This document shows, piece after piece, positions 1 through 44,793 of a stretch of 44,793 bases of DNA. The number at the start of each line of letters is the position of its first letter. Positions within the stretch are counted from its first letter, which is position 1. The DNA is from a phage. Under the pieces are notes generated by a model. That model was not told where the DNA came from. It saw only the letters and a list, made by a program, of their open reading frames with translations, and ran no database searches. A program made the translations under genes and the position numbers. Where the stretch lies: sequence record PZ445535.1. One strand, given 5' to 3'.

Positions 1-1386
1 ATGCGTAACTATGCGGCAGAACACCGCGCACTGGATCGCAAGCTGGCAAAGCGCAACCGACCACCTAAACCAACCCGTGTAGCGCAAGCGGTGCGGCTAT
101 ACCAGCCGGATTGCCTGCCGCACCAGGTAGAGCTTCTACGCGACACTAAGACCAAAATCCTCGGCCTGTGTTCCGGCTTCGGTGGCGGTAAGTCATGGTC
201 AGCAGCCCGTAAAGTCGTCCAGCTTCTATGCCTGAATCCTGGCTATGACGGCATCGTGACAGAGCCGACAATTCCACTTCTGGTTAAAATCATGTACCCG
301 GAATTGGAGAAGTCTTTCGATGAGGCCGGTTTGCGCTGGAAGTTCAACAAGCAGGACAAGATTTATAACGTACTGGTGAAGGGCAAATGGACCCGCGTAA
401 TTTGCGAGTCAATGGAGAACTACACACGCTTGATCGGTATTAACGCCGCGTGGATTGTTGCCGATGAGTTCGACACCACGAAGCAAGACGTCGCGATGGC
501 GGCATATCACAAGCTACTCGGTCGTTTGCGTGCAGGTAATGTGCGTCAGTTTGTCATCGTATCCACGCCGGAAGGCTTCCGGGCGATGTATCAAATCTTC
601 GAAGTGGAGAAGGATAGCCAAAAACGTCTGATCCGGGCGAAGACTACCGACAACCACCACTTACCGCCGGACTTTATCGACACGCTGCGGAGCCAGTACC
701 CGGCAAACCTGATTGACGCGTATCTGGACGGGAAATTCGTCAACCTGACGTCTGGTGCTGTATACAAGATGTTTGACCGCGAGCAGAACGCCAGTACCGA
801 AGAAGTGCAGCCTGAAGACACGCTAATCATCGGCATGGACTTTAACGTCACGAAGATGGCGGCGGTGGTCTACGTTAGACGGCAGCGGGTAACGGAGGCG
901 AAAGAGTTCCGCGACGAGATCCACGCGGTCGATGAATTTGTGGACCTGTTCGACACGCCTGCAATGATTGACGAGATCGAGTCCCGTTATCCTGAACATT
1001 GTGCCGCCGGTAAGGTGGTGATTTACCCGGATAGCAGCGGCAAGTCCCGCAAGACGGTCAACGCGTCATCTTCGGATATTGCACAACTGGAAGACGCAGG
1101 CTTCGAGGTGGAATACGACAGCGTTAACCCGCCGGTAAAAGACCGCCTCATTGCCATGAATACGATGATGTGTAACTCGAAGGGAGTGCGCCAGTATTTT
1201 GTGAATATGGCTAAATGCCCTACACTGGCAAAATGTTTGGAACAGCAGGTTTACGACCTGAAGAAAGGCGAGCCGGATAAAACTGCCGGTGTGGACCACA
1301 TGAACGACGCCGCGGGTTATCCGATTGTGCACCTGTTCCCAGTGATTCGACCTATTGCCGTTGTTCCGACCGTCGATTTCTACTAA
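1..1386 (+). CDS. terL: terminase large subunit (ATPase + nuclease)
   Basis: 461-aa ORF; Walker-A-like GFGGGKS near the N-terminus; acidic nuclease-type motifs (IGMDFN, VDHMNDAAGY) in the C-terminal half; portal gene starts 12 nt downstream. Confidence 0.85.
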   Translation: MRNYAAEHRALDRKLAKRNRPPKPTRVAQAVRLYQPDCLPHQVELLRDTKTKILGLCSGFGGGKSWSAARKVVQLLCLNPGYDGIVTEPTIPLLVKIMYPELEKSFDEAGLRWKFNKQDKIYNVLVKGKWTRVICESMENYTRLIGINAAWIVADEFDTTKQDVAMAAYHKLLGRLRAGNVRQFVIVSTPEGFRAMYQIFEVEKDSQKRLIRAKTTDNHHLPPDFIDTLRSQYPANLIDAYLDGKFVNLTSGAVYKMFDREQNASTEEVQPEDTLIIGMDFNVTKMAAVVYVRRQRVTEAKEFRDEIHAVDEFVDLFDTPAMIDEIESRYPEHCAAGKVVIYPDSSGKSRKTVNASSSDIAQLEDAGFEVEYDSVNPPVKDRLIAMNTMMCNSKGVRQYFVNMAKCPTLAKCLEQQVYDLKKGEPDKTAGVDHMNDAAGYPIVHLFPVIRPIAVVPTVDFY

Positions 1387-1398
1387 GAGGAAAATTTA

Positions 1399-2919
1399 AT
1401 GTCTGTAAACGTAGACAACCAACATCCACTCTACGCGCGCATTGCGCCGGAGTGGAAGATGATTAGGGACTGCGTTGCGGGTGAAAGGGCCGTGAAAGCG
1501 TGCGGCCCGCTTTACTTGCCGTTTCCGTCCAGCGGCGATAATACCGACCCGAAGGCAAAGGCCCGATACAAGGCATATAAGCAACGTGCGGTATTCCTGA
1601 ACGCCACCGCCCGCACACTGAATGCGTTGCTGGGTATCGCCTTTGCGAAGCCAGTGTCCATGAATCTGACAGGTAAGATTGCCGAGCTTATAGACGACGT
1701 AGACGGAAGCGGAATGCCGCTGCCGCAGTTGCTGCGCGGTGCGATGTCAGAAGTGCTGCAATCCGGGCGCGCTGGTTTTATGGTGGACTATGACCGCCAG
1801 GCGCATTTTGACGAACTGGGTAACGTAGTGCCGCAGACAGCCGCCGAGATGGCGATGCACCGCCCACTCATCAAACTGTACTCGGCAGAACAGATCATCA
1901 ACTGGCGACAGACCCACGGCAAAGACACCTTGATCGTGCTAAAAGAGTGCGACGAAATCAGCACTGAAGATACGGACGATTTCGCAAACCACGAAGTCAC
2001 GATCTGGACCGAGCTACGCATGGTCAACGGCAAAGCGCACGCCCGCCGCTGGTTTTTCAACGCAGACACTTCTGAAGTGCAGATGGACCTGCCGCGCGGC
2101 TTTACCAAAACCGACCTGGTGCCGTTGGTGGATTCAGCCGGTCGTGCGCTGGATAGCCTGCCGTTTTGCTGGTGTGGTGCGGTCGATAACAACGCCACTC
2201 CCGATGCCGCGCCTTTGGCGGATATTGCGTCCATCAACATTAAGCACTACAACGCCGAAGCGGACGTTGCCGAGATTGCGCACATCGTAGGCCAGCCGAC
2301 GCTAATCACAACCGGTCTGACCCAATCATGGGCGGATAAAAACCTGAAGGGTGGCATCGCGCTTGGTGCGACAAAAGGCGTTATCCTGGGTCAGAACATG
2401 GACGCAAAACTGCTGCAGGCAGAAGAGCGCAACCTGTCAGTCTCCCTGTGCGAACGCCGCGAAAAGCAGATGGCTAAACTGGGCGCGGCGCTGGTGGAGA
2501 AGGGGAGCGCACCTAAAACGGCAACCGAAGCGGCTTACGACGCGCAGACTGATAACAGCATTCTGTCACTGATTGCCGGTAACGTTGAGAAGGCATTCAA
2601 CAAGGCGCTTCAGATCGTGCAGTTGTTCACTGGAGACACTGCGGAGCAGACTGTGACCCTGAACAAGTTCTACACCGAAATCACGGTTGACGCGCAGCTA
2701 ATGACCGCAATGATGTCCGGTGTGCAGACTGGTACGGTCCGTCTCTCCGATTTCATCAAGTGGATGATGGCACAGGGAGTTATCGACGATTCGCAGACTG
2801 TAGACCAGGTTGAAGACGACTTGCGCAATCAGAATCCGTTGCCGCAAATGTCCCCGGATGCGGTAGACTTGGACGATGATGAATCGGACAAGGTAGAAGA
2901 AGATGCCGCAGAAAATTAA
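1399..2919 (+). CDS. portal protein
   Basis: 506-aa ORF directly after terL; RBS AAGAGG 8 nt upstream; acidic C-terminus; size and position typical of portal. Confidence 0.8.
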   Translation: MSVNVDNQHPLYARIAPEWKMIRDCVAGERAVKACGPLYLPFPSSGDNTDPKAKARYKAYKQRAVFLNATARTLNALLGIAFAKPVSMNLTGKIAELIDDVDGSGMPLPQLLRGAMSEVLQSGRAGFMVDYDRQAHFDELGNVVPQTAAEMAMHRPLIKLYSAEQIINWRQTHGKDTLIVLKECDEISTEDTDDFANHEVTIWTELRMVNGKAHARRWFFNADTSEVQMDLPRGFTKTDLVPLVDSAGRALDSLPFCWCGAVDNNATPDAAPLADIASINIKHYNAEADVAEIAHIVGQPTLITTGLTQSWADKNLKGGIALGATKGVILGQNMDAKLLQAEERNLSVSLCERREKQMAKLGAALVEKGSAPKTATEAAYDAQTDNSILSLIAGNVEKAFNKALQIVQLFTGDTAEQTVTLNKFYTEITVDAQLMTAMMSGVQTGTVRLSDFIKWMMAQGVIDDSQTVDQVEDDLRNQNPLPQMSPDAVDLDDDESDKVEEDAAEN

Positions 2920-4006
2920 CCAACGACTGGCGGATCGCATGATTCGCCGTCACATCTTCACCCAGCGCCTGAGCAACGAGCAGGCGCGTAAGGTGCTGGA
3001 GATGTGGCAAAAATTCCGACCTGCGTTATTGGGTAAGCTGACCGAGTTACTGGATGGCAAGAAGTCAATGAGCAATAAGGCGCTTACCACACTGCTAACC
3101 CAAATCGACAAGACGGTTAAAACCGAACTGCGCAACGAGTTTAAGGTGCTGGCTGAAGGTCTGGCGGAGTTCTCTGATACCGAGGCTGAATATCTGACAG
3201 ACACATTAACGGCAGCACTTCAACCGGCGCTTTCGGTCCCTGCCGTGGAGGTTGTTGGCGTAGTGACTGGTGCGCAGATTGCAGCGACGGCGATGAAAAA
3301 TCCATTCCTGGGGAATACGCTTTTGCAGTGGCCTGATTCTCTGTCAGAATGGACCAGAACGCAGATTAGTAACCAGGTGCGCGCCGGATTTATCCAGGGC
3401 AAACCTACTATGCAAATTATCGCGGACGTCAAGCGCGCATTAGGCGGTCGTAGCGCGCAGGCCATTTCAAGCGTGGTCAAGTCTGCGGTAAACCACTATG
3501 CGGCTACCGCACGCGAATTAATGGTAAAAGCAAATGATGATATTCTCGACGGTCGCCAGTGGCTTTCTACACTGGATACTCACACCTCCACGCTCTGTCA
3601 GTTACGCGATCGCCTGTTTTATCCGGTTGATGTTACTCCCGAAACAAAAGGGAAACGGGACGGTAAAGTGGTGGCTGGATCACAGTATGGCGCTGGTCCG
3701 GGCAAGCTACATTATTGCTGCCGCTCGACTGAGACGTGGAAAGTCAAAGGTATGGAAGATTGGCCCAGTGGTAAGCGTCCGGCACTGAAGGCTGAGGCGG
3801 GTAAACTGCTAAGTGAGCAGGTCAGCGCTAAAACGGACTTCTTCTCCTGGGTGCAACGGCAGCCTCGGCATATCCTTGAGGAATTATACGGAGTGCAGCG
3901 CGCGGACCAGATCCTGCGGGGCGTGAAAGTGCCGACCATGTTTAACGACGCAGGCGAGCTAATGACGATTCAACAACTAAAAAATAAGGGGTTATGGCGT
4001 GATTAA
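2903..4006 (+). CDS. head morphogenesis protein (Mu F / SPP1 gp7-like)
   Basis: 367 aa; overlaps portal stop by 17 nt; conserved-looking DTHTSTLC ... HYCCRS segment; position after portal. Confidence 0.6.
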   Translation: MPQKINQRLADRMIRRHIFTQRLSNEQARKVLEMWQKFRPALLGKLTELLDGKKSMSNKALTTLLTQIDKTVKTELRNEFKVLAEGLAEFSDTEAEYLTDTLTAALQPALSVPAVEVVGVVTGAQIAATAMKNPFLGNTLLQWPDSLSEWTRTQISNQVRAGFIQGKPTMQIIADVKRALGGRSAQAISSVVKSAVNHYAATARELMVKANDDILDGRQWLSTLDTHTSTLCQLRDRLFYPVDVTPETKGKRDGKVVAGSQYGAGPGKLHYCCRSTETWKVKGMEDWPSGKRPALKAEAGKLLSEQVSAKTDFFSWVQRQPRHILEELYGVQRADQILRGVKVPTMFNDAGELMTIQQLKNKGLWRD

Positions 4007-4307
4007 ATACGCAGCTATCGGATTGATTCTCGGCCTTGTAATTGGATTCTGGCAAGGTGACAACTACCGTGCTGGCGTGGTGGCGGAGGCGGCGCAAGAA
4101 GCGCAAGCCCAAGCCCAACGGCAGCAAACTAAGGTCATTCATAAATCAGTGCAGAACGAGCAGGCCCGCGAAGTGGAGTTCCGCACCGTTGAGAAAGAGG
4201 TGATTAAATATGTCACGCGTCCTGATCGCGATAATTGTAAGTTTGATGCTGACCGCGTGCGGATCAAGCAACGTGCCGTTGATGCCGCTAACGGAATCGG
4301 CAATTAA
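3999..4307 (+). CDS. i-spanin (Rz-like)
   Basis: 102 aa; GTG start; N-terminal TM segment AAIGLILGLVIGFW then charged Q/A/E-rich coiled-coil-like region; contains an embedded lipoprotein ORF in another frame. Confidence 0.6.
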   Translation: MIKYAAIGLILGLVIGFWQGDNYRAGVVAEAAQEAQAQAQRQQTKVIHKSVQNEQAREVEFRTVEKEVIKYVTRPDRDNCKFDADRVRIKQRAVDAANGIGN

Positions 4308-4440
4308 GCCGCCGTGTAAGTTTGAGTCACCATCGGAAGATCCAGATGAGGATTTAGCGATTGATGTGCGAAATATGAAATGTGGGGCTGAGCTAAGGGC
4401 GCAAGTGCTGGATTTGCAGGAATTAATTAAGGGGCCGTGA
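4210..4440 (+). CDS. o-spanin (Rz1-like) outer-membrane lipoprotein
   Basis: 76 aa; signal peptide with lipobox LTAC; Pro-rich; starts inside Rz ORF in a different frame and extends beyond it; RBS AAGAGG 9 nt upstream. Confidence 0.6.
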   Translation: MSRVLIAIIVSLMLTACGSSNVPLMPLTESAIKPPCKFESPSEDPDEDLAIDVRNMKCGAELRAQVLDLQELIKGP

Positions 4441-4455
4441 TGGCCCCCTTTTCTG
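4429..4455. terminator. bidirectional intrinsic terminator between convergent Rz1 and moron gene
   Basis: GGGGCC-GTGAT-GGCCCC hairpin followed by CTTTTCT on plus strand and by TTAATTAATT on minus strand. Confidence 0.5.
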
Positions 4456-5217
4456 TTAGCGCGGAATACCGCAAATCTCGTTTAGTGTTTTCACGTCAAG
4501 CGCTACTGCCGTTGACTTTTTCTCTTCCTGCGGGATGAACTGTTTAACTTCGGGCCATGCCTTAATAAGTTTGGTGTCTGTGGTGTATTTATTCAATGTT
4601 CCCATAACCGACAATTTAAACTCATCATATTTTGCACGTAAAGCCCGGCGTGCTTTGTCGTTCTTATCCAGACGTTTGCAAAACTCATGATCTGCCGGGT
4701 AATCTGCACGACCCCGCGGCATGTAGATCGGCACTTGCTCGCCTTCCTCGTTGAGTTCCACCAGCGCCGCAAGTAGCGCCGTCGCAAACCCCGGTACGAT
4801 TTCGCCAATATCAGGGGCCATCATGTTATTGAATTTATCCTCCCAGTACCCGCGATGGCAACGCCAGCTATAGTTATCGCCACTCAATGACAGTGTGCGA
4901 ATATTCCCGCCCATGTTGACTTCGAACGTTGCGTCATATACAGACCCGATGCCGTGGGGCATGTCTTTGTTATGGCTGAAGGTAGCGCGGCTGGCGTACA
5001 CGCTTATGCTAAACATATTGTTGTATGCGTCTTGAAAGCTGCGCATCATTTTCTGCAAACCGACGAAATTGGTAACACCTTCCGGCATCTGATCCATGGT
5101 GATAGCCATAGCAAGGTCGCGCGATTCGGCCATTATCTTTTTGGCCTGCTTCGTGATTTCGTGGTCGGCCAGGATGTTAGCCAGAATCTGCTTTTTAATG
5201 TCTTTGGTCAGTCTCAT
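4456..5217 (-). CDS. hypothetical protein (reverse-oriented moron in head module)
   Basis: 253 aa (MRLTKD...); RBS GAGGAA 6 nt upstream of ATG at 5217; own sigma70-like promoter; convergent terminator shared with Rz1; no motif recognised. Confidence 0.6.
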   Translation of the reverse strand: MRLTKDIKKQILANILADHEITKQAKKIMAESRDLAMAITMDQMPEGVTNFVGLQKMMRSFQDAYNNMFSISVYASRATFSHNKDMPHGIGSVYDATFEVNMGGNIRTLSLSGDNYSWRCHRGYWEDKFNNMMAPDIGEIVPGFATALLAALVELNEEGEQVPIYMPRGRADYPADHEFCKRLDKNDKARRALRAKYDEFKLSVMGTLNKYTTDTKLIKAWPEVKQFIPQEEKKSTAVALDVKTLNEICGIPR

Positions 5218-5247
5218 CGTCATTTCCTCATTGGTTGGTGTGCAACC

Positions 5248-5276
5248 AATATATTGCAACCAACCCCCGTATGCAA
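5248..5276 (-). promoter_or_regulatory. sigma70-like promoter for moron gene (TTGCAT-N17-TATATT)
   Basis: Minus strand reads TTGCAT acgggggttggttgcaa TATATT ggttgcacacc...GAGGAA; contains ATTGGTTGCA motif. Confidence 0.45.
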
Positions 5277-5283
5277 GCAAATT

Positions 5284-5311
5284 TTGCGATTATTTTTATC
5301 ACTGATAATAT
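5284..5311 (+). promoter_or_regulatory. sigma70-like promoter for scaffold/capsid operon (TTGCGA-N16-TAATAT)
   Basis: TTGCGA at 5284-5289, TAATAT at 5306-5311, about 55 nt upstream of scaffold ATG. Confidence 0.4.
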
Positions 5312-5366
5312 TAGGGGCGTGAAGTCGAGCGGGTGGCCCGTTCTGCCACAATCCCTGGGGGATGTT

Positions 5367-6071
5367 ATGAAACTGACTAAAGCAGAATATGACGCGTTGC
5401 CAGAAGGCATGAAGGCTTTATTTGTTGCCGACGGTGACGGGTACAAGGCGACTTTTATGACCGCCGAAGAAGTACAGGCCGAGATCAAAGGTCTGAAGGA
5501 TAACAATGCAAAGCTGGTAGGTGAGAAGAAGGCAGAAGCCGAACGCCGTGCCGAAGCGGAGCGCATCGCTAAAGAGAAAGAGGAAGCCGCCGCGCGCAAA
5601 AATGGCGACCTCGAAGCGATCGACAAGTCATGGAAGGACAAATTCGCTAAATACGATGCGGATACGCAGGGCAAAATCGAAGCCTACCGTAAACAGATTC
5701 ACGATCTTACCATCGGCAGCGCAGCTAAAGACCTGGCATCAAAGCTGTTCGGTAAGAATGCTGGCATTATGCAACGCCACGTTATGGACCGCCTTGCATT
5801 GGAAGACGGCGAAGACGGCAGCCTGAAGGTGCGCGTATTGAAGGACGGCAAACCGTCCGCACTGACTATGGAAGAACTAGAAAAAGAGTTCCGTAGTAAC
5901 GAAGATTTCGCATCCGTCCTGGCTGGTACTCCTGCCGGTGGTGCGCCGAGTAAGCCGACCCACGTCATCGACGATCCGAAATCTAAGATCCAGATGGGCC
6001 ATAGCTTCGGCATTACTGACCTTACCAAACAGGCCAGCGATATTATCGCCAAACTGGGCGACGACGAGTAA
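5367..6071 (+). CDS. scaffolding protein (putative)
   Basis: 235 aa; highly charged with AEAERRAEAERIAKEKEEAAARK coiled-coil segment; immediately upstream of major capsid gene. Confidence 0.5.
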   Translation: MKLTKAEYDALPEGMKALFVADGDGYKATFMTAEEVQAEIKGLKDNNAKLVGEKKAEAERRAEAERIAKEKEEAAARKNGDLEAIDKSWKDKFAKYDADTQGKIEAYRKQIHDLTIGSAAKDLASKLFGKNAGIMQRHVMDRLALEDGEDGSLKVRVLKDGKPSALTMEELEKEFRSNEDFASVLAGTPAGGAPSKPTHVIDDPKSKIQMGHSFGITDLTKQASDIIAKLGDDE

Positions 6072-6076
6072 GCAGG

Positions 6077-6101
6077 TTGCCCGCGAAAGCGGGCAATTTT
6101 G
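6077..6101 (+). terminator. weak intrinsic terminator / attenuator between scaffold and capsid genes
   Basis: TTGCCCGC-GAAA-GCGGGCAA hairpin followed by TTTT. Confidence 0.4.
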
Positions 6102-6168
6102 CGAGCATGAAAAATTAGGGTAACATTAAAAGCACTGGGCGATTGCTCTCTACTCAAAGGATAAATTT

Positions 6169-7281
6169 ATGTCTTTAACAGTGTTCCAGCGTAAACTCGT
6201 CACCGCGGTTACGCAAATGATCCCCGACAACCTGAACGTTTTCAACGCTGCCGCTAACGGCGCAGTTGTTCTCGGTACTGGTGAAGTGCTGAAGGATGTT
6301 GTCGAGAAAATGTCCGTCGGTTTGATTGCCAACCTGGTAACTGACCGTAACGCCTATGCGCCGGTCGGTACTCCTGCCGATGCGAAAGTGCTGGCGCGTA
6401 TGCTGACCAACTCCGTCAACCTATCCGCGAAAGTGGGTCCGGTTGCAATCACCAAAGCTATGATGGCTAAAATCGAAACCAACGTTAACAGCGTTGCGGC
6501 GGAGATTGCGGCACAGGCTACTCAAGCGATCTTGCTGCACTACCTGAAAGCGGGTATCGGCGCGGGTAAAGCTGCGATCGACTCTAACGAGAAAGCGAAA
6601 TATACCCAACCGGAGCGCGTTGACGGGGTAGGCGGTCGTACCTTCCCGACCCTGGCAGACTTCCCGCTGGCGGCGGCTAAGTTCGGCGATCAGGCATCTT
6701 TGATTAAATCCTGGTTTATGGACGGCGTTACCTGGGCTAACTTCATCGCCTATCAGGCGCTTCCTTCCGCCGAGCAGGTCTTCGCGATTGGCGACCTTCA
6801 GGTAATGGGTGATGGCTTAGGACGCCGCTTTATCATCTCCGATGCTGCTGCCGATGCAATGGGTGCGGATAACAGGTGCATGTTGGGTCTTGTTCCGGGC
6901 GCGGTTGCCGTTACCACCAACGGTCTGGACATGCTGGCGCAAGAACGCGGTGGCAACGAGAACATCGAGCGCTGGTGGCAGGGTGAGTTCGACTTCAACG
7001 TGGCGGTTAAGGGCTATCGACTGAAAGCGTTAGCACGCGAAGGCGTCGAAGGCGTACGCTCTTTCACACTGGCAGATATTACCAATAACCGCAATTGGGA
7101 ACCGGATCAGGGCCAGGTTGATAACGCGCCGTACACCACCCACGACGTAGGGGGTACGGATACCGAAGAATCCTCATCTGCACCTCTGAAAGGTCGCCGC
7201 CGTAAGCAGGACGTACCTACCCGTCACATCAAGGAAACTGCCGGTGTGCTGGTAACTCTGACGGCAACTAAAGCATCTTAA
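6169..7281 (+). CDS. major capsid protein
   Basis: 370 aa; RBS AAAGGA; follows scaffold; strong intrinsic terminator directly downstream. Confidence 0.75.
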   Translation: MSLTVFQRKLVTAVTQMIPDNLNVFNAAANGAVVLGTGEVLKDVVEKMSVGLIANLVTDRNAYAPVGTPADAKVLARMLTNSVNLSAKVGPVAITKAMMAKIETNVNSVAAEIAAQATQAILLHYLKAGIGAGKAAIDSNEKAKYTQPERVDGVGGRTFPTLADFPLAAAKFGDQASLIKSWFMDGVTWANFIAYQALPSAEQVFAIGDLQVMGDGLGRRFIISDAAADAMGADNRCMLGLVPGAVAVTTNGLDMLAQERGGNENIERWWQGEFDFNVAVKGYRLKALAREGVEGVRSFTLADITNNRNWEPDQGQVDNAPYTTHDVGGTDTEESSSAPLKGRRRKQDVPTRHIKETAGVLVTLTATKAS

Positions 7282-7298
7282 TTGGTGCATACCCAAAC

Positions 7299-7325
7299 GG
7301 GGCGGGCTTAAGCCCGCCTTTTTTA
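7299..7325 (+). terminator. intrinsic terminator after major capsid gene
   Basis: GGCGGGCTTAAGCCCGCC perfect hairpin followed by TTTTTT. Confidence 0.75.
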
Positions 7326-7338
7326 TAGGAGCAATAAC

Positions 7339-7839
7339 ATGTATGGCGACCCGCAAACATTTGTAGACTATGCCAATGCGCGAGGCGTAGAAGTCACGCT
7401 GGGCGATGCGACGCAGCACTTGACAGTCGTTAACGACTTCCTGAACGGCCTCGACTGGATCGGCGACCCTGCGGACCACCTCGGGATCGATGCGTGGCCT
7501 CGTATAAATTTCCTCTCCGACGGTAAGCCGGTGCGAGACGCAGCTACTAAAGACGTACGCACTGTTCCGAAAGGCCAGAAGGTCGAGTTTTCGGCAATCC
7601 CCGTTGCCGTTGAGCAGGCTGTTTATCGTCTGGCCATGGCGGTGGCTGACGATATTGATATTTCCCCGATCGGCAGTGGGAAAGAGACAATCCGCGAAAC
7701 GGTAGGCCCAATCACGATGGAATACGACCCCGCCACCATTGGCGATTCCGTATCATTCCCGTGGTGGGACGGTATGCTTGGTTATTGGCTGAACACCGAA
7801 GGCAACGCCGCCGGTAACTTTGACGTATACAGAGGTTAA
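7339..7839 (+). CDS. head completion / head-tail adaptor protein (putative)
   Basis: 166 aa; RBS AGGAG; first gene after the capsid terminator; function inferred from position only. Confidence 0.4.
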   Translation: MYGDPQTFVDYANARGVEVTLGDATQHLTVVNDFLNGLDWIGDPADHLGIDAWPRINFLSDGKPVRDAATKDVRTVPKGQKVEFSAIPVAVEQAVYRLAMAVADDIDISPIGSGKETIRETVGPITMEYDPATIGDSVSFPWWDGMLGYWLNTEGNAAGNFDVYRG

Positions 7840-7841
7840 TT

Positions 7842-7961
7842 ATGAATCCCGCAATCATCGTAGCTATGCTGGCGGCATTGGCTACTAAAGAAGACGAGCC
7901 AGAAGTGGAACAACAGGATCCAGACCCGGAGGAAGGAGGCGAAGACGATGGCGGGCTTTGA
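7842..7961 (+). CDS. small acidic hypothetical protein
   Basis: 39-codon ORF MNPAIIVAMLAALATKEDEPE...; starts 3 nt after the previous stop; overlaps next start; not in the supplied ORF track (below size cut-off). Confidence 0.25.
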   Translation: MNPAIIVAMLAALATKEDEPEVEQQDPDPEEGGEDDGGL

Positions 7962-8301
7962 TTATCGGGCGCTGAAGCGGAAAGTTAATCCGCTGATTAA
8001 GAAATTTGGCATGAAGGTGATGGCATCACGTCCGGGCGGCGTGGTGCGCGTGGGCGGCGAGGAAGTGGTGACGCCGCCGTTATCGTTTGAAATCGTCGGC
8101 CTGCGTGAAGAATACAAGCCGCATGAGATCGACGGCACGCGTGTCCTTTCCGGCGACGTTAAATTCTTATGCCAGGCTACCGAGCAGTTGCAGGTTGGCG
8201 ACACGGTTAGGCTGAATAACATCGACTACCGCGTGGTGAATCCTAACCCCCTGCAACCTGCATCGACTACAATGCTGTTCCAGTTACAGCTAAGGGGCTA
8301 A
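7948..8301 (+). CDS. head-tail joining protein (putative)
   Basis: 117 aa; internal RBS GGAGGAAGGAGG upstream; position in connector cluster. Confidence 0.45.
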   Translation: MAGFDYRALKRKVNPLIKKFGMKVMASRPGGVVRVGGEEVVTPPLSFEIVGLREEYKPHEIDGTRVLSGDVKFLCQATEQLQVGDTVRLNNIDYRVVNPNPLQPASTTMLFQLQLRG

Positions 8302-8302
8302 C

Positions 8303-8893
8303 GTGGCAGAACAGTATTCTTTCGCGGCTACGATCGCAACGTGGGTAGAGAAGACGAAAGAGAACAACGATAAGGCAGTGCGGGCAGTGGGTATGCAAAT
8401 CCTCGGTCGCCTTATCGAGATCTCGCCGGTTGGCGACCCGAAGCGCTGGAAGATTAACCGTGCTTTCGCCCTTGCGCGGGAACACGCTAACCGGGTAAAC
8501 GCGGCGCAGCGCAAGAAGAACGGCGGCAAACTGAAGAGGGGGCAGAAGAAGCACGCCAGCGTACTGGTGAGCTTCAAAACTAAATCGGGCGCGGTGACTT
8601 TCCGCCAGCGTGGCTGGGCCGCTAAGAATTACACCGGCGGGCGATTCCGTGGAAACTGGCAGGTATCGTTTGACCGTCCGGCTACCGGCACAGTTGACCG
8701 CATCGACAAGGCAGGGACCGCCACACTTGCCGCAGGTCGTGAGATTCTTGTGCAATACGACTCGGACACTTACGGGTCGATCTGGTTTACTAACAATGTG
8801 CCGTATGCGCAACGGCTGGAATATGGCTGGAGTAAACAAGCGCCCGCTGGCATCGTCCGTGTTGTGGCGGCAGAAATTAATTCGAAGGTGTGA
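8303..8893 (+). CDS. neck / tail completion protein (putative)
   Basis: 196 aa; GTG start with RBS TAAGGGG; position in connector cluster. Confidence 0.45.
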   Translation: MAEQYSFAATIATWVEKTKENNDKAVRAVGMQILGRLIEISPVGDPKRWKINRAFALAREHANRVNAAQRKKNGGKLKRGQKKHASVLVSFKTKSGAVTFRQRGWAAKNYTGGRFRGNWQVSFDRPATGTVDRIDKAGTATLAAGREILVQYDSDTYGSIWFTNNVPYAQRLEYGWSKQAPAGIVRVVAAEINSKV

Positions 8894-8894
8894 T

Positions 8895-9317
8895 ATGAGC
8901 AATACGAAAATCAGGAAGGCGCTTAATAGCGTAGTGGAAGAGTTAGCCTCGGAATTGCAGACCGGCACGCGCATTATCCGGGTAAACTGGGAGAATATGG
9001 CAGGAAACCATGCAGACGGCAACGGCATCTACCTCGAACCGTACCTGCTACCGGCCCCGACCCAGTTTGTCGGCTTACAGCAGAAGGGACGGATCTATGC
9101 GGGTGTGTATCAGGTTGCCGTAGTATTCCCTGCGGACACGGGCACGCAGTATGCCAGCGAACTGGCGGACACCATTGCCGAGTCGCCGAAATGGCAGAAC
9201 GTGAAAATCGACGGCATGGCATTCCAGTTACAGGACGCGCCGTACACCAGCCCAGTGACTGAGGATATTGACGCGGCGCGCATTGTAGTCACAGTTATGT
9301 ATCACGGTTGCGCCTGA
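8895..9317 (+). CDS. tail terminator-like protein (putative)
   Basis: 140 aa (MSNTKIRK...); ATG 2 nt after previous stop; immediately upstream of tail tube gene. Confidence 0.45.
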   Translation: MSNTKIRKALNSVVEELASELQTGTRIIRVNWENMAGNHADGNGIYLEPYLLPAPTQFVGLQQKGRIYAGVYQVAVVFPADTGTQYASELADTIAESPKWQNVKIDGMAFQLQDAPYTSPVTEDIDAARIVVTVMYHGCA

Positions 9318-9378
9318 TTTGTCGAGATTAAGCGCGTGCGGTATCATTAATCGGAATAACTAAACAGGAGATTTCATT

Positions 9379-10104
9379 ATGGGTTATCAACTTCCTAACG
9401 GGTCCAGCGTCCAAATCGGGTCCGTACAGGGCGCGGGCATCGCCGTAACGGCAGCGTTGAACGAGAAGGCGTCTATCAGCAATCTGACGCAAGGCTGTGT
9501 AATCACTTGCGGTGCGTCGCATGGTCTGCAGGTTGGCGATGTTGTTATGTTCACTAAATCCCCGTGGGCACGTGCACTTAACCAGGCATTCATTGTTGGT
9601 AAAGTGGCGGCCAACAACGTGACGCTGGCGCGCTTCGATACGTCAGATAAGTCTAAGTATCCGACCGGGGCGTTCCGGGTTGGCACACCTGGCGAGATCG
9701 TGAAGATTTCGAGCTTTATCGACTTCCCGTTTATCACTAACGTAGCCGTGTCCGGTGGCGACCAGCAGACGACGACCTTCCAGCCGCTACAGGTGAATAC
9801 TGCGATCAGTCTGAACACCACGAAAAACCCGGTGGTCCAGACCTACACTTTCACCCACGACGAAGAAGACCCGATCCGTCCGATTCTGGAAGACCTGGAC
9901 GACACGCAGAAGACTACGGTAATTAAGTTCACTAACCCGGCAGCGTCCAGCGGTAAAGGTGAAATCCGTATCTATGCGGCTAAGGTGTCTTTCCAGAAGA
10001 TTCCGTCTGCGGAAGTGAATAACGTAGAAACGGTACAATCCACTCTTACCATGCAGTCAGAAATGGTTATTTACCGCAAAGACCTGGTAGAAGCCTTATC
10101 CTGA
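9379..10104 (+). CDS. major tail (tube) protein
   Basis: 241 aa; RBS AACAGGAG; strong intrinsic terminator downstream; position before chaperone pair and tape measure. Confidence 0.7.
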   Translation: MGYQLPNGSSVQIGSVQGAGIAVTAALNEKASISNLTQGCVITCGASHGLQVGDVVMFTKSPWARALNQAFIVGKVAANNVTLARFDTSDKSKYPTGAFRVGTPGEIVKISSFIDFPFITNVAVSGGDQQTTTFQPLQVNTAISLNTTKNPVVQTYTFTHDEEDPIRPILEDLDDTQKTTVIKFTNPAASSGKGEIRIYAAKVSFQKIPSAEVNNVETVQSTLTMQSEMVIYRKDLVEALS

Positions 10105-10132
10105 TTTGGTCGGGTAAATAGCGAGTGTTAAC

Positions 10133-10158
10133 ATGGGGGCGTAAGCCCCCTTTTTTAT
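10133..10158 (+). terminator. intrinsic terminator after tail tube gene
   Basis: GGGGGC-GTAA-GCCCCC hairpin followed by TTTTTT. Confidence 0.75.
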
Positions 10159-10171
10159 TGGAGAAAATATC

Positions 10172-10534
10172 ATGGCTAAACAATCCCTGTTCACCCTCGA
10201 CCCAAAACCGACCTTCAAGCTGCCGATTGAAATCCCGCGTCCGGGTGAGAAAGAGCCGGGTAAGCTGACTTTCACAGTCCGCCACCGCCCGATCGACGAG
10301 TTTTCGCAGACCATGCAGGAGACTGAGCGCAAGCTATCAGAATATGACCAGAATGACCCGGATGGCTTTAACGTTATGGTCGAGGCCATCATGCACGTCG
10401 CTGAAGGCTGGAATCTGCCGGATGAGTTCACCGAAGAGAACGTCCGCCGCCTGGTGGTGAACTACCCGCGTGCGTTCGGCGTGTTCCATACGTCGTACTA
10501 TCTAGAATTGATGGGCTTGCGTGAAAAAAACTAA
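10172..10534 (+). CDS. tail assembly chaperone (G-like, unshifted product)
   Basis: 120 aa ending ...LREKN; acidic; immediately upstream of tape measure region; slippery heptamer at its 3' end. Confidence 0.75.
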   Translation: MAKQSLFTLDPKPTFKLPIEIPRPGEKEPGKLTFTVRHRPIDEFSQTMQETERKLSEYDQNDPDGFNVMVEAIMHVAEGWNLPDEFTEENVRRLVVNYPRAFGVFHTSYYLELMGLREKN

Positions 10535-10848
10535 TTGCGGCGGCGCGACGATTTTATGGTCCGCCGCCACCGTCCGAAGACCTTGCCGCTAGTTTATGGG
10601 GTGCGGCCCCCGAAGATATTTGCCCGCCAGTTGCATTATGGCCTGATAACGTCCAGGTCGTTGCCGTTTTCACGGACTGCTCGACGCAGTGGCGCACCGG
10701 TTTTAATGGTGCATACGGCATCGACTATGGCGTACTGGAATGGTTGTTTAAAATGCACGGCATCGAAAACGAGAAGCGCGCTTTTAAAGATATTAAGCTA
10801 ATGGAGCGTATCGCACTCGACGAAATCGCAGCACAACAGGCCGGGTAA
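10172..10848 (+). CDS. tail assembly chaperone frameshift fusion (GT-like), programmed -1 frameshift at 10525-10531
   Basis: A_AAA_AAC heptamer in zero frame 5 codons before the stop; -1 frame stays open to TAA at 10846-10848 and encodes ...KKLIAAARRFYGPPPPSEDLAASLWGAAPEDICPPVALWPDNVQVVAVF...; intrinsic terminator follows. Confidence 0.7.
10525..10531 (+). other. -1 programmed ribosomal frameshift slippery heptamer A_AAA_AAC
   Basis: Heptamer in zero frame of chaperone gene; -1 frame open for 105 further codons. Confidence 0.7.
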
Positions 10849-10862
10849 TTCCGGCCTTTTTC
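10839..10862 (+). terminator. intrinsic terminator after chaperone frameshift ORF
   Basis: GGCCGG-GTAATT-CCGGCC hairpin followed by TTTTT; overlaps stop codon of -1 frame product. Confidence 0.6.
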
Positions 10863-11190
10863 GTATCGGGACAAGCGGGACGTCCCGTTTTTGTCCCACC
10901 CATCCCGCCACACCGAAAACTGCATACCTATTCAGAAATACTGCATAAAACCAAAACGGGACAAAAACGGGACAAGCGGGACGTCCCGCCTCAAAAGTGC
11001 ATACCTATGCAATTTTCGTGCATAAAACAAACGGGACAAAAACGGGACAGATTCCGCGCGGGACAAAGCGGGACGTCCCGCCGTCCCAGTCAGTGCTGCC
11101 GCGGGTTTCAGCCGTTCGGGACAAGCGGGACAAAGCCCAGTCTTTCAGACTAGACGGGGGTCAATGGCCCCCCTCGTCTGAGACTGAATA
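10863..11190. repeat. iteron-rich element A (about 11 CGGGACA heptamers, three GGGACGTCCC palindromes, two ~78-bp tandem units, terminal G/C-rich inverted repeat)
   Basis: Non-coding 400-bp gap inside tail operon; heptamer CGGGACA at 10867, 10957, 10968, 11032, 11043, 11059, 11117, 11126 etc.; inverted repeat CAGTCTTTCAGACTAGACGGGGG...CCCCCCTCGTCTGAGACTG at 11138-11186. Confidence 0.8.
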
Positions 11191-11256
11191 AGGTTGGTTG
11201 CAAAATGACTGATACAATACAAACGGCAACTTGCATAAAAAGGGGGGGACTGCATA

Positions 11257-13899
11257 ATGGCAGATCAAGCCGCAGGCATTACGCTAAAGGCGGACGTGTC
11301 GCAAATTAAATCGGCGAACAATGCGCTAGACCAAATGGCGCAAAAATCCGATAACACCGAAAAGAAAGTTAAGAAGCTAAACGACACCCTCGGCAACAAT
11401 AAGAAGGAGTCGTCCGGCGCTGCGGATGGAATGGGTAAGTTTGCACAGCAGACTGAACGAGCCGCAGATGGCATGACCAAACAGGAACGTTTGGCAAACC
11501 GGTTAGGCATGTCAACCAAAAACCTCGGCTTCGCATCACGCAACGCTGCATTCCAGCTTCAGGACATTGCCGTAACGCTTGAGATGGGTATGCCAGTGCA
11601 CCGTGTCATGCTTCAGCAGTTACCGCAGCTTACCGGTGCGTTTGGCGGTATGGCTAACACCTTGCGTTATGTTGCAGGCGTACTCGGTCCAGTAGGGATC
11701 GGCCTCGCGGCATTAACGGCAACGCTTGGCGTAGGTGTGGCTATGACCACGCGTGCCGATAACCAGGTTGCGGCGCTAAACAAGACGCTCACTCTTTCAG
11801 GTAACATTTCCGGCCTGACAGCTAACCGTATCCTGGAGCTTGCCGAGAACGCCGAGCGCATGGGAGGGACGTTCCGCAAGACTAAGGACACCATTCAGGC
11901 GCTGGCAGCGGCGGGTGTGCGCGCAGGGTCTGACTTCGGCGCACTTGCTAAGGTCGTTAATGATTTCGCCAGTGTATCAAGCGAGCCAATCGAAGACGTC
12001 GTTTCGGCGGTAGCCAAACTGTCAACGGACCCTGTAGGCGGCTTGCGCGCATTGGCGGACCAGTACCATGTCGTTACGGAAGCGCAGATCCAGCAGGTGC
12101 AATCGCTCATGGACGCGGGTAAAGAGACTGAAGCAGTTGCGGCGGCTAACAAGATCGCAACCGCATCATTCTCGGATATGACCACCGAGCTTAAAGCGAA
12201 CATGGGTACGCTTGAGCGCTCAATGAAAACGGTCACATCAGCAGCGAAGTCTATGTGGGATGCTATTCTGGATATTGGTCGGGCACAGTCGTCTAACGAA
12301 GCTGAGATGGAAGCCCGCGAGAAATTGCAGCGACTGACCACCGCCTACTACGTTGAGCAGAAAGCGGTTGCTGAGGCTGGCGGCAAGATGACCGAGGCAC
12401 AGAAGGCCCGGATCGATATGCTGTATAGCGAGATGGTAGCCCAGGAGAAGGTAGTTGCCTCCGCCACGCTGGCTAACCGCCAGAAGCGCGAAGAAGCACA
12501 GACCGCCGAGCAATCGGCTAAAGCACGGCAGCAGGAAAACCAGGCGGCCCGTGAACTGGCGGAGCTTGATGCTAAATACGCCACCAACGCCGAGAAGCGT
12601 GCGAAAGAACTGGCGAAGGTAGACCGCTTGCTGAAGTCCGGCACGATTTCGCAGGAGCGCCACGCCGAGCTTGTCGAGCAGATTAACAAGATGTACAAAG
12701 ACCCGGCACCGAAGAAGGCCGCTGCCGTTCGGGTAGACTCCGGCCTGAAAATGCTTGAGATCGCAAAGAGCGAACTGGCGCAACTTCGCGAGGCTGGAAA
12801 GTTAATCACCGCCAATGCTTCAAACCAGACACGCACACAGCGCGCACAAGCGGCCCTGAGCAAGCTAATTGCCGATAATGAGCAGTTAGTCGCTGCGAGC
12901 AAGTCCAGAGCGCTGACGGCAGCGGAGAAGCAGCAATTAGCCGAGTTTGAGAACGTACGCGCGGTGCGAGAGCAAATCGTCGCGGAAGCGAAGCGCCAGG
13001 ATGAGGTCGAGAAGTCCGTAAAAGCGCACGCGCAGATCGACGCCTACCTGAAGAATCAGGACGCCGAACTGAAAGCCATTACGGCAGGCTACGCCTTATC
13101 GACCCGCGAAGCGTCTAACCTGCGGGAAGAGATGCAGCTAATTGACAGACTGAAGCGCGTCGGTGCTTCCGACACAGATATTGACCGTGCTGTTTCAAAG
13201 CTGCGCGAAGTGCAGGAGGCGCAAACCGGCGCTAACGCGTCGTTGTGGGATGGCTTCAGCCGCGGCCTGAAAGATAGCGTGGATGACCTGGGTAACGGAT
13301 ATACGCAGATGGTATCCGCGACAAAATTCACGTTCGGCGCTATGATGGATACGATGAACGAGTTTTTCGAGACTGGTAAATTCAACGCGAGGGATATGAT
13401 TAAATCCATCCTGAGCGAATTTATCAAGCTGGCTACCTCGCAAGCGTTTAAGTCCGTTGTTACCGCGTTCGGCGGTGGTGGAAAAGACGGACTGTTTGGG
13501 GCGATCTTCTCCGGCCTCACTAAGAACGCCGACGGCGGAGCGTACTCCGGCGGCAACCTTTCCGCGTATTCCGGGCAAGTGGTGAGCCAGCCTACCTTTT
13601 TCAATTACGGCGTTAAGGCGTTCGCTAAGGGCGCAGGATTGATGGGCGAGGCCGGGCCAGAGGCCATCATGCCACTGAAGCGCGGGCCGGACGGTAAGCT
13701 GGGCGTTGCCGCAAGTGGCGCGGGCGGAGGCGGCATCGTTGTGACCACTAACGTCAACATGGGTACGGGGCAGGCCGACACCAGCGTTAAAGGTACCGAC
13801 CCACGAATGGGCCAGGTATTTGGCAAGCAGATCACGGAAGCGGTTAAAGCCGAAATCGTGAAAGCAACTAAACCAGGTGGTGTACTTTATAAACGATGA
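11257..13899 (+). CDS. tape measure protein
   Basis: 880 aa; long alpha-helical Ala/Gln/Lys-rich sequence; Gly-rich C-terminal region; RBS AGGGGGGG; followed by M/L/K/I/J-like genes. Confidence 0.9.
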   Translation: MADQAAGITLKADVSQIKSANNALDQMAQKSDNTEKKVKKLNDTLGNNKKESSGAADGMGKFAQQTERAADGMTKQERLANRLGMSTKNLGFASRNAAFQLQDIAVTLEMGMPVHRVMLQQLPQLTGAFGGMANTLRYVAGVLGPVGIGLAALTATLGVGVAMTTRADNQVAALNKTLTLSGNISGLTANRILELAENAERMGGTFRKTKDTIQALAAAGVRAGSDFGALAKVVNDFASVSSEPIEDVVSAVAKLSTDPVGGLRALADQYHVVTEAQIQQVQSLMDAGKETEAVAAANKIATASFSDMTTELKANMGTLERSMKTVTSAAKSMWDAILDIGRAQSSNEAEMEAREKLQRLTTAYYVEQKAVAEAGGKMTEAQKARIDMLYSEMVAQEKVVASATLANRQKREEAQTAEQSAKARQQENQAARELAELDAKYATNAEKRAKELAKVDRLLKSGTISQERHAELVEQINKMYKDPAPKKAAAVRVDSGLKMLEIAKSELAQLREAGKLITANASNQTRTQRAQAALSKLIADNEQLVAASKSRALTAAEKQQLAEFENVRAVREQIVAEAKRQDEVEKSVKAHAQIDAYLKNQDAELKAITAGYALSTREASNLREEMQLIDRLKRVGASDTDIDRAVSKLREVQEAQTGANASLWDGFSRGLKDSVDDLGNGYTQMVSATKFTFGAMMDTMNEFFETGKFNARDMIKSILSEFIKLATSQAFKSVVTAFGGGGKDGLFGAIFSGLTKNADGGAYSGGNLSAYSGQVVSQPTFFNYGVKAFAKGAGLMGEAGPEAIMPLKRGPDGKLGVAASGAGGGGIVVTTNVNMGTGQADTSVKGTDPRMGQVFGKQITEAVKAEIVKATKPGGVLYKR

Positions 13900-13904
13900 T
13901 AAAA

Positions 13905-13936
13905 TGGCCCTCACACACAACGTGAGGGCTTTTTTA
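13905..13936 (+). terminator. terminator-like hairpin abutting start codon of gene at 13936 (possible attenuator)
   Basis: GCCCTCACACACAACGTGAGGGC hairpin followed by TTTTTT then ATG. Confidence 0.5.
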
Positions 13937-14535
13937 TGGCACAAGGTACAATCACAGTAACGAAGGGTAGTAAGACCGTCACAGGAGCAGGGACAGCGTT
14001 TTTAGGGGCATTGGGTAAAGTGTTCTTGCTGGCTACCATCGACGGCAACGACTACGTTGCTAAAATTGCAGCGTTCAATTCAGCAACGTCTATCACACTG
14101 GTGGACAACTGGCCCGGACCGACTAAATCCGGCGCTGCGTACGAACTGATTGAGGCGCACGACCCGCGGGCTAATGAGTGGCCTTACTACTGGCATATGC
14201 AATTGCAAGGCGGTGGCGACGTGCAGCTATCCTTCCGATCCGAAGAATTGCAATTCGGCAACGGGTACGGGCAGAACATCGCCGACGGGCCGAACGCCGA
14301 GACGAAACAATTCCCGATCCAGTTTGTCGGCTTGACTAACGACAAGTGGAATAACCCGAAGCTGGTTTATAACTTCCTTCGTGCGCATTTTGTGCGACCG
14401 TTTATTGCCACAGCGCCGGACGGGGAGAAAGGGCTTTACGTTGTAGAGCGGTCTAGCTTGTCGTACACTGACAACGGACACTACACGGCAACCGTAGCCG
14501 CGACACTTAAAACAGCCATTGGATTCGTGCAATGA
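13936..14535 (+). CDS. minor tail protein (gpM-like C-terminal half with N-terminal fiber-like domain)
   Basis: 199 aa; C-terminal LQFGNGYGQN...FVGL pattern resembles lambda M; N-terminal ~70 aa is about 39% identical to the N-terminus of the tail fiber at 21416. Confidence 0.55.
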   Translation: MAQGTITVTKGSKTVTGAGTAFLGALGKVFLLATIDGNDYVAKIAAFNSATSITLVDNWPGPTKSGAAYELIEAHDPRANEWPYYWHMQLQGGGDVQLSFRSEELQFGNGYGQNIADGPNAETKQFPIQFVGLTNDKWNNPKLVYNFLRAHFVRPFIATAPDGEKGLYVVERSSLSYTDNGHYTATVAATLKTAIGFVQ

Positions 14536-15320
14536 ATAAACTTTACCGTGAGGCAACACGCTTTGACCCGTCGGGGCGCGTTCGCCTGATTCACATTGAT
14601 GCGCAGGACGTCGATCCTGGCGACGGCGCGATCGGGGCAGGCCACCACTACTTCCACTATTGCTTTATCCCGCACACTGCGGAAGATATTGCCGCTGCCG
14701 GTGGGGATGAGTCTAAGCTGAAGCCTAAATCACTGTTCTTTGACGGGCAGGAATATGAATTTTGGCCCTTTGAGCTAACCGGCCTTAATTTCTCCACCTC
14801 AACGGCAGCAGATCCGCAGCTAACAATCGTCGATATTGGCGGCGTTATCACTCGCTTGTCACTGAATCACGACCAGCTACTTGGAGCTAAGGTTGAGATT
14901 ATCGACACGTTTGCGAAGTTCCTGGACAATGGTGCAGATCCAGACCCAACGCAAAAACGCGTCCAGGAGTTTTACATTGATTCGCAGGTCGGACGCAATC
15001 CTGGGCGACAAATTACGTTTGCGCTATCCTCACCCGCGGATATGGAAGGGCAGGTTGTCCCGCGCCGTCAAATCATGAATATGTGCGAGTGGGCGCTTAA
15101 TGGCAAATACGCCAGCGGGGATGGGTGCACGTGGAATCTGGCGGCCCCCGGCATCAAGTATTACGACGAGCGTGGCAACGAAGTCATTGCCCCGAACATG
15201 GACCGCTGCGGAGGCTGTTTATCGGACTGCTATCTGCGATTCGGTCAAGGACTGGCAGACCCGAAATCGGCGGTGCTGGACTTCGGCGGCTTCCCCGGAT
15301 CTAAACTTATCAAGGGGTAA
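14532..15320 (+). CDS. minor tail protein L-like
   Basis: 262 aa; C-terminal Cys cluster (CTWN...CGGCLSDC) as in lambda gpL; ATGA overlap with upstream gene. Confidence 0.65.
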   Translation: MNKLYREATRFDPSGRVRLIHIDAQDVDPGDGAIGAGHHYFHYCFIPHTAEDIAAAGGDESKLKPKSLFFDGQEYEFWPFELTGLNFSTSTAADPQLTIVDIGGVITRLSLNHDQLLGAKVEIIDTFAKFLDNGADPDPTQKRVQEFYIDSQVGRNPGRQITFALSSPADMEGQVVPRRQIMNMCEWALNGKYASGDGCTWNLAAPGIKYYDERGNEVIAPNMDRCGGCLSDCYLRFGQGLADPKSAVLDFGGFPGSKLIKG

Positions 15321-15322
15321 AC

Positions 15323-16063
15323 ATGTTAACTAAGAAAGTGAGAAGTGAGATTGCCGCGCATGTCGCGGCTTGTCTGCCTGAAGAGGCTTGCGGGCTTGTC
15401 GTCATGGTTGGGCGTAAGCAGGTTTTCGTACCCTGCCTGAACGTGTTCGAAGACCCTACCGGCGAGCGCACCAGGAAAGACGCATTTACTATCAGTGATA
15501 TGGCCTGGATGGATGCCGAGGATATGGGCGAAGTCGTACGCGTAGTGCACTCCCACCCCGGACAGCGTGAGCTAACCCCATCGTTGGGTGACGTAAACGG
15601 ATGCAACGGCAGCGGCATTACCTGGACCATCGTTAATGAGTTTGGCGACCTTATCGAGATCGACCCGGAAGACCCGCCACTGGTAGGCCGCCGTTTTGTG
15701 CTGGGCATTACCGATTGCTACGGCCTCGTCATGGACTGGCACAAGAAGAATGGTGTAAACCTGCCAGACTTCCGCGTTCCGTATAACTGGTGGGAGACGG
15801 GGGAAAACCTGTATATGGACAACTGGCACAGCGCCGGTTTTCGTGAATGCCCTGAGAACACGCCAGGGGCGATGGTAATCATGCAAATCAGCGCATCAGT
15901 ACCAAACCACGCGGGGATCTACCTTCCGGGCGACCAACTCCTGCACCACATTTACGGCAGCTTGTCCAGTGTTATCCCGTTCCGGGCAGGCTTTTTCCGT
16001 GAAAATGTGGTTAAATGGGTCAGACACAAAGACCTACCGGAGAAAATTGCGATATGGCAATGA
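15323..16063 (+). CDS. tail assembly protein K-like (JAB/MPN + NlpC/P60 domains)
   Basis: 246 aa; JAMM-type motif VHSHPGQRELTPSLGD; Cys/His hydrolase-like region ITDCYG...H. Confidence 0.7.
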   Translation: MLTKKVRSEIAAHVAACLPEEACGLVVMVGRKQVFVPCLNVFEDPTGERTRKDAFTISDMAWMDAEDMGEVVRVVHSHPGQRELTPSLGDVNGCNGSGITWTIVNEFGDLIEIDPEDPPLVGRRFVLGITDCYGLVMDWHKKNGVNLPDFRVPYNWWETGENLYMDNWHSAGFRECPENTPGAMVIMQISASVPNHAGIYLPGDQLLHHIYGSLSSVIPFRAGFFRENVVKWVRHKDLPEKIAIWQ

Positions 16064-16671
16064 CCACTTTTAAATTATACGGCGTCTTAGGACGCCGTTT
16101 TGGTAAAGAGCATAAGCTGGACTGCTTCACGCCGGGCGAGGGTATCACCGGCCTATGTGTGAAGTTACCCGGCTTACAGGAATTTTTAATGTCTGCGCAC
16201 CTGGATAATATGATGTTCAAAGTGCGCAAGGGTAATCACACGATGAGCGGGACCGACGAGCTAGGCGAAGCCCACGGCAACCGCGTCATTACCATCGCGC
16301 CAGTAATGACCGGTGCGAAAAGCGGATTAGGCCAATTGCTGGCGGGCGTGGCTATTGTAGTGGCCTCGTTCTATACGGGCGGGCTTGCTGCTGCCGCTTT
16401 CGGTGCTTCCGCCGCTACCGCCGCCGCGATCGGGACTGCGACATTCTCGTTCGGGATGTCTATGGCGCTGGGCGGCGTTATGCAGCTACTGTCACCGCAG
16501 CCGAAAGGATTGCAGACCCGCCAGGACGTGGATAACAAGGCATCGTATGCGTTCGGAGGGCCGGTAAACACGACTGCGCAGGGGACAGCACTTGGTGTAT
16601 TATGGGGCGAGCGTGAGATCGGCGGCGCTATTATTTCTGCCGGTATCGTAACTGAGGATTTACACGAATGA
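16054..16671 (+). CDS. tail assembly protein I-like
   Basis: 206 aa from ATG 16054 (RBS GGAG 11 nt upstream); Gly/Ala-rich hydrophobic C-terminal half; overlaps K stop and J start. Confidence 0.55.
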   Translation: MAMTTFKLYGVLGRRFGKEHKLDCFTPGEGITGLCVKLPGLQEFLMSAHLDNMMFKVRKGNHTMSGTDELGEAHGNRVITIAPVMTGAKSGLGQLLAGVAIVVASFYTGGLAAAAFGASAATAAAIGTATFSFGMSMALGGVMQLLSPQPKGLQTRQDVDNKASYAFGGPVNTTAQGTALGVLWGEREIGGAIISAGIVTEDLHE

Positions 16672-19600
16672 CTATCGTCTACTCCGTAACGGGCCATAAG
16701 GGTGGAGGCGGGAAACAGCACACCCCGCAGGAGACGCCTGATAGCCTGCACTCGCTGGCTAAAATCCGCATTCTGCTCGCACTGGGTGAAGGGGAATTTG
16801 AAGGCATCCCTTCGACAGCCGAGCTACGCAAGCGCGTCTACCTGGACGGCACGCCGATCATGAACGAGGATAACTCGGAAAACTTCCCTGGCGCACGCGT
16901 TGAATTTCGCCCCGGAACACAGCACCAGGATGTGATTCACGGATTTTCAGCCGTGGAAAGCGAGTCATCCGTAAACGTCAAACTGGAACAGGGGACGCCG
17001 TGGGTCCGTCAAATCACCGACACCAGTCTTGACGCGGTGCGCATTCGCATCGGTATTCCTGCGTTGTACACCAACGAGGAAAACGGCGATCTGGTGGGTG
17101 GGCGCATCGACTATAAAATCGTGGTGTACACCGACAACGCTGATCCGCGGGAGTTTAACTTCGCTGCCGTTGGTAAAACAATGTCGCTGTATGAGCGCGA
17201 CCACCGCATTGAATTACCGCCGAACGTTAACACTAGCTGGCGCGTCGAAGTGCACCGCATTACGCCCGACTCCACCTCGGCGAAAGTGGTAAACGATATT
17301 CGCGTGCAGTCAATCACTGAGATTGTCGACGCCCGTTTGCGCTACCCGCTAACTGCGTTGCTATTCGTCGAGTTCGACGCGAAGGCTTTCCAGAATATCC
17401 CGCGCGTGTCTATCAAGTGCAAAGGCCGCAAAGTGCTGGTCCCTAACAACTACGACCCGATCGCGCATACCTATAGCGGCGACTGGGATGGTACCTTCAA
17501 GCGTGCATGGACGGATAACCCGGCGTGGCACTGGTACGATATTTGTATTACGGAACGTTTCGGACTCGGTCGTCGCATCAAGCCGCAAATGCTAAACCGC
17601 TATGCGCTTTACCAGATCGCCCAGCGCTGCGATCAGAAGGTTAGCGACGGCAACGGCGGACAGGAAATCCGGTTTAAGAACGACATGTACATCCAGTCGC
17701 AGACCGACGCATGGACCGTACTGAAAGACTTAGCCGCCATCTTCGCCGGTATGACCTGGTGGGGCAACCAAATGCTGAATATTGTCAGTGACCAGCCGGT
17801 CGCTGCGGTTTCGCACACCATTACTAATGCCTCCGTTATAGATGGGCGATTCGATTATGCGTCTGGCAGCCAGAAGACCCGCTATTCAACCTTTGCGGTG
17901 GCATACGGCAATCCGGCTAACCATTACGACGACGCAATCGCTACGGGCCAGCGTGTGGAACTGGTGCGCCGCCACAAGATTAACCGCCTTGATATTACGG
18001 CGATCGGCTGTACGCGTGAATCAGAAGCGCAACGCCGCGGGCACTGGGCGCTCATCTCAAACCAGCTTGATCAGCAGGTGAGCTTCAAAGTCGGCATGGA
18101 AGGTCTGTTCTTCATCCCCGGAAGCGTGGTAGCTATCGCAGACACCAATATTTCTGGCGGTTTCGAAATCCGCGGCGGGCGCTTACTGGAAGACCCCGGA
18201 ACGCGCACGGTGCTTAACACCGACGAGGAAATTACATTCCGACCAGGTGATAAATTCCTGGTACGCACTGCGAACGGTAGTGTCGAGACTCGCACAATCT
18301 CAAGCGTAAACGGCAACAAGGTTACGCTATCAAGCGCACTTGACGCGGACCCGATCCCGTTCCAGCCGTTTTGCGTTGACGGTGATGATATTCAGGTGCA
18401 GAAGTTCCGCATCACCGATCTGGAGTATGACGACGCGACCAGCACCTTCTCGGTGCGCGGGATTGAGTACAACGACAGCAAGTATGATGCCGTTGATAAT
18501 GGCGCTCGTCTTGACCCGGGCATCTTTACGCAAATGCCGGACGGCGTGCTGAAGGGGCCGGAATCCGTGACCATTACCCCGTCGCAGATTTCAAGCCAGG
18601 GCCAGTTAATCACCAACGTGGATATTGTTTTCCCGCCGGTGAAAGATGCCGTTGTCTATGAAATCCAGTGGCGAAGGACCAGCCTTCAGAATATGGCGGT
18701 GCAGTGGGGTAACGACTGGGTAAACCTGCCTCGCACGCCGTCAAACGGTGCGCACATCCCTAACGTGTTTTCCGGTAACTACCAGGCGCGCGTCCGGGCA
18801 ATCGGTATGGGTGAAATCTCATCCCCGTGGGTGGAATCTGTCATCACGCCGATTGAAGGTCGTCTCGGCGGTCTGAATGCGCCAATCATTACGGCAGCAG
18901 TGTCCGGTCTGCATCAGATCTTGTGGAAGTGGAATCACAACAACGCCGCTACGGATATTTCATACACGGAATTGCAGGTACGCAAGCCGGGTACTGAAGA
19001 ATGGCACTTCCTCACCAACGTGCCGTATCCGGGCGCGGACTATGCGCAGACGTCGCTTGAGTTCGGGGTCTATCAGCAGTTGCGCGCACGCGTGTCTGAT
19101 AAAATCGGCAACCTGTCAGACTGGTCAGCGCCGTTTGAAGGCCAGGTGAGCGATAAAGTCGACGACTACATGAAGGGACTCGACGACGAGTTTTTGACTT
19201 CGGAAGACGGTAAGCACTTCCAGGAGCAGATCGACACGTTCCCGCAAGGCATCTATGAGTCAATGCTCACTGACGCGCAGCAGTTGTTTAACGCCCGCGC
19301 CGAGTACAAAGGGATTTACGCCGAGATCAAGGTGGCTTATAACGTCGCTGCCGACGCACACCAGGCCGTCGCGCAACTGGAAACACTGGTAGGCACTCGT
19401 ATTGACGACGCGGAAGCGGCGATCCACACGCTACAGACTGCACAGAGCACGCACGAACAGGCGTTTGCCCAGTACCAGCAAACTGTGTCAGCGAAGTTTG
19501 GCGAGCAGGAATCGGCGATTCAGCAGGTTCAGACGGCAACGAGTGACGTAGCCAGCGCACTGGCGACCTATAAAACACAGGTAGCCGCGCAGTTCGGGCA

Positions 19601-20114
19601 GCAGTCAGCCGCGATCGAGCAGAAGATGACGTCCACGTTTAACCACTCCGGCGGTAGCGCAACGTACAGCCTGAAAGCTGGCGTGACGTACAACGGGACG
19701 TATTATGATGCGGGTATGCAGCTTTCGGTTGTTGCATCAGGCAACGCGGTTAAATCCCGCATCGCGTTCAAAGCGGACCAGTTCTACATTATGCACCCGT
19801 CGAACGGCACGCTATCCTCGGCGTTCATCGTAGATGGCGGGCAGGTGTACATCGACACGGCACGAATCAAGAATGCGTCCATTAACTTTGCGCAGATCAC
19901 GGACACATTACAGTCCAATAACTTCGCAGGAGGTAGCCGCGGGTGGCGAATCCTGAAGAACGGGCAGGCCGAGTTTAACGAGGTAACAGTCCGCGGCAAC
20001 CTGTTCGCTACCACCGGTAACTTCGGATTCTCGGGCGGGACCGTGACAATCGACAAGACGGGTGTTAACGTGCCGCTACCAGGCGGCGGGAGGGTGAAAG
20101 TCGGAACGTGGTAA
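16668..20114 (+). CDS. central tail fiber / host specificity protein J-like
   Basis: 1148 aa; N-terminus GHKGGGGKQHTPQETPDSL...EGEFEG...VYLDGTPI matches the lambda J pattern; intrinsic terminator downstream. Confidence 0.85.
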   Translation: MTIVYSVTGHKGGGGKQHTPQETPDSLHSLAKIRILLALGEGEFEGIPSTAELRKRVYLDGTPIMNEDNSENFPGARVEFRPGTQHQDVIHGFSAVESESSVNVKLEQGTPWVRQITDTSLDAVRIRIGIPALYTNEENGDLVGGRIDYKIVVYTDNADPREFNFAAVGKTMSLYERDHRIELPPNVNTSWRVEVHRITPDSTSAKVVNDIRVQSITEIVDARLRYPLTALLFVEFDAKAFQNIPRVSIKCKGRKVLVPNNYDPIAHTYSGDWDGTFKRAWTDNPAWHWYDICITERFGLGRRIKPQMLNRYALYQIAQRCDQKVSDGNGGQEIRFKNDMYIQSQTDAWTVLKDLAAIFAGMTWWGNQMLNIVSDQPVAAVSHTITNASVIDGRFDYASGSQKTRYSTFAVAYGNPANHYDDAIATGQRVELVRRHKINRLDITAIGCTRESEAQRRGHWALISNQLDQQVSFKVGMEGLFFIPGSVVAIADTNISGGFEIRGGRLLEDPGTRTVLNTDEEITFRPGDKFLVRTANGSVETRTISSVNGNKVTLSSALDADPIPFQPFCVDGDDIQVQKFRITDLEYDDATSTFSVRGIEYNDSKYDAVDNGARLDPGIFTQMPDGVLKGPESVTITPSQISSQGQLITNVDIVFPPVKDAVVYEIQWRRTSLQNMAVQWGNDWVNLPRTPSNGAHIPNVFSGNYQARVRAIGMGEISSPWVESVITPIEGRLGGLNAPIITAAVSGLHQILWKWNHNNAATDISYTELQVRKPGTEEWHFLTNVPYPGADYAQTSLEFGVYQQLRARVSDKIGNLSDWSAPFEGQVSDKVDDYMKGLDDEFLTSEDGKHFQEQIDTFPQGIYESMLTDAQQLFNARAEYKGIYAEIKVAYNVAADAHQAVAQLETLVGTRIDDAEAAIHTLQTAQSTHEQAFAQYQQTVSAKFGEQESAIQQVQTATSDVASALATYKTQVAAQFGQQSAAIEQKMTSTFNHSGGSATYSLKAGVTYNGTYYDAGMQLSVVASGNAVKSRIAFKADQFYIMHPSNGTLSSAFIVDGGQVYIDTARIKNASINFAQITDTLQSNNFAGGSRGWRILKNGQAEFNEVTVRGNLFATTGNFGFSGGTVTIDKTGVNVPLPGGGRVKVGTW

Positions 20115-20118
20115 ATGC

Positions 20119-20143
20119 GAAGGGGCCAAACGGCCCCTTTTTC
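20119..20143 (+). terminator. intrinsic terminator after J-like gene
   Basis: AAGGGGCC-AAAC-GGCCCCTT hairpin followed by TTTTT. Confidence 0.7.
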
Positions 20144-21107
20144 AATACATATTAGGAAGGACAATAAGCGGAGTAGGTACTGCTATGTTGCGGTTGGGTA
20201 TCAGGAATTGCCGCCGTGAGTAGTTACCGACGACGCGGCTTTTAGCGATACGCACTTTGTTACCCGCCATGCGTATACCGTTCATGCGTACGTGGTTGTA
20301 ACCGCCGTTATTCTCTATCAGCGTGCCGGTGTATGAAAGCTGGATCATACTGTTTCCAATATCCTGGTCCCCCGTGCCAATATTAATCACGCGATTAAAA
20401 ACGAATGGCTTCTTGACCGTGGAGAACGTGACCTGCCCCTGGTTGTTGGTCATCGTGATACCAGCCCCCGGCTGAGGCGGCGTATTGTTGAATATGGCGA
20501 GGTCTAAGTCAACGGCAGCCGCCACGTCGTCAATCCCGCCGTACGAGGCATTGCGGACAATGATATTGGTCCCGTCGAAGGCTACCGACACGTTGCCGTC
20601 GTCCCATCGCGCAAATGGGATGCCACCTACCGGTAATTTCATACTCCCGTTGACGCGAACGCGGCCCACATACTGGCAGGTCATCAGCTTTGCTACGTTA
20701 GATATGGCAGTGAAGTCGGTAGAGTTAGCTACCAGAAGCCCCGCATTGCGCGACCCCACCGGCAGCACTTCCATAATAGTCCCGGCCCATTGAGGCAGGC
20801 CGCTATACGCCCTGAACGCATCAGCGCCACGCAGCGTTACGCCGTTATTGCCGTTTCGCGACACAGACGTAACGTACATCGGATCAGGGATGACCAGAGT
20901 CTGGTCTAATACCTCCATCACTTCAACCGGTCGGGTAAGCACTACTACGACCTGCGATCCTGGCGTTAAGGGTGTATTGATTGTTAGCGTTTTGTCAGAC
21001 TGACAGCGCTGATTGAAGTTTGCACAAAAAGACGGGGCACGAAGCCCCGCGGTGATTTCCATTCTTGGCCTGCCATCGTTATATTCGATAAGAATGCCTG
21101 CACCCAT
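20142..21107 (-). CDS. putative receptor-binding / host-range protein
   Basis: 321 aa; Gly/Asn/Thr-rich, beta-type composition; RBS GGGAG 8 nt upstream; directly downstream of a lipoprotein gene on the same strand, inside the tail fiber region. Confidence 0.4.
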   Translation of the reverse strand: MGAGILIEYNDGRPRMEITAGLRAPSFCANFNQRCQSDKTLTINTPLTPGSQVVVVLTRPVEVMEVLDQTLVIPDPMYVTSVSRNGNNGVTLRGADAFRAYSGLPQWAGTIMEVLPVGSRNAGLLVANSTDFTAISNVAKLMTCQYVGRVRVNGSMKLPVGGIPFARWDDGNVSVAFDGTNIIVRNASYGGIDDVAAAVDLDLAIFNNTPPQPGAGITMTNNQGQVTFSTVKKPFVFNRVINIGTGDQDIGNSMIQLSYTGTLIENNGGYNHVRMNGIRMAGNKVRIAKSRVVGNYSRRQFLIPNRNIAVPTPLIVLPNMY

Positions 21108-21109
21108 AA

Positions 21110-21334
21110 TTACCACTCCCGTGATTTAACTGATACTGTACCTGAGAAGTTACCATCTGCATCGGCGGACAAGCCAGTGTAGCGCATGTCAATGTCTCCG
21201 GTCGCGACCTTTTGCCCATCTACATAACGCAACATGCAGCTTCCAGCGACGTAGGTTACGCAATCACCGTTATGGCGCTCAACCGCACAACCGGACAGCA
21301 TAGCAACGACTAAAATACTTAATAAAGTTTTCAT
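21110..21334 (-). CDS. lipoprotein, putative superinfection-exclusion (Llp/Cor-like)
   Basis: 74 aa; signal peptide MKTLLSILVVAMLSGC with lipobox; RBS AAGGAG 8 nt upstream; own promoter; next to putative RBP. Confidence 0.5.
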   Translation of the reverse strand: MKTLLSILVVAMLSGCAVERHNGDCVTYVAGSCMLRYVDGQKVATGDIDMRYTGLSADADGNFSGTVSVKSREW

Positions 21335-21363
21335 GGTATCATCTCCTTTGTTTTGACAACTTA

Positions 21364-21392
21364 AATATAGTGCAACCAATACGAGATTGCAA
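21364..21392 (-). promoter_or_regulatory. sigma70-like promoter for lipoprotein/RBP cassette (TTGCAA-N17-TATATT)
   Basis: Minus strand: attggTTGCAAtctcgtattggttgcacTATATT; tandem ATTGGTTGCA motifs. Confidence 0.45.
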
Positions 21393-21415
21393 CCAATTAA
21401 TAAGGAGTTTTCGCG

Positions 21416-23329
21416 ATGGCAGCGGGTATACTTAACGTAACAAACAATAGCAAGGCCGTAACGGGGTCGGGCACGACGTTTACGTCATTGAAAGCAGGCG
21501 ACTTTTTATCGCTGGTGGTGGGGCAAGTCCCATACACCGTAGCGATCGAATCAATCCAGAGTAACACGGCGCTTACGCTGGTGCTGCCGTTTGACGGTCC
21601 GACGTCTACCGGTCTGGCCTGGTCGTCGGTTGACCGCGATACTATGTCACTGGCTACTATGGGCGTAACCGTGCAGGCGCAGAAAGCGCTACGTCTTATG
21701 ATCGCGGACGAAAATAACTGGCGTGCAATCTTCGGTGACGCAGAGCAAATCAGCGTTACACTACCCAACGGCACCGTAATGCAAGGTATGTCGTGGGGCT
21801 ACTTGTCCAGTCTGCTTAATGACGTAGACCCCGTTGAAATGCGCAACCTGCAACAGCAGGCTGAGACTGCTAAAAACCAGGCGGTAACCGCGAAGGGGCA
21901 AGCAGAATCGGCACGCGATGCTGCTAACACCGCGAAGACTGGGGCGGAGAATGCCCGCAACCAGGCTAACAATGCTAAAACCGACGCGCAGACGGCAAAA
22001 AGGCAGGCCGAAGCCGCTCGCGATGCTGCTGTCACTGCGAAGACTGGGGCGGAGAATGCCCGCAACCAGGCGCAAGGCTACCGAGATGAGGCGGAAGGTT
22101 TTAAAAACCAGATTAACCCTGCACTATTCGTGCAGAAGTCGCAAAACCTTAATGACGTTGCCGATAAAGCAGAGGCGCGCGCTAACTTGCAAGTTTTCTT
22201 TGCATCAAACTCTAACCTGGGAACTACAGACCTCAATACGCTCGACAGCACGAAGGAAGGGCGTTATTACCAGACCACCTCGGTGAACGCGACACCCGAG
22301 CGTAACTACCCGTTTCAGGAAGCCGGTTGTCTTACCGTGTTTAAAACGGGAGGGGGTAGTGTGGAGGCTTGCATCCAGGAGTACACCACGTTTTCAAGCC
22401 TGCGTCGGTTCGTCCGTTCGCTCGCTGGGGCGGTATGGACGGCGTGGAAGGAGATCTACCTGCAAGGGTCGTCCCCGACATACGAAAATATCGACTCGAC
22501 AGGACGAGTTAGATCTGAAAAGGCATATCCAGCATTCGAGTGGGTGTCGACGAGAGTAGCCGACGATTTCATCGGTAAGCGAGTCAGCATTGAGAACGAC
22601 ACAGGCGTTAATATGAATATGTTCTTCATGCAGAAAGACACAACCGCAAACAGACGTGTCGTAGCGTTCGCAAGGCCAAACTCTACTGTTTTCCACTTCG
22701 TAGGGTATAACGGCGGGCTACCTACAGACGGCAACAGCGCCCCGTCGAATAACATTAACTTTAACACGCAACCGCAAGGATGGCGTATGGTGTCCGGCGG
22801 CTGGCAAAATGCACCGCTCGATGGGAACAACTACGGGACTTTATTCACGCAGTGTGTGCAAGGTGTGTCGCAGGGGGATTCGAAAGACAACGGTACATCT
22901 GGCTTGTGGTATTCACAGCGATATGTTAATACCGATTCTAGGGTGTTCATCCGAAATCAAACAAACAACGCAGCCTGGGGCAGGTGGTATGAATTTACTA
23001 AAACGGCAGTCTCGGATGAACGCCTGAAGAATGTAAAAGGGGATTTGAATGTTGAAGGTGCGCTCGATAACATCAACCGCATGGAATTTAAAATATTCTC
23101 GTTTAAGGATGAGAAGGCTGGGAAGGGGTATCGTCGCGGTGTTATCTCGCAGCAGATTCGCCAGATCGATAAAGAGTACACGAAGGAGATCGGCGGGTAC
23201 TATCACCTCGACCAGACACCAATGCTACTGGATGCCCTCGCGGCAATTAAGGCGTTGCGTGCGCGTGACGAGGCTAATAAAGCAGAGATTGCAGAACTGA
23301 AAGCAGCGATCGCTGAATTGAAGAAATAA
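21416..23329 (+). CDS. lateral tail fiber with C-terminal intramolecular chaperone (S74-like) domain
   Basis: 637 aa; Ala/Asn/Gln-rich coiled-coil repeats; C-terminal SDERLKN...coiled-coil tail typical of self-cleaving fiber chaperone domains; RBS AAGGAG; bidirectional terminator downstream. Confidence 0.75.
   Translation: MAAGILNVTNNSKAVTGSGTTFTSLKAGDFLSLVVGQVPYTVAIESIQSNTALTLVLPFDGPTSTGLAWSSVDRDTMSLATMGVTVQAQKALRLMIADENNWRAIFGDAEQISVTLPNGTVMQGMSWGYLSSLLNDVDPVEMRNLQQQAETAKNQAVTAKGQAESARDAANTAKTGAENARNQANNAKTDAQTAKRQAEAARDAAVTAKTGAENARNQAQGYRDEAEGFKNQINPALFVQKSQNLNDVADKAEARANLQVFFASNSNLGTTDLNTLDSTKEGRYYQTTSVNATPERNYPFQEAGCLTVFKTGGGSVEACIQEYTTFSSLRRFVRSLAGAVWTAWKEIYLQGSSPTYENIDSTGRVRSEKAYPAFEWVSTRVADDFIGKRVSIENDTGVNMNMFFMQKDTTANRRVVAFARPNSTVFHFVGYNGGLPTDGNSAPSNNINFNTQPQGWRMVSGGWQNAPLDGNNYGTLFTQCVQGVSQGDSKDNGTSGLWYSQRYVNTDSRVFIRNQTNNAAWGRWYEFTKTAVSDERLKNVKGDLNVEGALDNINRMEFKIFSFKDEKAGKGYRRGVISQQIRQIDKEYTKEIGGYYHLDQTPMLLDALAAIKALRARDEANKAEIAELKAAIAELKK
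21911..22071 (+). repeat. 105-bp in-frame tandem duplication inside tail fiber gene
   Basis: 56-nt blocks at 21911-21966 and 22016-22071 nearly identical (AGACTGGGGCGGAGAATGCCCGCAACCAGGC); encode repeated ARDAA-TAKTGAENARNQA. Confidence 0.7.
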
Positions 23330-23332
23330 AGA

Positions 23333-23356
23333 AAGGGGCCATTCGGCCCTTTTTTC
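23333..23356. terminator. bidirectional intrinsic terminator between tail fiber and minus-strand operon end
   Basis: GGGCC-ATTC-GGCCC hairpin followed by TTTTTT on plus strand and by TTTCTTTATTT on minus strand. Confidence 0.65.
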
Positions 23357-23930
23357 ATTGTGCAGATTCCCAGTCGAGTTTGCGTCGTATTGCCGGACTT
23401 TCGAAATACTCCTTGCCGTCTACTTCAACAATAGGCCAGTCATTCACAATGACGTACGGATCTGCGACCTCTTCGATTATGCCGGTGGCTTTATGTTGTC
23501 CAAACTCGACGAGCACCAGAATTACTCCGGCAACGCGGCGCTCCATGTACTCGTATGCGCAGCGCGCTTCAACCAGTCCGCGACGAATGCCGGTAGTGGC
23601 CTTCACCTCATACGACCAGACGGCATCGATAACCTGGTCTTTATAGTCTGGTCCTACTTTCACTTTGCGCTTACCCAGCATGACCACATCGCCGCGATTC
23701 ATGGTGTTACCGCTAAATAGTCCGGTGCGCTGGAGCAAGCCTTGCGGGATACAGCTACGACCTCCTGTTTGCCCTTCCAGATACATCCCTGCGAACATCT
23801 CGCCCAGTACGCCAACGAGACGGCTTTGCTTGCACGCGTCGGAACGGTTGCGCCAGTAGTCAAACTCAATGCTTGCAATCAACGATGCCAGATGAAATGC
23901 TTTGCCAGTTAATTCATATTCGCCGTACAT
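23355..23930 (-). CDS. hypothetical protein (possible PD-(D/E)xK-like)
   Basis: 191 aa; RBS AAGGAG; last gene of minus-strand operon; VIDAVWSYEVK resembles D...ExK but is unverified. Confidence 0.45.
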   Translation of the reverse strand: MYGEYELTGKAFHLASLIASIEFDYWRNRSDACKQSRLVGVLGEMFAGMYLEGQTGGRSCIPQGLLQRTGLFSGNTMNRGDVVMLGKRKVKVGPDYKDQVIDAVWSYEVKATTGIRRGLVEARCAYEYMERRVAGVILVLVEFGQHKATGIIEEVADPYVIVNDWPIVEVDGKEYFESPAIRRKLDWESAQ

Positions 23931-23974
23931 GATTAAACTCCTTCAGGTTGCGGGCCGAAGCCCGCTATTAATGA

Positions 23975-24508
23975 TTATTTAAGTGCGTTAGTCACCAGTG
24001 TTTTTTCCATCTTGCGGAAGTCGTCCAGGGTCATCCGGATTTTAGACCCATCTTCGCCGTGCAACGTAACCAGTGGTTTAGTTTTCACTAAAACACCCTC
24101 CGGCAGCTTCCACGCTTCGACAGTTTTCTTCACTGCATCCTGGAAAGCGGTTGCAGCGATCTTGCCATCCAGCTTAACCGCTACGCCCTTCAGGCTGTCA
24201 AACTGTGCTGCCGTTGTGTCGATCTGGACCTCGTCGTGCACGGTGGCGTATGACTCACCCAGTAGAGCGGCATACGCTACCAGGTCGACGATGTTGTCTT
24301 CCCGGTGCTTGCGGTGCTGGCGTACCAGCTTCAGGCAAATCAAGAAGGTCCAGGCTTCTTGCTCGGTAAGGTCGCGACCGGTAAGCGCGTTAAACACGGC
24401 GGCAATTTGTTTAGCGATGCGTTCTTCTTTCGCGTTGCCATAGCCGTTTTCTTTTCCGCGCTGTTCCATAGTGGTGGCGGCGTTTTTGCAGTATTCGAAT
24501 GCTTTCAT
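23975..24508 (-). CDS. hypothetical protein
   Basis: 177 aa from ATG 24508 (MKAFEYC...); RBS AGGAG 7 nt upstream; sigma70-like promoter and 5' stem-loop upstream. Confidence 0.5.
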   Translation of the reverse strand: MKAFEYCKNAATTMEQRGKENGYGNAKEERIAKQIAAVFNALTGRDLTEQEAWTFLICLKLVRQHRKHREDNIVDLVAYAALLGESYATVHDEVQIDTTAAQFDSLKGVAVKLDGKIAATAFQDAVKKTVEAWKLPEGVLVKTKPLVTLHGEDGSKIRMTLDDFRKMEKTLVTNALK

Positions 24509-24554
24509 GGTTTGTCTCCTTTGACGGGAGGCGGTATTGCCTCCCGATGTGGTT

Positions 24555-24583
24555 AATATAATTGGTTGCATTATTGGTTGCAA
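24555..24583 (-). promoter_or_regulatory. sigma70-like promoter (TTGCAA-N17-TATATT) with 5' stem-loop
   Basis: Minus strand: cacTTGCAAccaataatgcaaccaatTATATT; GC stem-loop CGGGAGG...CCTCCCG at 24525-24546 at predicted 5' end. Confidence 0.45.
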
Positions 24584-25041
24584 GTGAATTTTGCAAGATT
24601 CACTGAATAAATGTGCGGGACCAGTTCTTCGCACGCCCGTTTGATGGCGGCTATGTTCTTCGCGCAGTCGTCAATGATGACCAGTTCGTTAACTTCTGCG
24701 TAGCACACCAGGCCAAATACGGAACGAGCTTTATATTCCGGCGGCGGGGTGTCATCCAGCATGTGGCGCAAGAACAGACGGCCTTTCGGGAATCGGTCTA
24801 ATTGCTCTTTCGTTGTCTCCCAGCATTCAGACTGGCGGTTTGACAGGTACGCGATGTCGAAGCCCTGTTTAGCGTACATGCGCAATAACGGCAGCATGTC
24901 ATAATTAATGTCTTCGCGGACGTGGGCCTTATGCCACTTCGCCCAAAACGTTGATTTAGTCTTGATCCCCGGAACTAGGTCGTCGCGCACACTGCTTGAC
25001 CCGTTGATAACGCCATCTAAATCGCAAATCAGTAGTTTCAT
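24571..25041 (-). CDS. HAD-superfamily phosphatase-like protein
   Basis: 156 aa; HAD motif I DLDGV at residues 7-11, then YLSNR and K...IIDD motifs. Confidence 0.55.
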   Translation of the reverse strand: MKLLICDLDGVINGSSSVRDDLVPGIKTKSTFWAKWHKAHVREDINYDMLPLLRMYAKQGFDIAYLSNRQSECWETTKEQLDRFPKGRLFLRHMLDDTPPPEYKARSVFGLVCYAEVNELVIIDDCAKNIAAIKRACEELVPHIYSVNLAKFTCNQ

Positions 25042-25259
25042 TTTAATTCCGCCATTAAATTTTCACGTACAATACGGGCCGAGAATGCGTCGCACACAAG
25101 ATGGCAACGCGCCGTCATGACAAGCCAGCCAGTTAGGTCAAGGCCCAGCAATTGATGTGGTTGGCTTGCGCGCCTTACTTTATTTCCAGGGAAAACCTGG
25201 TAGCGTTTAATTATTTCATCCACGACGCGAGGACTTCGGTCGACGACTAAGATATTCAT
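25038..25259 (-). CDS. hypothetical protein
   Basis: 73 aa; RBS AAGGTG 7 nt upstream; ATGA overlap with downstream gene. Confidence 0.4.
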   Translation of the reverse strand: MNILVVDRSPRVVDEIIKRYQVFPGNKVRRASQPHQLLGLDLTGWLVMTARCHLVCDAFSARIVRENLMAELK

Positions 25260-25725
25260 TTAATTCACCTTCGCTCATTATTTCGATTTGTGCGCTGCCG
25301 TTTGGCGGCACTTCTTCAAAGATTATCAATTGCTGGCATTTGTTGTTACTCGGCCCGACCTTACCGGTGACGGCGTGTATAAACCGGATCCGCCAGTCCA
25401 GCAAAATAATCAGGTTGGCTGTTTGCCTTGCCAGTTTGGCCCACTTCGTGGTCGTATCCTGGTTGAGCAACATTACCGTTCTACGCCCCTGCGATGCGCA
25501 AGTCACCCACGGCAGCGGGTCGGAATACGGCGGATTGCACCACTTCCACCCGGTTAACTCTGACCAGTCAGCATCAAGTGCGCTGTGCTCTTTCGTGAAG
25601 TAGCGCGGTAATAGATGGTTGTGGTCGCTCGCCGCCATGTCGTAGCGGAATTTAAACGCCTTGCGCAGTGGCTTAAATAAAGCGGGCGGCGTTCGCCAGC
25701 TATCCTTCTGCTCATTCTCCGTCAT
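25216..25725 (-). CDS. DNA N6-adenine methyltransferase (phage Dam-like)
   Basis: 169 aa from ATG 25725; N-terminal WRTPPALF and catalytic NPPY motifs; start overlaps upstream gene by 14 nt (translational coupling). Confidence 0.6.
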   Translation of the reverse strand: MTENEQKDSWRTPPALFKPLRKAFKFRYDMAASDHNHLLPRYFTKEHSALDADWSELTGWKWCNPPYSDPLPWVTCASQGRRTVMLLNQDTTTKWAKLARQTANLIILLDWRIRFIHAVTGKVGPSNNKCQQLIIFEEVPPNGSAQIEIMSEGELNEYLSRRPKSSRRG

Positions 25726-26176
25726 GCTGCGGGTCCAGTGCGTAAAGTGGGATCTGTTTGGCGCTTTCCCACAGGCGTTTAATTCTTTCCTGCTCGCCTT
25801 TACCCATCTGGCGCATGTCCGTACTATAGTTGCCGTTGGTGGTGTCACGCCACGCGATCAGCACAAGGTCTTTACGGTCGATCTTCGTTGTGCGGCCTTT
25901 CGGACGGACGTATTCTTCAGCACGTTTGCAATGCTCGCGCAGGGCATCGGCGGTTAGCCGGGTGAGCGATACGGATGTTGTGTACCCGGTGCGCTGCATA
26001 ATGGTGATCAGTTCGCCCAGCAGTTCGAAGCGTTCCGCCAGTTCCTTGCGGGCCTTCTCTTCGGCTTCATAGCTTGCCAGGTAGGTATTTGCCAACGCGG
26101 TAGCGCCGTCCGCTTTCTCGCGGGCTTCAAGACACTGTGCTACCCAGTACGCTTTTTCTTCTTGTAAAATTTTCAT
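25712..26176 (-). CDS. hypothetical protein
   Basis: 154 aa; RBS GGAG 8 nt upstream; TAATG overlap with upstream gene. Confidence 0.5.
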   Translation of the reverse strand: MKILQEEKAYWVAQCLEAREKADGATALANTYLASYEAEEKARKELAERFELLGELITIMQRTGYTTSVSLTRLTADALREHCKRAEEYVRPKGRTTKIDRKDLVLIAWRDTTNGNYSTDMRQMGKGEQERIKRLWESAKQIPLYALDPQHDGE

Positions 26177-26418
26177 TATTTAGTCTCCGTCATGCGAATC
26201 TCATTTTGTGGGATAAATTTGCCGTTCATCTCTACCCAGCAGGATCCGTGCCGCCACTGGGTGTTACGACCGGTTTGCTCCGCATACACAGTCACGCATT
26301 CGTACTTCTCGAAGTGATACGTGCAGGAGGAAGGCATAATGATGCAAAAAACCACTATTAGCACCATCCACACCCATAACCGCAAATCACCGTCGTAATC
26401 TAAAAAGAATCGTTTCAT
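26176..26418 (-). CDS. small membrane protein
   Basis: 80 aa; hydrophobic segment WVWMVLIVVFCIIM; RBS GAGGA 7 nt upstream; first gene after promoter at 26465-26493. Confidence 0.45.
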   Translation of the reverse strand: MKRFFLDYDGDLRLWVWMVLIVVFCIIMPSSCTYHFEKYECVTVYAEQTGRNTQWRHGSCWVEMNGKFIPQNEIRMTETK

Positions 26419-26435
26419 CGTCAAATCCTCATATT

Positions 26436-26462
26436 AAAAAGGGCGTTCCCTTCGGAACACCC
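26436..26462 (-). terminator. intrinsic terminator overlapping transcription start of next promoter
   Basis: On minus strand GGGTGTTCC-GAAG-GGAACGCCC hairpin followed by TTTTT; lies between promoter -10 (26465-26470) and RBS of gene at 26418. Confidence 0.4.
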
Positions 26463-26464
26463 TC

Positions 26465-26493
26465 AATATAATGCAACCAATCTCGCAATGCAA
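26465..26493 (-). promoter_or_regulatory. sigma70-like promoter (TTGCAT-N17-TATATT)
   Basis: Minus strand: attggTTGCATtgcgagattggttgcatTATATT; tandem motif copies. Confidence 0.45.
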
Positions 26494-26498
26494 CCAAT

Positions 26499-26822
26499 TT
26501 ATGCAAAGAAATTTGGATCGCTCATCACATCCACAAGATAAAGGTTGTTAAGGCGGTTGCCGTAGTGGCCTGGCGTGCGCTGACGGCACACAACAGCGTA
26601 GCCCGGTGGGATGGTATTTCCGGTTGCCAGAATCCACGCCACGCGCGCGCCGTTTAGTGATTTACCGTTGTATTCGATGCGAGTGCCACCATCGGCAGTG
26701 TTAAGGCTGCCAATCTTCTTACCAGTGGAATTGAGGCGGATAACGCCGGTCTGGCTATCGTAATTAAACAGTTGTTTGGTCAGTGCTACCGAAAAATCAA
26801 TTGGTTCAAAGATAGTGTTCAT
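26499..26822 (-). CDS. HNH_3-like domain protein (possibly degenerate)
   Basis: 107 aa; FNYDSQTGVIR...GKSLNGARVAWILATG...GY pattern resembles HNH/AP2-type N-terminal domains but the usual His residues are not evident; RBS GAGGA. Confidence 0.35.
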   Translation of the reverse strand: MNTIFEPIDFSVALTKQLFNYDSQTGVIRLNSTGKKIGSLNTADGGTRIEYNGKSLNGARVAWILATGNTIPPGYAVVCRQRTPGHYGNRLNNLYLVDVMSDPNFFA

Positions 26823-27535
26823 TTTAAATTTTCCTCATTGACTGCAATCGCGAAGCCGCGCGGTGTGAGCGACCTGATTAATTTAGTGCGGGCGGACTTG
26901 CCGCCGAGCAGACTATACTGCTTGGAGTACCCTTTTTCAACGAAAACAGGTCTCTTCTCCGGCATCCTGAAGCCGTTTCCAGTCCATAAGCAAGTCAGCT
27001 TCGGGTAGGAATCACGCGCGTTGATGTATTCCGGGAATAATGGGTGCACATCGTCTTCCGGCAGGTAGCCTCCATACTCCCACGGGTTAAATGAGTGGTC
27101 TGGCTTACGCCACTGGGTGGATAGCACACTGCGCGGATTCTCTATCATGTACGGCACCTCGAAGAAGTCACCGAGAAATGCCGCAATCTTCGCTGTGCGC
27201 ACTGCCTTAAGCTGAAAGGCCGGATCTTTCGCACGCTTGCGAGGGAAGGCAGGCGCACCGCTAACCGCAAGGTCCGTACACGGCGGAAAGGCGTAAATAA
27301 TATCGGGCGTGCCAAACCCACCCGCCATAGCGCGGTCAACGAAGTCCAGATCGATAAACACGTTCTTATAGCGAATGCCGCGCCCGTAAAGCCGGTAGTG
27401 ATTGTAGGAGCCGTGGTCGGCCCCGTCGAAGTTAAAGCAGGTGCACTTATGCCCCATCTCGGCAGCACGCTCGATCATAAGGCCGCTGCCGTCGAATAAT
27501 GACCAGATGTTTAGTATCCTAACTCGCTTATTCAC
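26819..27535 (-). CDS. compact DNA (cytosine-5)-methyltransferase-like protein
   Basis: 238 aa; motif I-like LFDGSG, PC motif AFPPCTDLAVSG, ENV-like MIENPRSV; GTG start overlapping helicase stop with RBS GAGG 6 nt upstream. Confidence 0.55.
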   Translation of the reverse strand: MNKRVRILNIWSLFDGSGLMIERAAEMGHKCTCFNFDGADHGSYNHYRLYGRGIRYKNVFIDLDFVDRAMAGGFGTPDIIYAFPPCTDLAVSGAPAFPRKRAKDPAFQLKAVRTAKIAAFLGDFFEVPYMIENPRSVLSTQWRKPDHSFNPWEYGGYLPEDDVHPLFPEYINARDSYPKLTCLWTGNGFRMPEKRPVFVEKGYSKQYSLLGGKSARTKLIRSLTPRGFAIAVNEENLK

Positions 27536-28992
27536 TTACGGCCTCGCTTCTTATCTTTCATGTAGTCCATCAATTCATCCTGGATGTTGCGCTTACCATC
27601 GCGACGGCTTGCCACTAATTCGTCGAGCGTGCCGCGGGCCTGGATAATGTAGACGAATACCGGGCGAGGGTGTCCGGCCTGCATCTGGCGCACCGGTCCG
27701 ATACGTTCGACGATCTGCGCGAAGTGCTCAAAGTTCCACGTATCCGAGAAGATAGCGAGGTGGTGTCCGCCGTCCTGTAAGTTAAGACCGTGGCCTGCCG
27801 ATGCCGGGTGTGCAAACATGATCGGAATCTCGCCCCGGTTCCACGCTTCCATATCCTTAACGCCTTGCTTGCCCTTACCCATTGCGACACCCTGCGGGAA
27901 TTTCTTCTTAAGGCGGGCCAGGTCGTGCTTGTACTGGTAGGCCACAAGCAGCGGTGCGCCGTTAAGTTCTTCTACGATACTTTCCAGGGCGTCTAGTTTG
28001 GCGTCGTGGATTTTCTCCCACTCGTCGGTACGCTCTCCGTCATCATCAACCTTATATACCGCGCCAGATGCAAGCTGGAGGCATTTAATAGTCTTAGCGG
28101 CAGCGTTGGCGGCTTCTACTGTTCCGCTCTCCAGTTCTGCAAATAGCTCGCTTTCAAACTGGTCATAGATCTTGCGGGCTTTCTTAGGCAGGTCAACCAG
28201 TACCGGCGTATAGATCGGCTTGTCGCAACCGAAGTATTCAGCCGCGTCAACGGTTAGCGAAATGTCAGCCAGCTTTGCGTGAATCTCTTTTTCGGAGTTT
28301 TTCAGCGGGGCGTGCTGCATAGTGAAGCTGCCAGGTGCAACCGGCTTACTGATAAACCAGCGGTCGGTGAATGCCTTATAGCTACTGCCGAGGCGTTCGC
28401 CACCGTCAACAAACCAGTTTTGCCCCCACACGTCCTTAAGCCCGTTTGGTGCTGGCGTGCCTGTCAGGTTAATCCAGCGCTTGACGTGCTTATGTGCGAT
28501 CGCCGCCAGGGCGCGGGCGCGTTTGCTACCCTGCTTGCTGCGGTAGCCTTTCAGCTTAGTCGATTCATCGGCAACTACGACCGTAAAAGGCCACTCATCG
28601 CCGCAATAGTTCACAAGCCACTCAACTACATCATAATTGACACACACGACGTTAGCGCCGCTCTCAAGCGCTGTAATGCGGTCCTTCTCTGGTCCAGTGC
28701 CGTCTACTACCTGAAGCGATGAGAAGCCCCATTTATCCTGTTCCGGGGGCCACGTACCGGACGCAACGCGCAGCGGGGCAAGCACCAGCACGCGGTCTTC
28801 TCCGTGATTCAGGATGCCGGTCTGGAACATCTTGTTTAGCGCCCACATGGTAGCGCCGGTCTTTCCCGATCCCATAGTCGCCCAAATATTACAGCGGGCG
28901 TGTTTAATGATGAAAGACGTGATTAACTTCTGGTACTCGCGCCTGCGAAAACGTGCCATCTTGTTACGCCTTTTTCCAGACTTCTGTTTCAT
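27532..28992 (-). CDS. SNF2-family ATP-dependent helicase
   Basis: 486 aa from ATG 28992 (RBS GAGGAA); Walker A MGSGKTG, motif II VVADEST, SNF2-type LTGTPAPN. Confidence 0.75.
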   Translation of the reverse strand: MKQKSGKRRNKMARFRRREYQKLITSFIIKHARCNIWATMGSGKTGATMWALNKMFQTGILNHGEDRVLVLAPLRVASGTWPPEQDKWGFSSLQVVDGTGPEKDRITALESGANVVCVNYDVVEWLVNYCGDEWPFTVVVADESTKLKGYRSKQGSKRARALAAIAHKHVKRWINLTGTPAPNGLKDVWGQNWFVDGGERLGSSYKAFTDRWFISKPVAPGSFTMQHAPLKNSEKEIHAKLADISLTVDAAEYFGCDKPIYTPVLVDLPKKARKIYDQFESELFAELESGTVEAANAAAKTIKCLQLASGAVYKVDDDGERTDEWEKIHDAKLDALESIVEELNGAPLLVAYQYKHDLARLKKKFPQGVAMGKGKQGVKDMEAWNRGEIPIMFAHPASAGHGLNLQDGGHHLAIFSDTWNFEHFAQIVERIGPVRQMQAGHPRPVFVYIIQARGTLDELVASRRDGKRNIQDELMDYMKDKKRGRK

Positions 28993-29179
28993 GGTGCCAA
29001 TTCCTCGTCGTAGCGGTCCAGTTAAACTCATGCCCTACATGCACACCGGTCGCCCGGAATCCTTTAAACTTCTGCCAGCACACGGTCAACGGCAGCGGTT
29101 CGCGCATTGCTGCGATATACCATACGCGATCGCCTGGTTTGCAGTCGCCCAGTGTGGTAAGGCGGTAATGTTCTTTCAT
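28964..29179 (-). CDS. hypothetical protein
   Basis: 71 aa from ATG 29179 (MKEHYRL...); RBS GGAGA 8 nt upstream; follows an intrinsic terminator; overlaps helicase start. Confidence 0.4.
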   Translation of the reverse strand: MKEHYRLTTLGDCKPGDRVWYIAAMREPLPLTVCWQKFKGFRATGVHVGHEFNWTATTRNWHHETEVWKKA

Positions 29180-29189
29180 CGTCATGTCT

Positions 29190-29215
29190 CCAAAAAAGGC
29201 GGGACTAGCCCGCCA
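29190..29215 (-). terminator. intrinsic terminator after zinc-ribbon gene
   Basis: On minus strand GGCGGG-CTAGT-CCCGCC hairpin followed by TTTTTT. Confidence 0.65.
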
Positions 29216-29221
29216 TGTTGA

Positions 29222-29395
29222 TCATTCGCGTTCTTCACGATAGCGGCGCTGCCGTTCTCGTTCGGCCTTGTTCCGGCACGATTTACACTGCGCGCGATAC
29301 CCATCCGGGCTACGTGCTGTTTTGCCAGTGTACTTATGAAATTGCGATAGCGGTTTAACACAGCCGCATTGGCTGCAACGTTTTTCTTCAATCAT
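29222..29395 (-). CDS. zinc-ribbon protein
   Basis: 57 aa from ATG 29395; CSQCGC...CKSC two CxxC pairs; basic C-terminus; RBS GAGG 8 nt upstream. Confidence 0.45.
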   Translation of the reverse strand: MIEEKRCSQCGCVKPLSQFHKYTGKTARSPDGYRAQCKSCRNKAERERQRRYREERE

Positions 29396-29425
29396 TTTAT
29401 ATGCCTCGTTAGTCCTAACCTGCAC

Positions 29426-29454
29426 ACTATAACTTTATGCGACCAATTCCGCAA
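29426..29454 (-). promoter_or_regulatory. candidate promoter (TTGCGG-N17-TATAGT)
   Basis: Minus strand: attggTTGCGGaattggtcgcataaagtTATAGT; overlaps last codons of VRR-NUC gene. Confidence 0.3.
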
Positions 29455-29713
29455 CCAATAAATCCGCGTCGTGGATGTTGTCAATTACCCGAACATCAGC
29501 CCCGCGCTTAGCCATGCGCTCATGTTCCCGTACCTGGTGCGGCTTCGGCTTGCCTCCGGGGCGCTTCACTTCGACGAATACAATCTTGCCGTTGATGATG
29601 ATAATCAGGTCGGGAGCGCCTGCGCGCCCCTCCCATGCCATCTTGCGGCAGAATCCGCCGACCGCTTTTACCTTTTTCATCAGGTGACTTTGCACCTTGC
29701 CTTCAGGAGTCAT
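29435..29713 (-). CDS. VRR-NUC domain nuclease
   Basis: 92 aa; PDLIIIINGKIVFVEVKRPGG...Q..EH pattern typical of VRR-NUC PD-(D/E)xK; ATGA coupling with upstream ORF. Confidence 0.6.
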   Translation of the reverse strand: MTPEGKVQSHLMKKVKAVGGFCRKMAWEGRAGAPDLIIIINGKIVFVEVKRPGGKPKPHQVREHERMAKRGADVRVIDNIHDADLLVAELVA

Positions 29714-29901
29714 TTGGTCTGCAATTCCACGTTACGCAGACGAAGGTCTACCGGTATATCCGACCGCCCGGTTAGCGCCAGCGCCAGGTTTTCAGGCGTG
29801 ACAAGTGCCGTAATGGTCTTGCCACGTTCCAGTCTAATGACGATTCGAATCTCGTCATTGTCCGTCGCGCCAGCGCGCATAATGCTCATTTCTGCTTTCA
29901 T
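29710..29901 (-). CDS. hypothetical protein
   Basis: 63 aa from ATG 29901 (MKAEMSIM...); RBS AGGAAG 7 nt upstream. Confidence 0.4.
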   Translation of the reverse strand: MKAEMSIMRAGATDNDEIRIVIRLERGKTITALVTPENLALALTGRSDIPVDLRLRNVELQTK

Positions 29902-29905
29902 AATC

Positions 29906-32197
29906 TTACTTCCTGTATCTGTACATAATGTCGCCTTCGGCGGCAAGTGGGAAGCCTTTCGCCCAAATAGGTAGGTCGCACATCAGCGCGCAAAGCTCCT
30001 CGGTCGTGTAGTCGTCGGTGTCCGGCACTTCTGTGATCAATTCGTCGTGTACTGACAGGACTATTTCATAGCCCGCAGCTTCAACGCCAGGCATGGACCA
30101 TGCGAGAATATCACGGCATAACGCCTGTACGATGTTTTCCGTCAGTTTGCCGCCGTAGGTATACTGGAAGCCCCACTGGCGCGTCGTCTGATTCTCGCCC
30201 TGGTATTTGATGCGTGTGCTAGTGCGCTTCTTGCCGGTGTCTTCGTCAATCTCGGTCGTGACAGACAGAGCGATGCCGGGGTAGCTCATGATGCGCCCCG
30301 ACGGCAACTCAATTTTCAGCCACCAGCCCGGCGCATCCGGGTCGTCCCGTTCATCATCAAACGTTGGGTCGTGCTTCGCCTTCGTGCGCATGATTTTAAG
30401 CGCTTGTTTGCCGTCTGGACGCACGTTAGCACCTGCCCAGTATGATTTACCCGGATTGCGGATTGCGCACAGCACAGCGTCTTCCAGTTCGGCCCAAAAT
30501 GCGACCGTTTCCGGGTGAGACTCACGCCACATACGCTTGATTGCATCACAGGTCAGCCACACGTTCTTCGGCAGGATGTAAGTCGGTCGCTCGTCCTTCT
30601 TGCCAGGCTTCGGCGGGCGCTTCGCTTCGTTAATCTTCGCGTACTCGTAACCGCGTTTAGCCGCGGCCCAAATATGATCCGGGAACGTACCCTTCATTAC
30701 GTCAGCCATCGTGTACAGGTCCAGACCCAGGTTTTTGGCAAACTGCAAGAACGCCGCAACGCCGCCGCCGTAGCCGAGGCCCAATTCACACGCCTTACCG
30801 ATCTGGCGGAGGTCTTTGCGGTTGGCCTTGATATAATCCGGGTCGAGGCCGAACATCTTACCGGCAGTTTCGCAATAAATATCGCGTCCCGCCTTAAAGA
30901 CCATCAACGCAGTTTTCTCGCCCGCAATCCAGGCAAGGCCGCGTCCTTCCACGTTGGAGTAGTCCGCTACAACAAACTTCTTACCCTTAGCCGGGATAAT
31001 GCAGCCGCGTACGGTCGATGCTGTCAGCTTAGATATGTCGTACGCCCAGTGTGCGGTCCCGCGTAATAGGGAATTGATGCCGTTGGTGAGCATGTGCGAC
31101 CGGACCCAAAAAGCGACGTCGCTCTCGCCTTCGCGGCGCTTAATCTTCCCTTCGTGATCGTCGCTATACTCGCCACGCGCCAGGTTTTGAGGCTGGAAGC
31201 CCTTACCGGCCCAACGCAATGTACGCTTAGCCCCGCCATACTGCAGACAACCACGGCGGCGACCATCGGAAGACAGCCCATTGACGAGCGGATTATATTT
31301 GGTCGATGCCGTTGATGACGCACCGAGGCGCATTTCAATCAGCACTTTGCCCTCGTCCGGGAAGTCAGGATCCGCAAGAAGGTCGTGCAGCGTGGATTTC
31401 TGCGCATTATGGATAGTGAAAGCCGGAGCAATATCGCGCAGCAATGGCAGGAAGTCGTTGCCGGTTAGCTTACCGCCAAACTTCTCCATAGCCTCTTCTT
31501 TCAGTTCTTCTTTGTGCGCTTCCACGGCTTTAATCGCGGCGTAGGCCAGTTTGGTGTCCACGTTAAAACCGCGGTCGTTGATCAACTGGTCAATTGCCAG
31601 TATCTGGTCTTCCTTCGGAGTATTACCCCAATCCGGGATCCGCCAGTACACCTCACGCATTGCGATGATGTCGTATTTCGCATACTTGAGGAATTTGGCC
31701 CACTCTTCAGGGTGAGTCTCGCGAGTGTAGCGGCGGACTTTGTAAGTCTTCGGCGTTGGCTTACAGAATCGCTTAATCAGCGCCTTGCCTGCTTTATCTT
31801 TCGCATGTTCGGCATCAACGCCCAGTACCTGGCACTGCATATCGAGGCTGCCAGGTAATGCGTGGCGAAAGGCCATAATCATGGTGTCTTCGATCTGGCT
31901 AACCGGCAGGTCAATACCCCACTTCTCGCGGATAACCAGGCGGTCAAACAGGAGGCCGTTAGCCATGACGATTTTTGCTTTCTTGCGGACTACCGCACGC
32001 AATGCCTTACGCAGTTCACTCGGCATCTTCGGCGATTCGGTAGCGTCCCACGTCTGCACGCGGCCCTCGTCTATGGCGTAGGTGCAAATCATAATCTCGG
32101 TGGTTGGGTGCTCCGCGTAGGCGTACGCCCCTACTTTCTTCAGGTCCACCCCGCTAAATGTCTCGGTATCGAGAAACAGGCGTTCGAAGTCTTTCAT
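29906..32197 (-). CDS. DNA polymerase I family (family A) with 3'-5' exonuclease domain
   Basis: 763 aa; N-terminal exo motif LFLDTETFS; polymerase motifs including LSVHDELITEV near C-terminus; RBS GAGGA 7 nt upstream. Confidence 0.9.
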   Translation of the reverse strand: MKDFERLFLDTETFSGVDLKKVGAYAYAEHPTTEIMICTYAIDEGRVQTWDATESPKMPSELRKALRAVVRKKAKIVMANGLLFDRLVIREKWGIDLPVSQIEDTMIMAFRHALPGSLDMQCQVLGVDAEHAKDKAGKALIKRFCKPTPKTYKVRRYTRETHPEEWAKFLKYAKYDIIAMREVYWRIPDWGNTPKEDQILAIDQLINDRGFNVDTKLAYAAIKAVEAHKEELKEEAMEKFGGKLTGNDFLPLLRDIAPAFTIHNAQKSTLHDLLADPDFPDEGKVLIEMRLGASSTASTKYNPLVNGLSSDGRRRGCLQYGGAKRTLRWAGKGFQPQNLARGEYSDDHEGKIKRREGESDVAFWVRSHMLTNGINSLLRGTAHWAYDISKLTASTVRGCIIPAKGKKFVVADYSNVEGRGLAWIAGEKTALMVFKAGRDIYCETAGKMFGLDPDYIKANRKDLRQIGKACELGLGYGGGVAAFLQFAKNLGLDLYTMADVMKGTFPDHIWAAAKRGYEYAKINEAKRPPKPGKKDERPTYILPKNVWLTCDAIKRMWRESHPETVAFWAELEDAVLCAIRNPGKSYWAGANVRPDGKQALKIMRTKAKHDPTFDDERDDPDAPGWWLKIELPSGRIMSYPGIALSVTTEIDEDTGKKRTSTRIKYQGENQTTRQWGFQYTYGGKLTENIVQALCRDILAWSMPGVEAAGYEIVLSVHDELITEVPDTDDYTTEELCALMCDLPIWAKGFPLAAEGDIMYRYRK

Positions 32198-32364
32198 TGC
32201 TTAATCCTCACTACGGCGTCAGCGCTGCCGATCATGGAGAAGATGCCGTCGGACATGGCGATCTCTTCACCGTTGTTGCGAATCTCGGCAACTGTGAAAT
32301 ATTCCCCCAGTAGCTTAGACCATACTTTCATTCCGACTTTTACTTCGCTGGCTTTAATCCGCAT
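32194..32364 (-). CDS. small hypothetical protein
   Basis: 56-aa ORF MRIKASEVKVGMKVWSKLLGEYF...; stop overlaps polymerase ATG (ATGA); weak RBS; not in supplied ORF track. Confidence 0.3.
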   Translation of the reverse strand: MRIKASEVKVGMKVWSKLLGEYFTVAEIRNNGEEIAMSDGIFSMIGSADAVVRIKQ

Positions 32365-32378
32365 TTTTCATTGTCCTA

Positions 32379-32404
32379 TTAAAAAGCCCGCATTAAGCGG
32401 GCTT
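32379..32404 (-). terminator. intrinsic terminator after SSB-like gene
   Basis: On minus strand AGCCCGC-TTAAT-GCGGGCT hairpin followed by TTTTT. Confidence 0.65.
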
Positions 32405-32422
32405 GAATAGTGGGCTTTGCCC

Positions 32423-33193
32423 TTAACGGCGGCGACGTTTACGTGGCGCTTCGTCGTCGTCCTCATCTTCGTCATCGCGTGGTTTACGACGTTTGCGAGG
32501 TTTTTCGTCTTCGTCTTCGTCGTCGTCATCGCGGCGCTTGGACTTTTTGGACTTACGCGGCTTGTCGTCATCGTCATCACGACGTTTTGACTTTTTGGAC
32601 TTACGCGGGCTTTCATCTTCGTCATCGTCGCCCAGGTCTTCGTCGGAACATGAAGACCCGCCACCGCCGAAGGCTTCGCCGTCATCACGGAAGCGCATAC
32701 CCAGCAGACCACAGCCTAAGCCTTTGCCGTTGGTATTGTTCCAGGCCCAAATATCTAAGGAAACGTTGCAATAGCAACCGGAATAGATTTCCTTCCCTTC
32801 GATTTCGTCGCCGTCGATGGTCAGACCCTGCTCCGTCTGCTTCTCGCCTTCGGAAGTCTGGATGATCGGCTGTTTGAATGATTTGGCATTGATGTACAGC
32901 TTTCCTTCAAACTCTTCCGTCACTTCTTCACGCTCGTCACCATCACGAACTGCACATTCTTTCGAATCCTGTGCGTAGTGGCGGTCCATCCACTTATCGG
33001 CGTTCTTTTCAGACTTCAGCTTTTCGGTGAGCACTGCGCGTGCCGCCGCTTCCACTTTGTCCACCTGCGGATCTTCTTTATCAAGAATAATCACCGCACG
33101 AAATGCCGGTTTTTGTCCATCCTGTTTAGGGGTATCACGCTCCCAAATTTTCAGGAAGCATACACGTACATTTTTCAGGTTGACTTTAGCCAT
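32423..33193 (-). CDS. ssDNA-binding-like protein with charged repeat tail
   Basis: 256 aa from ATG 33193 (MAKVNLKNVRVCF...); RBS GAGGAA 7 nt upstream; C-terminus built from 16-aa DDDDDKPRKSKKSKRR repeats; SSB assignment is from N-terminal pattern and context only. Confidence 0.45.
   Translation of the reverse strand: MAKVNLKNVRVCFLKIWERDTPKQDGQKPAFRAVIILDKEDPQVDKVEAAARAVLTEKLKSEKNADKWMDRHYAQDSKECAVRDGDEREEVTEEFEGKLYINAKSFKQPIIQTSEGEKQTEQGLTIDGDEIEGKEIYSGCYCNVSLDIWAWNNTNGKGLGCGLLGMRFRDDGEAFGGGGSSCSDEDLGDDDEDESPRKSKKSKRRDDDDDKPRKSKKSKRRDDDDEDEDEKPRKRRKPRDDEDEDDDEAPRKRRRR
32537..32609 (-). repeat. 48-bp tandem repeat in SSB-like gene tail
   Basis: GACTTTTTGGACTTACGCGG at 32541-32560 and 32589-32608 (forward strand); encodes two DDDDDKPRKSKKSKRR units. 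Confidence 0.7.
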
Positions 33194-33257
33194 TTTCCAA
33201 TTCCTCAATTTGCATGTATCGGGGTTATTAGAAGCCACCCCGTCCGGCTTGGTTGCT

Positions 33258-33286
33258 AATTTACTTGGTTGCGTTTCCGCGGTCAA
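33258..33286 (-). promoter_or_regulatory. candidate promoter for SSB-like gene (TTGACC-N17-TAAATT)
   Basis: Minus strand: TTGACCgcggaaacgcaaccaagTAAATT; motif copies CGCAACCAAG / AGCAACCAAG. Confidence 0.35.
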
Positions 33287-33289
33287 GCA

Positions 33290-33523
33290 TTATTTATCAA
33301 AAAGTTTTAAAATCAGGTCGAGATATTTGTGCAGCCACACCAGCGGCGGGCGGTGCACGTTGTTCTCCATCCAGTTCAAACAGGCTTCGTTGTAGCCGTC
33401 GTCCCATAGGCGGGATGGGTGGCGAATCATCCAGGCCAGCGCCGGCAGACCGCCGCAGGTATGTACTACGAATCCCAGTACCGCCAACGGCAGCACCATA
33501 ATCATTGCCAGAATCTTATTCAT
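33290..33523 (-). CDS. small membrane protein
   Basis: 77 aa; hydrophobic N-terminus MNKILAMIMVLPLAVLGFVV; RBS GAGGA 8 nt upstream. Confidence 0.4.
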   Translation of the reverse strand: MNKILAMIMVLPLAVLGFVVHTCGGLPALAWMIRHPSRLWDDGYNEACLNWMENNVHRPPLVWLHKYLDLILKLFDK

Positions 33524-34946
33524 CGTTTAAATCCTCGTCGCTTGCTTCTTGCCATTCCGGGCGCGGGTCGTCAACTGGTGCCAGGACTGGTTTCGCAGGT
33601 GCACGCGTGATTTTATCTTGCAGCTTCGCCCACACTTTCGGTTTCTCATCCTTCAGCACCTTCTCCGCGTCGGTCGGACTGATTAATGATTCCTTGTACA
33701 TCAGGTCGCGCTTGATCCGGGCCGTGGAGAATACGGCGATGACCTCGCTTTCATCCTTCCACTTACGCGCACCTTCACGACCAGCTACCAGCTTCAGGCC
33801 CAGCGCTTCGCCATCACCGGCTAACACAGCTTTGAATACGGCAGCCTCGATCGCTTTGATGTGCTGGCGCATGGTTTCCAGACCGTCGTAAGCCTTTTTC
33901 AATTCTTCCGTGGTCATTGCACCGGCCGGCGCTTCTTTCTCGCCACGCTTCGCACGTCGGGCCGCTTTCCGGGCTTCGCGGGCCATGTTCCGGTCGTGGT
34001 TTTTGCATTCTTCCTCGGTGGCAATGCTTACATCGTCGCCCAGGTCTTCGTCGGTTGCCGTTGGTGGCGTCATTGTGTCGATGGCGGCTTTAGCGCGGGC
34101 GCTACATTGATCCGCAAATCGACACCACTGACACGCATCGGCGCTCGGACGGAAGTCTGCACGGGTGAGATTCTTCTTACCCTTAGCGAAGGCATCCAGG
34201 GCGGCTACTGCGCGTTTTGCTGCGTACTTGGCGAAGATTTCCAGTGCTTCCACCGAAATATCCCACTCCGACGCCCCGCCGCAATACGGCTGGAATATGA
34301 CCAGGCGCACGGTTGTTATGTCGTACATCTTTTGCAGCTTGCGCAGCAGTCCGAGCGCATACAGCATAAGCTGTTTGTTCTCTTTCGCCTCGACCTTATG
34401 GCGTCCGGTCTTCAGGTCGCCAACAATCAGCATGTACGTGCCGTCGGTCTTCTTCATGACCATAACCATATCGGCAGTACCGAAGGTTTTAATCACCTCG
34501 CCGTCAATCTCGTAGCCTTTGTGCAGGACGCGTGTCAGATCCGCGCGCATCTCAAGCTGCACAAACTCGGCAACTTCAAGCAGCGGTCGCCAGTGGTCGA
34601 TGTACGCGTCGCACTGTTTCACCATGTCGTCAGTTACCAGGATGGCGTCCTTAGGTGCTTTCGCTGCTGCTTTAACTGGGCCTTTACCCTGATTTTCGAC
34701 GTAACACCCTTTATAGGTCTTCGCCGTTATATGGTCTTCACCCGCGATAATGCGGTTTAGCACCACTTCAGATACGGTGTGCATACTCGTACCATTGATC
34801 GCGGCTTGCCCGGATTCGTTCGGAATACCTTTCTCCACCACCAGGGCGGCAGGACACCCCATCCATTTTTTAGCGCCGGATGGGCCGAGTAATGAGTGTT
34901 CTGTGTTACTGCCGGATTGCGTCTTGCGCTTCGCTTTGATAGCCAT
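33516..34946 (-). CDS. PD-(D/E)xK exonuclease, Cas4/RecB-like, with Cys cluster
   Basis: 476 aa; nuclease motifs ADMVMV...LIVGDLKTGRHK and QLMLYALG; four-Cys cluster C...CQWCRFADQC (Fe-S type); RBS GAGGG. Confidence 0.7.
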   Translation of the reverse strand: MAIKAKRKTQSGSNTEHSLLGPSGAKKWMGCPAALVVEKGIPNESGQAAINGTSMHTVSEVVLNRIIAGEDHITAKTYKGCYVENQGKGPVKAAAKAPKDAILVTDDMVKQCDAYIDHWRPLLEVAEFVQLEMRADLTRVLHKGYEIDGEVIKTFGTADMVMVMKKTDGTYMLIVGDLKTGRHKVEAKENKQLMLYALGLLRKLQKMYDITTVRLVIFQPYCGGASEWDISVEALEIFAKYAAKRAVAALDAFAKGKKNLTRADFRPSADACQWCRFADQCSARAKAAIDTMTPPTATDEDLGDDVSIATEEECKNHDRNMAREARKAARRAKRGEKEAPAGAMTTEELKKAYDGLETMRQHIKAIEAAVFKAVLAGDGEALGLKLVAGREGARKWKDESEVIAVFSTARIKRDLMYKESLISPTDAEKVLKDEKPKVWAKLQDKITRAPAKPVLAPVDDPRPEWQEASDEDLNDE

Positions 34947-35128
34947 TATTCGACCCTCGTAAACTGTACAATTACATATTTTCGAAAACTCTGAACGCCT
35001 GCCTTCTCAATGCGGCGCTTTAATTCTTGTTGTGCGTCGTGCCAGCATTTGGCGGCGTCGGTATTATCGACAATAAAGGATGTATGGTCGTTTGCTTCGT
35101 GGCATGTTGCCAGGACGAAAAATTTCAT
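34946..35128 (-). CDS. hypothetical protein
   Basis: 60 aa from ATG 35128 (MKFFVLATCHE...); RBS GGGAG 9 nt upstream; TAATG overlaps with neighbours. Confidence 0.4.
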   Translation of the reverse strand: MKFFVLATCHEANDHTSFIVDNTDAAKCWHDAQQELKRRIEKAGVQSFRKYVIVQFTRVE

Positions 35129-35379
35129 TATGGTGTCTCCCAACGGTCAATAGTTTTTGCTTCAGACCCCACTGCAAAGCGAACATATTCATGATTCGAG
35201 TCCGCCCATAAATAAAAGTCTGGATTAGCGAAGGTCGTGCGCTTAATTTGTGCCGGTGTTTCTCGCTTCTTACTAATTACGGCAACGCGGGATTGAAAGG
35301 GGCCGGTGCGCTCGAATAGCCAGTAGTACGGGCGCTGGTCGCGCGAGTCTACCGCTTCAATTAACGTGAATCGTGCCAT
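35128..35379 (-). CDS. hypothetical protein
   Basis: 83 aa (MARFTLIEAVD...); follows an intrinsic terminator; weak RBS. Confidence 0.4.
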   Translation of the reverse strand: MARFTLIEAVDSRDQRPYYWLFERTGPFQSRVAVISKKRETPAQIKRTTFANPDFYLWADSNHEYVRFAVGSEAKTIDRWETP

Positions 35380-35391
35380 TGTCTCGTCTCT

Positions 35392-35420
35392 TAAAAAGAG
35401 GCCCGCTATTCTGCGGGCCT
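35392..35420 (-). terminator. intrinsic terminator after small acidic ORF
   Basis: On minus strand AGGCCCGC-AGAATA-GCGGGCCT hairpin followed by CTTTTT. Confidence 0.6.
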
Positions 35421-35426
35421 GGATTA

Positions 35427-35552
35427 TTAGTCTTCGCCGCCCAGGTTTTCGTAGATCTCGTCCGGGTCGTCTCCGCGTTCTTCGCAGAATTTTTCAAATA
35501 GCGCCCAGTTTTCAGCTATGAAATCAAGCGCCATTCTCATATCGTAATCCAT
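35427..35552 (-). CDS. small acidic hypothetical protein
   Basis: 41-aa ORF MDYDMRMALDFIAENWALFEKFCEERGDDPDEIYENLGGED; RBS GGAAG 6 nt upstream; intrinsic terminator downstream; not in supplied track. Confidence 0.3.
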   Translation of the reverse strand: MDYDMRMALDFIAENWALFEKFCEERGDDPDEIYENLGGED

Positions 35553-35553
35553 A

Positions 35554-36060
35554 TTAGTCTTCCAGTTCGAAATAGGTTTCGACAATTTCTTTCAGTTCGG
35601 TGTGGAAGTCTTCAACGTCGTCATCTTCCAGCTTAGCCACAGTCTTGATTTCGAACGATTCCAGCAGGTCGTCAAATTCGTCGTTCGCGTCGTCATCGTC
35701 GCCGCCTGCAATGATCGCCGCGTATTGTGCAATTTCATCGCGCATTTCTTTCAGCGGGTCGGCGTCTTTCTTAGCCTTGCCTTTGCCCTTGCCTTTGGCT
35801 GGCTTTTCTTCCGGTTCGTCTTCGTCGTCGTCATCTTCTACGACTTCTTTTTTCGCCTTGCCCTTAGCCGTGGACTTCTTAGCAGGCTTCTTATCTTCCT
35901 GCTCTTCATCTTCGTCTTTGGCTTCTTCTTCTTTCTTAGCCTTAGACGGTTTCTTATCTTCCTGCTTACCAACGGCAGCGCCATGAGTTTCGTAATGTTT
36001 AGCGATGGTTTCCAGTGCTACTACGCCGCGAGTAATCAGATTCAGGATTTGCTCAAACAT
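35554..36060 (-). CDS. highly acidic / Lys-rich low-complexity protein (first early gene)
   Basis: 168 aa from ATG 36060; RBS GGAGA 6 nt upstream; about 45% D/E plus K-rich blocks; first ORF downstream of TTGACA...TATTAT promoter. Confidence 0.55.
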   Translation of the reverse strand: MFEQILNLITRGVVALETIAKHYETHGAAVGKQEDKKPSKAKKEEEAKDEDEEQEDKKPAKKSTAKGKAKKEVVEDDDDEDEPEEKPAKGKGKGKAKKDADPLKEMRDEIAQYAAIIAGGDDDDANDEFDDLLESFEIKTVAKLEDDDVEDFHTELKEIVETYFELED

Positions 36061-36107
36061 GGTATGTCTCCGTTTAGTTAAAAGTGAATGTCGTTTCGAC
36101 GAGGTGA

Positions 36108-36137
36108 ATAATAGATTGGTTGCAGTATGGGTGTCAA
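36108..36137 (-). promoter_or_regulatory. sigma70-like early promoter for minus-strand operon (TTGACA-N18-TATTAT)
   Basis: Minus strand: TTGACAcccatactgcaaccaatcTATTAT; about 40 nt upstream of acidic-protein RBS. Confidence 0.5.
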
Positions 36138-36147
36138 CAACTAATTT

Positions 36148-36184
36148 AAAAAAAAAAATCCCCGAAGCAAAACGCAACGGGGAT
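36148..36184 (-). terminator. intrinsic terminator in divergent promoter region
   Basis: On minus strand TCCCCG-13 nt loop-CGGGGA hairpin followed by a run of 11 T. Confidence 0.6.
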
Positions 36185-36206
36185 AACCATAAGAGACAAT
36201 GAGACT
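36148..36206 (-). ncRNA. candidate short terminated transcript (sRNA-like) between divergent early promoters
   Basis: Predicted start about 7 nt downstream of extended -10 at 36213-36221; canonical hairpin + U11 terminator at 36148-36184; no convincing ORF. Confidence 0.2.
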
Positions 36207-36212
36207 GTTTTT

Positions 36213-36241
36213 ATTATTACACGCGCGCGCGCCCGTTTCAA
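36213..36241 (-). promoter_or_regulatory. candidate promoter with extended -10 (TTGAAA-N17-TGtAATAAT) feeding the terminator at 36148-36184
   Basis: Minus strand: TTGAAAcgggcgcgcgcgcgTGtAATAAT; spacer includes a (CG)5 tract. Confidence 0.3.
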
Positions 36242-36253
36242 TATACAAAACAG

Positions 36254-36282
36254 TTGACACCGGTTTAATTTGGGTGTAGTTT
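36254..36282 (+). promoter_or_regulatory. sigma70-like promoter for HTH/primase operon (TTGACA-N17-TAGTTT)
   Basis: TTGACA at 36254-36259, TAGTTT at 36277-36282; spacer holds inverted repeat ACACC...GGTGT. Confidence 0.45.
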
Positions 36283-36313
36283 CTTTGGTCATTAACCAAC
36301 AGGAGGCTGAATT

Positions 36314-36643
36314 ATGAATATCAACGAAGCAATTGAAGTGTTATCTAATGCAATCCGCGGCGAGTCTGGTAAATCCTGGTATTACACAAATGCGGTGGAT
36401 ACTCTGTTATTTGAAGTGTCCAGATTATCGCGTGCCGAGAAAGAGCTTACCGCCAAACTTGAATTGCTGAACGGTACGGCAGCGAGCAAGCTGCAAAAGC
36501 ATAACGAAGAAATGGAAGAATACAAAAAGCAGGTTATCAGACTGCGCGAAGAGGGTAAGTCCTGGGCGATGATTGCCGAGTTAACAGGCATTAACCAGAG
36601 CACGGTGCGATCCTGGGTACGCAATACTAAAACCGCTAAGTAA
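36314..36643 (+). CDS. helix-turn-helix DNA-binding protein (putative regulator)
   Basis: 109 aa; C-terminal HTH-like SWAMIAELTGINQSTVRSWV; RBS AGGAGG; first gene of divergent plus-strand operon. Confidence 0.55.
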   Translation: MNINEAIEVLSNAIRGESGKSWYYTNAVDTLLFEVSRLSRAEKELTAKLELLNGTAASKLQKHNEEMEEYKKQVIRLREEGKSWAMIAELTGINQSTVRSWVRNTKTAK

Positions 36644-36652
36644 GGGATTGAG

Positions 36653-38920
36653 ATGATGAGAAATATAGAATTTGCGATCACACCTCCCGCAAAGAAAGGT
36701 GAATCAGCGGTAGCCCATAACCAATCCATGACTACCGCCGAGTTTTTCGAGTTTATGCTGGATGCGCCGGTGGTGTCGTCAGTTTGCATTAACGGCACTG
36801 AAGATAAGAAAGAATACGCCCGTCGTAAGCGTAAAGGCGACGGTATTGTGGCGACCACCGCCGACGGTACGCGTAAGAAGACCGGCGTTGTTGACCGTTC
36901 GATCCTGTTCTTTGACCTGGACCGCGCCGACAACCGCACACTTACCCGCTGCCGTAGGGCTTTTCGCAAGTCCGGGCTGGAGTATGTCTATCACACCACC
37001 ACCGGCGACCGCCACCCGTTGAAAGACGGCAAACGTTGCGCCCGTTTCCTTGTGCTGACAAACAAACCAGTTCCGGCTGAAGACCTGGGCCGCGCGCAGG
37101 CTGCACTGCTCGAACAACTGGGCCTTACAGACGCGGGCTTTGATGACTGTTCGAAAGACACAAACCGTCTTATGTACTTGCCACACCAGCAGGCTAAGGT
37201 CGAATGCCATGAAGGTAAACGCGCTAACGTGCGTCGTCTGCTTCGCCGGGCTGACCGGATGGGTATTGAGCAGGAGACGTTTCGCCGTGAACTGGCGCAG
37301 GGCGACGACGAGCAGATGAACGGAATCCTCGACTGGTGTTTCCAGGCTGGCTTTGAGCCGTTGCCATCCGGGCGCGGTTATGAAGTGCCGTGCCCGAACG
37401 AACATCTGCACTCTGGCGAAGGGTCAACCGCTATCATGCTTAAGGATGGCGAGATCCGTTTCAAATGTATGCACACCGGCAACGGTTGCTGTTCGGAACT
37501 GAACAAACACCAGCACCTGGCGCTACGCATGATTGGCATCCCGGATATTTATAACGTGGAACCGCACAACATGTCACGCAAACAGATCTCGGCTATCCTG
37601 CCAGGTCTGGACGATGAAGAAGTGGACGCGCAGTATGAGCACATGGTCGATCTGGTAGGTGAGGGTGAGGATTATGCTTCCTGTACCGACGCAGACCTGG
37701 AAGACGAACCGACGGCGCTGTTCTCTAAGCACGACCCGATCATCGAAGGTCTGATTAACTTCAAATCGACCTGGTACGCAGCGGGCGAGTCGAACATTGG
37801 TAAGTCCTTCTTTGTCCTGGGTCAGATGGCTGCCGTTGCCGCTGGCATTCCGTTCGGCGGCGCGAAGGTCGTCCAGTCACATTGCTTCTATTTCGATGCG
37901 GAAGGTGGCGAGGCGTCACACCAGCGTAAAGAGGCACTGCAGATTAAATATGAGCACGACCTGGATAAGCTGCACATTATCGACCTTCAGGCCCGCGGCT
38001 GGGATATTACGAGCAAATCCGGCCTGCGTGAAGTCATCAGCTTTATCAACCGCACCGCGGATGGTGAACCGGTCGGCCTGGTGGCATTCGACTCCCTTAA
38101 CCAGACAGTGGCCCTGCGATCTGCTGACGCCAAACCGTTCGATGAGAACAACGCAAGCGATATGGGTGAGATTGTCAAAGCGCTGAAGGCCATTGCGGAA
38201 AACACAGGCGGCAGTGCGGGCGTCATCCACCACCCGGCTAAGGGTGCAAACGGCAGCAGATCCCCGCGGGGGTCCGGTGCGCTACATGGCGCGGTGGATT
38301 CTGCATTCTTCCTGGAACAGCCAGACGAGAATCAGCCGGGCCAGCTAAACCTGTACCACGAAAAAGCACGTAACGGCGTCAAACAGGGTCCGCGCGGCTT
38401 CGTGCTACTGAAGTGCAAAGTATCCATTAACGAGCGCAAGTCTGACTCGTTCGAAGCGCACCAGTCCACTAACCCCGGACCGGACTTCGGCGATGTAGTT
38501 GCCGGATGGGACGTCAAGCCAATCCAGGCCACGCCGCGCGACGAGACTCTGTACCTCGTACCGGTAGCGCTGACCCCGTTCGCTATTGAACAGGCTAAGG
38601 CGGCAGGCAAGCAGGCTGTTAAGGATGAGAACACCGCAGGCCCGCGCAATGAAAAAGAGAAAGTGCTGTACGCAGCGCTCGAAGCGTTGATGGAAGAGAA
38701 TCCGGGCCACCACGGCTTCAGCAAATCGGCAATCGTCCGCAAAGCTGGGCTGGCGAAAGGCGGCACTTCGACGAAGCCAATCGACGATATGCGCGAGCGC
38801 GGAATCATCGGCTTTTACAAAGACCCGGACACCGGGGCCATTTACGGGTCGTCGAATCTGGTTATCAATTCACAAATATCTATGCAATTGACGGCGACGG
38901 ACGACGACCTTAAAGATTAA
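36653..38920 (+). CDS. DNA primase-helicase (AEP-like N-terminal domain, zinc motif, RecA-fold ATPase)
   Basis: 755 aa; N-terminal FFDLDRAD / HTTTGDRHPL acidic motifs; Cys/His cluster CPNEHLH...CMHTGNGCC; Walker A AGESNIGKS and Walker B LVAFDSL. Confidence 0.65.
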   Translation: MMRNIEFAITPPAKKGESAVAHNQSMTTAEFFEFMLDAPVVSSVCINGTEDKKEYARRKRKGDGIVATTADGTRKKTGVVDRSILFFDLDRADNRTLTRCRRAFRKSGLEYVYHTTTGDRHPLKDGKRCARFLVLTNKPVPAEDLGRAQAALLEQLGLTDAGFDDCSKDTNRLMYLPHQQAKVECHEGKRANVRRLLRRADRMGIEQETFRRELAQGDDEQMNGILDWCFQAGFEPLPSGRGYEVPCPNEHLHSGEGSTAIMLKDGEIRFKCMHTGNGCCSELNKHQHLALRMIGIPDIYNVEPHNMSRKQISAILPGLDDEEVDAQYEHMVDLVGEGEDYASCTDADLEDEPTALFSKHDPIIEGLINFKSTWYAAGESNIGKSFFVLGQMAAVAAGIPFGGAKVVQSHCFYFDAEGGEASHQRKEALQIKYEHDLDKLHIIDLQARGWDITSKSGLREVISFINRTADGEPVGLVAFDSLNQTVALRSADAKPFDENNASDMGEIVKALKAIAENTGGSAGVIHHPAKGANGSRSPRGSGALHGAVDSAFFLEQPDENQPGQLNLYHEKARNGVKQGPRGFVLLKCKVSINERKSDSFEAHQSTNPGPDFGDVVAGWDVKPIQATPRDETLYLVPVALTPFAIEQAKAAGKQAVKDENTAGPRNEKEKVLYAALEALMEENPGHHGFSKSAIVRKAGLAKGGTSTKPIDDMRERGIIGFYKDPDTGAIYGSSNLVINSQISMQLTATDDDLKD

Positions 38921-39030
38921 AATTTGCGCGCATTGGTTGCCGATATGGGAATTCCCATATCGCTAAAAGATTAAATTCTGCGCGCATTGGTTGCCAGATT
39001 GAGCATTAAATCTATATCGCATTGGTTGCC
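38912..39030. repeat. three direct repeats containing GCGCATTGGTTGCC plus perfect 22-bp palindrome
   Basis: 30-bp repeats at 38912-38941 and 38966-38995 (54-bp period), partial third at 39018-39030; palindrome CGATATGGGAATTCCCATATCG at 38941-38962. Confidence 0.75.
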
Positions 39031-39068
39031 GTGTAGTGCTAAATAAGTGAATAGTTATGCAAAATAAG

Positions 39069-39240
39069 TGCATAAAACAAACGGGACAAAAACGGGACAA
39101 ACTACAAGCGGGACAAAACGGGACGTCCCGCCGTCCCCGTCAGGCGTGGTGCGGATTTGAGGCGAACGGGACAAGCGGGACAGACCACAGTCTTTCAGAC
39201 TAGACGGGGGGTATTGTCCCCCCTCCGTCTGAGACTGCAT
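39069..39240. repeat. iteron-rich element B (second copy of element A core)
   Basis: 32-mer GTGCATAAAACAAACGGGACAAAAACGGGACA identical to 11018-11049; GGGACGTCCCGCCGTCCC; CGGGACAAGCGGGACA; G6/C6 inverted repeat at 39188-39237. Confidence 0.8.
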
Positions 39241-39396
39241 AAAATCTCTGGTTGCATAATCAACGGCAGCATAGTGAAAATTGCGGCGGGGGTAGATCTC
39301 GGCAACCAATGCATGTTGGATAATGGAGAGTGAAAAATGCAGTTTGCAATTGCAACTCATAGCGATCAGCATTTCCATGCGCGTGATTGATATTGG

Positions 39397-39425
39397 TTGC
39401 ATTCAGCCTGGCACCTTGCTATATT
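39397..39425 (+). promoter_or_regulatory. sigma70-like promoter (TTGCAT-N17-TATATT) for early genes at 39454+
   Basis: attggTTGCATtcagcctggcaccttgcTATATTggttgcacaccaac; shares a 20-nt block with the promoter at 5248-5276. Confidence 0.5.
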
Positions 39426-39453
39426 GGTTGCACACCAACATGAGGACTGAACG

Positions 39454-39759
39454 ATGAGAGCATTAATCTGGAGTTACACATCAGCGGTCGCAGCGCTCTA
39501 TGAAGCGAAGCACACAAACGGCAACGCCGACCACGCACGCCAGGCTGTCATGTTCGCGCAGCAGGCAATCTTTGCAGCGTTCGACAACATGGACGCCAGC
39601 CTGGATGAACTGGAACCATTGCGTGTGGCAATCTGCGAGTATGCGATGAAATTCGCCCGTGAGCGTCTTGCTTACCGGTTTGGCATCGGCGAAACGGCGA
39701 CGGCTAACATCGCCCGCATTCAGGCCCAGCGTGAGCTACACGCCTTACTTGCGAAATAA
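39454..39759 (+). CDS. hypothetical early protein
   Basis: 101 aa; RBS GAGGA; first gene after promoter TTGCAT-N17-TATATT. Confidence 0.5.
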   Translation: MRALIWSYTSAVAALYEAKHTNGNADHARQAVMFAQQAIFAAFDNMDASLDELEPLRVAICEYAMKFARERLAYRFGIGETATANIARIQAQRELHALLAK

Positions 39760-39768
39760 GGGGCTAAA

Positions 39769-40044
39769 ATGGCATGTAGACGCGCTAAATGGCTATCCTG
39801 GTATATCCCCCTGCATTGCATACGAATATGGGCACAGAATGCGATTGATGGCGATTCTGTGTTCTGGAGCTATCGGGATGACGTCAAGCCGCTGACGCAG
39901 ACCAAAATGCTGCACCAGTTCATGAACGAACACGGGCTACCGGTGAAAACATCATTGCAACCAATGGGGATTCGTATTACATTACGCCGGAAGCCCGCCG
40001 TTGAGCGGGTAGGCAAACACTGGAGACTGCGCAAATGTTCTTAG
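39769..40044 (+). CDS. hypothetical early protein
   Basis: 91 aa; RBS AAGGGG 5 nt upstream. Confidence 0.5.
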   Translation: MACRRAKWLSWYIPLHCIRIWAQNAIDGDSVFWSYRDDVKPLTQTKMLHQFMNEHGLPVKTSLQPMGIRITLRRKPAVERVGKHWRLRKCS

Positions 40045-40169
40045 ACGGAATATCGCAGGCGTTTATCGACCTGCATATGTGCGTACTTGACTACGAACAA
40101 AACGGCATCGCTACGGTATGCGATGGCGACACAAAATCAATTGACGAGATCGAGGAGACAGAACAATGA
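40035..40169 (+). CDS. small hypothetical protein
   Basis: 44-aa ORF with RBS GGAG 9 nt upstream; overlaps neighbours at both ends (ATGA at 3' end); not in supplied track. Confidence 0.3.
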   Translation: MFLDGISQAFIDLHMCVLDYEQNGIATVCDGDTKSIDEIEETEQ

Positions 40170-40723
40170 AATTACTATTCCGCCGTAAGCATGACGGTCG
40201 CATCTTGAAGCTGATCCAGACCCTGGATTCCTACGTCCACTTGCGCCACGCGGCAAGCGATAGAGTATTCCGCGCGCAGAAGACCACGTTGCCGCAGTTC
40301 TTCGAAGTCCTCTCTCATGATATTGAGCGCGGCGATGTGCTGCGGGATATTCGCGATGGGCAATTGTGGGTCGTGGAGTGTGCGGGATTTAATAACCTTC
40401 GTATACAGACACGCATGGGTGGCGTATCGGGCAACATGATTAGGGGAATGACGTACTTCGGGCTAATCCACTACGAGCGCGTGGGGCGTAACTATAAACT
40501 TAAGCGCCCTGGTGTAGTGGCGAAAGAGATCACCCGTACGGAACACCCATATACCAAATACGACGAGCGCAAGGTGCGCGAGCATATCGACAACGCCAGA
40601 GCACAGGCTGCCGCTATGATTCGGGCTGGCAACGATGCCAAACGATTTGGGATTGGTGTTCTTCTGGTCTACCCCGACGGCAGCATGAAGTCTACCGATC
40701 CGCGCGGGGTCATTCTGAAATGA
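40166..40723 (+). CDS. hypothetical early protein
   Basis: 185 aa; RBS GAGGAG 8 nt upstream. Confidence 0.5.
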   Translation: MKLLFRRKHDGRILKLIQTLDSYVHLRHAASDRVFRAQKTTLPQFFEVLSHDIERGDVLRDIRDGQLWVVECAGFNNLRIQTRMGGVSGNMIRGMTYFGLIHYERVGRNYKLKRPGVVAKEITRTEHPYTKYDERKVREHIDNARAQAAAMIRAGNDAKRFGIGVLLVYPDGSMKSTDPRGVILK

Positions 40724-40860
40724 GCGCCGTGATTCGTGATGTGCTAATGCATAACCGCTTTGAGATTGGCGGTCGTGTATTCCGTAACTACTTCGTTGCG
40801 CGCGCCTGGGCGCGCCATATTGGAAAACCGGAGAGTGAAATAAAATGCTATACGATGTGA
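40720..40860 (+). CDS. small hypothetical protein
   Basis: 46-aa ORF with ATGA overlap to upstream gene; no clear RBS; overlaps start of next gene. Confidence 0.2.
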   Translation: MSAVIRDVLMHNRFEIGGRVFRNYFVARAWARHIGKPESEIKCYTM

Positions 40861-41132
40861 TATTTTGGTTTGGTTTATTCTGCGCAATCTTGCTGGTTGG
40901 CGCTGTTACTCTGGTGATTGCAGTCTGGTTTATATGGCCTGCCGTCGAGGCTGTGAGCATTACGCGCATGACCTTTGCCTACTATAAAAAACAAGGAATC
41001 ACGGAACACTCCAGTCGGCTTAAGGTGTGGTGGCTGTGGTATCGAGATATGCTAGGAGGAAGGCGATTTGAAGCAATGCGGTCGCACGGCTGGGAGTGGA
41101 AAGGCGTAGGACGCTGGTCAATTTCAGAATAA
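40845..41132 (+). CDS. membrane protein
   Basis: 95 aa; two hydrophobic segments (FWFGLFCAILLVGAVTLVIAVWFIW); RBS GGAGAG 9 nt upstream; intrinsic terminator follows. Confidence 0.5.
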   Translation: MLYDVIFWFGLFCAILLVGAVTLVIAVWFIWPAVEAVSITRMTFAYYKKQGITEHSSRLKVWWLWYRDMLGGRRFEAMRSHGWEWKGVGRWSISE

Positions 41133-41151
41133 TTATGCAGTCGTGATATAG

Positions 41152-41186
41152 TCCCCAGTGAGGTTTAATCTTACTGGGGCTTTTTT
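41152..41186 (+). terminator. intrinsic terminator before holin gene
   Basis: CCCCAGTGAGG-TTTAAT-CTTACTGGGG hairpin followed by TTTTTT, then ATG of holin. Confidence 0.6.
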
Positions 41187-41489
41187 ATGGAAGTTTTCCA
41201 CAAATTAGATGAATGGGTAATTATCGCCGCTGCCGGTGTGGCGGGTGGCTTCGTAGGTGCGCGTATGCACCCGGAAGCTGCACAAGGACCGGTAAACTTT
41301 GTGCTGTTCGTCGTCGTTGGCTTCCTGTGTGCGGTATTTGGCGCACCAGCCATCGCCGAACTGACCGGCTTGACCAGTCGGCGCATGATCGCAGGTCTTG
41401 GGTTCGTAACGGCAATCTTCTGGATGCCGATTGCGGCACGGATCCGCGAGCTAATCGCTAATGCCCGCTTTCCGGGAGGTGCCAAATGA
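41187..41489 (+). CDS. holin-like membrane protein
   Basis: 100 aa with three predicted TM segments; directly upstream of second membrane protein and endolysin. Confidence 0.5.
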   Translation: MEVFHKLDEWVIIAAAGVAGGFVGARMHPEAAQGPVNFVLFVVVGFLCAVFGAPAIAELTGLTSRRMIAGLGFVTAIFWMPIAARIRELIANARFPGGAK

Positions 41490-41752
41490 TTTTCGGCGTC
41501 GATGTTTGTGCGTGGTTTGGCGTTCTGTTCTTCCTCATCGTCGGCGTGTCGTCGCTGTACAACGTCTACGCCGCATCCGTGAATGACGGCCTTGTTGGTC
41601 GTGTGCTCTATCTCTTAACGGCGGTCTTCTGCGTGGTCGGCTTGATGCAAACCGGGCACGTGGAGAACGCCACTATCAACGCCATTTGCTGGCTGTTTGC
41701 GTTGCGCACACTGCGTAACGCTGTTCTGAAAGGTGTAAAACATGCAATTTAG
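41486..41752 (+). CDS. holin / antiholin-like membrane protein
   Basis: 88 aa with three hydrophobic segments; ATGA overlap with upstream gene; overlaps endolysin start. Confidence 0.45.
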   Translation: MIFGVDVCAWFGVLFFLIVGVSSLYNVYAASVNDGLVGRVLYLLTAVFCVVGLMQTGHVENATINAICWLFALRTLRNAVLKGVKHAI

Positions 41753-42227
41753 CGAGAATGGTCTGCGGTTTACTGCCGCATGGGAAACGTTTAGTCCAGT
41801 GCCCTACTTCGCCACGAAGAAGGAGCAGGAGCAGGGTCTGTATACCTGGGGCTTCGGTCACACGGGAACTAATCCGCCGCGCAGCATTACCCGCACTGAG
41901 GCAATGGAACTACTGCGCAAGGATATTGCCATTGCCGAGAAGTTTGTGCAGCGCGCAATGCCGATCGGGGCGTTCAACCAGGCCCAGTACGACGCGCTTG
42001 TGGATCTGGTCTTCAACGTAGGGCCGCGTGCCATCGGTGCTAATACCGGAACTGGTCGTGCAGTTCGTGCCGGTGATATTCAGACGATCCGTGCTAAACT
42101 GCCACAATTCCGTATGCAAGCCGGGGTTGTTGTCAAGGGTCTGGTGCGTCGCGCTAATGGGCGCCTGGCACTGTTCGATGGTAAGCAGTGGGACGTTGCC
42201 GAGCGTATCGGTCGCAATTCAGCTTAA
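41742..42227 (+). CDS. endolysin (phage lysozyme, T4-lysozyme/GH24-like)
   Basis: 161 aa; N-terminal ENGLRFTAAWE...GLYTWGFGHT and central QAQYDALVDLVFNVG align with the T4 lysozyme catalytic region; RBS AAGGTG. Confidence 0.8.
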   Translation: MQFSENGLRFTAAWETFSPVPYFATKKEQEQGLYTWGFGHTGTNPPRSITRTEAMELLRKDIAIAEKFVQRAMPIGAFNQAQYDALVDLVFNVGPRAIGANTGTGRAVRAGDIQTIRAKLPQFRMQAGVVVKGLVRRANGRLALFDGKQWDVAERIGRNSA

Positions 42228-42236
42228 GGGGGAGAT

Positions 42237-42644
42237 ATGTTAAAAAGTATTCTTGATCATAATGCGGACGCGCTCGATGCGTTGTCTAAAACGGAAGACG
42301 CTGGCGCGCGTCGAATCATTGCAGACACCATCAGCCATGCCGGAGTGTTTGGTGCAAGCCTTCCGGGACCGAAGCCGGATGTGAAGGTGACAAGCGCCAC
42401 AGTAACGGTAACACCAGAGGCAGTTACAATCGGCACCCAGTCTAAGGCTATGGTGGCGGTGCAACCGGCAGGGGCGACCGATAAATCCGGCGTGTGGATT
42501 AGTGGGTCGCCAACCATCGCCACCGTTGACGCTTCGGGTAATATCGACGGCAAAACGCCCGGTTCTGTCGATATTATTTGGGTGGCTAAGGATGGAAGCG
42601 GGGTGTCGGGCCGAAAAACGGTAACTGTGGCAAACGCCGAGTAA
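42237..42644 (+). CDS. bacterial Ig-like (Big_2-type) domain protein
   Basis: 135 aa; C-terminal VTVTPEAVTIGTQSKA...GSVDIIWVAKDGSGVSGRKTVTV beta-sandwich-like pattern; RBS AAGGGGGAG; terminator downstream. Confidence 0.45.
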   Translation: MLKSILDHNADALDALSKTEDAGARRIIADTISHAGVFGASLPGPKPDVKVTSATVTVTPEAVTIGTQSKAMVAVQPAGATDKSGVWISGSPTIATVDASGNIDGKTPGSVDIIWVAKDGSGVSGRKTVTVANAE

Positions 42645-42649
42645 AGAGC

Positions 42650-42677
42650 AAGCCCGCAACTATGGCGGGCTTTTTAT
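42650..42677 (+). terminator. intrinsic terminator after lysis cassette / Ig-like gene
   Basis: GCCCGC-AACTATG-GCGGGC hairpin followed by TTTTT. Confidence 0.7.
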
Positions 42678-42680
42678 TGC

Positions 42681-42710
42681 TTGACTTGCAACCAATTAAT
42701 ATCTCATACT
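42681..42710 (+). promoter_or_regulatory. candidate promoter (TTGACT-N18-CATACT) with TGCAACCAAT motif
   Basis: TTGACTtgcaaccaattaatatctCATACT directly after terminator; upstream of HTH-phosphoesterase gene. Confidence 0.3.
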
Positions 42711-42762
42711 TCTGTCGCCGTGGTATATTGATCGCGGTCAAACTGAATCAGGAAAATATACG

Positions 42763-43905
42763 ATGCACCCTCAAACCAAAATTACAGACGAGCAGTTGAT
42801 CGCCGAAATCCAGGCGGGAACGACCGCGAAAGATATTGCTAAGAAATACGGGATTGCACTGCGCAATGTTTATATGCGCAAAGCACGCTTATCTAAAAAG
42901 GGAATCGGTCACGGTAATGATGCCGTAATTCGTAAGCGGGTTGCCGATGGCTTCGGCGTGAAGCGTGTCTCCGCCCTGGTGCGTGGCAATGGCGAAGAGG
43001 TCATGTCATGGGTTATCACAGAACAGGACAAAGAGCGACAGCTTGAGGCGATGCGCGCAGTGCTGGACGGCATGAACAGCGAAATCACACCGGCAGCACC
43101 AGTAAGCGCCCCGCCAGTACCGATCCAGGCGCTTGACCTGCTCAACCTGTACACCGTGTCTGACTTCCACCTGGGAATGCTGGCATGGGGCGAGGAGACT
43201 GGCGAAGACTGGGATATGGCGATTGCCGAAGACCTGTTCTACCGCTGGTTTGTCGAAGCCTTCGCACGCGCACCGGACGCAGGCACTGCCGTAATTAATA
43301 TCCTCGGTGATATGGCGCACTTTGACAGTCTCGATGCCGTTACTCCCGCCAGTGGTCACATCCTTGACGCCGACACCCGCTACCAGAAGCTGGTCCGCTA
43401 CATGATTCGCATGGTGCGCAATGTGGTGGAACTGGCACTACAGAAGCACCACAAAGTCAAACTGCTAATTGTGCAGGGCAACCATGACGAAAGCGGAATG
43501 ATCTGGCTGGCGGAGATGTTCGCTACGCTGTACGAGAACGAGCCGCGCGTTGAGGTAGACACGTCGCCAGATGTCTATAAGATGGTCCAGCACGGTAAGA
43601 CTACGCTGTTCTTCCACCACGGGCACAAGGCTAAATTTGACGCTATCGAGCCGGTCATGATTTCGAAATTTCGTGAGGCGTTCGGGTCCAGCCAGTACAG
43701 CTATGCGCACGTAGGCCACCTGCACCACCAGAAGATTGTCGAATCGCGCAACATGATTGTTGAACAGCACCGAACGCTTGCCGCGAAGGACGCCTACGCC
43801 AGCCGAGGCGGTTGGATGAGCGGACGCAGTGCAAACGTGATAACCTATAGCGCGAACTACGGTGAAGTAGCACGCTTAACCATTAGCCCGGAAATGTTGA
43901 AATGA
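42763..43905 (+). CDS. HTH domain - metallophosphoesterase fusion protein
   Basis: 380 aa; N-terminal HTH-like TAKDIAKKYGIALRNVYMRKARL; calcineurin-like motifs SDFHLG (DxH), ILGDMAHFD (GDxxD), QGNHDE (GNHD/E), HHGH, GHLHH. Confidence 0.6.
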   Translation: MHPQTKITDEQLIAEIQAGTTAKDIAKKYGIALRNVYMRKARLSKKGIGHGNDAVIRKRVADGFGVKRVSALVRGNGEEVMSWVITEQDKERQLEAMRAVLDGMNSEITPAAPVSAPPVPIQALDLLNLYTVSDFHLGMLAWGEETGEDWDMAIAEDLFYRWFVEAFARAPDAGTAVINILGDMAHFDSLDAVTPASGHILDADTRYQKLVRYMIRMVRNVVELALQKHHKVKLLIVQGNHDESGMIWLAEMFATLYENEPRVEVDTSPDVYKMVQHGKTTLFFHHGHKAKFDAIEPVMISKFREAFGSSQYSYAHVGHLHHQKIVESRNMIVEQHRTLAAKDAYASRGGWMSGRSANVITYSANYGEVARLTISPEMLK

Positions 43906-44114
43906 TTAGACAAGTATTCATGAGCACGCAGGCCGCACGCCTGGCTGAATTACGCAAACAACTGGAAGGATTGCGCCGATTCGAGCGCACAGCGGCAGCG
44001 GTAGGAATGAGTATGTCGGAACGGATCGAGATACTCACTCAAATTCGCCACACAGAGGGCGCTATCGAGGCAGTTACCGGTATGCTGACAAGATACTACG
44101 GTAGACCCGTTTAA
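43902..44114 (+). CDS. hypothetical protein
   Basis: 70 aa; ATGA overlap with upstream gene; intrinsic terminator downstream. Confidence 0.45.
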   Translation: MIRQVFMSTQAARLAELRKQLEGLRRFERTAAAVGMSMSERIEILTQIRHTEGAIEAVTGMLTRYYGRPV

Positions 44115-44123
44115 CCGCACTAC

Positions 44124-44148
44124 AGGCCCGCTTATGCGGGCTTTTTTG
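44124..44148 (+). terminator. intrinsic terminator upstream of terS promoter
   Basis: GCCCGC-TTAT-GCGGGC hairpin followed by TTTTTT. Confidence 0.7.
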
Positions 44149-44173
44149 TGTCTGCAATTCTCCCTGATATAAT
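44145..44173 (+). promoter_or_regulatory. extended -10 promoter (TGaTATAAT) for terS-terL operon
   Basis: Perfect TATAAT at 44168-44173 preceded by TG at 44165-44166; weak -35 TTTGTG; 6-bp stem-loop in leader at 44180-44196. Confidence 0.5.
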
Positions 44174-44242
44174 CAAGACAGGTGGTTGGGCCACCTCCTA
44201 TGTTGCCGATGGTCGGCGCATATGTATAAAGGGGTTATTATC

Positions 44243-44793
44243 ATGGCAGAAATCAAAGTAAAAGGCCGTCGTGCGAAGTTAGACGGGCGAGTCGCAGTCA
44301 CTCCACGCCGCAAACCGGGCGAGCAAACCGAACATACCAATCTCGGACCTGAAATCGAATACGGCAAGCGCCGGAAAGGGGGCAAGTGTGGTCGTCCTAC
44401 TGATTATCGGTCTGTTTATTGTCGCCAGTTGCGAGATTATTTCGCTTCAGCCGACGCATGGCAAGTCAACTACTCGGACAAGGGCGCGGCGCAAGTCATC
44501 CCACGTAACAAGATGCCAACATTTGGGCGCTTTGCGGCGGAAATCGGGGTCGGCGTAGCATGTCTGTATCGCTGGGCGCGTAAGCATGAAGAATTCGCCG
44601 AGGCGATGGCTGACGCTATGGAACTGCAAAAGACCTTCCTCATGGAAGCTGGCGGCGTGACTATCGCAGCAGGCTTCGCTGCATTCCTGCTTAAAGCAAA
44701 CCACGGCGTCCGCGACGATGCACCGCTGGAAGATGACGACGATGATAACGGCGACGTAACCGTTGAGCCGGTCGGTAAAGGGCAGGGCGAGTG
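44243..44793 (+). CDS. terS: terminase small subunit-like protein (3'-partial in window; stop overlaps position 1 if circular)
   Basis: Open frame from ATG 44243 (RBS AAAGGGG) to window end with no stop; HTH-like FGRFAAEIGVGVACLYRWARKHEEF; codon 184 would be T-G + A(1) = TGA overlapping terL ATG; strong extended -10 promoter upstream. Confidence 0.5.
   Translation, partial: MAEIKVKGRRAKLDGRVAVTPRRKPGEQTEHTNLGPEIEYGKRRKGGKCGRPTDYRSVYCRQLRDYFASADAWQVNYSDKGAAQVIPRNKMPTFGRFAAEIGVGVACLYRWARKHEEFAEAMADAMELQKTFLMEAGGVTIAAGFAAFLLKANHGVRDDAPLEDDDDDNGDVTVEPVGKGQGE

Follow-up and report, generated by a model that had tools for sequence, protein, structure and literature searches.

The repeat-filled gap in the tail operon

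The DNA analysed here, called the window below, is a stretch of 44,793 nucleotides from a phage of the genus Dhillonvirus (PZ445535.1). Within its tail operon the chaperone-frame ORF ends at 10848 and the ATG of the tape measure gene lies at 11257, leaving a non-coding gap of 408 bp (10849-11256). This agrees with the approximately 400 bp reported in the first-pass annotation of this DNA, which also remarked, fairly, that lambda-like tail operons normally have no such element here. Small ORFs annotated in the gap by some records are unlikely to be real, since the indels found between the repeats among relatives are of 1 nt and other non-triplet lengths. We refer to the gap as region A and to a second copy of the element, described below, as region B; the features of both are collected in Table 1.

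Table 1. Positions of the features of regions A and B and of the gene preceding region B
Feature	Position	Strand	Remarks
Intrinsic terminator after the tail chaperone genes	10838..10857	+	8-bp stem then UUUUU; -14.8 kcal/mol, z = -3.2
Repeat cluster 1: CGGGACA, CGGGAC|GTCCCG palindrome, T-run, inverted TGTCCC	10867..10907	+	
AT-rich box unit 1: TGCATA ... TGCATAAAAC	10916..10954	+	direct-repeat family D2
Repeat cluster 2: two CGGGACA 11 bp apart, then CGGGACGTCCCG	10957..10988	+	
AT-rich box unit 2: TGCATA-CC-TATGCA palindrome (10998-11011) and GTGCATAAAAC	10993..11031	+	
Repeat cluster 3: two direct CGGGACA, then CGGGACA, CGGGAC|GTCCCG and a further GTCCC	11032..11086	+	
A-type spacer CAGTGCTGCCGCGGGTTTCAGCCGTT	11087..11116	+	near-invariant among region A copies; unlike the B-type spacer
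Distal direct CGGGACA pair, 9 bp apart	11117..11132	+	
Imperfect G/C-rich hairpin (stem-loop cluster), 49 nt	11138..11186	+	stems invariant, loop variable within the genus
TTGGTTGC promoter/operator-type motif 3' of the hairpin	11194..11201	+	
Extended -10 promoter element TGATACAAT (candidate)	11210..11218	+	read directly from the sequence
755-aa primase-helicase gene	36653..38920	+	AEP primase, Cys/His zinc motif, AAA_25 (RepA/DnaB-like) helicase, C-terminal winged helix, acidic tail
Three tandem AT-rich units, each with GCGCATTGGTTGCC	38925..39040	+	TTGGTTGC at 38933, 38987 and 39022
Region B AT-rich box segment: GTGAATAGTTATGCA (39047-39061), GTGCATAAAAC (39068-39078)	39040..39080	+	abuts the first repeat
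Region B repeat cluster: CGGGACA at 39082, 39093 and 39109; CGGGAC|GTCCCG at 39120-39129; a further GTCCC	39082..39136	+	
Region B distal CGGGACA pair	39167..39182	+	
Region B hairpin	39188..39237	+	invariant stems the same as at 11138-11186; -14.7 kcal/mol, z = -4.3
Sigma-70-like promoter TTGCAT-17-TATATT, overlapped by two TTGGTTGC (candidate)	39397..39425	+	read from the sequence

The dominant repeat is CGGGACA, with 8 exact copies within 10867-11132; the whole window holds 14, against 5.9 +/- 2.4 expected, a number reached in none of 100 shuffles. When CGGGAC is counted on both strands there are 14 occurrences in the region A gap, 7 in region B and 17 in the remaining 44 kb or so, which makes the earlier estimate of about 11 copies of CGGGACA a fair one. 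The shorter core GGGAC clusters solely at regions A and B, and 17 of the 64 GGGAC/GTCCC occurrences in the window fall in the gap. The perfect 10-bp palindrome GGGACGTCCC is present three times as first described (10877, 10978 and 11070; 0.04 expected), and the two tandem units, given as approximately 78 bp, are approximately 76 bp long with a spacing of 75-77 bp (repeat families D2 and D3). A replicon-specific cluster of short repeats, far above chance, is what an iteron-type origin would contain.

Between the repeat clusters lie AT-rich boxes with an AT content of 67%, against a genome mean of 46%. The second of these begins a core module of approximately 200 bp that is common to regions A and B, and its GCATAAA core is unchanged in all 28 aligned A and B modules. 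Repeat cluster 3 is arranged direct-direct-inverted-inverted, is cruciform-capable and folds at -18.7 kcal/mol; the same arrangement recurs in other lineages with their own repeat units. Repeat cluster 1 also has the form of a terminator-like hairpin (RNA fold -19.3 kcal/mol), and the equivalent palindrome and T-run are annotated as a terminator in the record of phage HK578.

The terminator mentioned in the first-pass annotation is present after the tail chaperone genes, with an 8-bp stem and a T-run, and marks the upstream transcriptional boundary of region A; it was found only in the sub-lineage of the window (the window, L008 and Ioannina). At the other end of the gap, TACAAT (11213-11218), earlier proposed as a promoter candidate with a weak -35, does have a poor -35 but is actually part of an extended -10 element, TGATACAAT, which is invariant in the 16 complete region A sequences aligned. 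A strict -35/-10 scan did not report it; as a candidate, it would provide the tape measure gene and the distal tail genes with an internal promoter. Sigma-54 promoters were considered and rejected because the GG-to-GC spacing is wrong, as were CRP and IHF sites because the matches are poor.

The imperfect inverted repeat that the first-pass annotation gave at 11138-11186 folds as DNA at -13.4 kcal/mol (z = -2.9). It is not an intrinsic terminator, because it lacks a U-run: it is followed by GAATAAGG in region A and its counterpart by GCATAAAA in region B, and a terminator scan was silent here.

A second copy and its counterparts in other lineages

The element was first noted only once. Its position there was correct, but a second copy, region B, was missed; this lies at approximately 39040-39260, is 85% identical to region A over approximately 200 bp, shares TGGTTGCA with it and directly follows the gene for the 755-aa primase-helicase. 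Of the two copies, region B is thus the one that lies beside an initiator/helicase gene, as do its counterparts in eight other lineages. The AT-rich segment abutting the first repeat of region B reaches 80% AT over 30 bp, the peak of the region, and is a candidate unwinding element and/or host-factor site; at 80% and 67% AT, respectively, regions B and A both have the AT-rich neighbour of an iteron origin in base composition. The GCGCATTGGTTGCC units that precede this segment vary from 1 to 3 copies among genomes and are predicted to be accessory promoter/operator units. The promoter-like sequence at 39397-39425, which the strict scan did not report, would drive the operon after region B.

Far from being a recent, unconserved insertion, as the first-pass annotation had allowed it might be, the element is present at this position in 159 of the 159 Dhillonvirus records found and has a counterpart in the phage eiAU, of a different genus. 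Both regions were already annotated as related repeats in the GenBank record of Sodalis phage SO-1 (2009). The exact 23-mer core of the hairpin is found in 13 Dhillonvirus contigs, two copies to a genome, and is absent from every other kind of viral contig. Regions A and B are 73% identical within one genome and 71% identical between different genomes, and in the aligned modules repeats and stems are constant, whereas each type (A or B) has its own spacers. Because copies from the same genome are hardly more alike, and because the repeats and stems do not vary, this indicates that the pair is an old duplication held by selection rather than maintained by gene conversion. A scan of E. coli genomes and plasmids found no module and no evidence of its capture by satellites or plasmids.

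Repeat-rich non-coding regions directly 3' of the helicase-primase stop codon are found in eight further lineages (L037, AH01, L046, L047, TS33, L049, FSL SP-031 and eiAU), which comprise one uncultured Dhillonvirus-like relative, Eiauvirus eiAU and six members of the Guernseyvirinae or similar phages. The order of parts, AT-rich boxes followed by direct and inverted short repeats and then a G/C stem-loop cluster, is closely kept in 6 of the 8; TS33 is a looser match and region B of eiAU is organised differently. A GAATAGTTATGCA box recurs in L047, L046, L049, AH01 and FSL SP-031, has diverged in TS33 and is missing from Tsm2 and eiAU. Viral contigs scanned for AGGGATAAAGGGATA gave mostly chance matches in AT-rich contigs. 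The related lineages L040-L045 have no array downstream of the primase-helicase gene.

The repeat unit itself is lineage-specific: CGGGACA (also in L037, a relative at 68% identity), CGGACAA, TCCGACA (L046), AGGGATA, AGGGAT/AGGGAGA, GGGGATG, GGGGAGA and CGCCCC (eiAU). Repeats are spaced 7 to 15 bp apart between lineages, with no fixed helical phase. A scan anchored on the tape measure protein did not recover the L037 contig but showed that eiAU, too, has a tail-operon site at the same position as region A; CGCCCC is found at both of its sites, which share a 52-bp core that is 88% identical, just as GGGACA is found at both sites in Dhillonvirus. Since both sites of a genome use the same unit, one lineage-specific factor would therefore read both. 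Repeat specificity appears to have switched at least seven times across Dhillonvirus, Eiauvirus and the Guernseyvirinae, at both sites where two exist.

The stem-loops are likewise retained. In all 7 lineages tested the fold comprises a first stem-loop (SL1), a G/C-rich SL2 and, in most cases, an SL3, or else takes a nested form; z lies between -2.1 and -4.3. SL1 covaries: five distinct stems give 24 of 25 Watson-Crick pairs, which none of 20,000 shuffles matched, the count being made on a register set by hand and biased to that extent. This demonstrates selection for base pairing in SL1. The covariation, together with the placement of both copies on the transcribed strand, the folding of the repeat clusters as nested hairpins (-18.7 to -19.3 kcal/mol) and the GGA in the plus-strand repeats of 7 of 9 lineages, would suit a structured RNA acting in cis or in trans, such as a 3'-UTR or leader, a put-like antitermination RNA or a GGA protein sponge. 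We consider this quite improbable. The pairing is equally expected of single-stranded DNA initiation signals, the zero-loop perfect palindromes GGGACGTCCC and the mixed orientation of the repeats better fit double-stranded protein sites, the units of L046 and eiAU lack GGA, the lineage of the window terminates transcription just before region A, and the hairpin is not itself a terminator. Rfam 15 gave no matches in the window at gathering thresholds, and permissive scans of both regions yielded just chance matches to hairpins, all below threshold. A CsrA-sponge RNA was rejected, as it fails in L046 and eiAU.

Typical features of pac/cos accessory sites and of centromeres likewise include short repeated motifs and palindromes, and the conserved boxes of FSL SP-031 form two 18-bp palindromes 3 bp apart that may resemble tandem ARG boxes. 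A role in packaging, recombination or partition, whether as terminase-bound repeats, a cer-like accessory site based on the ARG-box-like boxes or centromere-like sites, is nevertheless very improbable. There are two copies, both far from terS and terL (the window begins at terL and ends with terS), and in relatives the element follows the helicase gene. These are virulent phages in which no recombinase or partition genes were recognised, and recombination between two direct copies would delete 28 kb. The packaging site offered by the first-pass annotation is accordingly unsupported.

The helicase core of the 755-aa protein matches Pfam AAA_25 (E = 4.5e-21), and its sole PDB sequence match is a weak one to RSF1010 RepA (1g8y, E = 0.5). 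An AF2 model of the N-terminal part (pLDDT 86) matched, in Foldseek, the S-2L PrimPol (E = 1.6e-4) and RSF1010 RepB' bound to ssiA DNA (3h25_A; E = 9.9e-4, probability 0.99). The C-terminal winged helix is modelled at pLDDT ~90 and matches generic winged helices only, the best at E = 0.04. Helix 3 of the winged helix starts with GGT.T in 3 of 3 CGGGACA lineages and differently in each lineage with another repeat; L047 and L046 have winged-helix blocks that are 68% identical and repeats that are quite different. Phylogeny confounds this comparison, and the link between winged helix and repeat is only suggestive. When the repeat reader was sought as the most diverged neighbour between L047 and L046, all neighbours turned out to have diverged further than the helicase has. 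No separate initiator or loader, RepC-like or other, was recognised among the proteins scanned with Pfam or PHROGs. On these domain assignments and models, the 755-aa protein is a candidate origin-binding and priming protein.

A replication-origin reading and a regulatory alternative

The repeat gap is most likely a replication-origin-type site, one of two, rather than a gene switch. Specifically, we propose, with a probability of roughly 0.55, that region B is an iteron-plus-hairpin origin and that region A is a second origin or an initiator-binding site, as in the oriL/oriR pair of SPP1. The reading is credible because the second copy adjoins the primase-helicase gene. Of the three roles named in the first-pass annotation it favours the second replication origin. 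The literature searched contained no discussion of these regions, no transcript or origin maps and no described replication origin for Dhillonvirus or the Guernseyvirinae, and no experiment on initiation or protein binding for these phages.

Each copy would consist of AT-rich boxes, initiator-binding iterons of 5-7 bp in both orientations (CGGGACA here) and a stem-loop cluster. A phage replication protein would bind the repeats, most probably the 755-aa primase-helicase, which would use its C-terminal winged helix for this and so resemble P4 alpha, pRN1 ORF904 or SV40 T antigen. The RepA-like helicase could then assemble on the inverted pairs and open the adjoining AT-rich segment, and the exposed stem-loops could serve as single-strand initiation signals for the RepB'-like AEP primase, on the same principle as at RSF1010 oriV. 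Region B, beside the gene, would be the ancestral primary origin and region A an old duplicate retained in the tail operon, where it would be a second origin or else, bound by the initiator, would stall forks and promote the switch to concatemer synthesis, the role put forward for SPP1 oriR. The terminator or terminators at the start of region A and the extended -10 promoter at its end may insulate it from, and then restart, transcription of the tail operon.

GC and AT skew have their minimum at approximately 36 kb and their maximum at approximately 23 kb and point to neither site; they mirror the direction of transcription and for this reason are uninformative about origins. DnaA boxes were set aside, since the matches reach no more than 7-8 of 9 positions and are variable at the key C. 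Several observations count against an origin: the variable spacing of the repeats, the missing arrays in L040-L045, the generic winged-helix match with its only suggestive link to the repeat, and the lack of a RepC-like initiator and of capture by plasmids or E. coli chromosomal elements.

The other way to read the element is as transcriptional control, in which the repeats would bind a phage regulator, be it an activator, a repressor or an insulator. This would set the timing of the operon that follows each copy: lysis, packaging and head genes in the case of region B, the tape measure gene and distal tail genes in that of region A. Each copy runs in the direction of transcription and is followed, 25-160 bp downstream, by a promoter-like element (TGATACAAT for region A, TTGCAT-17-TATATT for region B), an arrangement that a regulatory element would share and that counts against an origin; region A is bracketed by terminator(s) and promoter, TTGGTTGC operator-type motifs are embedded in both regions, and lineage-specific repeats imply a phage-encoded reader. 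We judge this reading unlikely all the same. Other late genes have no preceding array. No activator gene is recognisable, and the supposed 380-aa regulator, an HTH binder in the first-pass annotation (42763-43905), is a Mre11/SbcD-type exonuclease (phrog_704, E = 2.5e-161). In L047 and L046 the module is followed by near-consensus sigma-70 promoters (TTGACT-17-TATTAT and TTGACA-17-TATTGT, respectively), which should need no activation. The 7-14 sites in both orientations, with variable spacing and covarying stem-loops, are atypical for activator sites, and across three taxa the element tracks the primase-helicase gene and not one particular downstream gene. Together these points weaken the late-activator array suggested at first.

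To return to the origin reading, it has a bolder form, which is possible though rather doubtful. Here the 755-aa protein would be a bacterial-virus counterpart of SV40 T antigen and papillomavirus E1, one polypeptide that finds, melts and primes its own origin, and the tail-operon copy would be a programmed initiator-bound roadblock or replication-coupled switch and not a redundant origin. The winged helix would read the 5-7-bp sites in direct and inverted pairs, the RepA-like helicase would melt the DNA and the AEP primase would prime on the adjoining covarying stem-loops, while the tail-operon copy would convert theta to concatemer synthesis and tie expression of the tape measure and distal tail genes to replication. 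If this form is right, the group is a natural series for the evolution of origin specificity.

Dhillonviruses and the Jersey-like Guernseyvirinae are among the most often isolated phages of E. coli and Salmonella, and their use in therapy and biocontrol has been widely proposed. If regions A and B are origins, they are a cis element needed to engineer, reboot or minimise these genomes, and belong to a compact primase-helicase-binder system akin to those of P4 alpha and pRN1 ORF904, although its catalytic parts are of the IncQ type. These would be a second case of siphophages, after SPP1, keeping an origin copy within the virion-assembly genes, and the proposed fork-stalling switch to concatemer synthesis would become testable in E. 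coli. Related phages with differing repeats and matched proteins would also open up the evolution of origin specificity and replicon incompatibility in co-infection. If the element is regulatory instead, it is an unusual multi-site control region common to the start of the lysis/packaging operon and the middle of the tail operon.

Comparison with known replicons

The closest parallel in layout is SPP1, a virulent siphophage of approximately 44 kb. According to two sources (PMC6316719, PMC3485210), it has two similarly organised sites, oriL and oriR, of direct repeats with AT-rich DNA, recognised by one origin-binding protein; one site lies at the replication genes and the other in a long intergenic region that interrupts the order of virion-assembly genes. 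The second site is proposed to stall forks and trigger a theta-to-sigma switch (PMC6316719, PMC3485210), and oriR is a precedent for an origin copy that interrupts virion-assembly genes (PMC6316719). It is bracketed by transcription signals, with inserted moron genes nearby; the eiAU gap likewise carries a reverse-strand gene. Dhillonvirus and eiAU both have such a pair, two distant sites that share one repeat unit within the genome, one at the replication genes and one in a virion-gene gap.

In SPP1, however, the initiator (gp38), the loader (gp39) and the DnaB-type helicase (gp40) are distinct proteins and the primase comes from the host, whereas one fused protein is the only recognisable candidate here; oriL, moreover, is situated within gene 38, and region B 3' of its gene. 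There is no sequence similarity, no homology to the gp38, gp39 or gp40 replication proteins was found, and the text consulted describes no stem-loop cluster at the SPP1 origins. The resemblance is one of design, not descent.

In oriV of the IncQ plasmid RSF1010, iterons adjoin the ssiA and ssiB hairpins, which are read by an AEP-type primase after opening by RepA (PMC8567376). The phage primase domain matches the RepB'-ssiA structure 3h25, and the helicase is of the AAA_25/RepA type. RSF1010, however, divides these functions among three separate proteins, including the iteron-binding RepC, of which no homologue was seen in the phage; its iterons are 20-bp direct repeats, whereas the phage cores are of 5-7 bp and in both orientations; and its two 40-nt signals, ssiA and ssiB, are on opposite strands, in contrast to the single cluster of two or three stem-loops in each phage module. 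The IncQ combination of RepC with two opposite-strand ssi hairpins is thus not found here.

The protein of pRN1, ORF904, joins three domains in one chain in the order found in the 755-aa protein, with an AEP primase at the N-terminus, a helicase in the middle and a winged helix at the C-terminus, and a structure-conserved, sequence-variable stem-loop origin lies just 3' of its own gene (PMC4234260). The authors of that work noted similar stem-loops in bacteriophages (PMC4234260). ORF904 differs in having a superfamily 3 helicase, where the phage helicase is RepA/DnaB-like AAA_25, and the pRN1 stem-loop is approximately 100 nt long and explicitly without iterons, where in the phages iterons dominate and the stem-loops are short.

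The satellite phage P4 needs a second cis site, crr, with the same repeats, several kb away from its origin. Its alpha protein is a primase-helicase whose C-terminal winged helix binds the origin repeats (cited in PMC4234260). Alpha differs from the 755-aa protein in its Toprim primase and SF3 helicase, and P4 has no stem-loop cluster.

Lambda has a separate initiator, O, an origin within the O gene and no stem-loop cluster. Its iterons are nevertheless like those described here, being imperfect inverted repeats with G-tracts that adjoin an AT-rich tract; their number varies among relatives, and transcription nearby is required (PMC7466680).

Repeat arrays in the tail operon and behind the primase-helicase gene

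The window comprises all or nearly all of the genome of a Dhillonvirus, a siphophage of the HK578/SO-1 type; 5 kb of sequence around the feature, used as a query, matched 159 phage records at 60-90% identity, nearly all of them Escherichia phages of this genus. The gap described between the chaperone and tape measure genes (region A) is real, spans 408 bp and holds the array proposed by the first-pass annotation: 8 exact copies of CGGGACA (14 CGGGAC sites on both strands), three copies of the GGGACGTCCC palindrome against 0.04 expected, two tandem units of ~76 bp each, and an imperfect inverted repeat that folds as a 49-nt hairpin (-13.4 kcal/mol as DNA, z = -2.9). In the whole window CGGGACA occurs 14 times against 5.9 +/- 2.4 expected, a count reached in 0/100 shuffles. 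The terminator reported before the gap is canonical, and the reported TACAAT is present; what had been called a promoter candidate with a weak -35 is an extended -10, TGATACAAT, which is invariant at the end of region A. Because the gaps of relatives vary by non-triplet indels between the repeats, the gap is non-coding, and small ORFs annotated there in some records are probably not real genes. The terminator is found only in the window's sub-lineage (the window, IMG/VR contig 3300045988_003101 and phage Ioannina); in other Dhillonviruses these ~13 nt are missing, leaving only the first GGGACGTCCC palindrome with its T-run, which the HK578 record annotates as a terminator.

Although confirmed, the original observation was incomplete, as a twin copy had been missed. 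The motifs of the gap are seen again behind the 755-aa primase-helicase ORF (region B), where alignment showed a ~200-bp module of region A to be repeated at 85% identity, starting ~120 bp past the stop codon of this ORF. The module consists, in order, of AT-rich boxes (GTGAATAGTTATGCA or TGCATA-CC-TATGCA, then GTGCATAAAAC); a CGGGACA pair in direct orientation, 11 bp apart; a group of two direct and then two inverted repeats centred on the junction of GGGAC and GTCCC; a spacer of ~30 nt; two further direct repeats; a hairpin; and ATAA followed at some distance by TGGTTGCA. Within region B, AT content over 30 bp peaks at 80% (genome mean 46%) in the box segment that abuts the first repeat, and the region A equivalents of this segment are 67% AT. 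GC skew of the window tracks transcription only and gives no origin signal. The GenBank record of Sodalis phage SO-1 (2009) already annotates a 'region A' and a 'region B' as mutually similar repeats, with a note that breaks off after 'possible ...', so the raw observation is not new. The literature searched, including full-text term searches, yielded no paper analysing these regions; absent from it are the architecture shared across genera, the lineage-specific switching of the repeat at one site or both, the covariation of the stem-loops and the IncQ-like domain composition of the neighbouring protein.

Features of the window discussed in the text
Feature	Position (strand)	Remarks
Tail assembly chaperone gene	10172-10531	Pfam Phage_TAC_4; upstream side of gap
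Terminator	10838-10857	before region A
AT-rich boxes, region A	10998-11029	upstream of repeats
GCTGCCG / CGGCAGC pair	11087-11100 vs 39262-39272	equivalent positions in relatives L046, L049, L159 (FSL SP-031), L161
Imperfect inverted repeat	11138-11186	
TACAAT	11213-11218	
Tape measure gene	ATG at 11257	880 aa; downstream side of gap
gp2.5-like gene	32423-33283 (-)	286 aa
48-bp tandem repeat	32516-32627	
PD-(D/E)XK nuclease gene	33516-34943	
HTH gene	36314-36640	109 aa
Primase-helicase gene	36653-38920 (+)	755 aa
AT-rich boxes, region B	39047-39078	upstream of repeats
Gap motifs, region B	39082-39182	
Exonuclease-family gene	42763-43905	380 aa
TTGGTTGC, paired examples	5242/5256 (-), 21372/21389 (-), 24562/24574 (+), 26473/26490 (-), 33249/33265 (+)	
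TTGGTTGC, further examples	36116, 38933/38987/39022, 39393/39424, 42688	

Conservation and repeat units across lineages

Region A was aligned over 17 loci, and the A and B modules over 13 genomes and one more distant relative. The repeats, the GCATAAA box core and both hairpin arms are invariant in the aligned modules, and the hairpin loop varies freely. Many genomes have GGGACAG-GGGTG-CTGTCCC or its inverse in place of the GGGACGTCCC palindrome, the half-sites being kept while their arrangement shifts. The spacer is conserved among A types and among B types and differs between the two. Identity is 87% A-to-A, 83% B-to-B, 71% A-to-B and 73% A-to-B in the same genome; together with the invariance, these values indicate a duplication of long standing that selection has maintained, and not continual gene conversion. 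In IMG/VR the exact 23-nt hairpin core is confined to 13 Dhillonvirus contigs, with two copies in each genome; the module was not found in E. coli chromosomes or in the plasmids searched. Phage records (MG065648.1, GQ502199.1 and others) that bear the labels Campylobacter phage A144, an Acinetobacter phage and Sodalis phage SO-1 share ~79% identity with Dhillonviruses of coliphage type over 5 kb; some of these host labels look doubtful.

The C-terminal half of the 755-aa protein served as the anchor for recovering more distant relatives, and whole or partial genomes of FSL SP-031, Tsm2, TS33, AH01 and eiAU were added. Most lineages have a common order of parts directly 3' of the helicase-primase stop codon: a pair of TGAATAGTTATGCA-type boxes and a pair of direct repeats; a single repeat with two inverted copies; a spacer of ~30 nt and another direct pair; the small stem-loop SL1, then SL2 with its G-run/C-run stem and, usually, a further stem-loop, SL3; TTATTCA with CACGGCA(G/A)C; and a promoter such as TTGACA-17-TATTGT. 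TS33 fits this order loosely, its boxes having diverged, and region B of eiAU is built differently, with a long inverted repeat and many TTGGTTGC sites. The gap after the Tsm2 helicase gene has TTCCGCACA repeats and no comparable array, and relatives L040-L045 have no array at all downstream of the helicase-primase gene.

The repeat unit is CGGGACA in Dhillonvirus and its uncultured relative L037, CGGACAA in Pantoea phage AH01, AGGGAT or AGGGAGA in Hafnia phage TS33, GGGGAGA in Salmonella phage FSL SP-031, CGCCCC in Edwardsiella phage eiAU, and TCCGACA, AGGGATA and GGGGATG/A in relatives L046, L047 and L049. FSL SP-031 and Tsm2, the two Guernseyvirinae with whole genomes examined, have only the post-helicase copy, and their tape measure gene directly follows the chaperone genes. 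In eiAU, which belongs to a different genus (helicase 47% and tape measure 39% identical), a second region immediately upstream of the tape measure gene carries five CGCCCC repeats and a hairpin resembling the Dhillonvirus one, and shares a 52-bp core, 88% identical, with eiAU's own region B. Because the units match at both sites within a genome and differ between lineages, a single lineage-specific, phage-encoded factor would read both sites; this repeat matching is the strongest evidence for such a factor.

Stem-loops, the neighbouring protein and a probable origin

The 7/7 lineages tested fold into SL1, SL2 and usually SL3 in a row, or into a nested form in which the SL1 5' arm pairs with the SL3 3' arm (z -2.1 to -4.3). 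SL1 is constant in position and in the style of its loop (TTC, TATC, TAAC, TGAC, TTAGA), and its stems compensate fully: AGTCT/AGACT, TCCTC/GAGGA, TCATC/GATGA, TCTCC/GGAGA and GCTCC/GGAGA. With the register set by hand, which biases the count, 24/25 pairs are Watson-Crick, every pair position changes type, and 0/20,000 column shuffles match this. The base pairing is thus under selection, whether in single-stranded DNA or in RNA. A terminator role for the hairpin was ruled out, as no U-run follows it. A structured RNA would account for the covariation; we consider it improbable, since zero-loop palindromes and mixed repeat orientation fit it poorly, GGA-less lineages exist, and regions A and B have no match in Rfam.

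In the 755-aa protein, Pfam finds only AAA_25 (residues 356-532), the helicase core, and the sole match among PDB sequences is the RSF1010 RepA helicase, a weak one (E = 0.5). An AlphaFold model of the N-terminal 345 residues, built from 21 homologues (pLDDT 86), has two AEP domains among its matches, that of S-2L PrimPol from a cyanophage (E = 1.6e-4) and that of RSF1010 RepB' on ssiA initiator DNA (3h25, E = 9.9e-4). A Cys/His zinc motif follows the AEP domain. The C-terminal ~100 residues are confidently modelled as a winged helix (pLDDT ~90) with generic matches to ORC, MarR-family and histone H1 winged helices (best E = 0.04), followed by an acidic tail. This domain is the most divergent between lineages (18-34% identity vs 75-85% in the helicase core) and most aberrant in eiAU; its helix 3 starts with GGT.T in 3/3 CGGGACA lineages and differently in each other-repeat lineage. 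This helix 3 pattern, which is confounded by phylogeny, is consistent with the winged helix reading the repeats. No separate initiator was recognisable among the proteins scanned.

We favour regions A and B as replication-origin-type elements, at a probability of roughly 0.55, on a combination of features: a place beside the replicative primase-helicase gene in three taxa (that of region B), lineage-specific short repeats in direct and inverted pairs, an adjoining AT-rich segment, covarying stem-loops, and a neighbouring protein that joins a primase like RepB' to a helicase like RepA and a winged helix. This is what one expects of an origin served by an all-in-one initiator-helicase-primase: the initiator would bind the repeats, unwinding would follow, and priming would occur on the stem-loops. 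The first-pass interpretation is partly supported: of the three roles it proposed, a replication origin is the best reading. A transcriptional control array is unlikely: the module is co-oriented with transcription and has promoters adjacent, but other late genes have no arrays, no activator gene is recognisable, the downstream promoters of relatives are near-consensus, and stem-loops lie inside the module. A packaging, recombination or partition site, with essentially no support from position, is very improbable, and possibilities beyond these readings carry a small share of the probability.

Every component of the origin-type combination has an experimentally characterised precedent. In RSF1010, iterons are bound by RepC, and the ssiA/ssiB hairpins are then primed by RepB' after RepA unwinding (PMC8567376). 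The pRN1 stem-loop origin lies just 3' of an AEP-helicase-WH gene, with structure conserved and sequence not, and similar stem-loops have been noted in phages (PMC4234260); P4 alpha binds repeats through a C-terminal winged helix, as cited in PMC4234260. The lambda origin combines G-tract iterons with an AT-rich tract and is activated by transcription (PMC7466680). For the tail-operon copy, the closest analogue is SPP1 oriR, which is organised like oriL and bound by the same protein, occupies a long intergenic region breaking virion-assembly gene order with transcription signals on either side, and has been proposed to stall forks and so switch replication to the concatemeric mode (PMC6316719, PMC3485210). 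Region A is flanked in a similar way, with terminator(s) where it starts and TGATACAAT where it ends. The eiAU gap before the tape measure gene holds a reverse-strand hypothetical gene (L271, the eiAU sequence, 42365-42718), which recalls the insertion of moron genes beside SPP1 oriR.

Accompanying motifs and genes

AT-rich boxes upstream of the repeats also occur in L047, L046, L049, AH01 and FSL SP-031, and are absent from Tsm2 and eiAU. In FSL SP-031 (L159 13781-13820) they are two 18-bp palindromes exactly 3 bp apart, TGTGAATAGTTATGCAGA-AAA-AGTGAATAGTTATTCGGG, which match the DnaA-box consensus at 8/9 positions and which we take to resemble tandem E. coli ARG boxes; these likenesses hint at a host-factor site. 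The spacer that precedes the final two repeats carries GCTGCCG, within the window only in region A. This motif is the reverse complement of the CGGCAGC/CGGCAAC after the stem-loops, and the two form a conserved inverted pair around the distal repeats and hairpins in several lineages.

The window contains 22 copies of TTGGTTGC against ~1.4 expected for an 8-mer, many of them paired 12-17 bp apart and overlapping sigma-70-like promoters (TTGCAa-17-TATATT); TTGGTTGC looks like a genome-wide promoter/operator motif. In eiAU there are 23 copies, of which the two gaps hold 13, and the Guernseyvirinae have an analogous ATGTTGGCTG. The 109-aa protein encoded upstream of the primase-helicase is a sigma-70-region-4-like HTH whose gene has a TTGGTTGC site upstream, making it the obvious candidate reader.

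The 380-aa product, taken for an HTH protein in the first-pass annotation and labelled a transcriptional regulator or HTH protein in the SO-1 record too, instead has its match in a family of DNA repair exonucleases (phrog_704, E = 2.5e-161), with weak matches to calcineurin-like phosphoesterase domains; by homology it is Mre11/SbcD-like and no regulator. Together with the PD-(D/E)XK nuclease and the 286-aa product, a single-strand DNA-binding and annealing protein like T7 gp2.5 (phrog_112), it gives the phage the recombination kit that recombination-dependent replication restart requires. A minus-strand replication-module gene contains a 48-bp tandem repeat (2.3 copies, 83% matches) adjoined by TTCGTC/TCG microrepeats.

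What the first reader, a model, noticed from the sequence alone, without database searches (positions are those of the whole stretch)
13936..14145. Shared N-terminal domain between a gpM-like minor tail protein and the lateral tail fiber
The first ~70 residues of the protein at 13936 (MAQGTITVTKGSKTVTGAGTAF...ITLVDNWPGPTKSGAAY) and of the fiber at 21416 (MAAGILNVTNNSKAVTGSGTTF...LTLVLPFDGPTSTGLAW) are about 39% identical by eye. The 13936 protein's C-terminal half resembles lambda M. A common module on a tail-tip assembly protein and a fiber suggests a shared docking domain or domain shuffling.
Basis: seen in the sequence. Interest (0 to 1): 0.55.

Follow-up and report, generated by a model that had tools for sequence, protein, structure and literature searches.

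The report
Fibre-anchor domain copied onto distal tail protein
In this Dhillonvirus-type E. coli phage, the ring protein that joins the tail tube to the tail tip carries an extra 75-residue domain that is a true but old copy of the anchor domain of the phage's side fibre; close relatives do without it, so it is most likely an optional surface add-on and not the fibre's docking site.

Summary
Residues 1-73 of the 199-aa gpM-like protein (13936-14535) and of the 637-aa lateral tail fibre (21416-23329) align without gaps at 37% identity (BLASTP E=3e-10; z=17.9 against shuffles).

The window is a Dhillonvirus. The 199-aa protein is its distal tail protein (DTP). An 88%-identical orthologue, gp20 of phage Oekolampad/Bas18, is already in PDB entry 23gd.

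The shared module belongs to a very large family (3198 cluster representatives). It sits almost always at the N-terminus of fibres, and it includes the F-pyocin side-fibre anchor domain that clamps the central-fibre coiled coil.

All 158 isolated Dhillonviruses carry the fused DTP, and in the 16 related loci examined it sits alongside a fibre bearing the same domain. No other lineage among 50,697 phage records has the fusion.

Metagenomic Dhillonviruses with a 123-aa DTP lacking the domain keep the same fibre anchor (85% identical) and the same central fibre. Fibre attachment therefore does not need it.

The DTP copy is under purifying selection (dN/dS 0.13) but is the fastest-evolving tail-tip part, and it does not co-vary with the fibre copy.

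Verdict: domain shuffling is supported. A shared docking interface between the DTP and the fibre is not supported. This is a new variant of a known kind, of modest interest.

The parts
13936..14154 (+). N-terminal domain (NTD, aa 1-73) of the distal tail protein: a small beta-barrel module paralogous to the fibre anchor domain
   Evidence: 37% identity to LTF aa 1-73, E=3e-10. No Pfam match. Matches the N-termini of fibre PHROGs 17834, 28473 and 1980. A profile of the two copies matches F2-pyocin side fibre residues 6-78, E=0.0015. In the AlphaFold model with a 50-sequence alignment there are six strands and one short helix, with block-mean pLDDT of 71-91 over residues 1-70.
14155..14175 (+). 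Linker (aa 74-80, EAHDPRA-N) between the NTD and the core. It is almost invariant among Dhillonvirus orthologues.
   Evidence: Alignment of 17 orthologues: AYELIEAHDPR is kept, and even the most divergent NTD (L016) has AYELLEAYDPR. Model pLDDT is below 50 at residues 75-79.
14176..14535 (+). gpM/Dit core of the distal tail protein (aa 81-199, plus stop codon)
21416..21634 (+). N-terminal anchor domain (aa 1-73) of the lateral tail fibre, the second copy of the module
   Evidence: It is 78-95% identical across about 155 Dhillonvirus records and 31-47% identical in fibres of N15, HK225, phiES15, Oslo, S135 and others.
21635..21835 (+). Conserved 'stem' of the fibre (aa 74-140), which travels with the anchor domain in fibres but is absent from the distal tail protein copy
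   Evidence: tblastn of aa 1-140 is conserved as a unit in other genera. dN/dS is 0.05. The F-pyocin papers describe stem helices that follow the N-terminal domain and pack on the central-fibre shaft. Equating the two stems is an inference.
21836..23329 (+). Rest of the lateral tail fibre: Ala/Gln-rich repeat shaft, receptor-binding region and C-terminal intramolecular chaperone domain
   Evidence: phrog_1980 tail fiber, E=1.4e-112. Peptidase_S74 at aa 533-587. The BASEL papers describe Dhillonvirus lateral fibres as O-antigen binders with IMC domains.
16668..20114 (+). Central fibre (gpJ-like, 1148 aa). Its region around aa 890-1100 is homologous to the F2-pyocin and T1 central-fibre shaft/tip region. 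It is the most likely docking site of the lateral fibre, by homology.
   Evidence: Pfam FNIII-A_GpJ, Phage-tail_3 and Phage_Tail_Tip. 23gd_D 'J-like tail tip protein gp24'. aa 892-1100 align to F2-pyocin fibre 977-1185, E=2.7e-18, and to T1 gp33, E=4e-28. Docking there is inferred, not shown.
14532..15320 (+). gpL-like hub protein. In the variant cassette (L018-L020) it carries a roughly 150-aa insertion in place of the NTD on the distal tail protein.
   Evidence: PF05100. 23gd_C 'Hub protein gp21'. L018 gpL is 415 aa, and the insert matches the R4C megatron carbohydrate-binding domain, E=1.6e-4.

Best explanation
The 199-aa protein is the distal tail protein (DTP, the lambda gpM / Dit equivalent) of a Dhillonvirus. 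By analogy with lambda and T1, six copies form the ring between the tail tube and the conical tip.

In an ancestor of the genus, the 5' end of a fibre gene was copied onto the 5' end of the gpM gene. That segment encodes a roughly 75-residue beta-barrel 'anchor' domain. The result is a DTP with an outward-facing N-terminal domain (NTD).

The fibre keeps its own copy plus a following stem. I infer that the fibre uses these, as the homologous F-pyocin side fibres do, to clamp onto the coiled-coil shaft of the central fibre gpJ.

The DTP copy is not needed for that attachment. It behaves as an optional, exchangeable, surface-exposed decoration of the DTP ring. It is retained by selection, but it can be replaced in sister lineages by a carbohydrate-binding-like insertion in gpL, or by nothing.

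Its most likely job is accessory. It may give extra low-affinity adhesion to surface glycans, or it may stabilise the periphery of the tube/tip junction. This is comparable to the OB-fold domain on T5 pb9 and to the carbohydrate-binding modules of 'evolved' Dits.

Shown: the homology, the architecture, the distribution, the dispensability for the fibre anchor, and the purifying selection. Inferred: the outward position on the ring, the docking of the fibre on gpJ, and the adhesive or stabilising role.
For: Homology and modularity:
- BLASTP E=3e-10 and shuffle z=17.9.
- Pfam covers only aa 86-187.
- The AlphaFold model gives a confident separate N-terminal beta-barrel followed by a gpM fold.

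Family:
- 3198 cluster representatives match at E<=1e-3, almost all at residue 1 of 200-800-aa fibre-like proteins.
- Only one of the best 150 (P0021, the Dhillonvirus DTP cluster) has a gpM core.
- The profile hits the F2-pyocin side-fibre N-domain at E=0.0015. The function of that domain is known from structures.

The domain is not required for fibre attachment:
- Contigs L018-L020 are ordinary Dhillonviruses (MTP 88-89%, gpK 90%, gpI 94-95%, gpJ 93-94% and LTF aa 1-140 84-85% identical to the window).
- Yet they carry a 123-aa DTP with no NTD and only 35 nt between the tape-measure stop and the DTP start.
- L021 has a 123-aa DTP, a plain gpL and an LTF with the anchor domain.
- N15 has a 115-aa gpM and a gp25 fibre with the anchor domain.

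Swappable decoration:
- In L018-L020 gpL gains a roughly 150-aa insert that matches the domain of the R4C megatron which its authors call carbohydrate-binding.

Selection:
- dN/dS is 0.13 for the DTP NTD, 0.035 for the DTP core, 0.083 for the LTF NTD and 0.05 for the LTF stem.
- Mean pairwise protein distance is 0.125 for the NTD, 0.044 for the core, 0.023 for gpL and 0.036 for the gpJ N-terminus.

No co-variation:
- Spearman rho between DTP-NTD and LTF-NTD distances is 0.16, against 0.60-0.63 with the DTP core and gpL.
- L016 has a DTP NTD with only 60-61% identity to the window's, next to a near-consensus fibre NTD.

Solved structure:
- PDB 23gd (Oekolampad/Bas18 gp15, gp20, gp21, gp24) contains no fibre chain, although Bas18 encodes an intact 606-aa fibre.

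Precedent:
Against: - The only experimentally known activity of this domain family is assembly. [quoted passage not shown] A structural or docking role for the DTP copy is therefore the more conservative inference from homology than glycan adhesion.
- In Ur-lambda the side-fibre collar touches gpM residues K2 and W6. An N-terminal extension of gpM would therefore sit exactly where a fibre collar forms.
- Accessory domains on DTPs are fibre or spike adaptors in Sf11, Avs-1 and others.
- Among isolated phages the DTP NTD (158 records) and the fibre anchor (about 155 records) occur in nearly the same number of Dhillonvirus records. The NTD-less variants are known only from three or four metagenome assemblies and have not been shown to be viable or to carry fibres.
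- No glycan-binding evidence of any kind was obtained.
- I could not see the coordinates of 23gd or find its paper. The absence of a fibre chain may only mean that the fibre was flexible or lost.
Confidence: 0.5

Rival explanations
1. Docking by paralogue mimicry. The six DTP N-domains are built-in subunits of a collar, and the fibre N-domains slot in between them. One possible arrangement is two N-domains from each of three fibre trimers, giving a 12-membered ring like the lambda Stf or T5 p132 collars. In this view the DTP copy is the fibre's docking partner at the tube/tip junction.
For: - The family's known behaviour is lateral association of N-domains into a ring.
- The gpM N-terminus lies at the collar contact in Ur-lambda.
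- DTP extensions are fibre or spike adaptors in other siphophages.
- The 16 related loci examined all carry both copies, and the two copies occur in nearly the same number of isolate records.
- The linker after the NTD is nearly invariant, which suggests a fixed position.
Against: - The same fibre anchor (84-85% identical) and the same gpJ occur with an NTD-less DTP in L018-L020. A related anchor occurs with an NTD-less DTP or gpM in L021 and N15.
- The two copies do not co-vary (rho 0.16).
- The DTP copy is the least constrained tail-tip part.
- There is no fibre chain in 23gd or anywhere else in the PDB.
- The homologous F-pyocin fibres dock on the central fibre, and F-pyocin DTPs are plain.
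Confidence: 0.25
2. Same ligand, different time. The DTP copy keeps the fibre anchor's affinity for the gpJ coiled-coil shaft. After receptor binding the central fibre folds back along the tail, and the DTP copy captures it, locking the open state.
For: - The fibre-type domain binds an acidic kink of the central-fibre coiled coil in F-pyocins.
- Dhillonvirus gpJ has a homologous shaft region.
- In Ur-lambda the central fibre bends to the side of the tail during infection and the collar approaches the membrane.
Against: - This is purely inferential.
- The DTP copy lacks the stem that contributes contact residues in F7 pyocin (Lys80, Arg87).
- NTD-less variants exist.
- The F7 shaft refolds after triggering and does not simply fold back (abstract).
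Confidence: 0.07
3. The similarity reflects chance, composition (Thr/Gly/Ser/Ala-rich strands), or a recent gene conversion or assembly chimera, and not an old paralogy.
For: Both segments are rich in T, G, S and A. The DTP NTD query alone found nothing in the word-indexed protein search.
Against: - Composition-preserving shuffles never exceed a score of 52, against 120 observed.
- The alignment is gapless and runs end to end from Met1.
- The family-wide invariant positions (G4, T5, G17, T20, F22, Y40, L55, G61, G66) are kept in both copies.
- The same 30-43% paralogue identity is seen in 16 independent genomes. This rules out recent conversion and chimeras.
Confidence: 0.01

Closest known systems
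Distal tail protein gp20 of Escherichia phage Oekolampad (Bas18), PDB 23gd (tail-tip complex with gp15, gp21, gp24)
   Same: It is the orthologue: 199 aa, full-length match at E=1e-115 and about 88% identical, with the same N-terminal module, the same gene order and the same gene numbers.
   Different: The NTD is only about 74% identical to the window's. I could not read the coordinates or find a paper, so what the authors say about residues 1-75 is unknown. The entry was released after April 2026, because it is absent from the Foldseek PDB copy.
N-terminal (OB-like) anchor domain of F-type pyocin side fibres (PyoF13 / PA0643 / PA0646; PDB 25ve, 25vj)
   Same: It is the same sequence family (profile E=0.0015, residues 3-77 against 6-78). 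In the pyocin fibre and in the window's fibre the domain sits at residue 1 of a trimeric side fibre and is followed by a stem. The tail tips are homologous throughout: gpJ E=6e-225, gpL E=7e-32.
   Different: In pyocins the domain occurs only on the fibre, and the pyocin DTP (MF2, 113 aa) is plain. Here a second copy is fused to the DTP without the stem.
T5 distal tail protein pb9 (PDB 4JMQ), and carbohydrate-module-bearing 'evolved' Dits
Lambda Stf N-terminal collar domain and T5 p132 / DT57C LtfC collars
   Same: They are functionally analogous: small N-terminal domains that ring the tail at or near the DTP and hold side fibres.
   Different: The fold is different (Ig-like, six-stranded sheet plus helix, 94 aa). 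There is no sequence match of the window's fibre to any lambda or T5 chain in the PDB. Those collars are formed from fibre or dedicated collar proteins, not from the DTP.
Lambda gpM, T1 gp37 and N15 gp17 (plain gpM-type DTPs, PF05939)
   Same: The core fold and the gene position are the same.
   Different: They are 109-117 aa with no N-terminal module. N15 nevertheless has a fibre (gp25) with the anchor domain.

Membership tests
gpM / Dit distal tail protein (Pfam PF05939 Phage_min_tail) | Sequence match to the family model above the curated threshold | tested here: met
   45.2 bits against a cut-off of 39, E=1.4e-11, aa 86-187. phrog_14 at E=1.3e-16 and phrog_9922 at E=6e-124.
gpM / Dit distal tail protein (Pfam PF05939 Phage_min_tail) | Gene lies immediately after the tape measure gene and before the gpL-like hub gene | tested here: met
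   TMP 11257-13899, DTP 13936-14535, gpL 14532-15320, then gpK, gpI and gpJ.
gpM / Dit distal tail protein (Pfam PF05939 Phage_min_tail) | Tail-tube-like beta-sandwich fold | tested here: met
gpM / Dit distal tail protein (Pfam PF05939 Phage_min_tail) | Forms the hexameric ring between tube and tip in the virion | not testable with these tools
   Only indirect evidence: the 88%-identical orthologue is deposited as 'Distal tail protein gp20', two chains alongside one gp21 chain and one gp24 chain, in PDB 23gd.
F-pyocin-type side-fibre N-terminal anchor domain | Sequence homology to the PyoF13 / PA0646 N-domain (residues about 2-78) | tested here: met
   The profile of the two window copies hits 25ve_A at E=0.0015, residues 6-78. 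The DTP alone gives E=0.025. The match is significant but weak.
F-pyocin-type side-fibre N-terminal anchor domain | Located at residue 1 of a trimeric side fibre and followed by a stem that packs on the central fibre | tested here: met
   Met for the fibre copy (21416-21835): the anchor plus a conserved stretch at aa 74-140. NOT met for the DTP copy, which runs straight into the gpM core.
F-pyocin-type side-fibre N-terminal anchor domain | Binds the coiled-coil shaft of a gpJ-type central fibre | not testable with these tools
   A homologous shaft/tip region exists in the window's gpJ (aa 892-1100 against F2 977-1185, E=2.7e-18). No binding test was possible.
Lambda Stf / T5 p132 Ig-like collar | Ig-like collar domain related to the Stf N-terminus or to p132 | tested here: not met
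   Neither the DTP nor the fibre hit any lambda Stf (9e7m) or T5/DT57C collar chain at E<=1. The model is a small beta-barrel.
Decorated ('evolved') Dit with carbohydrate-binding module | Recognisable carbohydrate-binding module inserted in, or appended to, the Dit | tested here: inconclusive
   No Pfam or PDB carbohydrate-module match for aa 1-80. [quoted passage not shown] The alternative cassette in L018-L020 does carry a carbohydrate-binding-like insert, but in gpL.

The most novel reading that the evidence does not exclude
The DTP-borne copy keeps the binding specificity of the fibre anchor. It would serve as a second docking site close to the tube. Either it co-assembles with fibre N-domains into a mixed collar made of paralogues (six from the DTP ring plus two from each of three fibres), or it captures the central-fibre shaft when that shaft swings up during infection. 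A phage would then have turned its fibre's own anchor into part of the tail's fixed scaffold.
Probability: 0.25. Interest if true: 0.6.

Novelty: new variant of a known kind. Interest (0 to 1): 0.35.

Why it matters
Where and how side fibres are held on siphophage tails has only just begun to be resolved (Ur-lambda collar, T5 collar, F-pyocin shaft attachment). This case shows that the F-pyocin-type anchor module is widespread in enterobacterial phage fibres. It also shows that one genus has fused a copy to the distal tail protein.

Natural variants lack the fused copy or replace it with a carbohydrate-binding-like insert in gpL. Together they form a ready-made comparison for asking what peripheral tail-tip decorations are for. 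They also mark a site in the Dhillonvirus tail that tolerates module exchange, which is useful for engineering.

The finding does not change the general picture. Mosaic reuse of small domains among tail proteins is common, and decorated distal tail proteins are already known.

Tried and rejected
1. The word-indexed protein search with the 82-aa NTD returned nothing, and with fibre aa 1-140 only 5 hits. The exhaustive HMM search was needed instead.

2. A single-sequence AlphaFold run gave an unusable model (pLDDT 49.8).

4. The search for the paper behind PDB 23gd used six literature searches and several full-text look-ups. Nothing was found. The entry was identified as Oekolampad/Bas18 by sequence only.

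5. The co-variation test between the two paralogues showed no signal. It has low power, with 17 genomes and mosaic ancestry.

6. I considered that the short DTPs might be assembly artefacts or split genes. I rejected this for two reasons. Three independent runs give the same architecture. The tape-measure stop lies 35 nt upstream, with the same conserved hairpin as in the full-length forms.

7. Recent gene conversion between the two copies was considered and rejected, because paralogue identity stays at 30-43% in all genomes.

Full report
**What the window is.** The 11-kb tail region matches 158 phage records at 80-90% nucleotide identity. Nearly all are Escherichia/Shigella phages of the genus Dhillonvirus (HK578-like small siphophages); the best match is Dhillonvirus LM40P1 at 88.9%. 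The gene order is lambda-like:
- major tail protein
- chaperone
- tape measure protein (11257-13899)
- the 199-aa protein (13936-14535)
- gpL-like hub protein (14532-15320)
- gpK-like JAB/NlpC protein
- gpI-like protein
- gpJ-like central fibre (16668-20114)
- on the minus strand, a DUF6453 protein and a small lipoprotein
- the 637-aa lateral tail fibre (LTF, 21416-23329)

**The observation.**
- BLASTP of the two proteins gives a single significant segment: residues 1-73 against 1-73, 27/73 identical (37%), no gaps, E=3e-10.
- The local alignment score of the two 80-residue N-termini is 120. Two thousand shuffles gave 27.6 +/- 5.1 with a maximum of 52, so z=17.9. Thr/Gly/Ser-rich composition therefore does not explain the match.
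- In a six-frame search of the window each N-terminus finds only the other copy.
- Pfam places the gpM family (PF05939) at residues 86-187 only, leaving residues 1-85 unassigned.

**What the shared module is.**
- PHROGs already has the fused protein as a family (phrog_9922, full-length match, E=6e-124). The first 70 residues also hit the N-termini of several tail-fibre families (phrog_17834, 28473, 1980, 12714, 24607 and others).
- An exhaustive profile search of 1.84 billion cluster representatives found 3198 matches at E<=1e-3 and 464 at E<=1e-10. Among the best 150 the module nearly always starts at residue 1 of a 200-800-aa protein.
- Only one of those 150 (P0021, the Dhillonvirus DTP cluster) also has a gpM core.
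- A profile of the two window copies matches residues 6-78 of the F2-pyocin side fibre (PDB 25ve) at E=0.0015.
- Three recent cryo-EM studies of F-type pyocins describe that domain, which one group calls OB-like. It is the part that attaches three trimeric side fibres to a kinked, acidic stretch of the central fibre's coiled coil. [quoted passage not shown]
- The Dhillonvirus tail tip is homologous to the pyocin one throughout: gpJ E=6e-225, gpL E=7e-32, and the distal shaft/tip region of gpJ (aa 892-1100) E=2.7e-18.
- The window's fibre has the anchor domain plus a conserved stretch at aa 74-140. The two travel together into fibres of N15, HK225, phiES15, Oslo, S135 and others.
- By homology, the fibre copy is therefore an attachment domain and gpJ's shaft is its most likely partner. 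That last step is inference.

**Who has the fusion.**
[quoted passage not shown] The remaining hits are fibres of N15, HK225 and KW1E_UTAR.
- All 16 related loci fetched have both copies. The paralogues stay 30-43% identical in every genome, so the duplication is old and is not being homogenised.
- N15 has the fibre anchor (gp25) but a plain 115-aa gpM, as do the pyocins (MF2, 113 aa).

**The informative variants.**
- The protein database holds 122-123-aa relatives of the DTP core, 56-66% identical, without the N-terminal module.
- Their contigs (L018-L020, from three sequencing runs) are ordinary Dhillonviruses. The major tail protein is 88-89%, gpK 90%, gpI 94-95%, gpJ 93-94% and fibre aa 1-140 84-85% identical to the window. 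This is the same level as between the window and the named Dhillonviruses L001 and L016.
- In these contigs the DTP starts 35 nt after the tape-measure stop, so there is no room for the module. gpL is 415 aa instead of 262 because of a roughly 150-aa insertion.
- That insertion matches residues 502-617 of the roseophage R4C 'megatron' protein (E=1.6e-4). This lies inside what the R4C authors call its carbohydrate-binding domain.
- A more distant relative, L021, has a 123-aa DTP, a plain gpL and a fibre with the anchor.
- No isolated phage in the collection has the L018-type cassette.
- The same fibre anchor and the same central fibre therefore coexist with three states of the tube/tip junction: a DTP with the module, a gpL with a different add-on, or neither.

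**Selection and co-variation.** The figures below come from 17 Dhillonvirus genomes.

| Part | Mean pairwise protein distance | dN/dS |
|---|---|---|
| DTP module (NTD) | 0.125 | 0.13 |
| DTP core | 0.044 | 0.035 |
| gpL | 0.023 | - |
| gpJ N-terminus | 0.036 | - |
| Fibre anchor (LTF NTD) | 0.074 | 0.083 |
| Fibre stem | 0.076 | 0.05 |

- The DTP module is the most variable tail-tip part, but its dN/dS is far below 1. It is functional but less constrained than the rest.
- Distances in the DTP module track those of the DTP core and gpL (rho 0.60-0.63) but not those of the fibre anchor (rho 0.16).
- The genome with the most divergent DTP module (L016, only 60-61% identical to the window's) has a near-consensus fibre anchor.
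- The test has low power, but it gives no hint of a co-evolving interface.

**The solved structure.**
[quoted passage not shown] All are 88% or more identical to the window's proteins.
- gp20 is 100% identical to bas18_0020 of phage Oekolampad (Bas18), and the gene numbers fit that genome.
- Bas18 encodes an intact 606-aa lateral fibre (gp27). No chain resembling a Dhillonvirus fibre exists anywhere in the PDB copy.
- The entry is too recent for the structure-comparison libraries, and I found no paper for it.
- The lack of a fibre chain fits a fibre that is not rigidly bound to the DTP ring, but it could also reflect flexibility or loss.

**Interpretation.**
- The best-supported reading is domain shuffling. 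A fibre anchor module was copied onto gpM in the Dhillonvirus lineage. It now serves as an optional, exchangeable, surface-exposed decoration of the DTP ring, while the fibre docks independently, probably on gpJ.
- Its precise role is unknown. I favour accessory adhesion or peripheral stabilisation, by analogy with the T5 pb9 OB domain and with carbohydrate-binding add-ons. The F2-pyocin authors found the pb9 domain structurally similar to the pyocin fibre domain. The alternative cassette carries a carbohydrate-binding-like domain at the same junction.
- The main rival is a mixed collar, in which DTP modules and fibre anchors interdigitate. It deserves weight because ring formation is the family's only known activity. 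In Ur-lambda the fibre collar also touches the very N-terminus of gpM. The NTD-less variants show that such a collar cannot be required for fibre attachment.

**Novelty.** Decorated distal tail proteins, fibre anchor domains and mosaic reuse of small tail modules are all known, and the orthologue's structure has been deposited. What seems not to have been described in the papers I could search is twofold. First, the DTP decoration is a sequence-level paralogue of the phage's own fibre anchor and of the F-pyocin anchor. Second, natural Dhillonviruses swap it for a gpL insertion. I rate this a new variant of a known kind, of modest interest.

Noticed in passing
window 13906-13935 (+), directly upstream of the DTP start codon at 13936: A GC-rich hairpin (GGCCCTCAC / GTGAGGGC, 7-nt loop) followed by T6 ends exactly at the ATG. 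It is terminator-like. It is conserved in all Dhillonvirus loci with compensatory stem changes, including the short-DTP variants. Its 3' arm holds the only GAGG-like ribosome-binding sequence. It could attenuate transcription or gate translation of the tail-tip genes after the tape measure gene.
   Followed up: partly
L018:10001-11609, L019:5772-7380, L020:3411-5019: A Dhillonvirus cassette variant known only from metagenome assemblies. It has a 123-aa DTP without the N-terminal module (core only 66% identical, while the neighbouring genes are about 90% identical). Its 415-aa gpL carries a roughly 150-aa insert that matches the carbohydrate-binding domain of the R4C megatron protein (8gtc_M 502-617, E=1.6e-4). 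It is absent from 50,697 phage records.
   Followed up: partly
P0001-P0004, P0023, P0028 (representative-library proteins, 1246-2894 aa): The same roughly 65-residue module occurs in 4-12 tandem copies inside giant proteins that also carry PKD, SdrD_B and Peptidase_C25 domains. These look like bacterial cell-surface proteins. The module is therefore not restricted to phage fibres.
   Followed up: partly
window 20142-21116 (-) and 21110-21379 (-): The DUF6453 protein and the small lipoprotein between gpJ and the fibre are the most variable part of the tail module. They are 83% and 73% identical to L018 (81% and 78% to L019) but only 34-35% identical to Bas14, while the flanking genes stay at 86-94%. 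This fits the receptor-binding protein module that decides FhuA, LptD, BtuB or LamB specificity in this genus.
   Followed up: no
P0007 (Escherichia phage vB_Eco_Maverick, 171 aa): The lateral fibre of this phage is reduced to an in-frame remnant: anchor domain, stem and the last 30 or so residues of coiled coil. This is a natural 'fibreless' Dhillonvirus that still has the DTP module.
   Followed up: no
window 21836-22130 (LTF aa about 141-238): The fibre shaft begins with Ala/Gln/Asn-rich imperfect repeats; TAKTGAENARNQA occurs twice. The minus strand carries long spurious ORFs across this repeat region.
   Followed up: no
PDB entries 23gd, 10lj, 10xw: Three entries share the Oekolampad major tail protein gp15. 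A fairly complete Dhillonvirus virion structure therefore appears to exist, but no paper for it was found in the searchable library.
   Followed up: partly

Follow-up and report, generated by a model that had tools for sequence, protein, structure and literature searches.

A DUF6453 receptor-binding protein and a PF24052 lipoprotein encoded beside the J gene of a Dhillonvirus-type siphophage, most likely directed at LptDE

A two-gene minus-strand cassette lies between the J-like gene and the lateral fibre gene

The stretch of phage DNA analysed here (record PZ445535.1, 44,793 nucleotides, hereafter the window) is a Dhillonvirus-type siphophage genome. Megablast with its first 25 kb found 159 phage records, nearly all of them E. 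coli or Shigella phages, and the top matches were phage Ioannina and Dhillonvirus LM40P1 at about 89% identity, with just 81% in the region described below. Two adjacent minus-strand open reading frames with 2 nt between them are flanked by a plus-strand J-like gene and a plus-strand lateral fibre gene. A previous sequence-only reading had placed a lipoprotein gene and a gene for a 321-aa protein on the opposite strand between two plus-strand fibre genes, and both frames were found where it had put them. Its naming of the two neighbours also agrees with the Pfam matches, which are Phage_Tail_Tip and FNIII-A_GpJ on one side and the Peptidase_S74 chaperone domain on the other. The features of the locus are as follows.

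16668..20114, plus strand: J-like central tail fibre or tail tip protein, 1148 aa (Pfam FNIII-A_GpJ, Phage-tail_3 and Phage_Tail_Tip; PHROG 31, 'central tail fiber J')
20119..20140, no strand assigned: GC-rich hairpin, GGGGCC-loop-GGCCCC (from folding; stem kept in 7/7 relatives)
20142..21107, minus strand: receptor-binding protein (RBP), 321 aa, DUF6453, orthologue of the Oekolampad RBP bas18_0025 (from homology; predicted LptDE binder)
21110..21334, minus strand: superinfection-exclusion lipoprotein of the Rtp45 / SE-Oeko family, 74-aa precursor (assigned from PF24052 and homology)
21343..21346, minus strand: Shine-Dalgarno GGAG, 8 nt 5' of the lipoprotein ATG (from sequence inspection; GGAG or GGGG in relatives)
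21364..21392, minus strand: putative sigma-70-like promoter, TTGCAA-17 nt-TATATT (from a consensus scan; 9/12 matches)
21416..23329, plus strand: lateral tail fibre, 637 aa, divergent from the cassette (Pfam Peptidase_S74 at residues 533-587, an intramolecular chaperone; PHROG 1980, tail fiber)

At the nucleotide level the locus is present in 38 phage records, the RBP matches 115 protein clusters and the lipoprotein matches 329 phage records. Because of these matches and the Pfam E-values of 7e-123 for the 321-aa protein and 3e-21 for the lipoprotein, neither frame can be taken for a chance one. Further along the window, some of the minus-strand ORFs at 24571-27535 are placed like the Dam-like N6-adenine methyltransferase and Dcm-like C5-cytosine methyltransferase annotated in the syntenic part of phage Oekolampad, and others match the positions of its putative phosphatase and putative homing endonuclease, all of which is ordinary for Dhillonviruses.

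The position of the cassette has been described in related phages. In Drexlerviridae, Dhillonvirus, Nonagvirus and Seuratvirus, 'bona fide RBP loci' come immediately after gpJ, their allelic variants match the terminal receptor without exception, and spontaneous resistance to Oekolampad was mapped to lptD (Maffei et al. 2021, PMC8594841). A 2026 preprint (10.64898/2026.04.02.716166) confirms that the RBPs of this locus include four unrelated families, specific for FhuA, BtuB, LptD and YncD and each defined by >30% identity and >99% coverage, and reports that the C-terminal domains of J are receptor-specific. For further Dhillonviruses carrying the same allele as Oekolampad, LptD was predicted as the receptor in the BASEL completion paper.

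The 321-aa protein is an orthologue of the Oekolampad receptor-binding protein

The RBP frame opens in the ORF listing at a GTG (324 aa), 9 nt earlier than the ATG at 21107 that gives 321 aa. We took the ATG as the start because MGAGILI opens all homologues and the PDB sequence, and because a GGGAG Shine-Dalgarno precedes it closely. The description of this protein as Gly/Asn-rich holds modestly, with 10.0% Gly and 9.3% Asn compared to 7.9% and 4.4% in the long ORFs of the window. It is a full-length member of Pfam DUF6453 (PF20051; E 7e-123, 410 bits against a cut-off of 25), and NCBIfam yielded no informative result. In the PDB one sequence was matched, chain C of 9RPT (also in 9RPW and 9RQI), over residues 1-321 with an E-value of 2e-181; the chain represents the RBP of phage Oekolampad (Bas18). 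The alignment with bas18_0025 (RBP-Oeko) is gap-free and 83% identical over 321/321 residues, which supports the proposed role of the 321-aa protein as tip adhesin. The comparison with the folds of known receptor-binding proteins that had been suggested as a check led to the same place, since the fold agrees with the solved structure of RBP-Oeko. The LptD-type family is delimited by >30% identity and >99% coverage to a validated member (10.64898/2026.04.02.716166) together with a PF20051 match above the gathering score, and in sequence the window protein falls within these bounds.

RBP-Oeko has been purified and solved on Shigella LptDE by cryo-EM (Dunbar et al., PNAS 2025, PMC12685063). It sits deep in the lumen of the open-state translocon, where the interface measures about 1,700 A2 and is formed mostly by the loops EL3-5 and EL11, and both binding and infection are abolished by LptD Y671N and D352Y. 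The one contact residue that the paper names in its text is Gln299 of RBP-Oeko, which in the open state forms a hydrogen bond to LptD Ser350 in loop EL4. Our comparison at the LptD interface covered Gln299, which is Arg in the window protein (Q299R; codon 20213-20215, minus strand). This is one of 53 substitutions that are spread across the whole protein and are slightly denser in residues 281-320, and the fine specificity of the window protein may therefore differ from that of RBP-Oeko.

These differences bear on the alternative that the window RBP recognises another LptD variant, enterobacterial host or set of loops, or escapes the common lptD resistance alleles D352Y and Y671N, and that the lipoprotein has diverged with it. 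The 17% divergence from RBP-Oeko, with the change at the named contact and the denser substitutions near the C-terminus, is in its favour, as are the DUF6453 members that we found in Citrobacter, Salmonella, Klebsiella and Trabulsiella genomes and the divergent loop tips of Rtp44 of phage Rtp and RBP-Oeko reported in PMC12685063. Against it, Rtp44 and RBP-Oeko are only 33% identical and yet the receptor of phages with RBPs of this family was mapped to E. coli LptD, and the genomes nearest to the window all belong to E. coli or Shigella phages. We therefore regard an altered specificity as unlikely; if true, it would be a natural second data point on how phages track an essential, constrained receptor.

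Among 38 family members, the most conserved blocks of the RBP are the N-terminal 30 residues and residues 121-135, and the most variable are residues 31-45, 61-75 and 91-105. The conserved N-terminus would fit docking to J, which is supported by the poorly ordered tail-proximal part of the RBP described in PMC12685063.

The 74-aa product is a PF24052 lipoprotein related to SE-Oeko and Rtp45

The lipoprotein precursor begins with MKTLLSILVVAMLSGC followed by AVER, and by inspection residues 1-15 form a signal peptide with Lys2 in the n-region and a hydrophobic core of 10 residues, ending in the lipobox L-S-G-C with Cys16 as the lipidated residue. The mature part is 59 aa (6.4 kDa). The residue at +2 is Ala, so the Asp signal for inner-membrane retention is absent and an outer-membrane lipoprotein is expected. 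The earlier description of a 74-aa lipoprotein with an LSGC lipobox was thus borne out by Cys16, Ala at +2 and membership of PF24052 (Phage_lipoprotein; E 2.7e-21, 75.7 bits against a cut-off of 27). The signal peptide and lipobox check proposed with it found Sec/SPII features, again by inspection, and a conserved internal pair of cysteines. In this pair, Cys25 and Cys33 align with the disulfide Cys30-Cys38 of Rtp45 (PDB 9rps_D, E 1.7e-6).

The identity to Oekolampad bas18_0026 (SE-Oeko) is 77%, and this, with the match to Rtp45 (9RPS), supports the suggestion that the lipoprotein is a superinfection-exclusion factor blocking the phage's own receptor. In PMC12685063, Rtp45 was solved on the periplasmic side of LptDE, where its hairpin shifts EL4 outward by up to 20 A and sterically blocks the RBP, and the authors contrast this steric displacement of EL4 with the long-range allostery of T5 Llp on FhuA. 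The authors were unable to express SE-Oeko, so the exclusion mechanism is known only for Rtp45, which is about 35% identical to SE-Oeko. Judged from these relationships, the window lipoprotein would most likely attach to LptDE from the periplasm and put a stop to both RBP binding and infection.

The J tip is of the LptD type and the module has recognisable boundaries

The first 900 aa of the J-like protein are about 93% identical to both the J protein of Oekolampad (LptD type) and that of Envy (FhuA type). Over its last 75 aa the identity is 92% to Oekolampad J and 54% to Envy J, so the J tip matches the type of the adjoining RBP gene. The window RBP gene hence adjoins the 3' end of a gpJ homologue with a matching tip, as a member of the LptD-type family is expected to do. 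At the same locus, the genes of Envy are unrelated, with two ORFs (100 and 224 aa) on the J strand and cor on the opposite strand, and no match to DUF6453 or PF24052 was found for the ORFs of the Envy locus.

The boundaries of the exchangeable module were examined by comparing positions 21287-21415 (minus strand) of the window with the corresponding segments of Oekolampad (L001:7385-7520) and Envy (L015:2480-2610). The DNA of Oekolampad and Envy is 90-97% identical from the 5' end of the lateral fibre gene through the promoter, the 5'UTR and the signal peptide to the lipobox cysteine, and their signal peptides are identical (MKTLIMICAVLLSGCA). Past the lipobox, identity drops to about 33-50% in the mature lipoprotein. 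This break places the right-hand boundary of the module at the lipobox; on the left, the module ends within the final ~75-150 codons of J. From these alignments, the DNA coding for the signal peptide seems to act as a common recombination flank.

Transcription and translation signals of the cassette

The sequence-only reading had given the lipoprotein its own promoter. A match, TTGCAA-17-TATATT, is present at 21392..21364 (minus strand); it is a consensus match only, from a scan that as a whole was not enriched over shuffled sequence (3 found, 1.9 expected). Its -35 hexamer TTGCAA is invariant in 7/7 aligned relatives, including a divergent one that is 65% identical over the cassette, and in the -10 region the window differs from the other relatives. 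The lipoprotein and RBP genes meet at TAA-tt-ATG, a GGGAG is contained in the last part of the lipoprotein gene, and this junction is conserved in all relatives, which suggests translational coupling of the two genes.

J and the RBP gene converge with 27 nt between their stop codons, and this gap contains the hairpin at 20119..20140. On the plus strand it has a dG of -16.9 kcal/mol (z = -4.1) and is followed by TTTTT; on the minus strand the dG is -15.7. The stem is kept in 7/7 aligned relatives and the loop is variable. A consensus terminator scan missed this hairpin, and its strength and conservation were revealed by direct folding; we consider it a probable bidirectional intrinsic terminator.

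A second terminator-like hairpin, GCGGGGC-TTCGT-GCCCCGT followed by CTTTTTG, lies at 21050..21032 (minus strand), 57 nt inside the RBP ORF, with a dG of -14.7. As a conserved attenuator of the RBP relative to the lipoprotein it was rejected, for it occurs in the window and its nearest relative only and is absent from six others, which have a Tyr codon instead of Phe and a weaker stem. With about 2.4 such sites expected by chance in the stretch, it is probably a chance occurrence.

Both families occur in other phages and prophages

The two proteins share their Pfam families and their tandem arrangement beside J with phage Rtp (Drexlerviridae; Rtp44 and Rtp45, 9RPS), and Rtp45 and the window lipoprotein both have a lipobox, the internal disulfide pair and a VP.GE.D.RY-type motif. 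Rtp is nevertheless distant and belongs to another phage family, as the low identities of its two proteins to those of Oekolampad given above illustrate. The tandem of a lipoprotein gene followed by a DUF6453 gene, convergent with J, was also found in Tunavirus phi2457T and the lambdoid phage mEp515.

A different layout is seen in Citrobacter prophages and an integrase-bearing contig, where the DUF6453 gene is on the same strand as J with a 2-nt gap and lies upstream of a PF25670 fibre gene (prophage-type loci L010:2750-8199, L011 and L012:2801-8360 were compared). Since these prophage genes come directly 3' of J on the same strand and before the fibre gene, they lie within the tail operon. 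Within 6 kb of the prophage DUF6453 genes, a search detected neither a PF24052-like lipoprotein nor any ORF with a lipobox.

Public annotation of the RBP trails the literature: it appears as DUF6453 in Pfam and as a hypothetical or membrane protein in GenBank, and PHROG 1265 carries the label 'membrane protein; moron, auxiliary metabolic gene and host takeover'. Taken at face value, this label and the position of the gene on the strand opposite the tail operon would make the 321-aa protein a non-structural moron product and leave receptor binding to the C-terminus of J alone. The window protein has no hydrophobic segment in a Kyte-Doolittle scan (maximum 19-residue score 1.13), for which reason we rejected the term 'membrane protein'; moreover, its orthologue is a soluble LptDE-binding protein in a cryo-EM structure, and the prophage copies are inside the tail operon directly after J. 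We therefore hold this explanation to be very improbable and retain the assignment of the 321-aa protein as the receptor-binding protein.

PF24052 lipoproteins are further encoded by the ~76-kb Gordonclarkvirinae podophages Bas91 (LorandFenyves), Bas92, NJ01, EcoN5, IME267 and MN03. Bas91_0098 (PQ850614 63023-63304; L013:3965-4246, plus strand) is a 93-aa protein with the lipobox LTGC and a PF24052 E-value of 2.4e-36; it is 46% identical to the window lipoprotein over 50 residues, has the motif RPDGWCA..GVCV..VPSGEIDMRY and is encoded among small, mostly unannotated ORFs away from the tail genes. The terminal receptor of these podophages is modelled as the LPS core in the BASEL paper, and our literature search found no paper tying them to LptD. 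Their lipoprotein might serve to keep out rival siphophages that depend on LptD, or its presence might point to a use of LptD that has so far gone unrecognised.

Relation to Oekolampad, the T5 pair and Cor lipoproteins

The closest characterised system is that of Oekolampad (Bas18, Dhillonvirus; PDB 9RPT/9RPW/9RQI), which shares with the window the genus-level genome type, the locus, the gene order and strands, the fold and the J tip. The RBP has 321 aa in both phages and the lipoprotein 74 aa compared to 73 in Oekolampad. The two pairs are separated by 53 amino acid differences in the RBP and 17 in the lipoprotein, and the -10 region, the 5'UTR and the signal-peptide sequence also differ.

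The sequence-only reading had likened the cassette to the llp-oad organisation of T5, and this comparison stands in part. The adjacency of the two genes and the functional analogy hold: in T5, as proposed for the window, a monomeric RBP (pb5) at the tip of the central fibre is encoded next to a small outer-membrane lipoprotein, and Llp attaches to the receptor from the periplasm and keeps the RBP from binding, a logic for which the window lipoprotein would be the counterpart. Homology and gene orientation do not hold. No sequence similarity was found between pb5 or Llp and the window proteins, neither T5 protein has a Pfam family, and pb5 was absent from both fold searches. In T5, oad (minus strand) and llp (plus strand) are divergent with two annotated promoters between them, whereas the window genes are in tandem on the same strand and 2 nt apart. 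T5 pb5 is a protein of 640 aa whose receptor is FhuA, whereas the window RBP has 321 aa and its receptor is most likely LptDE. The mode of blocking differs as well, being allosteric for T5 Llp and steric loop displacement for Rtp45.

Cor lipoproteins (phi80/N15/T1 type; Envy gp20) are encoded at the corresponding position in Dhillonviruses with an FhuA-type RBP locus, where they diverge from the lateral fibre gene and have the same promoter region. The Envy Cor signal peptide is identical to that of SE-Oeko up to the lipobox and the mature domains are unrelated; alignment with Envy Cor is limited to the signal peptide, and Envy Cor falls outside PF24052. The FhuA allele has its RBP genes (100 + 224 aa) on the same strand as J and cor alone is opposite, whereas in the window both genes are opposite J. 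A reading of the cassette as truly homologous to the T5 oad/llp pair or to a Cor-type system, with FhuA as its target, is largely refuted already and scarcely credible, despite the T5-like logic of an adjacent RBP and lipoprotein and the existence of FhuA-dependent Dhillonviruses.

Proposed function of the cassette and its meaning

Taken together, the cassette is very probably the terminal-receptor module of a Dhillonvirus-type siphophage in its LptD-specific allele, consisting of an LptDE-binding RBP and a receptor-blocking lipoprotein. This assignment is directly supported by the gene structure, family membership, identity to solved proteins, fold, synteny and the matching type of the J tip. 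As far as can be judged from sequence, the receptor is most likely LptDE and not FhuA.

Homology with the characterised relatives is our basis for LptDE binding, the exclusion mechanism, the virion location and the timing of expression; the steps of transcription, translational coupling and termination are read from the sequence. The module would probably work as follows. Both genes would probably be transcribed by host RNA polymerase from the one sigma-70 promoter at 21392..21364, with the lipoprotein and RBP probably coupled in translation through TAA-tt-ATG, and transcription would end at the hairpin shared with J. The monomeric, all-beta DUF6453 RBP would dock onto the C-terminal tip of J, probably via its first ~30 residues, which are conserved, and its distal part would enter the extracellular lumen of the LPS translocon LptDE, leading to irreversible adsorption. 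After export, the 74-aa product would receive its lipid at Cys16 and be delivered to the inner leaflet of the outer membrane. On the periplasmic side of LptDE it would push EL4 outward and so prevent RBP binding, by which infected cells would be protected from superinfection and progeny would not be wasted on debris.

For phages of the same genus, published work already covers this type of system and its locus, together with the protein families, the receptor and the structural mechanisms. The window contributes a diverged orthologous pair only, one more natural variant of RBP and blocker, and opens no new question. For annotation, the lesson is that DUF6453, PHROG 1265 and the corresponding 'hypothetical protein' entries in GenBank should be read as LptD-type receptor-binding proteins, and PF24052 as the LptD-blocking exclusion lipoprotein. 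The pair confirms that one can tell from the locus beside gpJ which receptor a small siphophage uses. LptDE is an essential and conserved outer-membrane machine and a drug target, and its phage binders are relevant to phage steering and inhibitor design.

Follow-up and report, generated by a model that had tools for sequence, protein, structure and literature searches.

Dcm-like methylases of phages and related enzymes

The closest described system is the Dcm of phage K42, an orphan phage methylase of 236 aa. K42 Dcm raises 5mC on the msDNA of retron Ec86, as measured by LC-MS, and triggers the defence; its C82A/E128A/K175A/K176A mutant gives no rise of 5mC on this msDNA (bioRxiv 10.1101/2023.08.16.553469). 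Phages escaping Ec86 lose the dcm gene, and mutation of either C of the msDNA CCTGG abolishes the defence against K42; the CCWGG specificity of the enzyme was assumed from E. coli Dcm, not mapped, and a dcm+ strain, MG1655, served for the assays (bioRxiv 10.1101/2023.08.16.553469). A near-identical protein is encoded by the Drexlerviridae phage KarlJaspers (Bas06), whose gene bas06_0055 (711 bp, 236 aa) is as long as K42 dcm is reported to be.

Members of this family are already annotated in BASEL phage records as 'Dcm-like C5 cytosine methyltransferase'. In the phenotyping of the BASEL collection, carriage of these methylase genes did not simply translate into resistance to restriction (PMC8594841). 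The virion DNA of Klebsiella phage KP36 is fully EcoRII-resistant, which was attributed to the host (PMC3620542).

Here, we analyzed a stretch of phage DNA of 44,793 nucleotides (PZ445535.1; below, the window), which is a Dhillonvirus genome with 92% identity to Dhillonvirus LM40P1. The phage is an ordinary E. coli phage, and its genus is a well-sampled coliphage genus. The window is likely to encode two orphan methyltransferases, namely, a mini C5 enzyme that gives 5mC, probably at or near CCWGG, and a Dam-family enzyme, with anti-restriction as their likely role.

Gene block and genomic context

The genes of interest are found in a minus-strand block at positions 24571–27535 (Table 1), at least 80% of which is covered in 105 phage records. 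The ORFs of the block are real genes, not chance ORFs: besides this coverage, 1482 homologues of the 238-aa protein are present in the database. In Dhillonvirus, the block would be a part of the early/DNA-metabolism gene region, and it holds two independent orphan DNA methyltransferases. The helicase upstream of the dcm-like gene is seen both in the window and in Bas84. The label 'DNA ligase', given by PHROG to the 154-aa protein, has no other support, and this protein has no significant match in Pfam or NCBIfam.

Table 1. Coordinates of features in the minus-strand block and of the adjacent helicase gene.
Feature	Position	Strand	Evidence
HAD-superfamily phosphatase, 156 aa	24571..25041	-	phrog_415, four HAD motifs
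Conserved hypothetical protein, 73 aa, between HAD and Dam genes	25038..25259	-	phrog_10685 (E=1.9e-41), function-less PHROG
Dam-family N6-adenine DNA methyltransferase, 169 aa	25216..25725	-	PF05869, phrog_111, motifs
Conserved protein, 154 aa	25712..26176	-	phrog_10530 (E=1.6e-79), PHROG label 'DNA ligase'
Conserved hypothetical protein, 82 aa, hydrophobic N-terminal segment	26176..26424	-	phrog_18961 (E=1.4e-43)
Terminator-like hairpin, 11-bp stem then T-run, between HNH-like and next gene	26439..26464	-	consensus scan alone
HNH/I-HmuI-like protein, 107 aa	26499..26822	-	weak HNH likeness
Mini C5-cytosine DNA methyltransferase ('Dcm-like'), 238 aa	26819..27535	-	phrog_757, motifs
SNF2-family helicase, 499 aa, directly upstream of dcm-like gene	27532..29031	-	PF00176 (E=3.7e-9), phrog_62 (E=3e-154)

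The sequence-only reading of this DNA had placed four minus-strand genes (Dam-like, 238-aa, HAD, and HNH-like) in a single DNA-modification module. All four ORFs are present at the positions it gave; the functional module itself is rejected for want of support, the genes being neighbours. In KarlJaspers, dam and dcm are about 6 kb apart and on opposite strands; in the window, the helicase, dcm, and HNH genes are separated from the dam and HAD genes by the terminator-like hairpin, detected by a consensus scan in a region that holds no more terminators than expected from shuffling. Screening of the neighbouring genes brought up no evident restriction partner, in agreement with the proposed orphan status of the methylase. 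Counts of the target motifs in the window carry no informative signal: GATC (155 sites, observed/expected ratio 0.80) and CCWGG (0.91) are not strikingly depleted or enriched.

The mini C5-methyltransferase

The dcm-like ORF starts with GTG, preceded by AGG 7 nt upstream, and overlaps the helicase stop by 4 nt. The three C5-MTase motifs noticed earlier were all found in the 238-aa protein. Motif I reads FDGSG (residues 14–18), with G16, S17, and G18 invariant among the 31 closest homologues and a looser form (LFDxTG) in the wider family; motif IV has PPC (84–86) with the predicted catalytic Cys86 (codon 27278–27280); motif VI is a nearly invariant ENP (132–134), the Val-to-Pro variant of ENV, with the Glu132 codon at 27140–27142. 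Among 56 diverse family members, P134 is invariant, and conservation is 90% or higher at F83, P84, C86, E132, N133, K179, and T181.

Motifs VIII and X are non-canonical. Motif VIII (QxRxR) is absent, and the corresponding strand, by inferred positional equivalence without superposition, reads P-K179-L-T181-C-L-W, with conserved K179 and T181 in place of Q/R/R. The G-N dipeptide of motif X is absent from its expected place after the TRD; the last C-terminal helix is opened by R226-G-F (226–228). Between GNGF (186–189) and TPR (224–226), only about 36–40 residues are left for the target-recognition domain (TRD), compared to about 80 or more, between motifs VIII and IX, in canonical enzymes. This mini-TRD (about residues 190–225, ...LGGKSARTKLIRS) is basic and constitutes the hypervariable segment of the family, 32–53 aa in length.

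No sequence-based route connected this protein to canonical C5-MTases more than marginally. The protein matches phrog_757 (E=4.8e-80) and has no match in Pfam and NCBIfam; PF00145 does not match it even at E<=10, and matches 2 of the 56 family members, with the best E=0.0039. PDB searches by phmmer and hmmsearch, starting from the sequence alone or from profiles of 31 and 56 sequences, gave no C5-MTase, only spurious matches to ToxD kinase and SDR proteins. Alignment of the family profile by hhalign was weak for E. coli Dcm (E=0.18, motif I–IV region) and covered only motifs I–IV of M.HhaI (E=0.0026; M.HhaI sequence entered by hand). Because neither Pfam nor NCBIfam detects the family, its members often carry the label 'hypothetical'.

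The link to C5-MTases came only through structure comparison and the homologue from the literature. In the structure comparison, the 238-aa protein shows the C5-MTase catalytic-domain fold, and its closest overall architecture is that of the DNMT3 catalytic domain, although sequence identity to the DNMT3A and DNMT3B catalytic domains is only 13–18%, and the phage protein has about 50 residues fewer and none of the regulatory domains. E. coli Dcm (M.EcoKDcm, 472 aa) is about twice as long as the window protein, and canonical bacterial C5-MTases (M.HhaI, M.HaeIII; PF00145) usually have a TRD of 80–140 residues, compared to about 36 here, so that the protein is indeed too short for a normal TRD. 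The enzyme combines the C5-MTase fold with a target-recognition region that is drastically reduced.

Family spread and relation to K42 Dcm

The supposedly unusual size holds only in part: the shortened TRD is real, whereas the same architecture of about 230 aa is common among phages, being found in 1515 of 50,697 phage records, in addition to the existing BASEL annotation. Almost all of the database homologues among the matches listed are about 225–260 aa long; clustering at 50% identity gives 809 representatives, and the full-length ones among those listed are nearly all about 210–260 aa. The annotated copies in Dhillonvirus ('C-5 cytosine-specific DNA methylase' or, in BASEL, the 'Dcm-like' label; e.g., phages jat, Over9000, GeorgBuechner, and Oekolampad) are 92–98% identical to the window protein and occupy the same genomic position, likewise flanked downstream by the HNH-like gene; there is essentially no difference, and the window represents another isolate of the genus. 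The 238-aa protein thus belongs to a known orphan phage methylase family, and no new system is seen here. As it stands, this is routine annotation, in which the two orphan methylases would account for a part of the anti-restriction repertoire of a coliphage genus.

The window protein and bas06_0055 share 54% identity from end to end (E=9e-87), the phages belonging to Dhillonvirus and, for K42 and KarlJaspers, to Drexlerviridae. C82, E128, and K175 of bas06_0055 align with C86, E132, and K179 of the window protein (238 aa vs. 236 aa in K42), while K176 of K42 Dcm corresponds to Leu180. The mini-TRDs fall into different classes: 'GYSKQY' ('GYSxQ') in the window and 'DNPGW', longer by 2 residues, in K42/Bas06.

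The Dam-family methyltransferase

The predicted Dam-type N6-adenine methyltransferase is well supported. The mechanical ORF spans 25216–25848 (GTG at 25848), with the likely true start at ATG 25725, giving the 169-aa form annotated in Bas84, in which WRTPPALF occupies residues 10–17 and NPPY, residues 64–67. The protein strongly matches PF05869 (E=3.3e-37, 128.2 bits, cutoff 28.1) and phrog_111 (E=8e-54); with the NCBIfam equivalog TIGR01712, it scores 89.2 bits, below the cutoff of 97.05. It shares the strong Pfam match, NPPY, and small size with the phage Dam family PF05869 (T1 Dam, VT-2/933W Dam), and is 30% identical to the Dam-like protein of the T1-like KarlJaspers. T1 and VT-2 Dam are characterised GATC enzymes, and by homology the window enzyme would methylate adenine, presumably in GATC.

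Proposed mechanism and target specificity

From family chemistry, motif I (FDGSG) would bind SAM, Cys86 of PPC would attack C6 of the flipped-out cytosine, and Glu132 of ENP together with Lys179 would hold the base during methyl transfer, the basic segment 190–225 standing in for the usual TRD. As shown for the homologue, the enzyme would place 5mC on DNA inside the cell, that of the phage included, and its target probably lies at or close to CCWGG sites of the Dcm type. The most likely joint role of the two methylases is to forestall those host restriction enzymes that these marks block. The cytosine methylase may come at a cost, as it can be sensed by retron Ec86/Eco1; by analogy with K42, the window phage is predicted to be sensitive to this retron. 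For the HAD phosphatase and for the HNH-like protein, which are conserved neighbours, a part in modification would be hypothetical.

The target itself may differ from that of K42/Bas06, as the mini-TRD is where the proteins diverge. An active C5-methyltransferase with a non-CCWGG or relaxed target, e.g., a 2–3-bp site, is the best-surviving alternative, although we regard it as rather unlikely. It is suggested by the segment of about 36 residues, unlike the one in the tested homologue and, for a monomer, presumably too short to read 5 bp; by the hypervariability of the mini-TRD, with the window and K42/Bas06 in different sequence classes; and by the fact that the specificity of K42 Dcm was itself assumed. 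DNMT3A and DNMT3B, the nearest structural relatives, read only CpG and bind DNA as a dimer. Against an altered target is the loss of Ec86 defence against K42 when either C of CCTGG is mutated. A relaxed target is further disfavored by the growth of related phages on MG1655 (record hosts): this strain carries McrBC, which acts on RmC methylation, and frequent RmC methylation there should be costly. Finally, KP36 carries a 43%-identical family member, and the EcoRII resistance of its DNA (PMC3620542) argues against an altered target; it could be indirect support for CCWGG, with host Dcm as an alternative source. A literature search for a mapped methylome in Dhillonvirus or Drexlerviridae found none.

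Even more tentatively, the mini-Dcm family would have, to our knowledge, the smallest architecture of any natural C5-cytosine DNA methyltransferase, and its hypervariable segment of 32–53 residues would serve as a minimal recognition module that can be swapped, or else DNMT3-like dimerisation would be needed to read DNA. Different phage lineages, this Dhillonvirus ('GYSxQ' class, vs. the tested 'DNPGW' class) among them, might then methylate different short motifs, not all copying host Dcm.

The other readings are far weaker. The sequence-only reading had suggested a non-canonical substrate as one option; ordinary 5mC is what the 54%-identical homologue produces (bioRxiv 10.1101/2023.08.16.553469), so that nothing points to a non-canonical product. 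In particular, it is very improbable that the protein transfers a non-methyl group (e.g., carboxymethyl from Cx-SAM, like phage CmoX) or uses mainly a non-duplex substrate: K42 Dcm raised 5mC itself in LC-MS (bioRxiv 10.1101/2023.08.16.553469), and a search of the neighbouring genes turned up neither a phage cmoA nor an amide ligase. The equivalence of R226 and CmoX R350 is only putative. Moreover, DNMT3A, which we take to have Arg at the R226-like position as well (GRSW), uses SAM, which also counts against a non-methyl product.

Hardly more credible is a relic that has lost catalysis, or a protein that binds DNA or SAM but is no transferase. The absence of matches in Pfam, NCBIfam, and PDB sequence searches, the non-canonical motifs VIII and X, and the broken dcm-like copy in at least one relative, Bas84, would fit it; the conservation of the catalytic Cys, ENP, and motif I glycines, and the activity of the 54%-identical homologue, dependent on those residues, speak against it. 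An active 5mC-forming enzyme is the preferred reading.

A methylase/nuclease pair encoded by translationally coupled genes, with an HNH-like nuclease attacking unmethylated (host) DNA and the Dcm-like enzyme protecting phage DNA, is suggested by the adjacency of the two genes in the annotated records among the matches listed and by their 4-nt overlap in the window (HNH-like start, dcm-like stop), but is rejected as highly implausible, since the HNH-like gene persists in Bas84, where dcm is broken, and since there is little evidence for an HNH nuclease.

HAD phosphatase and HNH-like protein

The HAD phosphatase assignment stands. Although all HAD models in Pfam are sub-threshold for this protein (best, Acid_phosphat_B, 22.1 bits vs. 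27), it matches phrog_415 (E=3.3e-31) and has all four HAD motifs: DLDGV (7–11), LSNR (66–69, with S67), EYKAR (102–106, with K104), and IDD (123–125, with D124-D125). Its likeness is to the phosphatase part of polynucleotide kinase/phosphatase; the P-loop kinase domain is absent. PDB sequence searches with the Dam, HAD, and HNH-like proteins gave empty or spurious results. For the HNH-like protein, which is restricted to Dhillonvirus, likeness to HNH_3 (PF13392) is weak, and nuclease activity appears doubtful, because the prediction shows no helix behind the beta-hairpin. Its gene is found in 162 phage records, almost all of them named Escherichia, Shigella, or Dhillonvirus phages.

Gene Order and Genomic Context

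The window is an essentially complete siphophage genome (~45 kb). In nucleotide comparison with phage records, the block 23300–29100 shows 92% identity to Dhillonvirus LM40P1 and 80–87% identity to many named Escherichia phages, including Ioannina, JohannBuxtorf_Bas84, JLBYU37, SECphi4, and Envy; at least 80% of the block is covered in 105 phage records. Overlaps of 4 nt between the helicase and dcm-like genes and between the dcm-like and HNH-like genes suggest translational coupling of the three, and a terminator-like hairpin at 26464–26439 (consensus scan only) parts them from the dam and HAD genes.

Genes of the block, with the evidence for each assignment
Feature	Coordinates	Strand	Evidence
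SNF2 helicase, 499 aa	27532-29031	minus	family scans
C5-MTase-like, 238 aa	26819-27535	minus	phrog_757 'DNA methyltransferase' E=5e-80
HNH-like, 107 aa	26499-26822	minus	phrog_99 E=3e-14
Uncharacterised ORF, 82 aa	26176-26424	minus	PHROG scan
ORF, 154 aa, PHROG label 'DNA ligase'	25712-26176	minus	phrog_10530 E=1.6e-79
Dam-family methyltransferase, 169 aa	25216-25725	minus	PF05869 E=3.3e-37
Uncharacterised ORF, 73 aa	25038-25259	minus	PHROG scan
HAD-type phosphatase, 156 aa	24571-25041	minus	phrog_415 E=3e-31; Pfam sub-threshold
DUF6378 protein, 177 aa	23975-24508	minus	family scans + start-site check

The 238-aa Protein and Its Family

The C5-methyltransferase motifs quoted for the 238-aa protein in the sequence-only reading (FDGSG, PPC, and ENP) are all present. 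Of the methyltransferase profile hits sought for both proteins, Dam gives one in Pfam; the 238-aa protein matches phrog_757 and no Pfam or NCBIfam family, PF00145 not being matched even at E ≤ 10, and no C5-MTase from the PDB is found with either the single sequence or family profiles as query. Only two of 56 diverse family members match PF00145 (best E = 0.004), and in profile–sequence comparison of the family, motifs I–IV alone align, weakly; the C5-MTase relationship is undetectable from sequence alone.

The tested homologue is the Dcm of K42, a phage sharing 95% identity with KarlJaspers (Bas06). All K42 escapers of retron Ec86 have a disrupted 711-bp dcm gene; expression of K42 Dcm is toxic only with the retron present and raises 5mC on Ec86 msDNA, as measured by LC-MS, while the C82A/E128A/K175A/K176A mutant is inactive (Wang et al., bioRxiv 10.1101/2023.08.16.553469). 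KarlJaspers bas06_0055 is exactly 711 bp long; it encodes a protein with 54% full-length identity to the 238-aa protein (E = 9e-87), in which C82, E128, and K175 align with C86, E132, and K179 of the window protein. Small size is thus a family trait shared with an active enzyme, not an anomaly of the window, and the 238-aa protein is a member of a known, experimentally supported family.

A large protein database holds 1482 homologues, almost all of ~225–260 aa among the matches listed, and the family comprises 809 representatives of 50%-identity clusters. It occurs in 1515 of 50,697 phage records, in genomes of ~40 kb to ~170 kb whose hosts include Escherichia, Klebsiella, Salmonella, and Shigella, and is already labelled 'Dcm-like C5 cytosine methyltransferase' in records of the BASEL collection. 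The earlier DNA-modification interpretation is partly right: the orphan phage methylases stand, but they are not unusual, and a non-canonical product is not indicated, the K42 homologue having raised 5mC.

The conserved residues and the chemistry of C5-MTases point to a mechanism in which motif I would bind SAM, Cys86 would add to C6 of the flipped cytosine, Glu132 and Lys179 would keep the base in place, and C5 would receive the methyl group. A low-confidence stretch after PPC in the predicted structure (residues ~81–100, block pLDDT ~70) is likely a mobile catalytic loop.

Putative Recognition Segment and Target Specificity

GNGF (186–189) and TPR (224–226) are only ~36–40 residues apart, which bears out the claim that the protein is too short for a normal target-recognition domain; in DNMT3A and M.HhaI the equivalent stretch runs to roughly 100 and 140 residues. 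Residues ~190–225 (window 26860–26966), which link motif VIII to the C-terminal helix, close with an invariant basic motif, LGGKSxRTKxIRS. Variation across the family peaks in the middle of this segment (32–53 aa), as expected of a recognition element. Sequence classes are recognisable ('GYSxQ', 'DNPGW', and others); the window protein is of the 'GYSxQ' class, whereas the tested K42/Bas06 enzyme is of the 'DNPGW' class and two residues longer there.

CCWGG specificity of K42 Dcm was assumed from E. coli Dcm, with sites unmapped and a dcm+ MG1655 host; both cytosines of the msDNA CCTGG are required for Ec86 defence (bioRxiv 10.1101/2023.08.16.553469). DNA of Klebsiella phage KP36, with 155 CCWGG sites, is completely EcoRII-resistant, which a 2013 study credited to host Dcm because its authors saw no phage cytosine methylase (PMC3620542). 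KP36 (JF501022.1 47558–48229) carries a 43%-identical family member labelled 'hypothetical protein'; its resistance is indirect support for a CCWGG target. According to host fields of phage records, related phages are propagated on MG1655. Since this host is McrBC+, abundant RmC methylation would seem less likely. Observed/expected ratios in the window (CCWGG, 0.91; GATC, 0.80) are uninformative on specificity.

Across the whole window, several 6-bp palindromes are strongly under-represented relative to Markov expectation (GATATC, 0 vs. 11.4; GAATTC, 2 vs. 8.1; CTGCAG, 4 vs. 14.6), and GGCC (0.68) and CTAG (0.25) are also low. The palindrome deficit suggests restriction-site avoidance alongside methylation.

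Neighbouring Genes

The Dam-like, C5-MTase-like, HAD, and HNH-like genes had been described as a DNA-modification module; a functional module is not supported: in KarlJaspers dam and dcm are on opposite strands with ~6 kb between them; K42 Dcm is active on its own when expressed from a plasmid (bioRxiv 10.1101/2023.08.16.553469); Bas84 retains the neighbour genes beside a frameshifted dcm; and BASEL phenotyping revealed no simple relation between these methylase genes and restriction resistance (PMC8594841).

The Bas84 dcm-like gene (PQ850611.1 4728–5367, minus strand) is split in its annotation into two 'DNA methyltransferase' CDSs, and its translation shows a frameshifting deletion with loss of the loop directly after PPC. 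This naturally occurring pseudogene fits a picture in which defences that sense methylation, retron Eco1 among them, select against the gene. In Shigella phage 1b (OR420686.2 36538–36708) only the C-terminal 57 residues of the Dcm-like protein are matched, beside a 'putative homing endonuclease', which suggests a gene broken by insertion.

The Dam-type call holds: with WRTPPALF and NPPY present, the protein is a solid PF05869 member by sequence, its GATC specificity being assigned by homology only; it is just 30% identical to Dam of the T1-like KarlJaspers. The HAD phosphatase call likewise holds at the motif level, all four HAD motifs (DLDGV, S, K, DD) being present and a kinase P-loop absent.

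A 67-aa Cys-rich ORF (29222–29425, minus strand) hits phrog_5558, labelled 'Lar-like restriction alleviation protein' (E = 2e-16); endonuclease VII/HNH zinc-ribbon families are matched as well, which leaves its anti-restriction label uncertain. The 'DNA ligase' label of the 154-aa ORF, propagated into GenBank (e.g., Bas84), looks wrong, as neither Pfam nor NCBIfam supports it and the product falls far short of ligase size. The DUF6378 protein, taken as 23975–24634 (minus strand), matches phrog_474 and phrog_1167, both labelled 'phosphofructokinase'; the mechanical GTG start at 24634 overlaps the HAD gene, and ATG 24508, with GGAG upstream, fits the annotated length of relatives.

Follow-up and report, generated by a model that had tools for sequence, protein, structure and literature searches.

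The SSB of the Enterobacter/Hafnia phage Enc34 (ORF6; PDB 5ODJ, 5ODK and 5ODL) belongs to the PF10991 family, formerly DUF2815, and has a disordered C-terminal tail that opens with an acidic stretch. Of its last 29 residues, 16 are Asp/Glu, and basic blocks are lacking; an acidic tail is described as characteristic of Enc34-type SSBs, and deleting it from the Enc34 protein results in a gain of dsDNA binding (PMC5686142). T7 gp2.5 (PDB 1JE5) is a replication SSB with annealing activity, and its purely acidic tail must end in Phe. The T7 helicase-primase gp4 has an acidic C-terminal tail as well, which uses the same polymerase surface as the gp2.5 tail. In gp2.5, the acidic tail with its hydrophobic anchor competes with ssDNA for the binding cleft and binds replisome partners (PMC10359462; PMC5686142). 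E. coli SSB, an OB tetramer, carries its acidic-hydrophobic partner motif (DDDIPF) at the very C-terminus, after a disordered linker that is Gly/Gln/Pro-rich and nearly uncharged. This linker governs cooperativity and phase separation (bioRxiv 10.1101/2022.01.17.476650).

Phage SSBs are replisome hubs and have recently been recognised as triggers of Retron-Eco8, ShosTA, Hachiman and type III Sir2-HerA. Dhillonvirus SSBs are already in experimental use as defence triggers, with their tails cropped from the analyses. Retron-Eco8 becomes toxic in response to the SSBs of SECphi18 and SECphi4, and mutations such as T56P allow escape; the models in that work cover only SSB residues 1-186, and the "flexible C-terminal residues" are neither displayed nor discussed (bioRxiv 10.1101/2022.08.27.505566). 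The SECphi4 SSB has also been reported to bind Retron-Eco8 msDNA (PMC13402713). In the literature on Enc34, DUF2815, Dhillonvirus SSBs and phage SSB phase separation we found no description of a tail with mixed charges, and the charge-striped design described here appears to be unstudied so far.

The window analysed is the whole 44,793-nucleotide stretch of sequence record PZ445535.1, from an E. coli Dhillonvirus with 96.7% nucleotide identity to phage Gluttony. Its SSB gene lies on the minus strand at 32423..33193 and encodes 256 amino acids followed by the stop codon (32423-32425). The initial annotation had called the product SSB-like, and the comparisons bear this out. The protein matches Pfam PF10991 (Enc34_ssDNA-bd), scoring 110.2 bits where the cut-off is 26 (E=1.1e-31), over residues 3-193 and profile positions 2-172 of 176. 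It also matches PHROG 112 (Gp2.5-like SSB) at E=4.7e-55 and, by sequence, PDB entries 4JG2, 4KLK and 5ODJ. Together with an AF2 model and Foldseek, these matches strongly support a phage SSB of the Enc34/T7 gp2.5 type, with predicted ssDNA binding. By sequence and model, the gene encodes the Dhillonvirus replication/recombination SSB, with a predicted OB-fold core followed by a predicted intrinsically disordered tail. The gene itself is ordinary and previously annotated, since RefSeq Dhillonviruses already label it a Gp2.5-like SSB; what stands out is a tail that alternates between acidic and basic segments instead of being purely acidic.

Other SSB types fit poorly. The bacterial SSB profile PF00436 gives no match at E<=0.01, and Foldseek reaches E. 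coli SSB (1QVC) only at E=1.3 and probability 0.07; a DDDIPF-type tip is absent, and the C-terminus reads PRKRRRR. T4 gp32 yields no Pfam, PHROG or PDB sequence match. The T4 protein, also a phage SSB, has a basic N-terminal B-domain, whose Lys/Arg-Ser/Thr "LAST" motif gives cooperativity, and an acidic C-terminal A-domain that binds partners and blocks dsDNA binding. The likeness is one of function only, in that both proteins combine basic and acidic disordered segments, whereas gp32 belongs to another family and carries its charged segments at opposite protein ends rather than as interleaved tandem repeats. In the AF2 model, the N-terminus of the Dhillonvirus SSB (MAKVNLKNV) forms the first beta-strand of the OB core, without a gp32-like basic LAST domain.

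Translation probably starts at the ATG at 33193, which is preceded by GAGGAA, and homologues all begin MAKVNLKN. A longer ORF from TTG 33286 was ruled out on these homologous starts and on the Shine-Dalgarno sequence before ATG 33193; the TTG is also unlikely because a promoter-like site would fall inside the extension. That site, a sigma-70-like promoter candidate (TTGACC-17-TAAATT; 33258..33286, minus strand), matches the consensus at 9/12 positions and is weak alone, with 1 site found against 1.1 expected. Among the SECphi4 mutations that confer escape from Retron-Eco8 is one in the intergenic region preceding the orthologous SSB gene (bioRxiv 10.1101/2022.08.27.505566).

The SSB gene sits between a gene for a DUF2800 PD-(D/E)XK nuclease upstream (33516..34946; PF10926/PF12705) and one for a family A DNA polymerase downstream (PolA; 29906..32197; PF00476), a typical module of Dhillonvirus. 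This order is kept in all relatives examined (Gluttony, EP23, HK578, eiAU, K1G, Jersey, APSE-7 and DoubleBarrel), and the Enc34 gene likewise has genes for a DUF2800/Cas4-like nuclease and for a family A polymerase as its neighbours. SECphi18 has an orthologous SSB gene with 87.5% nucleotide identity and identical gene order, and SECphi4 encodes a close orthologue. Both are direct orthologues with the same tail design, in 3 and 4 modules, and differ by small sequence changes and in module count.

Residues 1-172 (32678..33193, minus strand) are predicted by AF2 and Foldseek to form the OB-fold DNA-binding core. The model has pLDDT values of 91-98 per 10-residue block over residues 1-170, exceeding 90 for 152 residues, with strands at 2-20, 30-38, 98-105, 141-153 and 156-170 and helices at 43-59 and 62-72. 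It shows the OB-fold variant in which a long alpha-helix caps the barrel, as in 5ODJ and 1JE5. The top Foldseek matches are 4KLK, 5ODL, 5ODK, 4JG2, 5ODJ and 1JE5, all with probability 1.0 (5odl_A at E=2.9e-11 and TM-target 0.75; 1je5 at E=2e-6). The N-terminal domain, examined specifically for OB-fold or SSB similarity, displays both. Sequence identity is low nonetheless, at only ~19% with Enc34 ORF6 and 10-14% with T7 gp2.5. Three Enc34 residues that contact ssDNA, W150, Y30 and R112, correspond in the alignment to W149, F13 and K104; the contacts Y156 and Y37 align with N155 and T21, with W151 and W17 nearby. The orthologue escape mutations T21P, F106V and N152H fall at or beside ssDNA-contact positions, and T56, another escape position in orthologues, is conserved here.

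Beyond residue 172, pLDDT drops to 40-57, and residues 175-256 are predicted to be disordered; the tail is 82 residues long rather than the ~90 first estimated. It opens with FGGGGSSCSDEDLGDDDEDES and continues, on the minus strand, with basic block 1 (PRKSKKSKRR, residues 196-205, 32579..32608), acidic block 2 (DDDDDK, residues 206-211, 32561..32578), basic block 2 (PRKSKKSKRR, residues 212-221, 32531..32560), acidic block 3 (DDDDEDEDEK, residues 222-231, 32501..32530), basic block 3 (PRKRRKPR, residues 232-239, 32477..32500), acidic block 4 (DDEDEDDDEA, residues 240-249, 32447..32476) and a terminal basic block (PRKRRRR, residues 250-256, 32426..32446). The tail consists of four modules, each an acidic segment followed by a PRK-basic one, and the closing PRKRRRR is invariant in 11/11 Dhillonvirus SSBs compared.

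The first part of the tail follows the family pattern. Family consensus, AF2 and pN/pS support a Gly-rich linker and conserved acidic anchor at residues 173-195 (EAFGGGGSSCSDEDLGDDDEDES; 32609..32677, minus strand). Right after the OB core and Gly linker, residues 180-194 (SCSDEDLGDDDEDE) form an acidic segment with a hydrophobic anchor of the DDF/DDL type, including a short AF2 helix at residues 184-187. The consensus of 68 family members (alignment A1) reads …FGGxGExAxDDDLDDxDD, with DDDL after the GG linker, and the element is also found in distant members. Unlike T7 gp2.5, the Dhillonvirus SSB has an internal anchor (Leu187) and a poly-Arg C-terminus; its partner-type motif lies upstream of the repeats, whereas that of E. 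coli SSB is terminal. The two proteins nevertheless follow one modular plan, in which an OB core is joined to a disordered linker and an acidic-hydrophobic motif for partners. In contrast to Enc34, the anchor here leads into four acidic/basic modules that close with an Arg-rich end. The initial annotation had set a zwitterionic tail against an acidic norm. Basic blocks are indeed present and a purely acidic tail with an acidic-hydrophobic tip is absent, yet the tail remains net acidic (28 Lys/Arg against 32 Asp/Glu; net charge -4) and keeps the family anchor SDEDL. Calling it atypical was justified: ~90% of the sampled 50%-identity representatives have acid-only tails, and a purely acidic tail is typical of the group, although it lies outside the Pfam definition (PMC5686142).

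At the DNA level, a 48-bp tandem repeat with two copies at 83% identity (32517-32564 and 32565-32612; overall 32517..32612) encodes modules 1 and 2. TRF reports the same period at 32516-32627, with 2.3 copies and 83% matches. The 48-bp period had been recognised from the outset, while the extent proposed for it, 32541-32608, falls inside the repeat because the copies sit at the positions just given. Modules 3 and 4 are encoded by another repeat pair (47 nt, spacing 54, 81% identity; 32433..32533). At the protein level, the 16-residue unit DDDDDKPRKSKKSKRR once taken as the repeat occurs exactly only once, and its 10-residue basic half exactly twice.

Charge analysis confirms that acidic and basic segments alternate up to the terminal PRKRRRR, with a segregation far above chance. 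The tail is 78% charged, and the 77 residues after the Gly run (f+ 0.36, f- 0.42) have a kappa of 0.548, compared with 0.107 +/- 0.046 in 1000 shuffles, 0/1000 of which reach the observed value. The OB domain has no comparable charge segregation. The SCD patterning measure is not significant for the tail (z=-1.4) because the blocks alternate, which makes kappa the appropriate statistic here. Blocky, highly charged, near-neutral polyampholyte sequences lie in the regime expected to favour self-association. With its kappa of 0.55, 78% charged residues and near-neutral net charge, the tail could act as a condensate driver, in line with the condensation or nucleic-acid bridging suggested in the initial annotation. 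Multivalent tail-tail and basic-DNA pairing would form SSB-ssDNA coacervates that concentrate the replisome. Module number would offer a tunable valency, and E. coli SSB sets a precedent for phase separation and cooperativity through a disordered linker (bioRxiv 10.1101/2022.01.17.476650). However, one-module variants, found in welsh, Jersey and K1G, would make poor scaffolds, and condensates of this electrostatic kind should be sensitive to salt at physiological levels. We regard this explanation as improbable; it overlaps with the counter-ion explanation set out below and does not exclude it.

Comparison of repeat copy number among relatives reveals 1-4 modules in Dhillonviruses, always with an invariant SDEDL anchor and EAPRKRRRR end. 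Among 11 Dhillonviruses, the anchor has a pN/pS of 0.17, and the last 9 codons, at 0, show no non-synonymous change; tail codons vary synonymously while the residues stay conserved. As judged from these codon comparisons, the tail is conserved under purifying selection. The acid-then-basic design also appears in the SSBs of Eiauvirus, Jerseyvirus, Kagunavirus (Guernseyvirinae) and phiEap-2, whose OB cores are 37-63% identical, and it is common to these genera although the actual sequences differ (Lys-rich or Arg-rich). Pro stands at every acid-to-basic junction, the charge ratio is near balance, and the minimal form of the tail still consists of one acidic and one basic block. In the PF10991 family (1825 representatives at E<=1e-3), about 1 in 10 representatives sampled at 50% identity have a mixed tail, including members of at least six additional lineages in which the closest relatives by core sequence carry plain acidic tails. 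Judging by these core relationships, the mixed tail has arisen repeatedly outside Dhillonvirus/Eiauvirus/Guernseyvirinae. The tail is atypical for the family but not peculiar to this phage. In P0107, P0171 and P0192, which represent independent lineages, a canonical acidic-hydrophobic tip is kept after the mixed repeats, which may be merely a linker there.

These same comparisons bear on whether the modules matter at all. They could be a largely neutral, slippage-prone low-complexity expansion, with only the OB core, the SDEDL anchor and net acidity under constraint and module number drifting by slippage or recombination between the 48-54-bp repeats. The tail DNA is a tandem repeat, copy number ranges from 1 to 4 among phages that are otherwise ~90% identical, welsh is viable with one module, and two database entries (P0003 and P0004) carry frameshifted tails. 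The tail is also without a known phenotype, and no defence-escape mutation of the orthologues maps to it. A neutral expansion would not, however, be expected to spare the terminal Arg block from every non-synonymous change, to place Pro wherever an acidic block passes into a basic one or to hold the charge ratio near balance. Nor would it be expected to keep one acidic and one basic block even in the minimal form, to preserve the design across genera with differing sequences and cores only ~40-60% identical, or to arise repeatedly in at least six further lineages. Neutrality is rather unlikely on this evidence; if the tail is neutral filler, the finding reduces to an ordinary SSB gene.

Host defence offers another explanation, in which the mixed tail would be an adaptation that alters recognition by the SSB-sensing systems Retron-Eco8, ShosTA, Hachiman and type III Sir2-HerA. 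Dhillonvirus SSBs do trigger Retron-Eco8 and type III Sir2-HerA, and mutations that escape ShosTA arise in them (bioRxiv 10.1101/2022.08.27.505566; PMC13434337), and rapid length variation is typical of arms-race loci. Yet all recorded Retron-Eco8/ShosTA escape mutations lie in the OB core (T56P, N152H, F106V, T21P and F95L) or upstream of the gene, with none in the tail. Deleting the T7 gp2.5 C-tail leaves Retron-Eco8 activation unaffected (PMC13402713), phages with the mixed tail are still sensed, and the SSB has no PADLOC match. A defence role for the tail is very improbable on these grounds.

The reading we prefer, at roughly even chances, is that this is a canonical SSB whose partner-docking acidic tail has gained basic blocks that tune self-masking, DNA contact and cooperativity. 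The tail would then have two layers. The first would be the ancestral family element, in which a Gly linker leads into an acidic segment bearing a hydrophobic anchor (CSDEDLGDDDEDE). If it behaves like its counterparts in T7 gp2.5 and Enc34 ORF6, it would fold back onto the basic DNA-binding cleft, aiding discrimination against dsDNA, and would dock the SSB onto a replisome partner. The second, clade-specific layer would comprise 1-4 tandem modules, each of 5-12 Asp/Glu followed by a Pro-Arg-Lys-rich block, always closed by an Arg-rich C-terminus; the modules probably arose as 48-54-bp units were duplicated and deleted in frame. Its basic blocks would serve as built-in counter-ions. In free SSB they may pair with acidic blocks within the tail or between molecules, which would damp the autoinhibition by the acidic tail and keep the docking motif partly masked. 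On DNA, they may touch the phosphate backbone or acidic blocks on adjacent SSBs; this second weak, multivalent contact would favour cooperative coating, annealing of strands or bridging, and the docking motif would be set free. Module valency cannot be critical, because welsh is viable with one module and interior modules come and go. The AF2 model shows no confident tail-core contact and is uninformative on such contacts because tail pLDDT is below 57. If the tail does alter DNA-binding mode, cooperativity or partner exchange, near-identical phages provide a natural 1-4-module series for studying charge patterning. The tail is relevant to anyone expressing Dhillonvirus SSBs as defence triggers or recombineering annealases.

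The putative docking element of the SSB recurs in other replication proteins. The short linear motif CSDEDLGD occupies SSB residues 182-189 in the first acidic block (32627..32650, minus strand). Related copies end the DUF2800 PD-(D/E)XK nuclease (…EASDEDLNDE*; 33522..33539, minus strand) and the primase-helicase (…ATDDDLKD*, with the core DDDL at 38900..38911, plus strand), and each of these proteins has an internal copy as well (ATDEDLGD in the nuclease, 34035..34052, minus strand; CTDADLED in the primase-helicase, 37688..37699, plus strand). The pattern [AC][ST]D[EDA]DLx[DE] occurs five times in the window, confined to these three replication proteins, against an expectation of ~0.0001 per protein in composition-preserving shuffles. 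The motif was defined post hoc within the window and afterwards confirmed in three other genera. Nuclease C-termini read …EEDLE in K1G, …EDDLE in Jersey and …DDDLVD in eiAU, and primase-helicase C-termini read …TEEDLE, …TEGDLE and …NSDLED, respectively, which places the motif at the extreme C-terminus of both proteins in four genera. The eiAU primase-helicase also has CTDEDLED at the position equivalent to the internal copy. The motif-bearing peptides are SSCSDEDLGDDDEDE, PEWQEASDEDLNDE and MQLTATDDDLKD. As an anecdotal observation, nuclease/helicase C-termini co-vary with the SSB anchor in APSE-7, DoubleBarrel and Javan255.

PolA was searched for the motif and lacks it. Because the motif ends the nuclease and the primase-helicase and is absent from the polymerase, the polymerase is the likeliest candidate for a common receptor, by analogy with T7 gp5, which receives the acidic tails of gp2.5 and gp4; alternatively, the receptor could be the SSB cleft. 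The T7 tails parallel the motif common to the Dhillonvirus SSB, nuclease and primase-helicase, and the shared C-terminal DL-motif suggests a T7-like replisome with a common docking site in a large group of enterobacterial siphophages. A bolder and doubtful extension is that the interleaved modules form a recurrent, convergent regulatory device of gp2.5/Enc34-type SSBs, an electrostatic zipper. The motif [AC][ST]DxDLx[DE] would be masked in free SSB and exposed when the basic blocks engage DNA, and neighbouring SSBs would be linked into a cooperative or condensed coat. In this scheme, competition of the very abundant SSB with the nuclease and primase-helicase for the polymerase would be confined to sites with ssDNA.

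The repeat region might also hide a recoding signal, CC-AAA-AAG, at which -1 slippage would truncate the SSB, or an overlapping +1-frame gene (32368..32712). AAA-AAG is present in both PRKSKKSKRR blocks, and the +1 frame is open across the whole tail and beyond the normal stop and is the one used in the database proteins P0003 and P0004. A programmed -1 frameshift is rejected, however, because the Lys-Lys dicodons vary synonymously among relatives (AAAAAG 11, AAGAAA 3, AAGAAG 2 and AAAAAA 1). Sequence rich in GAY/GAR/AAR/CGN is expected to leave the +1 frame open, the product of that frame matches no family, and it would have to start within the OB domain. P0003 and P0004 switch frame at different positions, like indels or sequencing errors, and Rfam gives no matches anywhere in the window. 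Either form of hidden coding is hardly credible. The plus-strand ORFs 32410..32865 and 32493..32774 were rejected as genes, being by-products of the GAY/AAR/CGN-rich repeats, and PADLOC returns nothing for the two small neighbouring ORFs. Just past the SSB stop lies a terminator-like hairpin, AAGCCCGC-UUAAU-GCGGGCUU, followed by a U-run (32384..32404, minus strand). It is not among the calls of a simple terminator scan, folds at -24.6 kcal/mol (z = -3.5), and coincides with a terminator annotated in some related phage records.

The gene at 32423..33193 (minus strand) almost certainly encodes a gp2.5/Enc34-type binding protein for single-stranded DNA (SSB) of the PF10991 family. Residues 3-193 match PF10991 (Enc34_ssDNA-bd, formerly DUF2815) in Pfam with 110 bits, where the cut-off is 26, the full-length protein matches PHROG 112, "Gp2.5-like ssDNA binding and annealing protein", and a phmmer search of PDB sequences finds 4JG2, 4KLK and Enc34 ORF6 (5ODJ, 5ODK). 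An AF2 model built from an alignment of 68 sequences has pLDDT values of 91-98 for residues 1-170 and 40-57 beyond. Foldseek matches this model to 4KLK, 5ODL, 5ODK, 4JG2, 5ODJ and T7 gp2.5 (1JE5), each with probability 1.0, and to nothing outside these six structures below E=0.3. These results agree with the SSB-like label of the initial annotation, which had named the absence of OB-fold or SSB similarity as grounds for dropping it; both similarities were found. In the alignment, the Enc34 ssDNA contacts W150, Y30 and R112 correspond to W149, F13 and K104; no aromatic residue aligns with Y156 or Y37, although W151 and W17 lie next to these positions. Profile, fold, context and acidic anchor fit PF10991 membership, and the DNA-contact residues match in part. 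As expected for such SSBs, the neighbouring genes encode a DUF2800 PD-(D/E)XK nuclease (33516..34946) and a family A DNA polymerase, PolA (29906..32197).

The minus-strand reading frame ends with a stop codon at 32423-32425, and automatic ORF listing places its start at TTG 33286. This start is rejected: all homologues begin with MAKVNLKN, GAGGAA lies 5' of ATG 33193, and a promoter-like TTGACC-17-TAAATT (33286-33258, minus strand) sits within the putative extension. The gene is therefore 32423..33193, encoding 256 aa, the same limits as first annotated. Nucleotide identity of the region is 96.7% to Escherichia phage Gluttony and 86-92% to some 150 further Dhillonvirus records (HK578, EP23, JL1 and SECphi18 among them); on this basis, the window is a Dhillonvirus genome.

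Past the Gly run, the protein reads SSCSDEDLGDDDEDES / PRKSKKSKRR / DDDDDK / PRKSKKSKRR / DDDDEDEDEK / PRKRRKPR / DDEDEDDDEA / PRKRRRR; one acidic block and the PRK-led basic block after it form a module, and the first acidic stretch, with SDEDL, is termed the anchor. Of these 77 residues, 78% are charged (f+ 0.36, f- 0.42; net charge -4), and kappa, a measure of charge segregation, is 0.548 against 0.107 +/- 0.046 in shuffles, with 0/1000 shuffles as high. Kappa analysis detects no such segregation in the OB domain. Modules 1 and 2 are encoded by a 48-bp repeat pair (32517-32612, 83% identical), and modules 3 and 4 by a 47-nt pair with a spacing of 54 (32433-32533, 81% identical). The alternating acidic and basic repeats noted in the initial annotation are thereby confirmed, with small corrections to tail length and repeat extent. 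The charge-striped tail is a real, non-random feature of an ordinary, already annotated gene. On codon evidence, we reject a recoding signal or overlapping gene in this region, an explanation of negligible probability. The +1 frame is open at 32368-32712 (minus strand), through the whole tail and beyond the normal stop, and two database proteins (P0003 and P0004, from phage vB_EcoS-22664B1 and one assembled contig) follow it into a Thr/Lys/Met-rich pseudo-tail; this probably stems from indels or sequencing mistakes within a low-complexity repeat.

The comparison of repeat copy number among relatives that had been proposed gives 1-4 modules across the SSB genes of ten named Dhillonviruses and the window: one in welsh (202 aa), two in EP23, three in Sloth, HK578, JL1 and TheodorHerzl, and likewise in SECphi4, and four in the window, Gluttony, PS2, SECphi18 and RuthEpting (up to 264 aa). 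Module number changes in frame without exception, between two constant ends: SDEDL[GD][DN]DDEDE as the first block and EAPRKRRRR as the final nine residues. Residues are retained under synonymous codon variation, with pN/pS of 0.07 in the core, 0.17 in the anchor and 0 in the last nine codons; the tail design is under purifying selection.

Outside Dhillonvirus, the acid-then-basic design is kept with a different actual sequence. The Eiauvirus eiAU SSB (63% core identity) has …DDDLSDDDDEPRSVSRRRSRDDEDDAPRGKSRNRRDRDEDEDDEPRERRRSVSRRRSRDDD, phiEap-2 has two modules, and Jerseyvirus (DDLEDDEDETPRRERRRNR) and Kagunavirus K1G (NDLEDDEEDEAPRRERRRR) have one each. Among more distant members, plain acidic tails with a hydrophobic end occur in APSE-7, Bordetella BIP-1, Proteus phage DoubleBarrel (Enc34-like), Streptococcus Javan255 and a Phocaeicola phage, and such a tail is described as usual for the Enc34 group (PMC5686142). 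The window SSB, with its mixed tail and Arg-rich end, departs from this typical, though not defining, form, which bears out its description as atypical. HMMER, run exhaustively against 1.84 billion representatives at 50% identity, finds 1825 family members at E<=1e-3, and about one tenth of the best 147 carry a basic cluster in the tail. Because their nearest core neighbours have purely acidic tails, at least six groups (P0107; P0169/P0170; P0171/P0192; P0197; P0221; P0250) argue for independent origins of mixed tails within PF10991. Among the extremes, P0192 has DDDDD-RGSRSRSR five times in its tail and P0171 has a tail of 170 residues rich in Arg, Asp and Ser, both still with a canonical …DLV tip. 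Neutral filler produced by slippage would agree with the variation in module number and with a tail to which no phenotype maps, yet it is an unlikely explanation, as it does not fit an invariant Arg terminus, conserved junction prolines and a design kept across genera and apparently originated repeatedly.

The SSB gene itself is unsurprising; its new aspect is the charge-striped tail, which is conserved, repeatedly arisen and apparently unstudied so far. We found no account of mixed acidic/basic tails in openly readable papers on Enc34, DUF2815 and Dhillonvirus SSBs and on SSB phase separation. T4 gp32, a functional analogue and no relative, has disordered segments that are basic at the N-terminus and acidic at the C-terminus. 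E. coli SSB, likewise an unrelated analogue, has a linker and a tip, and the linker drives cooperativity and phase separation (bioRxiv 10.1101/2022.01.17.476650). The SECphi4 and SECphi18 SSBs, direct orthologues, trigger Retron-Eco8 (bioRxiv 10.1101/2022.08.27.505566), and a Dhillonvirus SSB triggers type III Sir2-HerA (PMC13434337); the models in these trigger studies cover residues 1-186 only, leaving the tail undisplayed. Defence evasion is a very improbable role for the tail, as escape mutations in orthologues are T56P, N152H, F106V, T21P, F95L or upstream, with none in the tail, and Retron-Eco8 activation does not need the tail in T7 (PMC13402713).

CSDEDLGD, the opening motif of the tail, reappears at other sites in the window. 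Six-frame translation contains nine occurrences of the core [DE][DEA]DL, and five share the context [AC][ST]D[EDA]DLx[DE] in three proteins: the SSB (anchor CSDEDLGD, 32627-32650, minus strand), the nuclease (internal ATDEDLGD, 34035-34052, and C-terminal …ASDEDLNDE*, 33522-33539, both minus) and the primase-helicase encoded at 36653..38920 (internal CTDADLED, 37688-37699, and C-terminal …ATDDDLKD*, core DDDL at 38900-38911, both plus). Composition-preserving shuffles of each protein give a chance expectation of ~0.0001 matches. The pattern was defined post hoc in the window and hence checked in further genera, where the acidic-Leu motif again stands at the C-termini of primase-helicase and nuclease: …TVTEEDLE* and …QVSEEDLE* in K1G (SSB …SVNDLEDD…), …TTEGDLE* and …TTEDDLE* in Jersey (SSB …SVDDLEDD…), and …NSDLED* and …DDDLVD* in eiAU (SSB …TDDDLSDD…). 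In canonical-tail phages too, the nuclease C-terminus resembles the phage's own SSB anchor (APSE-7, NDFDDV and EEFDDL; DoubleBarrel, EVWDD* and EAWDDEDEW). In T7, one polymerase surface serves the acidic tails, each with a hydrophobic tip, of both gp2.5 and the gp4 helicase-primase; similarly, the SSB and primase-helicase of the window, plus the nuclease, have an acidic-hydrophobic motif in common. The acidic tail of gp2.5 docks replisome partners (PMC10359462; PMC5686142), and by analogy we infer that the SDEDL anchor is a partner-docking element. PolA lacks the motif and ends in YRYRK; as the sole large replication protein without it, the polymerase is the likely receptor. We found no account in openly readable papers of this shared DL-motif, which offers a specific model, open to test, of how the replisome is organised in this group of phages.

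The tail is predicted to be disordered; it is net-acidic with strongly segregated charges, and a conserved acidic-Leu motif precedes a variable number of modules. In relatives, the acidic tail and DNA compete for binding in the cleft (T7 gp2.5: PMC10359462; PMC5686142), and deletion in Enc34 shows that the tail confers ssDNA-over-dsDNA discrimination (PMC5686142). The basic blocks may act as tethered counter-ions. In free SSB, they would pair with acidic blocks of the same tail or between molecules, tempering autoinhibition and partly masking the docking motif. Once on DNA, the basic blocks would touch the backbone or neighbouring tails; these contacts, weak and multivalent, would promote cooperative coating, annealing or bridging and release the motif. 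Such conditional exposure is attractive because SSB far outnumbers the nuclease and helicase bearing the same motif, and it could keep free SSB from saturating the receptor. We advance this mechanism tentatively, at somewhat less than even odds, and put SSB identity and mechanism taken together at about even. A putative condensate scaffold is physically plausible and overlaps this counter-ion model, but one-module variants exist and it seems improbable, slightly more so than neutral filler. A natural series of 1-4 modules exists in experimentally tractable phages.

Between the SSB stop codon and a 56-aa ORF (32194-32364, minus strand; PHROG 10102, no Pfam match) that shares 4 nt with the polymerase start, a strong hairpin AAGCCCGC-UUAAU-GCGGGCUU followed by a U-run (32384-32404, minus) folds with -24.6 kcal/mol (z=-3.5) for a stretch of 66 nt. 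It resembles a terminator or attenuator that would separate the SSB gene from the 56-aa ORF and polymerase genes. A published ATTAA to TTAAT change, listed beside a DNA-polymerase T13A escaper and apparently for the Borvo system, resembles the hairpin loop. The orthologue of the 56-aa ORF, labelled "SECphi4 56aa protein of unknown function", acquires escape mutations by frameshift in the data of Stokar-Avihail et al. The family A polymerase has 763 aa in the window and ~1030-1060 aa in EP23, PS2 and Jersey, and one related Salmonella phage record names it "intein-containing DNA polymerase precursor"; together, these suggest an intein presence/absence polymorphism in the gene adjoining the SSB gene. 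Between nuclease and SSB gene lies a 77-aa ORF (33290-33523, minus; PHROG 11211) whose N-terminal segment, MNKILAMIMVLPLAVLGFVV…, is hydrophobic; the label of its orthologue in some RefSeq records, "mature oligodendrocyte transmembrane protein", is clearly a spurious name transfer. "Campylobacter phage A144" (MG065648.1) and "Acinetobacter phage NJ01" (OQ221563.1) are 88-90% identical in nucleotides to this E. coli Dhillonvirus region; their host labels look doubtful, perhaps through contamination or mis-assignment.
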